This document shows positions 1 through 51,995 of a stretch of DNA of 51,995 nt, in pieces. The notes under the pieces are model-generated. The model ran no database searches and was not told the DNA's origin. It saw nothing but the letters and a program-made list of their open reading frames with translations. The translations under genes and the position numbers were made by a program. The first letter of the stretch is position 1. The number at the start of each line of letters is the position of its first letter. Source of the stretch: Perkinsus olseni (taxonomy: Eukaryota); assembly GCA_013115125.1 (NCBI GenBank), contig JABANN010000035.1, forward strand, positions 62,001 to 113,995, in the 5' to 3' direction.

Positions 1-195
1 GTATCACACTGAATCTTGATCTTTGAAGCTGTCACGGACAGCTGATGTCTATCGGCATGATAAAAATTGCATTGCACAACGGGAGTCGATGGCCGATGGT
101 AGCTCCCATAAAGATGAGCGAGGTGTCCTCAGGAGCGACTACAGAGGGGCTGGCAACGGCATCGTAGCGAAGCGCAGCCCGCCTCACAGATCTTA

Positions 196-1097
196 CTGTC
201 AAAGACGATCATAAATCCCATGCGACCCTCCGAAACCGGACGATACCTGCCGGAGATGAAACATAGAGGGTGTCTCGCCATCCAGCTTTCGCGCTGAATT
301 TCTCGTGAAAGACGAAGTGTTCGGTGAAGATTTTCTGTCAGCGCACGGTCGGGAGTATACCTAGCGCCATTACCGGCCAACCTTCGGAGCTTCAGCTAGC
401 CCGAACGGGAGCACCGTCTCATCGACCTGGTCCCTCTCGATGCTCTAACGGCGGGGAGGCTGCTATGGTGGGCTGCTCGGAGCGATCTCACTGCTTGTGC
501 GTCCGAGATGCGCCGCTTCAGGCCGAGAAAATTCTTAACATTGCGAGGGGTCATGCGACCGTTCTCGCTCAAGGTCTGAGGATGATCAAGTCAGTCGACC
601 CTGATTGACACTAAAAAATCCGGAGACAGCGTGTCCGAGTGGTTAAGGAGGTGGACTAGAAATCCACTGGGCTCTGCCCGCGCAGGTTCGAATCCTGCCG
701 CTGTCGTTATAATCACCAACAAAGTCCATCTTTGCTAAGTCCTCATCAAACACACCCACCTTCCCGTCCGCTCTGTAGCTCGAATACGTATCCTCGATCT
801 CCACCATCGACCACTGATCCGCGCCTTCACAGCCTCTAGTTGACAGAACAGTCTACAACCGCAGCGGGCACTGACACGATGGTTCGCCAAGTGCACGCAC
901 CTTATAATACAGAGTAGGATGGTCCGTCGGAGGAGTATGTGCATCAACCGCTGCGTTGTTGACCTAGTGGAAGGGGTATCACGATCATCCAACGCCTCAC
1001 CACAGGGTCTTACAAATGCATTGACCAGAGACGTCTTACCACTGCCGCCCATCCCGAGCAGGGTGACACGCAGAATCGGGCAAGTCTCGGCAGCCAT
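196..1097 (-). CDS. Atypical Ras-superfamily small GTPase, multi-exon, 3' end unresolved (may run off the window)
   Basis: Hand-spliced through GT-AG introns: MAAETCPILRVTLLGMGGSGKTSLVNAF|VNNAAVDAHTPPTDHPTLYYK|TVLSTRGCEGADQWSMVEIEDTYSSYRADGK|TLSENGRMTPRNVKNFLGLK...YRPVSEGRMGFMIVFD. It has a P-loop GxxxxGKT, a switch-I PT, a G3-like IEDT and the beta4 strand GFMIVFD. Confidence 0.7.
625..706 (+). tRNA. tRNA-Ser (AGA)
   Basis: 82 nt. Acceptor stem GACAGCG/CGCTGTC, D-loop AGTGGTTAAG, anticodon arm GTGGA-CTAGAAA-TCCAC, long variable arm GGGCTCTGCCC, T-loop GGTTCGAATCC. Confidence 0.97.
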
Positions 1098-2074
1098 AGT
1101 TTACATATGAAGATGACGAGACTGTGTTAACAACCCGGGAGATGCTCTTCACCTCTTGGCGAAAAAAGGCGGACTTGTCATTCCCGACTCTCGCGCCTCT
1201 CTGCCAATCCTGGATGGAATTCTGCGCACCACCGGAAGTCGGTAGAGCACCATTTTGGAGAGTACAAAAATCGTACGTCCAAATAAGATTTGTGAGCTCG
1301 AGCAGCCCTGCCAATCTCCCAGACCATTCACAGACGCAACACATAACCCCTTCGAGAGCATCAACTTCCTTGACGGAGGGAGGGCGACAACAACATAATC
1401 AGCAGCCGCATGCGATCATTCAGTAACGATGCCGAGTCGTAACTTCTCTCCCTGATATCCAGTGGATATTATCCACCACCTGGCAGACTACTCGTGATGA
1501 TACGCCGGACCATTGGCTGAAGCCCTGCGAAAAAGCGTCGCTACACGACAGCCACCCTCATCTAGAAGCCCCTTGACTATCCTCTACCATCCTTCACAGC
1601 AGGATGAAGTGAGAGAGCTCAGCTGGTGCTACTACTGACTAGCTCCGTCCACAACAGCTCGGACCCTCACCCACTCTGACGACTACAACCCAACAGGTAA
1701 GGTATGCTCCTCTTATACTCCACAATATACCCGATGCAAGCAGCAGCAGTGCAGGAGACGCTACTGGCTTGGCTTACGTTAGAGAGGAGACGGAGGAGGA
1801 CGAAGACTAATGTACTGATGGGTGAATAGTCTGGTGAATTTATTCTACACATAGTTGTTCGCTTAGTTGTGGCGACCTCTAGGGCGAATGAGGAGCAGTT
1901 GTTGCCTCGGTGCGGGCGGACATGACCGGAGGGCTCGACTTGGTTGGCCGTGATTTCGTTTCCACTGGGGCATCGGCATGGGACGAGAAGCAAAACAGCT
2001 TCTCATACCTAAGGTTCGACATATCCAACCTTGAACCATGCAAGATACAGAAAAGCTCAACAACCCAACCCCTA

Positions 2075-4429
2075 CTACCATCTCCGCTCCACTCCGGTGG
2101 CTTTCGCTACGTTCTTCCCCTCAGGTGCCGCTTCCTTCTCCCTCTCATCATCACCCTCCGCCGTGCTCCTCACGACCGTCTTCCAATCCTCAGCTGGGCC
2201 ATTGCTCTTCGCCCCAACCTCATTGGTATCTTCAACCTCCGACGATGAGGATTCCCCCTTATCCGACTTCTGCATCCTTTGCCTCGTCCGCAGTTCATTG
2301 AGCTCATTCGTGACCCTCTCCAACTTCGCCTGAAACAACCCCACGAGTATTCGACCAAAACGATAGTATCCACCGCCCTGCCAATACACAAGTCATTGCT
2401 ACACTACAGCCTCGCCGGTATAACCTCCGTTTTCCCAAATTTCTCTAAAAATTGCAGGCGCCCCAACAGTGTAAAAAATCTAGACCTTACAACTCCATCG
2501 CAGGAGAATGCTACTCGGTCTCAAACCTCATCAATCAACCAATGAGCAGCATACACAGCAGCCGCTGACCTCAACTCAAGCATATGTAACGGCACATCTA
2601 ACAAAGCATTCACGCAGTATCCCTTCACAAGACTGACTGAACTCCCCTTAATGGTTACACCAAACCTGCTACCCCCATACGCGAGAAAATATCCGCACGC
2701 TTCTCTCCACCTCTTGCTGCTAGCTCGAGTACGACCGGCCCGTCATCACCTTCAGCCGGGTTATCTCTTCATCCCTTTCCTTGCAGCCATTGGCCAGTGC
2801 ACGATTCACCATCTCCAGCGTAACCGACTGACCCTCCGGAGGTCCCATCATGAAACGGTTAGATTCTCCCTCCTGCTTCGCCAACTCCAACCTGATGATT
2901 ACCAAGCTACACATCCACACCAGATCTTCGACTGGGGAAACTCGGCATCTTCATTTCTGTTTTTTCCTAGCATCAACCTCACGAGTTCGAATTCTCCTCC
3001 TTCATACCATCAGTTTCAACTCTATAAGAAATGCACAACATCGTTTTACACGGATTAGCTACACGAAGAGCTGCCAGAATTCCTTCGTCGCAAAATTTTC
3101 CCGACCTTAGATACCCTCATCATCATCACCCCACGCCTAAGTCCAGCTTCGAACATGCCCAAGAAATGGACCACGGAATTGGCCCAAAATTTGTTATCGA
3201 TTCCACCAAAGTCCCACACGGCGAGCGACTGCATATTGGCGCGAGTCCTTTCACCTCCTGCTGTCCGTCCCCGAATATTACGTCTGCTCCATGGCCTGGT
3301 CAAAGATTCTTTTCGATCCTCGACTACCGGCACTACTGAAACAGAAGTATCGTAAACCGACGCCGCCTGGGAGGGGCTCTACTCTTCCGTAGGTTGGACG
3401 ATACTAACAGTACTGTCACCCTCATCCGGTATCTCCTCATCACCGTCATCATCTGCCCCACTGCTAGCGGCCGCTGCGGTATCACTAGCTCTTAGGCGAT
3501 CAATCTGATACGAAAACCGGAAATTTAACTGTCTGCGCTGATGCTCGGCAATCACAATGACAGTCTACTGCGGAGCTCTCATAGAACTCGATTAGCACTT
3601 CGAGACATCGCTACACGCGAAGTTCATAACGATGGCTACGAGCGAGCACGCGTGCAGCTATCTGTAGTCGCTATGTACAACCAACTCTCAGGCACATTCA
3701 ACGGAGCTGAATCTATCAACCTGCCCGTGAAACGACTTCTACCTGTGCTGCTATCATACCACATGGCGATGCCAAGGACGGGCCAGGTAATCGTCGACAG
3801 GGAAGCGTCGAATGCCCCTTGAACTCAGTAAAACCCTTACCTCCTCTTTCAGTTGCTTCTCGTTAATTTCCTTCTCCATCTCGACGTCCTGTAGCCGGCC
3901 TTTCAAAGCGTTAACCTACACCTATACGTTACCGCAAGGCAAGGCTCTCCTCGCAACTTGATATCCGTCAGTTTACGAAGAACCGGCTCGACCTTGCAAG
4001 ATCGCTTCAGCGGAATCTCCAAAGTGCAACGACACTCCCATGACGGTAACTCTGCGGCCGACTCAACCGGTCGTAAACTAACGAGCGGTAACCGACAAAT
4101 GCTAATAATGCGGCTCATAGGTAGTTGGTCTACGCTGGTGACAACCAATGCCGCGAAGACGCGAACGCACTCGACGATTTTGGAAGCCGCTGAAGACCCA
4201 AGAGACGCTTGGAAGAGATGGGAGCCAACAGTACCTCGCTCTCCAACTTCCTCATCCCTCGCAAAGCGGATACTGTAGCATTCCGCGCCTTGGCCAGTTC
4301 TATTTGTTGTCGAGTTCCCATGTCCATCGGCCAGATGACGTCAGATGCATGAGCTGATACCGCGACGTCTACCTCCGGTGGAGGGCTGAGTAGCACGGCG
4401 TGAGGATCGTTACTGTAGCGACTCGCCAT
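2075..4429 (-). CDS. Hypothetical multi-exon protein with coiled-coil and acidic segments; boundaries uncertain
   Basis: Same-strand exon-like pieces: RLELAKQEGESNRF...RALANGCKERDEEITRLK, AKLERVTNELNELRTRQRMQK and acidic DDDGDEEIPDEG. No family recognised. Confidence 0.35.
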
Positions 4430-6810
4430 GGACGTTGCATAGGAGAATGTCGAGTCCGTCCTGAGAGACCGGAAACAGATGCGGCCGGGTCCTCTGGTTT
4501 CGATCGAGGAAATGACGGAAATTAACCTCAGCCCACATCATTCTGTTTTTTACTCTAAAGTACATGAGCCGAGGTGTTCTGACGCTTGGGCGGGTAATGA
4601 TGTATCCGAGCTGGACATGGAGTTCGAGCCCGTCTTTATGGGCTCGAAGCGCCCTCTGGGATACGAGAAGGGTTGCGTGACGACGTTAAGCGTATAAACC
4701 GTGAATGTCCTCGGGACTGTCCTCAGACTTTCACAATTTTTGTCTTGAAAATACCTTCCCACATCCGATTCCCCTCATCCCCCTATAAAGAGTCTGATCA
4801 CGAGGGGTCTTAGAACAAGTATTGCAGCGAAAGAGGGCGTCCAGTGAATTTCAGGCTAAAGCAGAGTGAACACGGCTCTCAGGGAAGAATTAAGTCCGCG
4901 CAGAATCTCATAGATCACGCTAACCAACACGTAGCTTGTGGCGGTCCCGCATAAAGCTGTTTCCCGGCAATAACTACGACAGCCGAACCACCATAGTACC
5001 TCTTCACCCTGCCGGCTCCGTTAGGTTGATCAGAGTTTTCCATAAACAAACAAATAATGGCCTGAGAGAGCTATTAAGCATCAGCGCGCTGGACACGTCT
5101 CTGATTCATTATTCACCACCACCTGCCAATTTTAATCCAACTGGGCGAGCGAGAAGAAAAAAGATTCTCTTCCGGCTGCGCAGCACTGCAGTGACTACAG
5201 TCTGTCAATCGTAGCTCCTGGCGATACACTTAATGGATCGGGTGTTGCTAGCAATAGGAACTCGAGGAAGAGGAGAAGAAGACGCCGCTCCGATACCTCA
5301 TCCCTGTGGTCTGCCAAACAGCGAAGATACTTTGGTCCAGTGTTATTATCGTAGTTAATAATTATCGTTGCACAAGTTCCCAATGCCTGCTGCTTCTGCC
5401 ACTACCAACGCCAGCAAAGCGAATAAGGACAGTTTTCAGCACTCTAAGGCATTTACTGACGAAGATAGTAATAACCGGGATTTGGTGGTGCGCTGGTATA
5501 CGAAAAGTCGCTTTACTATGTGCGGTCGGATAAATCCAAGGCTTCTACTCATCACCGTTGGTGGCCTTCGGGAGGGGAGTTCGGGTTGACAGTTCGATGA
5601 GGGTGATGGTGTAGTTGAAAAAAGTCCGAATAGGAATCTCCAGCCTATACCACATTTCTGCGAACTCGTGCTCATCTTCCTAACAGTAGTCGACTGTTCC
5701 TTGGCACTCGACCTTCTCAGGTTGCGGAGAGGACCGACCACGGCGGACTGCTCCCATTAGCACTACAGCGTCGGATTCCTCAGGGTAATACCTCTCGACC
5801 TGGGCACTTGCCGCATGACCTGTGCAGCACAAGTCATGCGGCAAGTGGCAGCACAAGTTGTGTTGTTCTTACTTCTGAGAAGCACTGATGTTGTTACCAT
5901 TTTTGTGCTATTTTAGTGGCCGAGATGCGTGATATTATGAATAGTGAATGTAGTGGTGGTCGCCATGAATCGTGGGAAATGTGGTATAGCACCACTAGAT
6001 CCGAGAATAACTTAAGGCGGGTTTATGGTTTTGAGGGGTTTTAAGATTTTAAGGTTTTGGCCTCTTGGCCTGATGAATTTGGCTGAAGGTCGCCGAACCG
6101 TTGCCATTGAGTGACGGATGAGACTCTCACAACTCTGGAACGTTTTCATTTCTTGTTGTCAGGGATGCGACCGTGGATAGCACGGACGACGCCCGGACGC
6201 TGTGGCCTGCTGATGGTGCCCTAGATGGCGCTGTTACTACTCTGAGTGATGATAGGCAGGCTGAAGAGACCCGGCAGCAGGTAGTGGACCGGTTGGTCAA
6301 GCCCTGTAGAATCTCTGCGTCTTTGTGGATTCATCAGAAGAACTTCAGTGTAATAATAGATATTAAGATTGATATTACCTAGTATTGTAACTGTTGGTAT
6401 AACAATATAGACTATCTGTATATAATATTAGCTCATTCATACTCAAATTTATGAAATCTAGTTGCGCGGACGCTACCCGTTTGCAAAGCCGAGCTACGGT
6501 TGGGATCTTAGTTTTGAGAAGACAAGAGATTCCTTATAATGATCTTGAGAAACATACAGACTCCTTCTGACCTAAGACTATCGCCGGCGTATATGCCCAA
6601 TGGCAACAAAGATAGAATCATTCGCCAGAATAGTCGATGATCGTCCGAGGAACGGCGTGTCCTCTATGATAACACTGATGCTGCTACGAGACCTTCCTCG
6701 AGACCCTCCTTCTCTTTCCAACATCGTTAAACCACGTTTGAATCGGAAACGCGCTCTCTAAGTTCTCACGGAACGATCTTCGTCTAGCGTCGTGTCACCC
6801 TTCCCCTCAG

Positions 6811-7958
6811 ACCGTCAAAAGTCTCGCTATTATCACCGAGGCGTATGACAAGTATAAACCCGAAGAGCTCTGCCTGGCCTTCAATGGAGGTACTTAACAT
6901 ATCGTACATGTCTTCGAAAAAATAAGATTTTTATGGACCCTGTTGGTTGGTGTCACGCCGGTTTTCGAGTTTGCAGGTAAAGATTGTACTGTTCTGCTAC
7001 ACATGGTCGACCATGTTTTTCGGCAGAAGCACAGCAAAGGAGTGCCGCTGAAAACTTTGTACGGCGTCGGTGGCAAAGGCCATGAGATGGCGGATTTTTG
7101 GTACTCTCTCAGGTATATAGCAGATCCTAAGAACGACACTTTCGAGGAAGTCGAGAGCTTTATAGCGAACATGCAGAAAATCTACAATTTGGACATCATG
7201 CGGGTAGTAGGACGATGATGGGAGAGAGCACCCCTGTGCGTAGATGAATGGTAGATTCTGAATTAACTGCTCGATTTCACAAGTAAAATTGCTTTGGGGT
7301 TTACTAATCTGGTCTGAGCTTCATTTAATTGCTCTAAGGTTTCAGAAGAAGGTCTGGATATGGCTTAGATGGTATCCATCTGAGTCTTCTCGCAATTCCG
7401 TTTTGGTTTGACTTGCGTGACCAGGTTGTTGGCGGGGTGAAGGTCGGCCTTGAGCGCGTCAAGGAGGAGCATCCCGAGGTAAAGGCCATTTTCATGGGCA
7501 GTCGGTCCACAGGTGAGTTCCCACTGGCTCAATACACCGTCTAAGATACTCACTTCAGACCCCTACTGCGGGGACTTAGTGCCCTTCGCGAGAACGTCGG
7601 AAGGCTGGCCGGATTTCATGCGAGTTAACCCCATTTTGGACTGGAGTTATCGCGATGTGTGGGAGTTCATCGACCTGTAAGTAGCTTCTCGAGGACTTGG
7701 TGTTTTTTTCACGACGGCTGAGTCAGGTACGGAGTGCAGTACTGTGAGTTGTACAAATACGGTTACACTAGCATCGGCCGCAAGAGCGATACAATACCAA
7801 ATCCTGACCTCCTCATCCGCGATGGTGAGCCTCGGTTGCCGTCCTCGCGATGAGGTTTTTTTTTCTATTCAGACGATGGTCATGTCCACTACAAGCACGC
7901 TAGAGAGCTCGTGGATGGGTCCAAGGAACGCTCGGGTCGATACGTCAAACGCCAATAA
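6811..7958 (+). CDS. FAD1: FAD synthase (FMN adenylyltransferase, PAPS-reductase fold); first exon and start codon lie upstream and were not resolved
   Basis: Spliced translation has LCLAFNG|GKDCTVLL, KAIFMGSRST|DPY, TSEGWPDFMRVNPILDWSYRDVWEF, YCELYKYGYTSIG, TIPNPDL and a C-terminal ERSGR. These are hallmark Fad1/FLAD1 motifs. Stop TAA at 7956-7958. Confidence 0.92.
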
Positions 7959-9938
7959 CGGCGGGCGTCTTGGAGCCTCAGCATCACTGTCGAGTCACTT
8001 TTTGCAACATACTTCTGCTTCTCACTGCTGCCTTGTTTCCGGTAGAGTTCCTCTTGTTGTACGATATTGTTGGCTAGAGAGCGGCAGCGTCACGGATATG
8101 ACGATGACGAGATTGTTATCTCGCATGTGTTCTATTTGTTTTGTGGCTGCTGGTCTTGGGTGATTTCTGGGACTTCGCAATTATATGGTTGTTATAATAC
8201 AGTTACTCAGTAGCACAGACTAAGATCTTGTGGCAGGGACAATTCACACAAGTCCGCGGGTTCTTGTGTTCTTATCATCAGGACGGGTTAATCACAATGG
8301 GGGTACTCGGGGAAGAGCAACTTGAATGTAAGCTTGGTAGCTATCTTACGCACGAGGATCGGCGTGAGCCTACGCGCGTACAAGGCGGACGTGTGCGCGC
8401 TTAAGATTAGGAGAGAATGGCGGTAGTTTAATATAGTTCAATGCTAGAGCTAACAAGGTGCTAGCAAAAGGTACAGCCCTTCGCCCCCTGAATGTGGAGG
8501 TAGGATACCAGAGACTGCTGACTCGACCCAGACCGGGTATGGAGTCGGGCAGCTCTCGTGTCCTACTGAAGCGTGGTGGCTTCCAACTGATAGTTGGCAG
8601 CAGACACAGGCTACTGCCTGGCCGCTGGCTCTGACGCTGATGGAGGTTTTACAGGTCAGAGCAGAACCACTCACAGTTCACACTCCTAACCTTTGCACCA
8701 TGGGAAAGTCGTTTGAACGAGAAACTCAGGGAGAGTTTATGTTGTATTATTTATATCAAAGAAGTGCTTTTGTGATCATCCACCAATACCCCAAAACTGT
8801 AACAGTTAAACTGTTAGAAGGTAAACGCTAAAATGCGAAACACCTGTTGCACGTGCACTACAATGGTCTCGTGTAATCGCCCGGCTTGGTGCGACGGATC
8901 AACTAAGACCTGCTGGGGGTGCCTGCGGACTTCAATCTCGAACCTCTACAAAGGTGTTAAGACGACAACATTTGGTATTGGGATGAGCCTGCAAGCATTC
9001 TCCCGTACATGAGAGACTCTTCATCAGGCGTTCGACTTGGAAGGGCTCGTCGAGAGCTTCTCAATAGTTGTTTGCTGCTTTGAGAAGATGTGGGATCTGG
9101 GATTACAGGTAGGGCTGGGACGCCCCAGGCACGTAACGTTCCCGATAGTGTTTAAACTGTGATAGCATAACGCAAAGTTTCTATTTTGCGTCTCTTGAAG
9201 ACGTGACTTGTCAGGTGTCAGCCCAGGGGCAGGTGTCAGCCCATTGCAGGACTCTTCTGCGCGCCCTGGCCATTAGTTCCACGCAGGCTGTGACGCTCAG
9301 ACCAGTTACTGTGGCGAGTGTGCCCAACTCACCGATTTTTTTTCTTTCTTTGTACGGGGCAGGTTCAGCGTCCTATTCATTGATGTATATCGGCATAGTG
9401 CCCTGTCCTGCTTGGTCGGCGGCTGTATATGGATATTGCTGTATATCTGCTTAATCGAGCCGCTGAGTCAAGATGATAGCCCAATCCTGTGGTGCCTTGC
9501 GTTCGAGTCGAGGTTTGGCACGCGAAGGCAATGAACTGTATCGCTAAGTAATCACCCAGTCCTCGTTGTTTGCACAACACAACAGTGCAAGATGACAAAA
9601 TTCTCCATTTAAGAGACGGATAGACGCCCTCAGGAAGAAAACCGGAGGATCCTACGATACAACCGTTCTCAAATGGCGATAGCGTTGTTGTCTAGAATAG
9701 CGAGAGAATTCGTAATACAAAAAATCTGAGTCCATTCGCTTACTGCTGGATAATACGATCCACGTCATATGACGGTAAGCTTAACGGCAATTATACAAGC
9801 ATCCAACCATGTTCTTAAGAACATGGTTAACGCCCAAACATCATCACAGTAGCGTACGTTCCAGTAGGCTTTCCTGGTAATATAAAATTCAACGTATGCG
9901 ACACTACAGTCGCGAAACTCATACCACAACTACAGAAA

Positions 9939-11450
9939 TCATTTGGTAGGGGAGACCGTGGCAGAAGCCTGGATGCTGCTTGTCCCACTACCGACTCGGT
10001 ACCTACGCTCGAAGTAGGCCTGAATCTCCTCGAAGGTTTTGCCCTTGGTTTCGGGGACCAGGAATATGACGAACAATACCATGATGAGACAAATTCCAGC
10101 GAAGAGCCAGAAGACACCATAAAAGGTAATAGCTTCAGTGACTTGGTTCAAGAAGTGCGTGACAATGAAAGAACATAACCAGTTGACCATAGTAGCGATG
10201 GAAGCGGCCAATGCTCTAACTTCATCAGGGAAGAGCTCGGCCATTATCAACCACGGTATAGCACCAACACCGAAGGAGAAGGATGCGATATAACAATACG
10301 CAGCCGTGATGGCCAACCATCCAACATTCTGATTACCAGATACATTACTCAGATAAAAGAACAGACCCTCGCAGACAGCGCTGATGCACATGCCTGAAGC
10401 TGCTGTGATTAATAGAACTCTTCTGCCGAGTTTGTCGACGATCGCCACGGCGATGATCGTTACACCGACTTGGACAGCCATAACCGTTAAGGCCACTTCG
10501 TTCCTATTGTCGATGCCTGCCGCTTGAAAGATAGAAGTCTGGTAGAAGATGATAGCGTTGATGCCCGAGAACTGCTGCAGTACTTGTAACATAATGCCGA
10601 TGAAAAACTGCATTCTACTTCTATTCAACGCCTTCAAAGATTTCATAATGGAGCCCTTCTCCTCGGTATCTTTCTTAGCTCGGATAGCGTCAAGGGCAAT
10701 GAGTTCAGCGTTGACCTCGGGGTCGCTCTCATCGGCACCACGCAGCCTGATGAGGACGGATTTGGCTGCCTCGTTGCGAGACTTCTCAGCGAGCCAACGT
10801 GGGGACTCAGGGGCGAAGAACATGCATATCCCGAAGAGGGCAGCAGGGATGATGTAGATGAAGCTGAGGAGCCTCCAATTACAGAAGGTAGTGGAAGTAG
10901 CGTTTGGATCGGTGGACCCTGCCTGAGTGCGGAAGGCCAACCCGAGGACGTAGGCCAGTAGAATGCCGATGGTGATACCGAGCTGGTTGCACGCTCCCAG
11001 CAGGCCACGGTACTTGGTGGGGGCTATCTCACCGATGTAGGTAGGCACACTGAAGGAGCTCATACCGAGGGCAATGCCGATAAGGACACGGGCCAAGATG
11101 AGCTGCCAAGCTGTGTTGGCAAGGCCGATCCAAAGGAAGGCTAGCAGGAAAAGGGGGGATGCTCCAATAAGACTCCACTTGCGGCCGATTTTCTCGTTAA
11201 CAGGACCACCGCCGAGGGCGCCGACGATGGCACCGATGTTGACCATAGAACCGAAGAGGGAGGCTTCGTGGTCAGTACGCAAGACGAAAAAGGAAGATCC
11301 CTGGCCGATCTGGATGTGGTCCCCACCGGTGGTGGTCACGGTGTTCTTCATAGTGTCGATGGCTGGCCCTGAGAACCCCAGAGACAGCCCGAAAAGCAGC
11401 GCTCCGAAGAGGGACGCTGATACGGATAGAACCGCACAGGTATGATTCAT
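9939..11450 (-). CDS. MFS sugar porter (GLUT8/ERD6-like hexose transporter), intronless, 503 aa from the first ATG
   Basis: About 12 hydrophobic segments and sugar-porter signatures: KIGRK, PTYIGEIAPTKYRG, PESPRWL, QQFSGINAIIFY, DKLGRR, GAIPWLIMAELFP, VPETKGKTFEEI. Confidence 0.95.
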   Translation of the reverse strand: MNHTCAVLSVSASLFGALLFGLSLGFSGPAIDTMKNTVTTTGGDHIQIGQGSSFFVLRTDHEASLFGSMVNIGAIVGALGGGPVNEKIGRKWSLIGASPLFLLAFLWIGLANTAWQLILARVLIGIALGMSSFSVPTYIGEIAPTKYRGLLGACNQLGITIGILLAYVLGLAFRTQAGSTDPNATSTTFCNWRLLSFIYIIPAALFGICMFFAPESPRWLAEKSRNEAAKSVLIRLRGADESDPEVNAELIALDAIRAKKDTEEKGSIMKSLKALNRSRMQFFIGIMLQVLQQFSGINAIIFYQTSIFQAAGIDNRNEVALTVMAVQVGVTIIAVAIVDKLGRRVLLITAASGMCISAVCEGLFFYLSNVSGNQNVGWLAITAAYCYIASFSFGVGAIPWLIMAELFPDEVRALAASIATMVNWLCSFIVTHFLNQVTEAITFYGVFWLFAGICLIMVLFVIFLVPETKGKTFEEIQAYFERRYRVGSGTSSIQASATVSPTK

Positions 11451-12159
11451 TGACGATAGCAAAATTATCAACTGGTTCGGTAGCTGTAGCAGGTCGTCTT
11501 GCGCTCGCGTGCTGAAGATCTCGCTACGCCCGATAATGAAAACGCGTACGGGGACCCGAGTGAGCTACCTCACTCAGACACGGTCTTCGGGTAAGAAATG
11601 CCCCTCACGGAGGACGGGGTGTAAGGCCAGAGAAGAAGGGAACTGGAGGGTGGGGGGACAAGCGCCGCTGGAAACTCTTGTGAGCATCGGTCCGTAACCA
11701 GCTATGCACTGACGTGCTAATTCTTTGAATGCGCAATGGGCTGTCCCTTGCGAGCTTGGCTGTGCACTCTTAAAGCAACACCATCACCGTTATACAGCAG
11801 AAGCGATCTCTCACGCACCTCCCTTCAATGAGTCATAGACGTCTTCAACGGGGCTGGTCGGATGGCCCAGCTTCCGAACCTTCCAGTGGCGTGAGTAGCG
11901 TGACATTGCGTCGTCAACGATTTCGCAGCTTGATGTCAAGTGGGTTCATTCCACTATGAACACCCGAGGGTACGGAGTTGTAGTTGTGGGGGGCTGTAGC
12001 TTCCCAGTGAAGGTGCTCAATGGTTGTTGGAACCCAGGGACACTCGAATAGGGTAGACTGATTGGATATGAACAGAAACTCAACTCAATCATCGCCTTCT
12101 CAAAACTCCAATTGTTGCATCGCTCCGCTAGATATGCCTCACCAGCATCAACCTCATTC

Positions 12160-12276
12160 GGGCTGTTCAGGAAAAGACCAATAAACCAGTCCCAGGATCG
12201 ATTGACTGAACAGAAAAAAGCGTCGGTCAATCCTGGGATTGATCCCGAGCCCCGGGATCGATTTACTGAACAGCCC
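12160..12276. repeat. 117-bp element bounded by 11-bp terminal inverted repeats (MITE-like)
   Basis: GGGCTGTTCAG at 12160-12170 and CTGAACAGCCC at 12266-12276, with an internal direct repeat GGATCGATT[G/T]ACTGAACAG. No clean target-site duplication. Confidence 0.4.
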
Positions 12277-12598
12277 AATTAAGTTTGAACGTGGGCAACC
12301 AGCCTTTCTTCCTGTCTTTACTACAGACGAAAAGAAATAAAATCGGTCGAACATAATCAGTTGTGTGCTGTATGAGCTTCGCCGGCTCACTCCTACTACG
12401 ACATCACCGAAGCGACGATAAACCCAAGACGGTCATCACCCCTTCGGTGGCCGGAGTGGCTATTGAAACTATCGGGTAAGCGTCATTCTTCGTCGACAAT
12501 GATTCATTTCCATGCCCTCGCGCACCTTTGCTCTACTGCAAGTGGGTGTCACTAATTCAGTGGGATAACCGTGTTTAACTCAATACGCCCCGTTCGCT

Positions 12599-13936
12599 TT
12601 GGAGTGGTATCGGAATTTTACTTTCAGGGAGAGTGTCTACCAAGGCGACGCTTTGGATGATACAGAGTATCTGCTGTTTAATAATAGAATCACCACATCT
12701 GACAAGCCCACCTCGGATTCCCCTAAGGCCGCTTCCATAGATCCCGAAGGTCTCATTTTTGGCGCTATGAATTGGAGCGATCACGAGAGGGAGAAGGTGG
12801 GTGAAGCAGCAGTGTTATTGAGACCCTATCCCTGTGTATCAGATACTACCCATGGTGAGTAAGGAAGAGTACACAGTACGAGTGAATAAGGACGTCAGCG
12901 TTCTAGTACGGGTTCGGACACTCTGTCTGTCCTCTCACGTATGCCCGGATAAGATCTCCCGTCGCGTTGCTGGTGGAAGTGGCTCGGCGAGCCAAAGATT
13001 GTACAGGTTTGAGAATCGCCCGTGTATCCTAGCGTTGCATGATCTGGGTGATGAGAGGTCGACCTGGCTGCAGTGGATGCGCCTGGTTGTGGATATCTTT
13101 AAAGAGGGTATCCTCGATATCATCATGCTCGAGGTCGACGCGTGGCGGAAAGATTCCTCCCTTTGGTTCGCCTACTTACCTATTATACTTTCTCACCTTC
13201 TGAGGCACTTGGGCGTCGAAAAGACTCACGTACTAGCCGACGGTTTCGGTAGTGGCTGTTTCATAAGATGCCTGACGCAATGGTGGGCTCATGATGATGC
13301 CGAGGCCCTCAAGATCTTCTCGAGGACAACTCATCTCCTTCATAACTGCGACTATCCTCAATCCATCAGTCTGGGTGACGGCCGGTGGGTTGAAGTTTTG
13401 CGGCGCGCGGTCGAGGAGAGCGAGCTGCAACTGTGGTTGACTTGGCAAGATTCCGTCCATCCGTCGAAAGTGACACGAACGCGCTCAAGCGTTCGAAATC
13501 GCATGACCATGCTGCATAGCTCTCTCACTGGGCTGGCTGAGGAGCTCCGCCGTCAGCGACGGATCTACGAGCTGGACTTCGACCCGATCATTGTGAGCGA
13601 AGTTCCGTCATCGGCGATGCGGACTGAAGTTGTGGGAAGCTCAGCAGGGAAAATATCTAAAACAACTTTCGTCAACTTGATCGATCTTGACGAGTTTGCT
13701 GAGTCGGTGAGGGAGTTTTTCCGAGAAGGGGAGAGGACGGGGATGCGGCTCACGAGAGAGTGTTTCCGGGAGGACCTCTTCATTAACGCCGAAGTGTTCG
13801 GAGCGATCAATCGGATTGTCAACGAGGTATGAGGTTGTTGGGCGGCGGAGTTACGTGTAATTGTATTCTGAAGGTTCCTGACGGAGGGGCCATTTTACCA
13901 GCATTACTGCCAGAGGAAGAGAAGAGAAAGCGGTAG
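12599..13936 (+). CDS. Alpha/beta-hydrolase-fold protein lacking the catalytic Ser; 5' end uncertain
   Basis: RPCILALHDLG resembles the beta3/oxyanion HG region. HLGVEKTHVLADGFGSG aligns to the consensus LGIEKVHLVGHSMGG. A likely short last exon VPDGGAILPALLPEEEKRKR* ends at 13936. Confidence 0.55.
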
Positions 13937-14612
13937 TATTGGTGGAATGGGCCAGGGGTTGTCCATAATCCGGATAATAATCAATTGGCGAAGGTTCGAT
14001 CCCTTGCGAGGACGCATTTCGATCTGCTCTCTTGAATTATCATCATCTCGTTATATTGGGGGGAAGTCCGATGGTCTGCCTCGTCGTTAGCCAGGAAATG
14101 GCTGGATGGCCTCAGGTTCCCTCCGCAGCCTAGCGCTAGAGCGTTGGCTCTTGAAAGGCAGAGGACCGAGGCGACGAAGAGATGTAGTATGACACAGCCA
14201 ATCCTGGTCGCTCCTGCGCTGGTCCAAGTCAATCGCAGCTCTCACTTCTATCGTCGGGGCCGAGCACGCAGCAGTCTTGTTAACTGTGCTGTTGTCGTTC
14301 AGTGGTGAAGAAGAAAGAAGTTGAGTCGGAGCTGAGGGGGTTGGCGGAGGACTATGAAGGGGAAAGATCTCTTCTTAGACATGTAGTACTTCTAACCCGT
14401 ACGCGAACCCATATAAGCCACCGAAGGTCCTTTATGCGGCGTAAGGAATCTTGTAGCGGTTTCTTGCCTGTGCGCTAGATATTTCTCGAGTGGTGTGGGC
14501 GGCGGAGGTTCTCCATTCTCCTCATTTACGCTGTAATTTCCGAAAAGTCGTTCGCCTGGTTGGGGCTCGTATCATCGATGGGCTAATCGCCACATAGGTG
14601 CTCACCAAGTCG

Positions 14613-15458
14613 ATGGAAACTGCGGAGTTGGAGGAGAGGAGGCGCTTGCGACGGGAAAACACCAGAAGCCTCACAGACGCCAGGGTCGATGACACCAGGT
14701 GACCTGCACACAATTCGGGTGCACTCAGAATGCTGACAGGGCAGGTCGAGCAGGGTTCCTCTTAGGCGGGATTAGCCAGCGCACTACCGGCGAGTGGCGC
14801 GAGGAAGCTCACGCGTATCTTAGGTTGAAGAAGGAGATAAATGGGTAGTTCTCTGCTTAGGGGTCTTAGCATGCTTACCAATTTACCATGTTACCTGCAA
14901 GAGTGGCTTATCGTGCATCATATTCTTTTCGTTGGCTTCGGGCTTGCGACGTTCTCCTTGGCTGCTACAGTTGGTATCACAGTGGACTTTAATAATAATG
15001 ACAGCCATCAACGCAGGGAAGTGGATCTGCTTCGGCATAGACGATCTCAAGAAGTTCCAAAGTCTTCCAGAGTGCAGCAAGAAACCCAAGAATTTTCCAG
15101 CCCTCATCGACAAGGACAACAATGAGTCACCATTATTAGGGAGTACTAGGGGGGAGGGTCGGCCTGCTGGTAGGTGGCGGGCAGCAGAGGCGATAGGCTC
15201 TCCTGTTACGAGTAGTCGTTGGTGTGGGAAATTTCCGTGAGGCTCGGGTTCTACTGCGCGAGAGATTGGGCCACAGAGTCCCTGGTTGCAATCACTGTAC
15301 TCGCCGCGCTGTTGAGTTTGTCTGGGATTAGTCAGCTATGTATGGGAAGATATCTTTCTGTTTCAGCTTATCGAGGAGATCAGCGTAGAGGTGGCGGACA
15401 AGGCAGTGGTGGTCGTCCTAGAGGGACCAGCACAATGGCATCCGGATGGACGGGGTAA
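14613..15458 (+). CDS. Hypothetical small membrane protein, multi-exon
   Basis: Exon-like pieces METAELEERRRLRRE, WLIVHHILFVGFGLATFSLAAT (TM-like), GKWICFGIDDLKKFQSLPEC and SLVAITVLAALLSLS (TM-like), flanked by GT/AG. Confidence 0.4.
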
Positions 15459-15664
15459 TAATGCCGTCCTAGCCTCTTCCCTTATGCGCTGGTCATCACA
15501 TCAGTAGTGTCTGGGTTCTAAGGGTTTCTGTAAGGAATTGTAGCACATTTCTGCGCTTTTACTATCACTTCGAAGCTCGCGTCTTCACTAGTGGGTCTCC
15601 CATCTCCTTACAATCTAAATACTCGGCGCACTCTTGTCATTTCCTTACCATCTCAGTGACCATC

Positions 15665-17817
15665 ATGAGCGTGCGGGGGCTCGGGAAGTGGGCAAACCAG
15701 GCCAGTGGAGGTACGTGGGGCCAAGGAGTTGTGGTTGTCCGTTTTTAATACCATTTTTCCACGACTTCGAGTGATCGCCATCCTTGGGGACAGACTCATC
15801 AATGGCGTGCGTTCCTGCAGTAGACCAGGCGTTGAGCTGCGGTTGTTATTCTCACGGGAGATCCGGTGAGCGGTCGGAGGAGAGTTGGGCGTTTTGTGGT
15901 ATCTCAGAGATGGGGAAGAAGACAGAGCGGGCGATAAGCATCATCATCAGCGAGGTGCTCGGAGGTAGTATCTTGGAGAATCTTTGTACTGCGCAAAGGA
16001 TGGTGGTACGAATGTTTAGAGATGATGACCGTGGGGGTCGATACTCCAGTGGTTATCCAACTACTGCTGGTAAAGGTCGAAAGGGTGGGGGAGGCCGGTA
16101 GTACACTGGGCGCGGCCAGGCACACCTCTCAATGGCCCATCTCGCTCACCTAGCTCACTTTAAATATATCGTGCGCAGTGCGCCATACCACTCTTTTCGC
16201 AACTTTCGGATCTTCCTAGGGTACCCTTTCTTGTCTCAGGGACGCCACTCCACCAAGCAGTCCTCAAACTGGCGGTCTCGGCCGAGGGGATTCTGGCCGG
16301 AAGCCTCTGCCGACCATTGGTGGAGGCGGTCTGGATCAATTCACGTTGGGTGATATAAGGAAGGCTGAGAAAACCCTGGAGAAGGTAAGGGCTGTTTCTT
16401 ATCGGCGTTAGCGGAGGAAAAGCTTCTTTCTGCAGTCCCATATGAGTCTGGGTCAGTACGCTCGTAAAGTGGCGCAAGGAGAGATCACTAAGACGGCAGA
16501 TGAGGAGGACGCCAAGTAGGGGGGGGCAGATTCTAACCTTATCCGTATCTTGCACGGGTGGAGCTTGGATTCCTGTTTTTCTCTCAGTAAACTGCTTGAT
16601 GATGACGATGGTTTCTTCGCGAGTGAGATTCCGGACGGTCAGGATGACGGAGGGAGGATGGCGAAGTGGCTCAAACCGACCGAAGGGAGCTCGGGCCCGC
16701 CGATGGTAATCTGGTCGGAGAAGTCAGTTCGCTGGTTTCGGGTATCGTATTTCACAAGCCTGGGGGAAATGGGGAACCGTCGTGAGGAGGGTGACACTGA
16801 AGTTCTTGGCGATAGCAATCGGGAGTCGTGTCTGCTATTTGCAAGATTTGTGGATGTTGTGGTATTGATTGTAATTATTTTCAGCCCCAACCCCATTTGC
16901 CGGCGGGCGCCAAGACTCTTGAGGAATTGGAAGCTTCTCAGAGGCAGAAACGACAACAGCGCGCTGCAGCGGAATCTTCGAGGATGCACGGCCGAAACCA
17001 ACAAAGTGTTGGACAGGTCAGTAGTATCAGCAGCAGCATCCGCTATAATTTCGTGGCGCGCGGTCACATGTCTGACGAATTTCCGATAAATGTCCTTTAT
17101 CTTTCATTCCTATTGGCCCAGCCTTCTCGTTATAAAATTCTCATCCGAACGATGGTCTGCTGCCGCAGGGCTTGCTGTCGCTACCCGTGGGTGGATGTCA
17201 AAGTCCTTTACTATCAGGGGAGCAATCAGGCTGGCCTGCAGCTTCTCTCAATGCTCCACTCAAAAGGCGGTGCTCAACAACAGCAGCAGAAGCAGCAGCC
17301 GACGCCTAGGCTGTCCTCAGCAGTACCCCCACCTCCACCGGTAGGGGTGAGGGCTCCTCCACCACCCCCTCCTCCGCCGCAGTACCGTCCACAAGCACCA
17401 CAGGTTGGACAGGGGCAGCGTGGGACCGTCTGGTCATGATGGTTTCTCAGGCCCCACAGCAGGCTCCTCAGGCTAGGTTCTCGACGCAGCAGGTTATCGA
17501 TCTGTTGCAGCAGGGGAGGCAGCAGCAGGAGGCTCAGAAGGCCAGGCAGCAACAAATTGAGAATCTGTTGTTACTGCAGCAACAGCTGGCTCGGGTGAGC
17601 TGGCTGCGACTCGAATGGTGGCGCGCGCCATGAAATTGTGGGTAGGCTCGAGCGCGTCAGGAGCAGACAGGACAGCAGATCACCCCCACGCCGAATATGA
17701 TGGCGTTGTTGGAGCAGCTGCAGAGACGACAGGTGAGACAGGGAGTCTCTCGCGACTGGTTTTTCTCGGAAGTGAACTGGGTGACAGGCCCAACGCCAGC
17801 AACAACAGCAACAGCAA

Positions 17818-17848
<31 letters not shown>

Positions 17849-18236
17849 AACGGCAGCAGATGTTGGCCTCCGCCATTGCCCAGCAACGAGCCGCTCAACA
17901 CCAACAGCAAGCGCATCAGTCGAATGCTTACCCTCAGCAGCAGCAACAACAACAACAGTAGGCATCCTGGGGGAGAGTGGCGGCGTTCGAGTGGTCTACA
18001 TCTTCAGGATCGACCCTGCCCTGCTGGCCCGTTTACAGCAGCAACAAGCTCAGTTGAGGATGCAGCAACAACAACAACAGCCGCAACAACAACCGCAGTG
18101 GAACCCACAGGTAGGAACAAAGGACTTAGCGCTCGCCCCAGTGATCGATTGTGGCCCTCTCTTTTTTCAGCAACCTCAGTCCAACTACAGTACTCCACCG
18201 AATGAGCAGGATGCCGAGCAGTGTAACCAGCAGTAG
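15665..18236 (+). CDS. Low-complexity Gln/Pro/Gly-rich protein ending in CNQQ (CaaX-like); start uncertain
   Basis: In-frame exons: DQFTLGDIRKAEKTLEK, AKTLEELEASQRQK, GLQLLSMLHSKGG, QVIDLLQQG, a poly-Q exon, IDPALLARLQQQQ and a final EQDAEQCNQQ* (stop at 18236). Confidence 0.6.
17797..17850 (+). repeat. Coding CAG/CAA trinucleotide repeat (about 18 Gln)
   Basis: Mixed CAG/CAA run in frame after the AG acceptor (AQR-Qn-RQQMLASA). Confidence 0.9.
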
Positions 18237-18386
18237 ATGGCGGTGGCGGCGGTCTCGGGATTGTCGCTTTCGTGAATGGAGCACTGCTGCTAGGTGGAGC
18301 CATTTTCCTCTAGTTGGAGGGGACCTGGAGTTGGGTTGTTAATGGAGTGGTGATGGGAATCTTAGGTTGATGCATGCAGTTGACAG

Positions 18387-21300
18387 ATGTCTGACGAAGT
18401 TGGGAGCGAGAAGCCGCATGTGGGATGGGAAATTGAAAAAATGACGGAATCGATCGAAACGACGCATCAGAACATTCAAAGTTTGAAAACGAAAATTGCC
18501 GGTGTTGTCGGCGGACTGAGTCAAATAAGGCTAGCGGTCTCCCTAGCTATACCGCCAGCGGGTGAGGAACGCTTCTTCGTGTCATCACCGTGGATCCGTG
18601 AGGAGTGTGTAGGTGACAGAAAAGACGGTTTCAAAAGGCTTGACGCGGAAGTTGCTAGGCGACGGTTGGAGCAGCTAAGGAAGGACATCGCTGACTACAA
18701 GGCTCAGGTGCCGGCCCACTCCTCCCAGTGGTGGTGATTGCCCTGGTGGGTAGGTCTATGAGTTGGCGGAAACTAGCGATGACAAGAAGCGTCTTCGAGG
18801 GAGTCTGAGGCGGAAAACCGCAGTGGATGATAAAACCAAGCCTTTGTGGGTTGATGAGCCGCTCTGGGTATGGTATCAGCTGGTGTGCAGGTTCGAGAGG
18901 TTGGGAGGGGCCGCTGACATCGGCTCTGCTGTGGACCTCGTCTACGACAAGGCACTTGCTGATCCCCGTGAGAGGGCGTTAACTCAGAGGGCTCTTGGTC
19001 TCTAAGACTAGACGAAAGCGGCGGCGGCAAGACCATCTTCTACGCTAGGGGACGGTCTCTCCGCGACTTGCCTTCTCACGTTGTTTCTTGCATCGGCCTG
19101 AGTGCCCTCGAGGTAGAGGGCCTCACTCTCGTCTATGCGAAGGTACACGAGCATACTTCGATAAGGCCCAGAAGAAAATGAGCCAGATTCGAGAGCGCAT
19201 GCAAACCTTCGTCGTGAGCTACGTGGGAGGCCCGGCGAACTATCAGGAGGAGGATCTGAAACCGGTAGGCTACTGCCAACTGGAATGGGTTGGTGCCGGG
19301 CGTCATGATGATGATGAACTACTGTTGTGACCCCACGGTTGGTGAACCCGACATGATAGACGTAGAATTGATATAATGACCTTTTTCATTCATGTGGATA
19401 TAATATTCATACTTATGAATAATAATGAAACTAAAGTACTTATTTTTTTCAATTATTGCATCATAATAACCAAACCCTTGAATAATAATACGCCTAGCTA
19501 GTAATGATGTTACGGCAGCTATACTTATGATAACTGACCCAACCATTCCTAGTTCAGCGTAAGACAATAAACGGAGACAGCGTCCGTGGACGAGATGCCA
19601 CAGTTGGCCGAGACAAAACAATAGTGAGGTCAGGTCCACTACAATATGAATATCATGGACTTCCACTTTGACGCCATGCTTGAACACTTCAATGCTGCCC
19701 TCCTGGAGATGGGCGTTCATTCCGAGGCCATCGCGGACTTCCTTCAACTTTTGGGGAGAATCCGCAAATACATAACGACCGGGAGTGTGTTTCCTCTACG
19801 CACTCCGGAGGAGTAGGTGGAGGTGTGGTAGGCACGGTGCGGATGGCGCTGGCTCGAAAGGCCGCTGAGCACGGCAGGGACGAGATGTTCCTCAACCTGG
19901 CCGAGAGCGAAGGGATTGCCAAGATCATGAGTCGAACGTGAGCATCCTGCTCTCGGCCTGCCTGGGGTTGTTCTATTCAGCGCACAGGTACGATATGGTA
20001 CAAGTGGATGACCGCCTTCGAAGCGTCTTTAAGGGGAAGGACATGGACGCTATCAGGCAGCAACAGACATTGTGAGTGACTCTGTCGTTTCTACTTGGCA
20101 GTATTAATAAAATCACGGATGATAAATGCTTGGGCGTTTTTCACGAGTTCGTTGATGTTCTTCCTATCTATATGTTAGTTGCTCATCACCTTCATGCGTA
20201 TCTTCTACATCCTGTTGTGACTTTTGGTACGATGATGGCTTTTTATGGTATCGACTCACGCATGCACAACACGATCGGCGCATAATGAGTAGCACTTTCC
20301 CCTCCGATAGATGAGCTGATGATGATGCCACTGATAGTAAAACGAACTTGACACTGATGTCTTTTCACTTGAATGATAATATATTGAATATTAAGTATAT
20401 GGTTATACTTATCCTGAGTTCCATGTGTTTCTCACCGTGTGTTATGAAATCATTCATGCAGTCTGGTCGAAAGAAGGTGTCCAGAGCTTATCTTGAGCAT
20501 TGAAGCTGAAAATATCCTGATAAGGATATTGGAGCGAGCCCGGTCTGGATTCGACGAAGGTTGAACCCTCAGAGAAGCGTAGTCCGTCATGAGAGGGTTC
20601 TGACCATGATGGTTCTCATGACCGTTCTCCGTTCATTTCAATCCACCCTCCTCCCCCCAGATATCTAAGTACCCCTCCAGTGTGTTCGTTATACTGTAGT
20701 CCGGTGGACTACATGAATATGATAATATTGACAATGCCTAAAATTAATTCTAATATTTTCTTTGTGAATCGCATTGACGGCGTGGTAAGTGACACTACGC
20801 TCATTGTTAGTACTCCTTTGGTAGGTACATGTGTGAGCTGTTAGGAGGCCCTAGGATGTACGAAGGAAGAGGTATGCTGGAAATACACGAAAACCTGAAG
20901 ATAAACGATTATTTATTCGACTGTTTCGTTATGGACGCTGACCGTGCATTACACAGTGAGTTGGCGCGGTCGGAGGAATCTTAGGTTGAAGCGTGCTGGA
21001 TATCCATCAGGTTTGAATATGACTGAAGAGCTGCATGACATTGTCATCTCTATGATGGAAGAACAACGGAAATATGTCGTGAAAGGCCACAACAAGGCGG
21101 ACACGCAGCGATTGGTGGAGGGCAAAACGGTAACGGAAACTCTCGACCAGTCTTTTTTTTGTATCTTGCCGCTTTCTCAGATTCTCGACCGCATCGGAGG
21201 CGAGTTGAACGTCGAAGCTGTCGTGGAGACAATGTAAATAAATCGTCAATACCGCTCAGTTCTCACGAAATCGAAATTTACAAGAATTCTCGGAAAATCT

Positions 21301-24300
21301 TTATTCCGCTTTCAAGCAAGTTGCTTAAGAAAATTTCCCAGGAGGCCAATCCATCTTGAATCATGCTGCGCTGACGGCAGTCTCGGCTTTCTCGGTGATC
21401 ATCGACCGATCGACCGTCTATTGTGTGTGATAGGTACTTCGGAGCTGAGCGAGATCCGAGGATAAAGTTCTTCTTCTTTCTAGACAAGGATAAGCTAGCA
21501 ACAGTGAAGCGCAGAGTCACAGACTTCCTCTGCGGTGCTCTCGGCGGCCAGTCGACGTGAGCGGTCCTCAACGCTTTCCCGAGGCTGATCGGAAGCTCTG
21601 GCAGGATTGACGTGAATATCGTGAGAGCTGTGCATTACCCGATGAATATTGGTGACCATCAATTCGACGCTCTGGTGGAGAATCTTTCGACCTCGATGGA
21701 GCTGATGGAGGTGGACCCCGACGTCAAGGGTGATGTCCTTGATGTGGTCAGCCATGTAAGTCCCATGCTACCACTGCGTGAGTTGAGAACGTCACCTTTC
21801 AGTTGAGAGGGGAGATCACAGCGGGGGCCACGAGCAGGCTAGAGATCGCCCGAAGGAAAACGGAGTCTGCTGGTGAGGCGTCTCTCGACGAACCATTCCT
21901 CCAGGGCCTTCGTCGTTCAGGGACAGATGGCCTGTACAAGACCTTGGGCGGCGACGCTGGTATCGTTCAATTCGTGGACGAACTGTGAGTTGCTTCTTCA
22001 CGCCTGGGAGCTCGCCCCACTCATTTGTTCAACTCTGAGGCTTCGTATACATCTTTGGGTGGTCGGTGGGGCTCAGAGTGATTTAGGATAGCTCATGAAT
22101 CTCATCGCAGCTTCTGAAGGCGGGCGGAACCTGTCTTTGGCCTGCTGTGGTTTGAAGGCTTGAATCGATTCAGTATCTTGAAATCACCCTTGCTTTGCAT
22201 GGGTCAACTCCTTGCCATGATATCTCAAGGTACAAGATATGCCTTCTCGACGATCGCATCAAGATGTTCTTCCAAGGCAGCAAGCTCGACGCGGTGAAGG
22301 CAGCCCAGACCATCTTCATGCAGCAGTTGCTCGGCGGAGCTGTCGAGTGAGCATCGCCCGCACCACCACCATTCAACTGCCAAGAACATGACGAGCTTCC
22401 CTCTTGTCGTCGTCACGCTGTCATCAACTCTTCCTCGATTCCTCGTTGCTTGCGCTTCCGTTCCCCATCCCGAAAGACTTCTCGCAGTACTGCTATCCGT
22501 CAGGTACACCGGACGCGAGCTGAAGCGGATCCATCAGACGCTTCTCATTCAAGACTGGCAGTTCGATGCCTTCTTAGATAACGCTCGGAAGGCTTTAGCT
22601 TCGCTCGAGTAGGCCATCTCTCTAAAACGATCGAACGCTGCCTCCCTCAGTACTGATAGTGATACCACTGATGAGTGCACGGTTCTGATGGAAACTACAC
22701 GTCTAGTGAGTCCTTGATGTGAGCACACCCTCAGAGCCTCCTCTGTCTCAGGAAGTGGTTTCCGCTGTGAACCGACAGTTCGACGTGAAACGGATGATAC
22801 AGGACGCCCATCGGAAGCCTCTTTACGAAAGGGTTGGAGGGGAAGTTAGTAGGTCGCAGCTGTATAAGATTCTCTAAGAGTATCACTGGTACTTTACCTC
22901 AGCAATTGCGAGGCTGTGCGACTCGATGTACACGGCTGCGCTGGAGGATGATCGACTAAGGTTCTTCTTCGAGAAGAACAAGGCCAAGGTCAGCTCTGCC
23001 TGCCTCCCCAGGCTTCAACCCAATATATTCTTGACTCCATCGCTCGGTGGTGCGATGAACCATTGGCTGGGGAGTCCAGGTTGTCCCTTCGGGCGTTATT
23101 CAACATACTGTTGGAAATTGTGCTCAAGTCAATAGTGCCACACACAGTGGGCGTAGAATCACTGCGATAATAGGGCGTCGAGAGTTCACTAGTGGCGATT
23201 GTGCATGGCATTGGGTGGGGATCAGGAGAGGAAATGTAGCTGTCTGCGTGTTGTTACCATCTTTCCTTCGTCGTCAGGTCCAATCTATCAAGAAGAAGAT
23301 GACTCAGTTCATCTGCGGTGCCATCGGTGGTGAGTCAGCTCACGTCCTCGTCGATTCAGGCGTCCGTACTCGTCTCGCCTTCCTTTCTGCAATCACTCCT
23401 GTGGTGGAACGTTTCAGCTATGCATACAATTACGGTCGTAAAATGGGATGGTCCCTCCCACCGTTGATACTACTATGCCGTATTTGATGCGGCGTTGACC
23501 CGCGCATTCGTCAGGTCCGTCGACTTACGACCCGGCGGATCTGCGACCAGCCCATTACTCGATGAACATCGCCTCACACCATTTCGATGTCATGCTATCT
23601 TTTATCAAAGAGGTGAACGACAGGGGGGGGGGCTGCCGTTGCTGAAGTCATGGGATATGTCTTCCATTAGATCCTCAAAACCGAGCTGGAGCTTGACAAG
23701 GCGGATGTGAGGGAGGTCCTCAGGGCTCTGCAACCCGTTAGAGGAGATATTATTAATGGATGTAAGCCGGTGGGATTCATACCACATTTCCCCCTAATCA
23801 TCAATTTATCGCTCTTTTCGCTATTCCATCGCTCCACAACTCAGCAGTGGTTTTCAAGGAACGCCAGTCTCTCCTGTGAGGAAGGGCGAGCGACTGGTAC
23901 GACTCTCCAGATACTGTCCGGTCGGAGATAGCTCGACGGTCTACGGACAACGGCCTCGACCAGATGTTCCTCAGAGTTGGTGAGAATTCGCCATTGGCGT
24001 CGCTGCGCCAGAAGTGATTACTGGCAGGCGAATCGGAAGGCGTCACGAGAATCGTCAACTCACTCTTCTCGATCCTCGCCACGGACGCACGGATAAAACG
24101 CTTCTTCAAGCCAGAGAAGCGAGACCAGCTGAAGCAAGGCGTCACCGTCTTCCTCGTGGACAGGTTCGGTGGGCCTAAGAACTACCAAGGTGGTTCAAGT
24201 CCGCGGGTCCCACTTCCTCGAATTGGGTTCTCACAGGTCGCGATCTCACAGCAGCCCACGAAGGCCTCGGCATCACCGACTACCACTTCGATGCATTCGT

Positions 24301-26123
24301 AGCTGACTTTTTGAGGTGGGCTTCTCTTCATCGTAACACCTAGTCTATCGGCTGCCGTTCCCAGGGCACTCAGCGCCAGCGATGTTGATGAAACTGTCGT
24401 CGACGAGCTGATCGTTAATCTGGAGCCTCTGCGGTCACAGGTGGGCAGTAGATACCAGCTGGATGCAGTTGCAAGGCCTATGAAGGTACTTGGTCGAAGC
24501 GATGAAGTTAACGCGGTTGTGACGAAGAACGGTCAGACGCTGTTGGAGAGGTTGGGTGGAGACGACCAACTGGAGACTTTGGCTGATGTCATGTGAGGTT
24601 GCTCGTTAAGGGCCTTCACAAACCAACTTACTCATACGCTCGTAGACCTCACGGTGGAAATGTTGCCGTTAAGGGGTGGATGCGGAGTCGCTCGTGATCT
24701 TCCTTTTATCATCAATGCAACCGATGTCGCGGTTGCCCGTCTGCGCTCAACCGCAGTAGTCGGCGGGCGAAGGAAGAGCCCGAGCGAACGGGACGTCCCA
24801 TCAGCCCCACACGATACACTATCAAACAGTTCCTCAGCATGAATCCATTCTCGCTACAGCGCAGTTATCAAGCTCCCCTACCAGGCTCATCGACGCGGAA
24901 AGGTGCCTTATCAGGAATGAGAAAGTCCTGGAGGACAGCCGCCTCCGCTTCTACTTCGAGAAGAGTCACTTCAAACGGCGGAATATCCGTCGGAAATTAT
25001 ACCAGTTCATGTCTGGAGCGTTCGGCGGGCCACTCCAGTAGGCCTCGGAGCCACTCGGCCTCGCCGTGCTGCTCTGTAGGGCCGTCCTCCGGCTCAGGTA
25101 CGACAACACTCACCTGAAGCCCGCGCATTATGATATGAATATTACTGACTACCATTTTGATGCTTTCCTATCAGTTTGGATGGCCGTGTGTGAGTGTCAT
25201 TCAGCTGCTGTTATTTTCCGCTGCGCTACTCCGCCCGCTCGAACGCTGGTAGCATATTGCAGGTAAGGAACTGGATGTGGATGGTGAAGCCGCTGAGGAC
25301 TCCATTGAAGTGCTTAACGGAGTCCGATCGGCAATCACCGGCGGATGCGTCGTCAGGATGGAGATGTCTCGGAAGAAGGTGAGGCCTGGGAGCGCCTTCC
25401 CAGCGCACTTTGGCTCATCCTCAGGCCCAGCTCGAGAGCCCCGTTCAACTCTTCGAGCGCCTCGGTGGAAGAGAAGGAGTGGTCGAGCTGGCCGACAAGC
25501 TCTTCACGATGGTCACTCGGGACCACCGTAGGCGGCTTCTTTGTATCCCCGGCAATGACGGTTGCATTGTTAAGGCATCGAAATGTTCTTCGAGGGAGCC
25601 AAACTGGAGAGTATGTGGCAGGGGCTCACTTCGTACTTATTGCAAGCCTTCGGTGGTCCGCAAGATTATCAGGGTCGACCTTTGGATGAGGTTCACGAGG
25701 TGAGAGGATTCTTCATGACCGCAGGCTATCTGGCTGAGATTCTAATCAATATCATTTCCTTTTCTTGACATCGTCTAGCCTGCAGTGCGTCATCGACCAT
25801 AATTCGGCTGCGTGCTAACAGTGACTATTCTCTCAGTCGCTGGCCATCAACGACTATCATTTCGATTGCTTCCTTCAACTGCTCCACCGATCACAACGAT
25901 TGCTTGGACAAGATCACGACCTCTGCAACGACACTTTGGTATCGTCGAGGCTTCGGCGGCCTCTTCGCCCTCGCCCTGCCGTCTGATCATTCTCCAGGGT
26001 TTTGCGGTTGATTCACATCTACTGATGTTTCAGGAAGTACTCGAGAACCTCCGCCCTCGGGTTCTCCATGCCCATTATCTGCGATCCGGCACAGCTCATG
26101 CCGATGGCTCTGCGGCGAAGTGA
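18387..26123 (+). CDS. Multidomain globin: N-terminal coiled coil plus 8 tandem group I truncated (2/2) haemoglobin domains, about 35 exons
   Basis: All exons join in frame through GT-AG introns. Eight repeats of the trHbN pattern (L[FY]ER[LV]GG...D-x-R-x-x-x-[FY]-F...[FY]-x4-GGP-x2-Y...H...I-x-D-x-[HQ]-FD). Approximate domain spans: 18838-19783, 19885-21086, 21122-21826, 21929-22760, 22815-23760, 23962-24495, 24530-25344, 25444-26074. Stop TGA at 26121-26123. Confidence 0.92.
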
Positions 26124-26829
26124 CGGCCCAGCGTAGCATGTATTCGGCAATCTACCAGTCTACCAGTGTCGTACATTGCCGATAGTTCCGCGTTGTAACT
26201 AGAGTTCAATGTTATAAAGCTCGAAAGTATTTGGAATTTGCGAAAGCACATCCCTGCTCCATGTAATAGTAAAAGCGCTTGCAAAACAACTTCCAACTGC
26301 CGCGCCGAAGATTGGGAGGAGCTGTCTTGAAAGCCTCTCACAACGCTAGAAGCGCTTCCATACGACGCTGAAGCCTCTGTCGAGATCCTCCGAAGCCTGT
26401 AAACCAGGTGCGAATCCTCGCCCGCACTGAAGAGGTACTCGGTAAAGGACGTTTGGAGCTCTCCGTTCCAAACGTGTCCTATGATAAGCGGGATAACTTG
26501 GGCAGTAACGGAACAGCAGGCCCCTTAATATATTTTGGTTACAATTTCTCGCTTTTTGCGAGTCAGAGCTCGGCGCTATTACAGCGCCGCTGTACACATC
26601 GTGGTGTAATATCGAGGGGCAACAGACCCTCCCCAGTGAGGCTGAAACACAACATGATGTTGTGCAGAGAGGCATGTGCCGAGAGACAGTTCATCTGCTG
26701 GTGTTGTTTATCGAGGCACTCAATAGAGGCTTTATAGCGATAATTGATTATTCAGCAGCTGTTGTAACGAATAGCACTATAAGAGTAATACGTTAATATG
26801 CGGAATAGTAATTGGCCACGAAGATTCAC

Positions 26830-29800
26830 TTAACGACGACAACTAGGAGCACGCATGAAGTAAAGAATATTATACAGCGACGGTGAGGTCAGTCCAGCCG
26901 CTAAGACATTGTCCTTTGCTGAGCAAGTAATAAAGTATCTGAGAAGGAAATGCAAGATCCCACACGAAGGGGCCGGAGCTGCGCAGGGCGTACGAAGTTT
27001 CAATTCCATATCATCAATGGCAGGCAAGAGATCATCCTTCACCTGCAAGAGAGAAAAAGCATTCGAATAGCCGATGAGAGGCCGGCGAAGGCTTACGAGA
27101 CGCAGGAGAGATTCCTGCTGTTTCACGAGCTTGGAGGAGTTCTCATAGGGAGAGGCTGAATCATCGCTTTCGTCCATCTGCAACGAGAAGTCCGAGGGCG
27201 AGCTCAAGCGGCAATGACTCACTAGATCGCTCTTGCCCAATTTAGTATCTTTGTGATGAGAGGAACCTGAGAGAAAACCGGTCGTTGATAGGCTGAGGCT
27301 GATGACCTCTGTGGTTCACCTCGGGAGAACTCTCGATGGTAGGACAGGACACCCGAGGTGTCGACCTTCTCCCGATGCATCCCCAAGTCGCTAACGTCGC
27401 TGATTCCACGCGCACTACGATCTGAATGATCGACCTGTCCGGCCGAGAGGAGCCCGCCGTCACTCACGATGAGCCACGAGATTCCGTCTTGTCTTGAGGG
27501 AAGCTCTGAACTGTTCCGCGTGAAGTCTCGGATGCACACAAAACTAGAGACAGCTGGATGGGCAGGTGCTGCCAATGGTAAACCCGTTACGTATTTCAGC
27601 TTCTCTGTTGCGTCCCTCTGCATCGACATGAGTAAATGCGGGAAGGCACAGAAAGTCTCTAGAAAAACGGGAACGGTACACAATAGACCTCCGCAAGGCG
27701 TGAGCTCACGGAAAAGAGCGGCGGCATCCAAGGCGAACAGCTCCGCATCGCTGTAGGCTCTCACACTAAACTGCCGATGCTCCTGAGAGTACACGGCGGG
27801 ATGGATTGAAGCCGCCGCTGTGGCCGATTCGCCGTCGCTGTGCAGCCCATTCACGGCAAAGCACTCACCTGGCAGAAAAGCTCGACTTCACCAAAGTAGC
27901 TGCCCTCCTTATAGAACCAGAGGGGCGGACGAGGACCATCTGACAGGGGTACGATAATGTACTACATTGCATTGACCGAAGTAGACTGACAACACCACAG
28001 CGGTGGGGTGCCGATGCTCTCACCTCCCTTAGCCTCATCCTGCGCACTATCCGACGGAGCCTCTACACCCACTTGGCCCCTCACGACAAACACAACTTGA
28101 TCAGCGATATCGCCTGACACAAAATCGGAGGCCTGGCCCGCCCATCGCTGAGCTTACCAACTTTCCATATAAGCCCGTTCTTCTCATCTACAGGGCTCTT
28201 CACCACTCGTTGCAGGAGGGGTGCAAGATGACATATCTGCGTCGGCCGAGTCGGCTATGGTCCTGTTACGGTTGATGCCCTACCAAAGCGTTCTTGTTCC
28301 GCGAGTCAGAGAAAATATCAAGGCTTAGATGCCGGCCACCGTGCATCGAGTACGCTAGCTTTGTTCGAACCTGAGTTAACGGGCAGCGACGAAAAGATGA
28401 TCGGACGTGGAACCTTAGACGGCGAACGAAGGAGCTTCGAGCTCTCGCGTGGCATTCCGAATGCCGCATTAGGAGAGTACTGCCGCAAATCCCCGAACGT
28501 CGTTTGTCAGTACTAGCGCCTCGCAAGGTTTTACCGGAAGCCGACGGACTGACGTCCTGCAAAGCCCTAGGGCTTGGCGTCCCTTCCTCGCGCTACCTCC
28601 ATTGGGAATGTTCCCATGATACTCGCAACCTGCTGTGGGTTGAGTGAAGTGTCGGTCTCCGAGTGAGCCAGCATAAGGTCATCTGCCATGCCAACTCATC
28701 TGCAACAACGAATCACCCGCTCACTCAAATCTTTGATCAGCTTGAGGTCGATCTCAGCATTCGAGCAGAACTCCACCAGGTGAGAGAGCCGCTGATTGCG
28801 CAGCTTCCTGTTCTTATCCCGAAGGGCCAGGATGTCTAACAACCACAGATGGAGCCTCGAGAGGGCGGAGGCAGGGGAAGCTCACTGGCGACTCGACTGA
28901 TGATCTGAGCATACACTGCTACTCCCAGGCACATGATGGCCATGGCGAAGACCTGTCAGGACATGCCGTACCCTCGAGAGCAATGGAAACCTTCGTACGT
29001 ATTCCGCTGGGGTGTTGGGTGTGATGTCGCCGTAGCCAACGGTTGTTACGGTAGTCACCACCCAGTAGACGGAGGCCACGTATCTTAGGCACGAAGGGCT
29101 CTACAAGTCCATAGAAAGGGAGAGAGCAGATCAAATTGGGATAGCGCGGAATCGATTCTCTTCTGGACTCACCTGACGCCGAGCGGACGGATGCACTGAT
29201 CGATGAGCTCCTCCGTATCGAGGTACTGTAGGTCATCACAAGTCTCATCCTGAGGGGCCACTCGCAGCAGAATCCGCGAATGCCCAGCACTTGTGTCGTA
29301 CGAACGAGCTCAGCTGTCGCCGCGGCCAGCTCCGCTGTGAGAAGTCCTCCGCCCTAGCAATGAGGTACCTGTGCTTCACGAGATCCTCTAAACTATGATC
29401 GTCAGTCCTTCAATCTCACCATATGCAGGCAATGACGTGTATTGCAGTGGCCAGGAAAACTCCGAAGAGGGCGAACTCAGCCCAGGCCTCACTTAGGAAT
29501 CTGCCAGGGCTGCTTCCACCATGGAGCTGCCAGCTGAGCTGCTTACCGATGAAAGACGCCGCTCAACAGAGCGCGGTGCTGCAGCACTTTGAAAAGTCGA
29601 ATTAGACGGAGAAGACGTAGAAGTCGGATAGCATTGAAGCCTGTGCTGTCCTGAGGTGGAAGGAGGCTGGGTGACGAGGCTCTGGGCGTAGGGCTACCGT
29701 ATCAAAATCTGGCACAGCTGCCGCGATGAGAGGAAGGCAGGCCAGGAGGTCGAATATAAACCAAGTGCAAAGATAATGGTAGAAAATACGGCTGAAAAGA

Positions 29801-31343
29801 AGGAGCACCATATCACGACACGGACGTTCACTTATTACGAAACTATGGAGACCCGAGGGCGAGTGCTAGCATATGATGAGAGATATGCGCTCATGTCCAC
29901 TAAGTAGGTCTCTCGTATTGGGCACCACGAGTGAATATCAGAAACACAATCTGCGTGACAATTTGGTTCGCGTTTTAATGACTTTTTCCTAGAGGGCGCC
30001 AACAGCTCCCACGCTGAGAGTAGCGCAGAGGTCCCGCCTCACTTGCCGCGCTGCTCCAGCATGCCGTCGTCCGACCTCTGATACATGAGGCGGAAGTTGA
30101 GTAGCAGATCCACTACGAATATGATATCAACGAGAATAGTGGTGACCTGTTCATGACTAATGAAGGGGACATCACGAGTCTAGCTCACCTCCCAGAAGGT
30201 CCTCGAGTCCTCCGCTGTGAGGAAGCAGAGACGGAACGTTTCCAGAGTGGCAGTGTACATCTGCCAACGACGCTGTAGGGGCACATGGACTGGGGGACTG
30301 GACTCACTAGAGCGGTGAAGATGAGAGGGATCCATATCCGAATATACCACTTCTTCTCTGGTGACCTGAGCCGATGGCAGCTCCCACTACTGCGAGGGCC
30401 TATCAGTACAGGATGGGCAGCCAAGGCATGCAGTCGTTGTTGGGGTTAAGGCATCCGTTCATGGACCGGCAACAGCCTCGAGCAGACGATCGGCGGTGGG
30501 GCGACTCCCCTGTGGAGGCCGAGGAGATCCTGTTCTCATCCGAGCCGGGCCTGAGCGACCAAGCGTGAGAGGGACTCGGAGCAGCAGAGAGTGGACAGCA
30601 ATGGAACAACGGGGACATCCACAGCTGACTCTCTTGCTCTTGCATTGTGCCTCCATTGAGAGAACGAAGACCCACGTAGTAGCTATGTCATCCTCGTCAT
30701 CACGTAGTGATGGCTCTATCAAGAAGCGCTCGACAGTACGAGGGCTGAGGGAGATATACCGAGTACAGAGTCGGAAGAATCAGAGTATTCCCTCACTCGA
30801 TTTTCCGCTTCCGACGCCGACGGTTCTTCATCGCGACTTTCGCCTGTTTGACGGTCCGATTCACATCGGAGGATCGCCTTGTCTACAACATCAACTTGTA
30901 CAGCTCACTCAGGCCAATTGATCCAGCGTGGCGAATCCCTCCCTACCTCAGCCACAGGTTGCGGCACAGCGTCCGCATTTGCTTCGCTGGGGGCCGCGGT
31001 TACTAGGTTATCGAAGAACCTTGTGTGAGCTCTAGTCGTCCCATTAGCCGAGCACATTGATGCAGGGGGAGAGATGAGCTCGAGGTCACGCCGGGACAGG
31101 CGGTCGACGGAGACTGAGAAAGCAGGTGCATCGTCTGAGTTGACTTGGAGGGCGGGAAAATTCCGAAGGAGCCGTCACGAATCTAAAATTCTTACATTGA
31201 TTCCGTAGGTCGTGGACATCGTCGATATCAACGGCAGCCTCGGACAGGAGCCTTCTTTGGGGATGTTGTTGGGGATGCTCCCGACTGCTGTCCAGATTGT
31301 CGTGCACGAAGGAAACAGGGGAGACGTCCACATCGGCGGTCAT
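26830..31343 (-). CDS. 6-TM voltage-gated K+ channel with C-linker and cyclic-nucleotide-binding-like domain (KCNH/CNG/Shaker-type); 3' end approximate
   Basis: S2 VDIIFVVDLLLNFR, S3 YLCTWFIFDLLACLP, S4 IRLLRLLRLIRLFK, S5 HVIACIWY, pore YVASVYWVVTTVTTVGYGDITP, S6 FAMAIMCLGVAVYA, CNBD-like DIADQVVFVVRG and HRQFSVRAYSDAELFALD. Confidence 0.88.
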
Positions 31344-31569
31344 GACGGCTGCTTCAAACACAATATATATTGAAAATCGAAAATCAAGTCTGCCGGAAAA
31401 TCGTAGACTTCGCTCGCTTGGCAGAAATTCGAGAGAACCATGACTCCCCCGAACTCAAATACTTTAGGGACCGGTTTTCCTGCAGAAACTCAGCGCTGAA
31501 TTCACACCGGAAAGAAATTCTTTCCCCCATATTTCTTAAAGAAATAATACTTCTTACAAAGAATCATGC

Positions 31570-32721
31570 ATGAAGATACGAGAAGCCAACAAGCTGTTCG
31601 CAACAACTCTACGCTCTGCGGTGGGCGATGACTGCTTCGACGACCCCCACCATGGTTTCGTCGCCCGGTACCTAAACCGACACAGCACTCGATAGCGACC
31701 ACGCATAAGCGCGAGATCGTTGAAACGAATTTTTGGGTCCCCTTCGCAGAGGTGAGAGTTTTTGGGTCCCATAGGAGTTATCCACAGTCAAACCTAGTGG
31801 CGCATTTTCTTTCACGCTCGTAGGAGGGCCCTCCGCCCCAGGATTACCCAACTCGAGTGGGTTACCAAAGCAGAGCAACTCGACTCGGTAACACCGGAAA
31901 AACACAAGAACATGTCGACTGCTGTCAAGCGTTGCCAAGTTCCACTGTGACACTCTCAGAGCTGACCACAATGTGCTCGTGCACACTCCTAAGTCTCTCA
32001 GCCGTCAGAAGAATATCAGACAATCCTCGACACATCCTCAAATGAGAAGTCCGACCATTTCTTCTGCACGGGTACAATATTCCTCAATACTTCATCGTCA
32101 TCCTACAACCTGCAAACCTCCAAATTTGCTGCTGCTAGCGCCTGCCCGAGTTCGGCGAGCCTCCCTTGAAATCTGTGACGCTTAGTTTGTCCCGGAAGAC
32201 GACCCTCTTCATACGGTTGTTCGTCCCTTCAATGCCGTTGTTGGTTGAAGGGAAGCTTGGGGCGAAACCCTTCGAACCACCCCTTCATCACTTAGAAATA
32301 TCCCCGTGAGACAGAGCCACAGAGTAGTACCGTAGAAAACGGTCTTAGAGAGCGCGAGGCCTCCTCAACTCATATCCGGTGCCGCGAAAATAGCACCACC
32401 AAATTCTGCTCCACCATTTGCAGCGGTTCCGGACGCGCCGCAGGGAATCCCCGCCAGAGATTGGTCGAAGATTCCTTTCTCAAGAAGACGTACCTCGGCC
32501 CTATCCCATCGGGCGCCCGGGCTCACGAGAAATCTCTCACCTCGCCGTCTACCTATCTCGTGCTCCACACTGACCTCCTTCGCCGGACCACCACCAACAA
32601 CGACGGTAGTAATATTAGTTGGGTTTGTAGTAGTCTGAGCGACCGTCGACGACACAGCCTCCCCGACCACTCGCGTAGGCGACACCGGTCGAAGTATGGT
32701 TTGGGTTGGTTTCGTTGGTGA
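31570..32721 (+). CDS. Hypothetical multi-exon protein
   Basis: Exon-like pieces MKIREANKLFATTLRSA|HSIATTHKREIVETNFWVPFAE|DYPTRVGYQSRATRL with GT/AG borders. No family recognised. Confidence 0.3.
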
Positions 32722-35432
32722 TGATGATGCCGTCCCCGACGGCATCCACCTCGACAGTCGGTGGATGCGCATTATTGATGCGAAAGGACATCTCGAAAGT
32801 GATATCAGTACTACGTAGATGCTCGCTACGGCTACGAACTCTCCCAGACCCAGTACGGTGACGCCACTGACTAGCAGCTATTCGTGGGTGGCGAGATTCG
32901 ACTCGAACCATTTTCGAACACTCTAGTCGTTTGACACTTCGTCGACAAACCACGAGCTGTAGAACAGGTTTGCTTTTCTCCGAGTCCCCGGCTGGAACCG
33001 AACCGTCGAGGCAATGCTACTGGCCTGCCAGCCGCAACATAAGAGGCCGAGAAGAGGTTGGTTCAACTTGGCAGATTCCATGCGGGGGAAAACATTCAAA
33101 TGACGTGATTGTCTCAATCTTCCCCAACTGCTCGTGCAGCCTTGATGCACACAAGTTGTCAATTTGTTCGGGTTATAATTTGAAGTCAATTTGAAAGTGA
33201 TGCCAGCCTGTAAGAGAGGCTCAACCAAGGTTGCGAAGCATAGAGTCGCTTCGAACTTCGAAGGATAGGACGGCGAGCAGGTCATCGCTCAGAGTACTAT
33301 CCTCCCCGCGAACATGGTCAGCTGGAAAGTCACTAATTGAGTTCAACGTTCCATGATCTCAGAATCCGGTAAACTACGAGTTATCTGGAATCACGCCCTT
33401 TCCGGTTTTTACACGTCGACCCCTAAATAACCCAGACTTACGTGTAAAGCGATGGTCACTCAACCAGTCACAATGGGACTTCAATTCTACCCAAGGCCAA
33501 TCAACGTTCAGTCGCCCTATTACAACCGTTAGGGTGTCGAACACTGATCACCGACATCACAACTGGGCAAATACAAGGTTACTGACAAAGTTGTTACTGA
33601 CATCACTCAACGAAACACATTCTCGTTTGGCTGCAATTACTTGCCCAACAAGAAATGGTGACACTCCCGCTGTCCAACATGGCATGCTGCACTAAGGCTA
33701 GCTCGCTGAACTACATGCTCAATAGACAGCTTCAGCTCCGCGCTCCTCGCGAACATCATCGTCCTTCAACTGCCGTATCCAATAGTAACTGTCGCGCGCC
33801 TGCGACGCCTGATCAACGGGCAATGTTGCCGAGCGTGAGTCCAGTATCGACCACGTCCACGCCGATGTCGACCAGTAATGCTCAGCACGAAGGATCAGGA
33901 GAACCGATCTCTGCCTTCCCTGTGGAACCTTGAAGCTCTTCTATGTCCTCCTCTTCCTCCTCGTCATCATCGAATACCCGCGAGGTTGAGCCTGCGGTGA
34001 GCATGCCATAGCAGGGGCATCTACAGCAGCCGAACGCATACTTGGTAGTGTTATAAGCGTATCATGTCGATTTGGCGAGTACTCCCATGATCTCGATGAG
34101 TGAGACCTGACTAAAATGTAGGCTGTGTCCCCTAGCCTAGCACTGTCCGAAGGTTTTTCGCCATCACTTAGCCGCATACAATTCATATCAGGAGAGCGGT
34201 TTAATTGTCGCGAGTACCCGCTCAAAGGAAACTCGCCGGTCAAGATTGAACGCGAATTTATCGACTGACATGCTCACCCCTGTACTACCACAAATATCGC
34301 AATAGTGGGGTATCGGGTTCGTCAACGCGAGGCGGCGTTGCAAGGGCCGGCGTTACGGAGAGTCCAAGGCTATCAACCTGACGAAGTAGGTCGGTAGGAG
34401 ACGATCAGCAGTGACCTGAGGGCCGTACGTCATCCCCCTCAGTGCTGTCATCATCATCATCGTTGTTACCGCCCTCCGTGTCTTCTTCGAAAATTGGAGT
34501 CAAACGGAAGACTTCCGAGTCTGGACGGCGGTCAGGCGAGGCGGAGTACTGAGAATACGTTGATTGAGCCGTTAACAAGACCTTCGACATCACCAGCGGT
34601 CTGCACGAAATTCATAAGTCAAAAAGTCCATTTCCATCGGACTCAGAAGAAACGTTCGTTGAAGCGACTTCCCTCGGTGTTTCGGGAAACATTCTTTGGA
34701 CGATCGCCCAGTGCTGTATCCCTGCTCGACAGAAGCTGGTGCTTATTTCTCATGATACGCTACTCGAATTACACATGTCTGCTCGCTGCTGGAGAAGAGA
34801 GGGAGACACCGAGCACTACGGCAGGCGAGAAAACGAGGAAAGTGCTACATGTCAGGGCTCATATCATGAGCTGGGGAGGATAATCATGAAGCATCCTAAC
34901 GCTCCCTCCGGCGTGTCATAACGAAACCAAGCCCGTCTTCCTAGTATTACATAGTCGAAGTTATACTCTGATACGGCAGTCCGATCTGCCTTTTTCCTCC
35001 ACCCTCGTGAAGAGTGTTGCCACCATCCCTGCCACTTGGTTTTAAACCAGGCGTAGATATCCGAGCATAGTAACGTAGGAGAGGCTCGGGATGGACAGCA
35101 GCAAGGGCAGATCGCGGTGACACGAGATCGACCCTAAGGATGCATCAGGAGAGAGGAAGGCGCACACCAACACTACGGTCGGGTTCTCTTCAACATGAGC
35201 TTTTCCTGTACTGTAGCTCCGGCCGATGGTGCGGAGGCTGGGGGGAGAGCTCATCGAGGGAGAGGTACGAATAGGATGGTAGTAACAACGCGCGGGATTG
35301 CGTCGGACAATTTAGCCAATAATCGAAAAATCTTGCGCACTTATGAAATCTTGCATTACCTCAACGCCTCAAACCACTTTCTGACTTTACAGAATCCTCC
35401 CAGGCCTTTTGCAATGGACTCCTTGTCCCACG

Positions 35433-36848
35433 ATGCTGCCTGGTCCCGCCTCCAACCTAAGATTCCCTCAAGATTCCAAGCATGAGGTTGCGGCTCCGAC
35501 CTCTCCTACCAGTACCTGCGATAGCATCACGGCTGAAGGCGGTCCCCTCGACGCGATGATGCTCGACAGCCTGTCCGAACCAGGGACTCCGAAAGACGAG
35601 TTCAACTCCGAGGTAATACCGTCACCCACCGGCAATTTTTGGTGAAAATTTGGTATCAGGTTAGTGAATCAGACCTCTTCAATGATCTCTTAGGCTTGGA
35701 GGAATCCTCTTCGTCTTCATCTCTCGGCCTTCTAGACATTCACGACGACCTGCTGTGTAATATCTTATCATTTTTGCCGGCGGCCTCTATAATTAGTTCA
35801 TCCAAGACGTGCAGGTAATACCAACTTTTCCTGAACTCTCACCGCCTACTGGAAGCCTCACTCAGGTACCTCCGATCATGCGCCAATCGTGATGAGCTGT
35901 GGTACTGGGTCTACCACTATCGGTGGCCCCCCAGGAAGGATCGATATGGCCGGATGGTACTAATCGGGAGAATCACCCCTTCTTAATCGTCCATCCATTT
36001 CATGAAAACGCAGAAATTCGGGAAAAATTTGTTTCCGTCCCGATTCGACGGCTTGAATCGAGTAATGTGATCTCAAGGGAGGCTGCCTGTGACCTCAGCA
36101 CCGTTCTCACTCGGAAAATTTCGCGCATTTTTCAGTACAAAGTGGTGTATCTGTTTAGTCCAACTTACGGTATAAGCCCTTCGTGCGGTGTTGGAAGCAA
36201 GAACTGCAGCTCCGGGCTGAGTCTGAGGCCTCTGGCGTAGACAAGGCGGAGGTTGTCCACAAGAGTTGGGGAGATCTGGATGCTGCAGTGGCTCTAGGTG
36301 GCCGCAGAGTAATATCCCTCACTAGACAAATAGTGTCATGGATCAGCTCCAGGATCCTCGCGGCGCACTTCCGGCGAGCACTTCTGAGCCTTCGGCGCCA
36401 TCGTCTTTGCGTTCTCCGTTTTCTGCTTCTCGAGCGGCCCAGTTGGATCGAGAGCGGCGGATACACCGTGAAGCACGAGACGAGTGGATGCTGTGGCGCG
36501 TCGTCTATCGAGACACAGAGGACCATCCCGATCCGAAGGACTTTCCCAGCCATACTTGCGATAACACGAGGTGAGCTAGGATGCACGTTTTTTAGGATTG
36601 TGAAGCTTGTTAAGTAGATGCACACTATGGCGGTCTCGGAGGTTCCGGGATGCCTTCGTCTGTGATGAGACGGGTTACGTTCATGAGTGCAATGGTCGGA
36701 CGATGGAGGACTCGGCCTGTGATAGTGCGATGTGGGACCGGGAGAATCAATGCTGGGTGTGCCCGATAAGTATGAGGATATTCAGGTAGTAACACTGGGG
36801 CGTCAGCCTAGTTTGTGTAGGTCATTCCGCGACTTGTTGCATGCTTGA
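35433..36848 (+). CDS. F-box protein with C-terminal Cys/His-rich domain (SKIP31/Herpes UL92-like)
   Basis: F-box LLDIHDDLLCNILSFLPAASIISSSKTCR|YLRSCANRDELW. C-terminal HTCDNTR|CTLWRSRRFRDAFVCDETGYVHECNGRTMEDSACDSAMWDRENQCWVCPISMRIFR|SFRDLLHA*. Confidence 0.8.
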
Positions 36849-37095
36849 AGAGCGAGTAGTTAACTCGACCGCATTTTATTCAAGCTCACTGAGTATGATG
36901 CCGTTTTCGAATTATTGATGATATTATCAACTACTCATATCACCTTAGTTTGACGTTACGTTCATGAGACCAGGAAGATTGAAGATTCATGGGAAGGGGG
37001 GTCAGGAGAATGTTAATTTCCTTGAGAAAGTCAGTATGTAAAAATTTTGGCGAGCGCGAAGTTGTGGTGGATGAGAACTCTCACTGATGTTATAA

Positions 37096-38803
37096 TCACG
37101 AATGATTCCTCTCGTCAGATACGCGGCACCTCGCAATGCGGCCGTTGAGCAGGGCATAGAGCCTGGCAGTGAGGACTTCGGGCCCATCCACCAGGCTGGC
37201 GATGATTCACGAGGTGAATAAGACCCCTGTCGAATGGTCGTTGTTACAAAGGGTCTCTCAGGAATAGTCGATCCCCGAGCGGGGGAGGGAGAGTGTGGCG
37301 AAGTGGAGGGGCAGGGTGGTGATGGCGGTGTCGCTGTCGGAAATAAAAAGTACCGATTCGTCAGTTCTGAGGGGTTCCAGTGTGGGCTCTTAGTTGCTTC
37401 TTGGACTGGTATTACCAAGGGTACGAGGCCTCTATGGCCGATGAGCGTCGTGAAGCTGAGGCGGAGCGAAGAAATTTCGAACGGATGGGAGAAGCTCGTT
37501 TTCGGGGGGTAAGTTGGGTATGGTATGAGAGTGTCTCCTGAATACCGCTAGTGAATGGGCCGGACGACTGATCGGTCGATGACGATCCAGGAGGGCTGCT
37601 AGTTCGTGTCACCCCCAGGTCTCTGTGGTAGGGAGGTCACGACCTTAAGGATGAGCCCATAGCCGAGTGCTCATCGCAAAATTTGGAGATAGCAGCAGGG
37701 ATACCATTGTGTCCTGATTTTCGAACTTCGAAACCGAGTTTCGAAAGTCGAAGTATTAGGTTTATTGACCTGACACGATCATGACACGCTCTGGGTTCTT
37801 CAGTAATATACCGTTGGAGCAGTGCTCTCAGGCCCCACTGCGGAATCACCGCTGCCAAGGAAGCGAAGACTCCAGGAGGAAGCGATCTCATCCACAAGGA
37901 GGCACCGATCCCGACGATGGTGACGACGACGGAAGACCGGAAAGGCCCTGTGTTTTGCGCCGTTTGTTTTGACTGAATAAGTTGAACATTCTTCGAGTAA
38001 CGTGTTGAGTAGTCAGCGATAAGTTCGATAAGAGGTGGCGAATCGTCGACGAGGCAGCCCATGCTGATAAATCGAATGCGAGAGGGGTGGTCTCCAACGC
38101 AGTGCTTAAAGCGAGACGAGGCCGCCGACCGGATTCATCTCCTCAGGATTTTGGGCTCCTTGACTGCTCAGGGAGAAAATCAGGCGCCTTCTTTATCATG
38201 ATGAGGCGGAAGGCGAGTGTGCTGGGGTGTAGCTGGCGAAGACCGAGTGTGAGCTGTTTTCTTCGTACACGTGCGTCCCCTGCTGAAACAGCGTATTGCG
38301 ATAGGAAAGAGGTATTGGACGCAAAAAAGAGACACGCCGACAATATCGGCGTGCCAGAAGAAAACTCCTGAGAGTGTGTCGGGGTTGGTTGACGCAACTG
38401 CCGCACCACCAAAGGAGGATTGGCTCTTTCGATGATGGACGGTGATGCTGTAATGATTCTCCCGGCCGCTGAGACGCTTGATCGGGTGTCCTGATGAACC
38501 TCGGAAGAGCCTTGTGCACCGACGCATAGGAGTAGCTAACGAGCCTGATAGTCTCATGACGCTCTCACACGTAAGCTTCACCACCCGTTCCGTCGAGGAC
38601 GGCGCTAACACGACTACTTGTCGCCTTGCCAAGTCTATCTTTCTGCGCTTCGTGCGTTGTGGTCGCTGGATTCTGGCCATGATTCTGGCCATAAAATGAG
38701 CATCAGATAACATCCTTGCGAAGCTTTCGGTGTAAAATAAAGCACCGAGATACCTCCGTTGTCGTCCGATAGTCTCCTCAACTCTAACTTCGAAACGTGA
38801 CAT
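37096..38803 (-). CDS. Hypothetical multi-exon protein; boundaries uncertain
   Basis: Co-oriented ORF pieces (MSRFEVRVEETIGRQRRYLG..., PLIELIADYSTRYSK...LRALLQRYITEEPRACHDR, LVDGPEVLTARLYALLNGRIARCRV). No recognisable family. Confidence 0.35.
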
Positions 38804-39510
38804 AGTAAGTCGGGAGTCTATTAGGTGAATCGGATCCGTCGTTGGGTATATGGCTAACGCCAGGGTAGCCGTTGGATCGAAGCCGAGCTAACTTTCGATA
38901 TGAATAAGTCTGGGTTAGAAACAACATGATGGTAAAACAGATAAACCAACCCACTTTAGCGAGTGCCTTGCTCGCGTACGCACGTTCCTACGCGGAGGGC
39001 CTGTCTATAAGTAAGACAGTCAGGAAAAATGATGAGCCCTCATCATAGACTTCTACAAGGAAAGGCCAATCAAAGGAAAGGCAAGCGAGTAAGTGATATA
39101 ATCTCTCTATTGCGCTCAATGCCCCGCTGTCTCCCTTGAGACCCGCCTCAGCGCTTCCACCACAGCTGTCCCTAGGATCTTCCATCACGCAGAGACGTGA
39201 CGCCATGTCGTTGGCTTACGTTAGCTTCGCAGTTGTCTCTCTACGTTCAACGAAGTCTGTCGTCCAGTAGTGAGCTAGACTCGCGCGGGTGAAGTATACA
39301 GTGATGCAACTCACGACTACAGTTCTCTACTCCAGCAGCACAGCGACCTGGATGGGAGAATATTCGTTAGGGTCAATGACCTGCACAAACACGCCAAGTT
39401 TGATGCAGCTAGCTTAGCATAGTTGAGCTAAGCTAGAGCGATCCGCTCAGCTATGGTTATTGAATATACTTAGTTCACTCAGGTTCATACTGACCTAAGC
39501 TGTTATACAC

Positions 39511-39837
39511 ATGGTTGCATTCTTCCCCGCGAAAATCATGTTCATCGGTGGGATTGCAGTCGCCATTCTAGACGGTGACCGCAGTGCCGAGGTCATGCAT
39601 GAGCACTACGACTATCTCGCGGAGGGCAACCCTGACTCAACCCCTCGCCAGCTGGGCGATGGAGCGGAGATTAGTGCTTCGGCTGAGCTCAGGCGACAGC
39701 TAAGTGGAAATGATGATGGAACCGCATGCTCGGATCGCCGATACTGCAGCGAACGTCCTGTCAGTGATGATACCTACTGGAAGTGTTTAAATGCCTACAC
39801 GGACTGCGTCGCGTCTTGCGAGTGTTGCACCGCCTAG
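39511..39837 (+). CDS. Secreted Cys-rich prepropeptide, paralog 1 (108 aa)
   Basis: Hydrophobic signal-like N-terminus, acidic pro-region, LRRQL site, then a mature part with 7 Cys ending CVASCECCTA. Paralogous to 42874-43194. Confidence 0.8.
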   Translation: MVAFFPAKIMFIGGIAVAILDGDRSAEVMHEHYDYLAEGNPDSTPRQLGDGAEISASAELRRQLSGNDDGTACSDRRYCSERPVSDDTYWKCLNAYTDCVASCECCTA

Positions 39838-40708
39838 CGTTGATGCTTTCGGCGAGGGAGCGATAGCTTCACGAAGGCTATCACGTACGAAGACGAGTCG
39901 GTACCCGATGTATTGTTATGAATACGCAGTGATTAGCTCCGCTACTTACTCTTTCCGAGGAAGAGCGTGGGAGACTAAGACTTTTTGTGATGAGCTGCTT
40001 ACCATTACCTTGGACTTTTTGTTTCAACTTTGAACATCACCGTTGATTTCCAGGTTACAGAGGTAGTATCGCAGTTTTCCGTAGACACCGCGATGCAGTT
40101 TTGTGAATGCCGGAATGTCTGCGCAGGAACTATACTCTTGAGAGCGAGGAGCGTGTTTAGTTTGAGACAGATGAATCAACCGAGCAAAGACCCCCCCACA
40201 TGAGCTGGTCCGGGCAGTCTAGTCATTGACACTCCCAGTGTTTCGCTGATGGTAAGGCCGCAAAGGAGCACATCGAAAGTGGCAGGGTGGAGTCATCTCT
40301 ACTGATTTCTTTCTTCGACCGACGTCGAACTCGCGATCAGACGCGATATTATCCGTGTTCAGAGCCCTTCGGAGCTTCAGGACGCAGGCAACCTTATCGG
40401 CGTTATGTTCTTATTATAAGTGTAGTTCTTCAGAGAGTGCTCAGCGTCAACGGTAAGAATATTGTAGGCTGCATTTCGATTGGTAAAGGACGATGGGTCT
40501 CCGAGCAGCGCGTCCAAACCCGAGGAGAAGATTGTTGTCAGACGACGCGGTAGGCTCGAATGAGGTAGGGTCATAATACTGCAGAGCGTTCCCGTGTTGA
40601 GAGGAACGCCAATGCTGACTCATCATTGCCGAGCAGCTAGCTCGATGATCGTTGATTGTGCGAGTGAGTGCAGTTTCTCCCAGGTCAGTTTTCCCCGAAT
40701 GATCTTCC

Positions 40709-41577
40709 ATGCCCCGTCATGCCATCGTACGATCACTGGCCTTTCTTGTCCTGACGGCTGCCTCTTACAACTGCTGGCGAAATCGCTTCACTGACTACTC
40801 TGACTTCCCGGTCGCGTACTCTCAATGCTGCGATCCTCTCAATGGTCCGGTAGGCCGCTCTGCATGCTTCAATGGTCGCAGTTATACCTTTACAGATTGC
40901 TGTCTCAAACAACCACGCGACGGCTTAACCAACCTCACAAACGAAGCCAAGGAGCTTGGCATCCACTCCGGCTTCAACTTGGTGGAGTTCCTCACGGCGC
41001 CGCCCTTCCACGAGAGATTCATCGAGCTCTTTCCGTTCATACGCTCCTTGCTACGAGATGGCCGTTATTCAGCCCAGTGTGACATCCTCGCGACTAAGTG
41101 GTTTTCCCATGTCCCGACGGCCGAAGAAGAGGCCCGCCGCGTCAGCCCGGCATGGGTGTGCTCCAAGCTTTCTGATAACGCAGACTTCTGCATGAGCATC
41201 TATGCTCGAATGTGGCAGCATACCGTTTGGCGTCGAGACCTTCATCGTGGCCGACTCACCATGGCTCAGTGTACGTACGCGATGCGACTACTCTACGCCA
41301 TGGGGGTGTTCCTGGCTACCGATGATCTTGAAAACGCCTCACTTACTGAGGCAACGCCGCGAATGATGAAGGAGTGGTTTTACTGGCGGTGGTCGGGCAG
41401 AATGCGAACATGTGAGGTGCTCAACCAGCAACGCGAGCGGAGGGCTGCCGGCATCGTTCGGCTTTCTTATGTCCGTAGCTTATAATACGAAGGAAACTCC
41501 GATGGCCACGGCAGCTATCGAGATGTGGAGATGCTACGCCGACTACCACGGCTACTCGTTCATCCTCAATGATGCGC
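40709..41577 (+). pseudogene. Truncated and frameshifted copy of the GT34-like glycosyltransferase
   Basis: Highly similar to 44750 onward until RRAAG. A deletion then shifts the frame (stop at 41485). Homology resumes in another frame (FLMSVAYNTKETPMATAAIEMWRCYADYHGYSFIL) and ends near 41577, before the DxD motif. Confidence 0.8.
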
Positions 41578-42759
41578 TAGTAGATGATCCCCTGACTGAA
41601 CTTCAAGTTGAAGTTAATCTTCGGATTTCACTCAGCCATTGACTTGAGTTCCCTAATGGTTAACAGCTGCACGGCGCTAGCTAGGTGATGAGAGCGGGTG
41701 CTTTCGCCACTGGACTTCTTTGCAGCACGGCTCGCAGGAGGCATGGGAGTGACCGTGTAACCAACGCAGAGTAGGACGTCCGAGGAAACATATTATAGGA
41801 ACGTATGGAATGTTTATGTGAATGGGCAAAGATCACTCAATCGATAATAGCATAGCTCAGGAATTGTTGGTAGGGACAAGACACAATTAGCTATGGAAAT
41901 GGTCTGGCAATGAGAACACAATTGTCTACAACCGATGATATTATAATAAGGATGATCTCACCGATTGGGCGATGGACCACAGCGTAACGCACGCATGCGC
42001 ATAGCGTTCTTCGTTGGAGTGTCTCTTATAATGGGACATCGTGTATTGGACACGTGGCATACGACTATGACTATCGCCAATAGTCTGTCGGCTATGTCAC
42101 GTAGTCTACGTGACTAGACTGAAAGAGGGGAGTAACCGGCAATGCTCACAGTCGAGGTATTTGCAGCGATGATAGCCTAACAGCTGAGTAGCACTCAAAT
42201 CGGTGGCAAGTTGCCACTGGCAACTGTTACGTAGCGTACAGTCTTCACTATACTTTCACGGTGTCACCGCGACAGTGACAGTGTCACTATGATGCTGTTG
42301 CCCATCTGTTACTCATTATGCGTCGATCGTCCTGTGTATGCGTGCATAGCTGATTCCCCTCGAGAGAGTAAGCTTATAAATGTAACAACGGAGAAGCAAC
42401 ACTATCCACTACTAGAGAAACGCAGTGACAGTCGAAGAGTAGCCGAGCAGGCAGAGGAGATCTACGAGAATGATTCGGTGACTGAGAACCAGTAGCAGAG
42501 GCAGCAACTTACACACAATCTAAGCGACTGTGCGTGAGAAGAACTACTAAGTCCAACCCAGTGGACCGACCTTCCATCGTCGGAAGATTGCCCTCGGAAT
42601 GCCTCAAAGCCCCTAATCGTCACAAAGGGCAGCCCCTCAGGCTTCACCCATGCACATAGCTGAGCAGCACTTTAGGCCAAAAGTGGGCCACGGTTCATGC
42701 AGGCGGAGCGAAGCCAGTTTCGCATATCAGGGTGCAGCTTCCCGCCGTAACAATGTATT

Positions 42760-45670
42760 AGATCCAGCTAGCTTAGCTCTAGCTAACTTAGCTGAGCTAA
42801 CTAGAGCAAAACTGATTCGTGCAGCCCACTTCATTTGATACAACATTTGAAATTGATCTACGCTGCGGTAGACATGGTTGCATTCTTCGCTGTGAGAATT
42901 ATGCTCATCATTGGTGTTGCTATCGCTGTTCAAGACGGTGATCGCCGTGCTAAGGTTATGGAAGACCACCACGCGAAGGGTAGGCTTGGCCCGATCCCCG
43001 ACAAGGTGGGTGATGGAACATGGGTTGGTGGTTCAGCTGCCGAGAGTCGCAGGCTTTGTGGTAATTGCAATTACACTCCGCAATGCTCAACGTGCCTCGA
43101 TTGCCGGGACTTTGAGTTCGTCCTTCCTGACTGTGTAGATGCCGCTGCAGACTGCGGATACTCCCGTGATTGTGACTGCTGCTTCCCCAAGTAGATCCAG
43201 CCACACGACGGTTCATCTTTCGATGAAGGAGCGATAGTTTCGCCCTGGCTTTGCGGCCTCCCACTTGAAATTTATAAGTACGTGTAGGAATGACTTTGTT
43301 ACTGCGATGCTTCACGATCGGCGGCTAACCATTACTTTGTAACTATTTTTCGAAGTCCAGAACCGGTATCGGAGTTTTCCGTAGACACCTTGATATAGTT
43401 TTGAGGGTGCCGGAATCTTTTCTCCGTTATCAGAAACGAGGAGCGTGTTGGATTGGTAGGAGGTAAATTATGGGATCGGCTTCGGCTTTCGAACGCACCG
43501 GGCGCGAGTTTCTCCCTCCGAGCGTCGCTACAGTGAAGTACAAAACTGCCGGACGGGCCAGTCTGGAAAGCACTGCTCCAGTCCTGCTCCAACTGAGCGT
43601 TACAAATGCTACTCCGCGTTTACCCGCGAAGTGTTGGATATCATATTACTGGTCCAGGCGACCTTTGAGGTATGCTGTGGAGAGGAGTGCAGACTCTTCG
43701 TGTGATGATCCTGAACTAAAGTGCTGGTTGAACCAGCCTGGTTCCAACCGCTGAAGCCAGACTTTGTCGAGCTTCTCTCACTAGTAGTGAGTCACTAGTT
43801 CCAGACGGAGGGTTATCTCTACAGATTCAATCAGTCCGATTGTCTTCTGTGAAGACTTCCTACAACTGACATCCTTCCGCAGCCTTGACCATGGCAAGAT
43901 GAACATCGCATCATAGGACAGTGTCGGTCTCCCGAGTTCTTCTGAGTTCCAGTAGCAGTTGCAACCACTAACCTTCAACACTTCCATCTTGAGTCATTGG
44001 GAAACTTGAAGTGGATGGGGCTGCTAATCGTCAGGAGCACACACTCCAGTTTAGGATGCTTCCCACGTTAACTCTCAGCAATCTCCAAGTCCAGCTCGTT
44101 CTTTCTCGTCCACTCTGCAAGGCTCTTCGCGTTAGCGCTGAGGAGACTCGCAACGATCTGTCGTTTAACCAAGTAGATTGCGATGAGTCTCTCCAAGCCC
44201 TAGGATATATCTTCTATGGAGTTTTTGCTAGAACTGCTCCACCATCAACTTTGTTCGCTCTCCTCCCTCATTTCTTGCGTGAGCCACCCGCGTCTCGGCA
44301 GCACTTGTGCGACGCTGCTCCTTTCCGCGAGTTAGTGAGGACTTCGTTCCCTTGCCGTGAAGTTTCGGGTTCTTCTTCCGAACCCTTGCGTAGCATCTGC
44401 AGCATTGGATGCTTCTTGAGCTCTCCCTGAGTGGCGCCTTCCTGGTCGAGTACTACCTCTTCGAAGAATCCTCAGCGTCAACGGTACAAAGCTAATCAGC
44501 TGCACTTCGAGTGACAGAGGAAGACAAGGCGCCGACCAGCGCAACTTTCGCGAGAAGTTTTTAACTGATGCGGCTTATCAGTCCCGAATAAGGTTGCAAT
44601 TCTCGCTTATAATACTGCAGAGTGTTGCAAACTCAGTGTTCCCGCGTTGAGAGTGACGCCAATGTTGGGCACTTCGCACGGTGGTGACTTTGCGGGTAGG
44701 GCAATGCAGCTGCCCTCAGGTCGGTCTTTCTCTTCCCGAATGATCTTCCATGCCCCGTCATGCCACCGTACTGCTGCTGACTTGTGTCGTCGTGATTGCT
44801 GTCTCTTTCAACTGCTGGCGAAATCGCTACACTGACTACTCTGACTCCCCGGTCGGGTACTCTCACTGCTGCGATCCTCTCAACGGTCCGGAGGGCCGCT
44901 CTGGATGCTTCAATGGTCGCAGTTATACCTATACAGATTGCTGCCTCCACGCACCACACGACGGCTTCACCAACCTCACAGACGAAGCCAAGGAGCTCGG
45001 CATCAGCACCGACTTCAACTTGGTGAAGTTCCTCACGGCGCCGCCCTTTCACGAAGGATTCATCGAGCTCTTCCCCTTCATATGCTCCTTGCTACGAGAT
45101 GGCCGATATTCAGCCCAGTGTGACATCCTTGCAACCAAGTGGTTCTCCCATGTCCCGACGACCGAAGAGGAGGCTCGCCGCATCAGCCCGGCATGGGTGT
45201 GCTCCAAGCTTTCTGATAACGCAGACTTCTGCATGAGCATCTATGCTCGAATGTGGCAGCACACCGTTTGGCGTCGAGACCTTCATCGTGGCCAACTTAC
45301 CATGGCTCAGTGTACGTACGCGATGCGACTACTCTACGCCATGGGGGTGTCCTTGGCTGCCGATGACCTCGATCCCAGTCCTAATGTAACTGAAAGGACA
45401 TCACGGATGACGATGGAGTGGTTTTACTGGTGGTGGTCGGACAGAATGCGAAGATGTGAGGTTCTCAACCAACAGCGGGAGCGTAGGGCTGCCGGCGGCG
45501 ACATACAAGTCCCGGCGACCGCCGCTGGGGCTCCTCCAGCCGACCGCGTCGGCATTCTTATGTCGGTAGCTTACAACACGAAGGAAACCCCGATGGCCAC
45601 GGCAGCTGTCGAGATGTGGAGATGCTACGCCGACTTCCACGGCTACTCGTTCATCCTCGATGATGACGCT
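42760..45670 (+). repeat. Copy 2 of the tandem segmental duplication
   Basis: Shares the blocks listed for copy 1. Carries extra unrelated sequence at about 43450-44460. Confidence 0.9.
42874..43194 (+). CDS. Secreted Cys-rich prepropeptide, paralog 2 (106 aa)
   Basis: Signal-like MVAFFAVRIMLIIGVAIA, pro-region, SRRL site, then a mature part with 10 Cys ending DCDCCFPK. The ATG is homologous to that of paralog 1. Confidence 0.8.
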   Translation: MVAFFAVRIMLIIGVAIAVQDGDRRAKVMEDHHAKGRLGPIPDKVGDGTWVGGSAAESRRLCGNCNYTPQCSTCLDCRDFEFVLPDCVDAAADCGYSRDCDCCFPK

Positions 45671-46570
45671 CACGACAGCTACGATGGGCTGTACGCTGTA
45701 CGGTACCCCAGCATGAAGACTGAAGTTGCTCATCGCATCAGCAATCACGAACCTGTTGATGTGAACCTCGTCAGTCCGCCTTCGGTGGGGTGGATGAAGT
45801 GGAGGGCTGCCCGTCGCTGGCTCGGCGAGTTCGATGCGCTCATCATCGTGGACCCGGACATGCTGGTTAGCTTCCCTTGCTACAGTATTGCTCTCCATCA
45901 CTTGCTACGCCAAGGGGCTGACGTTGTCCTGCGTGACTACCCACCGAAGGCTGAACTCAACGCTGGTTTCGCCATCGTCAGAAACACGCCCAATGGACGC
46001 TTTTTCTTGGACTCCCTACTCAGCAAAGCGGCGTGGTACGGCCTGACCCTCGCCGATCAGGACGCGTTGGCTGAGACTGCGTTGCAGTACGTCAGCCACG
46101 AAGTCAATAATGAACTCCCGCAAGAGTCCTCGATCAGCGTGATGAACCCCATCCGTTATGCGAGTCAATGCTTGGACACCATGGTCCTGTACAAGACGGG
46201 GCTCTACAGCGAGGCTGATCAGGTTGTCTGCTTCCAGAAGCATCTGACGATATTAGCGGGCCAGTGGGGTGCGCGGACGACCCGGTCGATCAGATTTGTG
46301 GACCCGAGAGAAATTGATATTAATTACCGTGTGACTTTAACGTCTAGGATTAATGGCACGCCGATGGTTGTGCATTGGGCTGGCAGCGCCACCAAGTTCG
46401 AAGATATGTCCTTATACGTCCATCGGCTGGCGAGAGTGAATATTTCAACGATTACGAAATCAGAGTGGCCTCGAGTATGCCGGGAGGAGCTCTGGTCGAG
46501 CCACTTGAGCAGGACTTGTACGCCTGGAAGCACCGAAGACCTGTGGTGTGACTCTTATTTGTGTGGGTAG
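44750..46570 (+). CDS. GT-A glycosyltransferase, GT34 (GMA12/MNN10-like), with signal anchor and Cys-rich N-terminal module; intronless, 606 aa
   Basis: MWRCYADFHGYSF, WMKWRAARRWL, IIVDPDMLV (DxD), LNAGFAIVRNTPNGRFFL, DQDAL and MVVHWAG follow the order of GT34-type motifs. Confidence 0.8.
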   Translation: MPRHATVLLLTCVVVIAVSFNCWRNRYTDYSDSPVGYSHCCDPLNGPEGRSGCFNGRSYTYTDCCLHAPHDGFTNLTDEAKELGISTDFNLVKFLTAPPFHEGFIELFPFICSLLRDGRYSAQCDILATKWFSHVPTTEEEARRISPAWVCSKLSDNADFCMSIYARMWQHTVWRRDLHRGQLTMAQCTYAMRLLYAMGVSLAADDLDPSPNVTERTSRMTMEWFYWWWSDRMRRCEVLNQQRERRAAGGDIQVPATAAGAPPADRVGILMSVAYNTKETPMATAAVEMWRCYADFHGYSFILDDDAHDSYDGLYAVRYPSMKTEVAHRISNHEPVDVNLVSPPSVGWMKWRAARRWLGEFDALIIVDPDMLVSFPCYSIALHHLLRQGADVVLRDYPPKAELNAGFAIVRNTPNGRFFLDSLLSKAAWYGLTLADQDALAETALQYVSHEVNNELPQESSISVMNPIRYASQCLDTMVLYKTGLYSEADQVVCFQKHLTILAGQWGARTTRSIRFVDPREIDINYRVTLTSRINGTPMVVHWAGSATKFEDMSLYVHRLARVNISTITKSEWPRVCREELWSSHLSRTCTPGSTEDLWCDSYLCG

Positions 46571-47539
46571 TTGAACTGAAGCATGACGATGATGATTCTT
46601 TGAGGCTCTGTATGATGATCCTTTCCTCTTCAGCTGTGAGATGCGTTTCACCAGCGTTAGTTTGCGACTTTTCTTAGTGCCGTTCTCTAAAGGGCTTCGT
46701 GTCTGGGAGGAAGCCTAGAGTGCATGTCGTATAGCATCGGACACACACAAGTCATATACGCGACGAGCTCAGAACGCCCATCGCTCAGTTGCATGGTGCT
46801 AGCGAGCAACATCAAACTCCTCTTGACAGGTTTCGTTGAAGGCTCGTGAGCATCTTCACGTGGGTTGGGGCCCGAACGCCAAGTCCAATCCTTGCTCACA
46901 TCCTTACCGTGCTCTTGGCGACAGCAGATATATCGACCCAGCGGCGTCGTGACACGACCTCAGTACTCCGGCAATGTCACAGATTCTCCAAGCAAGTGGT
47001 CTCGGGCCCTACAGTAGAAGTGAGGCATCCACAAGGCAATGATCTCACGCTCCCGAAGCCGTTGGGTCAACGGCGTTGACCTTAACAACGATGATGAATT
47101 GATCACAACTCTGCGGGAGGGTGGCGTTCGGGCATGATACCTCAGTGACGCGAATATTTCATCATTGCATGGCTGCACTATAGTGATGAGTTGAAGCGAT
47201 AGTGTCTAGCAAGTAGCGGAATTCGATACAGTGCAGACTTCTGAGCCCAGCGAGCAGCGAGAACGGACTCGAGAGGAGTTCGGGAGAAAAAGGGCGGTTG
47301 TTAGCGTGAGAACGCATACGCGCGCATGCTAGCGCCTTCAATGCACAGGATGAAGCCAGATACTAATCTAGGAGTGATGATACGTAGCAGCAGTCGACAT
47401 AGCTGGAGCGATAGTCTGTTATAGCGGTACATAGTTCCCGATAACGTGCACGGTAGTCACTACAGTGTATTACTCTGAGTGTAAGCCTCTTTACGGGGAC
47501 ATGGAGCATCCGGTGTCCCACGGCAGGGGGCACTGCCCT

Positions 47540-47830
47540 CTCCGGGAACTTGACTGGGCAGGTGCGAAGTCGATGCTGGCAAAGCGTTGCTGAGGGCATT
47601 CGCGCTTTATATGGCGAATATGGTCGTTATTGTCGATTGTCACAGTCATCACAGATAGCTAATCGTAATTCAAGTCGAGGGAGCCGTGTCTCTCTGTCTT
47701 CGTGCATGCGTAGTACGCATAGCGTAGCATGCCGGAATTAAGAATCGGACGTGGACATTTTCCAGTATGATCATGAGCTCGGCTTCCTCAGGGTAGGGTC
47801 TCCTCTGATGATGCTGCGCAGCATGAGTCA
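47540..47830 (-). pseudogene. Decayed fragment paralogous to 50830-51140
   Basis: Minus-strand EEAELMIILENVHVRFLIP matches EEAELMVILDNGHSRFLIP near 51100. Shared DNA blocks include CATGAGCTCGGC and GATTGTCACAG. Confidence 0.55.
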
Positions 47831-48134
47831 CCTCGACTTTGTGCTCATGTTCATGCTCACGTAGCGTGCAGAGAGGAGGCCAAACGGTTTAGGGTCACAC
47901 ATCGGGCTGGGGTCTTGACTCAACGCCAGTAAGGAGTAATCTTCCCAGCATGCGCACCACGGTCGGAGTCCTGTCCTTCGTGTGCCTAAGTGTAGCCAGT
48001 GGCGACCTCAAGGTTCAAGATGTCTCCAAAGGATACTTGTAACGCACACCAGAGGCCTTCGCGAAGAATTATGTCTTGTTCGTCTTAGGGAAAGGCAATC
48101 CTGGTTCGAAGGTTGGTCGACACTCAGGAGCTCA

Positions 48135-48683
48135 ATGGACATGAATGATGGTAGGGCTACGCTTCTTGAGGCCATTGCTCCATCGGCCATCATCCACGTG
48201 TGCTCTCCGAGCTCAGGAGGGAACTACTACGAAAAGCCACTGGGGAAATGCGTGTACTCTCCAACTCATTCCCCACCCTTGATCGGATGCAACTGTAAGA
48301 GTCCACAAATTGCATACTATTTGGTAAGCGTTAGATCATCCACCCCTCGTCGAGAGGCTCTCGAGTATTGTATTTGCTGCTACCGCTTGGACGTGATCTT
48401 CGGTCAGACCAATGAAAAGCTCCAAGCCGTTGTCTGCACGGGGAAATGTTCTACAGTTCAAGGCTGCCCCAAGCCTTCCCATGGGGTGCAACGATGCGAG
48501 CCTCTCGGGGCTTGCCTCATCAGCTGCAACGTAGACGCAGTAGGCAAGGGAAGGAATGCCGGAGACTGAAGCTTCGCAGCCCTCTTCTTCGTGTACTCTC
48601 AGGACTGCCCCGCGTCGGGTTCGGGTTTCTGCCAAGACTTCGTCGATTTCCCTAACACACATCGCTGTATGTACAAGCCTTAG
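48135..48683 (+). CDS. Small Cys-rich secreted-type protein, 3 exons
   Basis: Spliced: GNYYEKPLGKCVYSPTHSPPLIGCNCKSPQIAYYL|TNEKLQAVVCTGKCSTVQGCPKPSHGVQRCEPLGACLISCNVDA|DCPASGSGFCQDFVDFPNTHRCMYKP*. The signal peptide is weak. Confidence 0.6.
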
Positions 48684-49294
48684 AAGCGCGATTGCTGTAT
48701 GAGCAAGGGTTCGACCACTTCAGTCTCCCTCATCGGCACTGCCGTCCCGGCATGCTTTTTTGATCGATGTCTAGGCCCATTGTAGCCCACGCTCCGCTCG
48801 AAACTTTAATGCGACCTTACATCCGGGCTGAATGTTTAAATGTTCGAGGACTAGAGTCCCATCTTTCTTCTCTCGTCAACGTATCAGTTAGTTTCATGAG
48901 CGCATTGCTCGTTCTAAGTTAACAGTCAGTTCAGTGAAATCAATGATGCGAGGGCCACAGGAGGTCTCATCGTTCAAAGTCGTGCTCGTCCACCTCGACG
49001 TAAACTGGCACCTTCATCATGATAGAGGCTTCTTGCTGATACGAACGTGTGAACTCCTCGGAAAAGAGGATTTTCACGGGGGAGCGTATCGCCTGCGTAA
49101 TTACATCGGCAATCTTCACTTCGTGAGATAGTTAGATAAAGCCCTACTTCGAGGCTGATCAGGACGTCTGCTCTCGAAGCATGCGACGATCCGACTTAGC
49201 CCGTGGGGTGGGCGGTCGACCCTGTCACAATGCTTTACTGTGAAGGTGGCCAGAAGAATCTTCTTTGTGCGCAGATATCGTGCGGGTGGACCCA

Positions 49295-50027
49295 ACAAGA
49301 CACATGAAAATTTGTTCAGAACAGCTTCAGCTCAGTTACATCCTGTAAGTTGATTTGGTAGATCACGAGTAGCATCAAACGCCTCTCAGGATACTCCGTT
49401 GGGATGACCCGTTAACTCCCCTGCGGGAAATCGGGCCAGCGCGCCATGGCCAATTACTAAAAAGACAATTACTCGAAAACTCCCATGCCAGCAGAGGCAC
49501 CTTCTCTCCTCGTGTGGGTTCCACAACTGTAAACTCTCAAAGTGGGTGTGGGTTCAAACAACGCCACTTAACGGTGAGCTCTGTGTTAACACAGAGCTCA
49601 CCCTTAAGTTGCTAGCACGTAGGCATCAGATCTACCTAAGCCGGCGACGGCGTTGGACTTTGAAGTGACACACACTTGTCTTCCCGTTTATACTTCTCAC
49701 CCACAGTCATTCGCTCCCTTCGCGAAGATGACCAGGAAAACCTCGTCGTGCGTATTCAATGGGTTGGGAAACACAAGACGCACAGAAATGTGTTCAAGAC
49801 AGCTTCAGCTCAGTTACATCATGCGAGTTGATTTGGTAAATGATTTGATTCTTTGAACGCCTCTCAGGGTACTCCTCTCGGAGGACCCGTAAGCACTCCT
49901 GCAGGGGCTCCCCGCCGAGGAATCGGGCCAGCGCGCCATGGCCAATTACTGAAATGACAAATCAAAGACTCCCACGCCATCTGATGTACCTTTTCTCCTC
50001 GTGTGGGTTCCACAAGTGTAAACTCTC
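49295..50027. repeat. Two diverged direct copies of an approximately 250-bp unit (49295-49538 and 49773-50027)
   Basis: Identical blocks ACAGCTTCAGCTCAGTTACATC, AATCGGGCCAGCGCGCCATGGCCAATTACT and TCTCCTCGTGTGGGTTCCACAA occur in both copies. Confidence 0.9.
49566..49609. repeat. 44-bp near-perfect palindrome
   Basis: Perfect 30-bp core GGTGAGCTCTGTGTTAACACAGAGCTCACC (49573-49602), extended by ACTTAA/TTAAGT across one C:C mismatch. Confidence 0.95.
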
Positions 50028-51500
50028 CGACAGTTTGGAATCATGAGTCCAAGTGACGGGAATCGTCGGTTGTCTCGGCACGGCAACGTCATGCGTGAGC
50101 TGCCCTGGCCGTCGCTTCAACCAAGTGCTGGCTTGCATATTCTGAGGAGCGAGAACAGCCTGCTGGGAGACAGGCCAGAGCTGGGACTACAGGATGAAGC
50201 TCACTTTACAGAAAGCTGGCAGAGATTCACACCCGCGAGTTTCTGAGGACAGGCGAGCTCGCTCAGCTGGGGTAGGCGCCTTCTCGTCCATGGCGCCAGC
50301 GTGGCCGGTACGCTCAGGCGTTACAGAAGGGGGTGTAGACGTGGTCATAGATCTTTCCACGATGTACCTATGATACACTGAGAGGCGGTCCCGGCTGCTG
50401 GGAGTTCTTCGCCATACATCCCTAGAAGTCCTTCAGAGTCGTAACGTGCAAAAGGTGGCCAGCTGTCGGTCGCGCCTGGCGGCTCGCCGTTCTGGGGGTC
50501 TTGATCGAAGGGTCCGATCCGGAAAGGTATCTGAGACCTAACGTCCACGACGGTTGCAGCGCGCTATTCGTACCGCACTGGCACGTATGGCATCAACTTC
50601 CACTGTTACTTACACGATTGCATAGCCCGGGAGGCCTCATTCTTATCCTGGCCGCCGCACGAAGGCCATCGAAGTACTGCTCCTTTCGGTGTAGCCTCGT
50701 CGCGAGCTTTTCAAGTCGCTTGATGCGCACTCCCTGAGGGAGTGGCCTGGTTCAAAAGATGGCCTCGTTACTCGGTCCGAGGACCTCGGAGACACGGACC
50801 GCATGATGTCCCTCAACAAGGGAACATTGTCTCCTCAGCTGACTCGACTGGATATGTACGAAGTTGTCGATGCTGACATTCCGCTGCCGAGGTCGCTTGC
50901 GCTCTATCTGATGAGCATGTTCGTTACTGCCGATTGTCACAGCCATCATCGTATCATCATCGAGTAGCTCATCGTAATTTCAGTGGGCATCATAGATGGT
51001 CGTGCCCGCTCTCTCTGCGCTCATTACTAGGTTCTGCATGGGTGCCACGTCGGAATCAAGAATCGGGAGTGGCCGTTGTCTAGTATGACCATGAGCTCGG
51101 CCTCCTCAAGGCAGGCTTTCCCCGACGGTGTTACGTAACCCGACAAAGAGATCTACAATAACCGTGAGTGAATATCGCAAAAGCATGAACGAGCAGAATC
51201 AAACGAAGGGCTACAGTAGCTGCTGCTGGATCTATTCTTCATCTCAATTTACAAGCAGTGAATCCGCCCCGGCACAACAGCACAGGTAAAAAATTACCTT
51301 GCTCTCAGTACAGACACCTTCTTCTAGTGCGGTTGACCCGAATTGCCAGAAAGAGCGACCTGGAAAAAGGCAAATAGCCTCGCCGAGACTAAGCGGCCGA
51401 AACAACAAATTGATGATCGATGCTGAGTCTTCGTCCCCTCCCACATCCCCTAGGCGACAAGAATTCGACCGCAGAAAAAGCGGAGCGAAGCACAATATCC
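49773..51500 (-). pseudogene. Degenerate member of an unidentified multi-exon gene family
   Basis: Minus-strand exon-like pieces (EEGVCTESKVIFYLC, GKACLEEAELMVIL, EFTLVEPTRGE, IGHGALARFLGGEPLQECLRVLREEYP) interrupted by stops. Parts are duplicated nearby. Confidence 0.4.
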
Positions 51501-51995
51501 TTCCTAGGTCTCTATGATGAACAAACCACCTCGTCAGAGATCCTCGAACCTTCAGCTGTGACTGTGACGAACTTGACTCCGTTGGAGCAGTAGCAATGAC
51601 GATGGAACAAAACCTCCATACCTAAGGAGAGCATGATATGCACGTATGTACCAAGATACCAACAGTGCTAATCAACCTTACATTCTTCCAGCATCTCCCT
51701 GGCCTCTGCCTCGGTCATATTATTCCGATGCTTACGGCGCATGATGGGGAGTGCCAAATGTTGGCCAGACTCTGAGGAGACTCTGCTGGGATGACGGTAA
51801 AGCTACAGAAGCTACTAAGGAAGCCGGACAACCCAAGCGCTGATCTGAAAATAATCGGCACAATGGCGGTATGGATGCGTGCTGTAACAAGTTTTGTAGA
51901 TACTATGACCACCGCAGGCGTCGAGGTTACCTGTCGCGACGATGTCCTCCTCGAACAAAGTGCCGTGAAGGTCGACGGTGGCGAGGTAGTAAGGC

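Follow-up and report, generated by a model that had tools for sequence, protein, structure and literature searches.

A predicted chain of eight tandem group I truncated haemoglobin domains encoded by one gene of Perkinsus olseni

One gene in the window (the whole 51,995-nt stretch of Perkinsus olseni DNA analysed here, from contig JABANN010000035.1) very probably encodes a single chain consisting of an N-terminal extension and eight complete group I truncated haemoglobin (trHb) domains. As a rule, truncated haemoglobins are regarded as small, single proteins. The best explanation of the whole is an eight-domain chain with differing haem pockets that would take part in NO/O2 chemistry, and this reading is given a probability of about one half.

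Gene structure

To obtain the gene model, P0001, the orthologue from P. chesapeaki (a 1273-aa hypothetical protein in NCBI), was aligned to the window as a protein query with splicing allowed; re-translation and a splice-site table followed, and exons 16 and 17 were adjusted by eye after the alignment. P0001 was collinear with the window over positions 18387-26111. The 35 exons were joined in frame (Table 1), and the resulting CDS of 3555 nt codes for a protein of 1185 aa (134 kDa). The frame is open across all exons, and an in-frame stop lies upstream of the ATG. All 34 introns are of the GT..AG type, with 21 of them sized 42-60 nt, and intron 8 (753 nt) falls inside domain 2. The initial annotation had predicted about 35 short exons coding for 1,100-1,200 aa, with no long ORF in the region, and the model agrees on each point, the longest plus-strand stop-to-stop ORFs within the gene (18000-26500 examined) being 142 and 139 aa.

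When the N-terminus was inspected and hydropathy was scanned, neither a signal peptide nor a membrane segment was evident, and the encoded protein is soluble. Pfam searches of the window ORF pieces and of P0001 revealed no reductase domain and no recognisable output domain; none was recognised in the extension of P0001 either.

Table 1. Features of the eight-domain globin gene (positions are those of the window)
Feature	Position	Strand	Residues (aa)	Basis or remarks
Gene	18387-26123	+		35 exons
Start codon ATG	18387	+		
Stop codon TGA	26121-26123	+		
Exons 1-7	18387-18561, 18613-18707, 18754-18845, 18891-18967, 19143-19264, 19634-19784, 19832-19937	+		spliced alignment
Exons 8-14	19988-20071, 20825-20955, 21011-21129, 21181-21233, 21434-21556, 21605-21755, 21803-21872	+		spliced alignment
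Exons 15-21	21921-21984, 22230-22346, 22504-22608, 22651-22705, 22752-22848, 22903-22988, 23278-23329	+		spliced alignment; 16 and 17 corrected
Exons 22-28	23515-23612, 23671-23761, 23911-23979, 24028-24189, 24237-24315, 24365-24440, 24486-24592	+		spliced alignment
Exons 29-35	24915-25037, 25098-25189, 25263-25378, 25425-25527, 25575-25699, 25837-25938, 26034-26120	+		spliced alignment
Exon 18 (55 nt), last helix of domain 4	22651-22705	+		gene model
N-terminal extension (exons 1, 2, part of 3)	18387..18825	+	1-114	N-terminus alignment
Domain 1 (D1), A type	18826..19780	+	115-236	F8 His codon 19637-19639; B10 Tyr, E7 Ile, E10 Arg, E11 Met
Domain 2 (D2), B type	19867..21084	+	250-369	F8 His codon 20886-20888; B10 Tyr, E7 Ile, E10 Gln, E11 Gln
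Domain 3 (D3), A type	21118..21823	+	381-500	F8 His codon 21633-21635; B10 Tyr, E7 Val, E10 Arg, E11 Val
Domain 4 (D4), B type	21866..22763	+	515-634	F8 His codon 22532-22534; B10 Tyr, E7 Val, E10 Ala, E11 Gln
Domain 5 (D5), A type	22803..23757	+	648-770	F8 His codon 23553-23555; B10 Tyr, E7 Ile, E10 Lys, E11 Met
Domain 6 (D6), B type	23946..24494	+	784-903	F8 His codon 24257-24259; B10 Phe, E7 Leu, E10 Gly, E11 Val
Domain 7 (D7), A type	24525..25342	+	914-1034	F8 His codon 25126-25128; B10 Asn, E7 Ile, E10 Lys, E11 Leu
Domain 8 (D8), B type	25431..26069	+	1049-1168	F8 His codon 25694-25696; B10 Phe, E7 Met, E10 Gly, E11 Leu

Transcript evidence

RNA evidence consisted of the spliced contigs of one public run (X1). 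Joints in this run matched 13 of the 34 introns exactly, the remaining 21 being without a joint among those listed, and no contig in the run spanned the whole gene. Exons 10-14 were joined in a single contig leading from the end of D2 through D3 to the start of D4, and introns 10-13 were confirmed by one contig of 483 nt. Exons 15-21 were also joined in a single contig, from D4 into D5, in which exon 18 was absent; introns 15 and 16 were confirmed by joints 21984>22230 and 22346>22504, and D5 was linked to D6 by joints 23761>23911 and 23979>24028. When a multi-unit globin is taken as at least two complete trHb units on one polypeptide from one mRNA, the gene has eight such units in one frame, with three domain borders (D2-D3, D4-D5 and D5-D6) crossed by spliced contigs.

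Exon 18 was skipped in one spliced contig (record 5, joint 22608>22752), the pieces of which (23+117+105+97+84+30) make up its full 456 nt and leave no room for the exon. Translation of the skipped form runs out of frame and terminates after aa 617. The exon itself has strong splice signals, and its sequence is conserved in P0001. Run X1 is not pure mature mRNA, since three of the eight listed contig pieces were unspliced or intronic (records 2 and 6 retain introns).

Eight globin domains of group I

To the initial annotation, the locus encoded eight group I trHb domains in a single chain, each keeping its proximal histidine, and this was borne out. A domain HMM, for which 56 domains were taken from Oxyrrhis and from environmental relatives with Perkinsus sequences left out, found eight full-length domains in the window protein (i-E 1.9e-33 to 3.3e-42) and had no match in the reversed protein. 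All eight motifs quoted around His F8 were present (PVHYN, EIHEN, AVHYP, RIHQT, PAHYS, AAHEG, PAHYD and EVHES). Pairwise identity among the window domains was 14-41%, and a tail of 17 aa follows D8. Upon Pfam searching of 68 unspliced window ORF pieces, Bac_globin was detected at E<=1 in 8 pieces and above the 21-bit cut-off in 3; the scoring pieces cover D1, D2, D3, D5, D6 and D8, and the pieces of D4 and D7 score none alone. The Pfam count of eight is that of the orthologue, P0001 having eight Bac_globin (PF01152) stretches (E 6.4e-107). The 3/3 Globin family (PF00042) was absent from P0001 and the eight-domain relatives, which gave PF01152 only, with a weak Protoglobin overlap.

The fold is typified by Gly-Gly hinge motifs (AB and EF). 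Of these, the one preceding the F region was found in all eight window domains and the N-terminal Gly-Gly in six, other residues being present in D2 and D6. His F8 was kept in 8/8 window domains and in 79/79 domains of the relatives, and Phe CD1 in 8/8 and 73/79, respectively. The labels E7, E10, E11 and G8 used here follow what we take to be the usual helix numbering, transferred to the alignments, with the G8 column presumed to lie at F8+13; Trp occurred at this column in 0 of 79 domains. Trp G8 is given as typical of groups O, P and Q in PMC4720485. All 24 solved chains matched at E<=1e-5 were named group 1 trHb, HbN, GlbN, cyanoglobin, THB1 or plain (haemo)globin, and the names group 2, group 3 or HbO were carried by none of the 24; the best solved match for the orthologue was Tetrahymena pyriformis trHbN (3aq5, E 2.7e-18). 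Because the solved matches all bear group I or unclassed names and G8 is not Trp, the window domains are, as judged by sequence, group I (N-type, T1) truncated haemoglobins. Each is a full-length homologue of the single-domain group I trHbs (3aq5; THB1 4xdi; M. tuberculosis HbN 1idr; Paramecium Hb 1dlw; cyanobacterial GlbN), with which it shares His F8 and Phe CD1 as well as the Gly-Gly hinge ahead of the F region and a residue other than Trp at G8. The window protein differs from them in having eight domains fused in one chain.

The N-terminal extension was conserved in all eight-domain relatives upon alignment of the N-termini, and an HMM of it matched the start of every eight-domain protein. 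It is not a globin and appears to be helical or coiled-coil-like; Pfam gave sub-threshold coiled-coil-type matches only (extension of P0001 and window exon 1), and an Atlas search with the extension gave no usable match. The interdomain linkers are conserved and basic, conservation including those leading from A to B domains.

Alternation of domain types and age of the array

The two domain types alternate as ABABABAB along the chain. The extension plus eight domains recurs in P. chesapeaki and Oxyrrhis marina. In the free-living O. marina (names from EukProt/MMETSP), the same extension and eight domains are encoded by transcripts flagged 'type:complete', and they are also encoded by intron-less environmental ORFs. 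Eight Bac_globin stretches were found in 10 of the 21 relatives scanned with Pfam, and complete proteins of 1107-1219 aa all had eight domains with our own HMM. The eight-domain array is kept in several Perkinsus paralogues as well.

An orthologue of each position was present in P. chesapeaki, O. marina and environmental protists, orthologous domains of Perkinsus and Oxyrrhis being 40-53% identical. In the FastTree phylogeny, 7 of the 8 positions were monophyletic and the odd/even split had a support of 1.0; IQ-TREE UFboot values were 100 for the even clade, 100 for D3, 99 for D8, 97 for D6, 99 for (D2,D6) and 98 for (D3,D7). Since the domains from a given position group across lineages into a clade of their own, the octamer would predate the perkinsid/Oxyrrhis split, and on these trees the design of N-terminal extension plus (AB)x4 is older than that split and has been held at exactly eight units. 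A role for the protein in a parasite facing host NO or hypoxia, suggested at first, is weakened by finding the same protein, with position-by-position orthology, in free-living O. marina and environmental ORFs; the eight-domain protein is therefore not a parasitic adaptation.

Comparison with known multi-domain globins

Multi-unit group I globins are already known as an in-silico class, and NCBI already lists the orthologue from P. chesapeaki under the name of hypothetical protein. Multi-unit T1 truncated haemoglobins were reported in silico by Hade, Kaur, Chakraborti and Dikshit (IUBMB Life 2017, as cited by PMC7475203 and PMC7082302), and such T1 sequences are mentioned in PMC7475203 as 'detected in ciliated protozoan parasites'. 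As far as these citations describe them, they are likewise tandem 2/2 T1/N-type units on one polypeptide in microbial eukaryotes. Chlamydomonas reinhardtii THB5 is listed in PMC7082302 as an uncharacterised class I 2/2Hb with four consecutive domains on one chain; compared by this description only, it shares the consecutive arrangement and has four domains against the eight of the window protein. The open literature searched, in which Hade et al. 2017 was represented by its title and citations, had no relevant mention pairing Perkinsus with truncated or multi-unit globins, and no characterised multi-unit truncated globin was found in the literature searched.

The nine-domain chain of Artemia, as outlined in PMC4503718, likewise has many globin domains arising from internal duplication, with each position conserved. 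However, Artemia-type haemoglobins are extracellular animal O2 carriers of the 3/3 fold, whereas the window protein is a protist protein of the 2/2 fold with no evident signal peptide, and the resemblance is, from this comparison, analogy and not homology of the arrays. The diplonemid Lacrimia lanifica has a protein (P0041, 1882 aa; 12 domains by our own HMM, 10 Pfam stretches) that also carries a tandem Bac_globin array behind an N-terminal stretch of ~100 aa. Unlike the window protein, it shows no A/B alternation and gives no match to the N-extension HMM; its array looks like an independent expansion. Elsewhere, the fusion of protein kinase or MCP domains with trHb arrays in some relatives points to sensing over catalysis.

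Distal pockets and possible function

Judging from the retained histidines, every domain probably binds one haem b via His F8, which would give eight haems per chain. Tyr B10 was found in the A domains except D7 and also in D2 and D4; by its loss, D6, D7 and D8 differ from the single-domain group I trHbs. The B10 residue of D7 comes directly after intron 28, an intron without RNA support. The distal pair known from M. tuberculosis HbN, Tyr B10/Gln E11, was present in two of the eight domains, D2 and D4, where E7 is aliphatic; D1, D3 and D5 have Tyr B10 with Met or Val at E11. From the residues in D6 and D8 we infer that both pockets are fully apolar. In the A domains E10 is Lys (D5, D7) or Arg (D1, D3), a possible parallel to the Lys-E10 hexacoordinate THB1 of Chlamydomonas. 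Under the assumed numbering, the aligned E7 is Gln in Tetrahymena trHbN (3aq5) and aliphatic in 8/8 window domains. According to the title of a 2011 study by Igarashi (cited in PMC11904497), stable O2 binding and NO detoxification reportedly depend critically on the B10-E7-E11 network of the Tetrahymena protein.

The initial annotation had suggested that the chain might be a multi-haem O2 store, an NO sink or an electron relay. The most likely function, tentatively put forward from these residues, is that of a cytosolic multi-haem NO dioxygenase or NO/O2 buffer. In this scheme NO would be oxidised in an O2-dependent reaction by domains of the D2/D4 type, with ligand binding, ligand storage or electron transfer falling to the remaining haems. 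HbN is credited with NO dioxygenase activity in PMC3493545; according to PMC7082302, the haem in THB1, THB2 and THB4 of Chlamydomonas has Lys E10 as a ligand, and nitrate reductase or ferredoxin systems reduce these proteins. The lack of a polar E7 in any of the eight window domains was counted against NO detoxification. Also counted against an NO dioxygenase were the restriction of Gln E11 to two of the eight domains, the loss of Tyr B10 from D6, D7 and D8, the lack of a reductase domain and the kinase or MCP fusions of some relatives.

An intracellular O2 store or buffer, or a means of facilitated O2 diffusion, that is mainly not an enzyme is considered unlikely, though it is the strongest of the alternatives. 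Covalent linkage would raise the local haem concentration and differing pockets would give a range of affinities, which would fit fluctuating oxygen, e.g. for tide-pool Oxyrrhis or for Perkinsus in hypoxic bivalve tissue. Eight intact His F8/Phe CD1 pockets with differing distal residues, a design common to free-living and parasitic lineages, and O2 carriage by multi-domain haemoglobins of animals, the nine-domain chain of Artemia (as described in PMC4503718) among them, all speak for it. However, the animal polymers are extracellular and their large size prevents loss, a rationale that is inapplicable to the window protein because no signal peptide or membrane segment is evident; moreover, trHbs are said in PMC11904497 to have often roles other than O2 transport and storage.

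A smaller chance is given to a covalent hetero-octamer, (AB)x4, folding into one defined multi-haem assembly with A domains wired to B domains. The Lys/Arg-E10 A domains, putatively of the hexacoordinate type that is reduced quickly, would serve the adjoining open-pocket B domains as built-in relays for electrons or as allosteric partners, and the chain would work as an NO dioxygenase with its own wiring or bind O2 cooperatively; tethered alpha-beta haemoglobin offers a loose analogy. The proposal is retained because the count stays at eight, conservation extends to the A-to-B linkers and the positions have been kept since before the perkinsid/Oxyrrhis divergence.

It is doubtful that the chain is a gas/redox sensor or scaffold, in which ligand binding would shift the conformation and the helical N-terminal extension would relay this to a partner. 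The extension and A-to-B linkers are conserved, and trHb arrays are fused to protein kinase domains in P0100, P0106 and P0110 (P0110 being a protein of the dinoflagellate Biecheleria) and to MCP signalling domains in P0101 and P0175. However, these fusions are distant (24-33% identity) and without the ABAB pattern, the window protein shows no recognisable output domain of its own, and eight haems are many for a sensor.

It is very improbable that the locus mainly gives shorter products, the eight-domain chain being only a precursor or minor form: exon-18 skipping with its early stop, the introns retained in records 2 and 6, conserved basic linkers and the P. olseni database model P0002 (231 aa), which ends in intron 6, would suit one-, two- or four-domain globins made by skipping, intron retention or linker proteolysis, but the frame is open through 35 exons, D5-D8 are conserved like D1-D4 (40-53% identity to Oxyrrhis), the Oxyrrhis transcripts are complete eight-domain ORFs, the skipped form leaves D4 without its last helix, and P0002 sits on a 3.6-kb contig.

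Significance

The gene model improves annotation, in that P0002 stops after domain 1 and the P. chesapeaki model P0001 retains an intron, amounting to 72 aa, within domain 4; several Perkinsus models of '10-11 domains' seem to combine two adjacent genes. Exactly eight domains, their fixed alternation and the conserved leader have persisted through a deep divergence of alveolates and in several Perkinsus paralogues, which argues that the array works as a unit and not as loose beads. Perkinsus species are important pathogens of oysters and clams, the haemocytes of which have been reported to produce NO. The protein offers a tractable case for studying the function of covalent multi-haem 2/2 globins, which may lie in NO detoxification, O2 buffering or internal electron transfer.

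Gene model and splicing signals

The initial annotation had seen no long ORF across the locus and about 35 short exons that could be spliced in frame into a protein of roughly 1,100–1,200 aa, and both points were borne out for 18387–26123. In Pfam scans of the unspliced DNA, pieces of a Bac_globin (PF01152) signature were found in many short plus-strand ORFs; 8 of the 68 ORF pieces scanned gave it at E ≤ 1, and 3 of the 68 scored above the 21-bit cut-off. One of these Bac_globin pieces matched P0001, the P. chesapeaki orthologue (a 1273-aa hypothetical protein), at 75% identity, and P0002, a 231-aa P. olseni database model, at 90%, which places the window in a Perkinsus-type alveolate. By tblastn, P0001 was collinear with 18387–26111, and the same search of the window revealed no second globin locus.

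The gene model was obtained by protein-to-genome spliced alignment with P0001, two exons of domain 4 being set by reading the DNA. It comprises 35 exons, all joined at GT..AG introns, with 3555 nt encoding 1185 aa. Exons at 22120–22293 and 22324–22608 were rejected for domain 4; they were in the wrong frame and had been forced by a 72-aa insertion in P0001. The exons read from the DNA are confirmed by joints in X1, a public run of contigs used as RNA evidence. At its insertion (residues ~582–653), where the window has intron 16, the P0001 model looks wrong, as does that of P0002, the C-terminus of which reads into intron 6, after domain 1.

Introns of 42–60 nt made up 21 of the 34, and the donor was GTGAG in 16. 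The first exon base after the acceptor AG was G at 27 of the 34 sites, and 17 of the 34 exons opened with GT, a strong AG/G(T) bias at the 3′ splice sites. A mass of 134 kDa and a pI of 5.7 are predicted for the protein, and hydropathy analysis showed no membrane-like segment. A secreted or membrane-bound protein was rejected, the top 19-residue hydropathy being 1.69, within the N-extension. No Rfam match was obtained for 18000–26500 at E ≤ 0.1. The direct repeats listed in the table indicate a tandem gene duplicate.

Features of the globin gene and of the rest of the window
Feature	Position	Strand	Remarks
Intron-less ORF, 540 aa	9939–11561	-	Full Sugar_tr (MFS sugar transporter) match, E 3.3e-116
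CAG-type triplet repeat	17797–17859		Period 3, 21 copies; lies a little upstream of the globin gene
Globin gene, start ATG	18387	+	Preceded by an in-frame stop
Globin gene, domain-4 exons	22230–22346 and 22504–22608	+	Set by reading the DNA
Globin gene, TGA stop	26121–26123	+	
Direct repeats	40427–41574 / 44458–45665		72–93% identity, ~4.04 kb apart
ORF	44744–46567		Weak DUF273 match only

Transcript evidence

X1, presumed to be RNA and kept as contigs (word share 0.19), is silent on expression level, transcript ends and missing forms. Comparison of its contigs with 18000–26500 gave 16 joints, of which 15 were listed; 13 of those listed were exact matches to introns 4, 5, 10, 11, 12, 13, 15, 16, 19, 20, 23, 24, and 25, including both corrected introns of domain 4. 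Exons 10–14 were joined in a 483-nt contig and the span of exons 15–21 in a 456-nt contig; therefore, spliced molecules cross the D2/D3 and D4/D5 borders. The D5/D6 border was crossed via introns 23 and 24. No listed joint fell on 21 of the 34 introns, and none of the contigs spans the whole gene. Division of the locus into several separate genes was rejected in view of the frame open throughout, the contigs bridging domain borders, and the existence of whole orthologues.

In the 456-nt contig, 22608 was joined straight to 22752, and the pieces sum to its full length, showing that exon 18 (22651–22705, 55 nt) is absent. In translation, this skip shifts the frame and leads to a stop after aa 617, within domain 4. 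The skipped form may represent an isoform, either unproductive or regulated, or else a path taken in assembly. One joint, from 22984 to 23287, was non-canonical (CA..CT, with 13 extra letters), and 3 of the 8 listed pieces were unspliced or intronic.

The match of the contig over exon 1 begins with 18364, where there is an AG, 23 nt before the ATG, and nine unaligned letters precede the match; a trans-spliced leader would fit this start. Contig depth was 34 to 105 at 19136–19419 and 19988–20555, in the long introns 5 and 8, versus approximately 2 over exons, and loose contig ends were observed at 19322, 20257, 20291, and 20307. Repeated elements, or elements expressed separately, are probably present in these two introns. 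A depth of 2470 in 18000–18283 probably reflects low-complexity cross-matching.

Eight group I domains

All eight motifs around the proximal His F8 are present exactly as quoted in the initial annotation, with a period of 131–135 residues. The eight domains claimed there were each recovered at full length (i-E 1.9e-33 to 3.3e-42) by an HMM built from 56 Oxyrrhis and environmental domains only, which gave 0 matches to the reversed window protein. In Pfam, the orthologue P0001, as distinct from the spliced protein of the window, showed eight Bac_globin stretches (E 6.4e-107). Degenerate non-haem domains were rejected, as His F8 and Phe CD1 were found in 8 of 8. As a whole, the earlier observation holds, and the gene has now been modelled precisely.

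When P0001 was compared with solved structures, 24 of 24 matches carried group I names or plain (haemo)globin, the best being Tetrahymena pyriformis trHbN (3aq5, 2.7e-18). In the alignment of 79 domains, Trp was absent from every domain at the position that we take to be G8. According to an excerpt of PMC4720485, Trp G8 is typical of groups O, P, and Q.

An eight-domain family

Of the 7999 candidates scored in a near-length search, 23 proteins had E ≤ 1e-5. Pfam scanning of 21 relatives showed 8 Bac_globin stretches in 10, 11 in 2, and 10 in 1, with fewer in the others (7 in 5, 6 in 2, and 5 in 1); with our own HMM, eight domains were found in every complete protein of 1107–1219 aa. The family includes Oxyrrhis marina transcripts, labelled complete, of 1154–1159 aa (P0008 together with the cluster of P0021 and P0027), a number of Perkinsus paralogues, and ORFs without introns on contigs from ENA and JGI. 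For the environmental protein P0015, the prokaryote genome collection gave 8 pattern matches and 0 confirmed ones. A search for relatives above 2028 aa in length came up empty, which is weak evidence.

An N-extension of ~100 aa is kept in all eight-domain members of the family; it gave no Pfam family above the cut-off and no usable Atlas match. The N-extension HMM also matched inside the long partial Perkinsus models P0005, P0006, P0007, and P0017, always immediately ahead of up to eight consecutive domains. These models of 8 to 11 domains are therefore probably two neighbouring genes merged by annotation, and the true unit consists of the N-extension and eight domains.

Domain order and its age

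The odd (A type) and even (B type) domains of the window are two small indels apart in the alignment, and mean identity was 35% between domains of the same type and 26% between those of different types. A tree was constructed from 79 domains of 10 proteins, namely the window protein, P0001 without its split D4, P0020, P0008, P0010, P0011, P0021, P0013, P0015, and P0019, with partial models and near-duplicates omitted. The odd/even split had a FastTree support of 1.0, the even clade had a UFboot of 100, and 7 of 8 positions were recovered as clades, D5 being paraphyletic at the base of the odd group. Window domains were 40–53% identical to Oxyrrhis domains of the same position, indicating that the eight-domain order is older than the perkinsid/Oxyrrhis split. 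Neither a DNA-level tandem repeat nor long repeats were found inside the gene; therefore, the domain repeats are ancient.

The sister pairs (D2,D6) and (D3,D7), with UFboot values of 99 and 98, imply that at least one block with a B-A pair was duplicated. Simple doubling from AB through (AB)2 to (AB)4 was rejected, since only these two pairs are recovered as sisters, and D1/D5 and D4/D8 are not. In the A-to-B linkers, a T-T-G-C-T-V-R stretch is invariant after D1 in the full-length alignment, and variants of it occur in the window after D1, D3, D5, and D7. Intron sites also recur among domains, one phase-2 site lying just before B10 in D2, D3, D4, and D7 and a second being found in D3, D4, and D7.

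Other tandem arrays

In a phmmer search with P0008 against 1.84 billion representatives, the number of matches was 2741 at E ≤ 1e-3, falling to 331 at E ≤ 1e-10 and to 53 at E ≤ 1e-30. From these, 147 new proteins were listed, a list biased to multi-domain proteins by the eight-domain query. With our own HMM, the number of full domains was 0 in 4 proteins, 1 in 11, 2 in 67, 3 in 33, 4 in 17, 5 in 7, 6 in 4, 7 in 2, 8 in 1, and 12 in 1, the last from the diplonemid Lacrimia lanifica. Among the proteins listed, strict ABABABAB was observed only in the close family, and the other arrays were of one type; thus, tandem trHb arrays arose more than once.

Distal pockets and possible function

The residues of the pockets were read from the alignment, B10 of D7, just after intron 28, being as predicted by the gene model and the helix labels E7, E10, E11, and G8 being those that we take to apply.

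Position of His F8 and distal pocket residues of the eight domains
Domain	His F8 (aa)	B10	E7 (presumed)	E10 (presumed)	E11 (presumed)
D1	189	Y	I	R	M
D2	322	Y	I	Q	Q
D3	453	Y	V	R	V
D4	587	Y	V	A	Q
D5	722	Y	I	K	M
D6	856	F	L	G	V
D7	987	N	I	K	L
D8	1121	F	M	G	L

The A domains carry the basic residue at the presumed E10 that is typical of this group. In D5 and D7 it is Lys; in Chlamydomonas THB1, THB2, and THB4, Lys E10 is the sixth ligand according to a section of PMC7082302. D2 and D4 have Tyr B10 with Gln at the presumed E11, a pair that has been studied in HbN of M. tuberculosis (excerpt of PMC4720485), which is a potent NO dioxygenase (PMC3493545, in part). For B10, the assignment to Tyr25 has the support of a variant, Y25F, that a portion of PMC11904497 names. 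The pockets of D6 and D8 are apolar.

Judged from these residues, each chain would carry eight haems of unlike reactivity, and NO/O2 chemistry would be the most likely role, with a probability of roughly 0.4. A function as O2 buffer seems unlikely, and one as sensor more doubtful still, the latter being favoured by relatives with trHb fused to kinase or MCP domains. Several trHb domains are fused to a protein kinase domain in P0100, P0106, and P0110 (the last from Biecheleria cincta) and to an MCP signalling domain in P0101 and P0175; these distant relatives are candidate haem-based sensors.

Relation to published work

Multi-unit globins of the T family were reported in silico by Hade et al. 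in 2017, as cited in PMC7475203 and PMC7082302. Proteins with several 2/2Hb domains have been noted, THB5 having four (section of PMC7082302). A search of the open literature on Perkinsus with truncated or multi-unit globins, or on Oxyrrhis with haemoglobin, found no relevant paper. Multi-unit trHbs as a kind have been described before, and public databases already contain the orthologue. Three features that make the protein of interest were not found in print in these searches: the fixed extension plus (AB)x4 design, its orthology position by position over a deep divergence, and pockets that differ among the domains.
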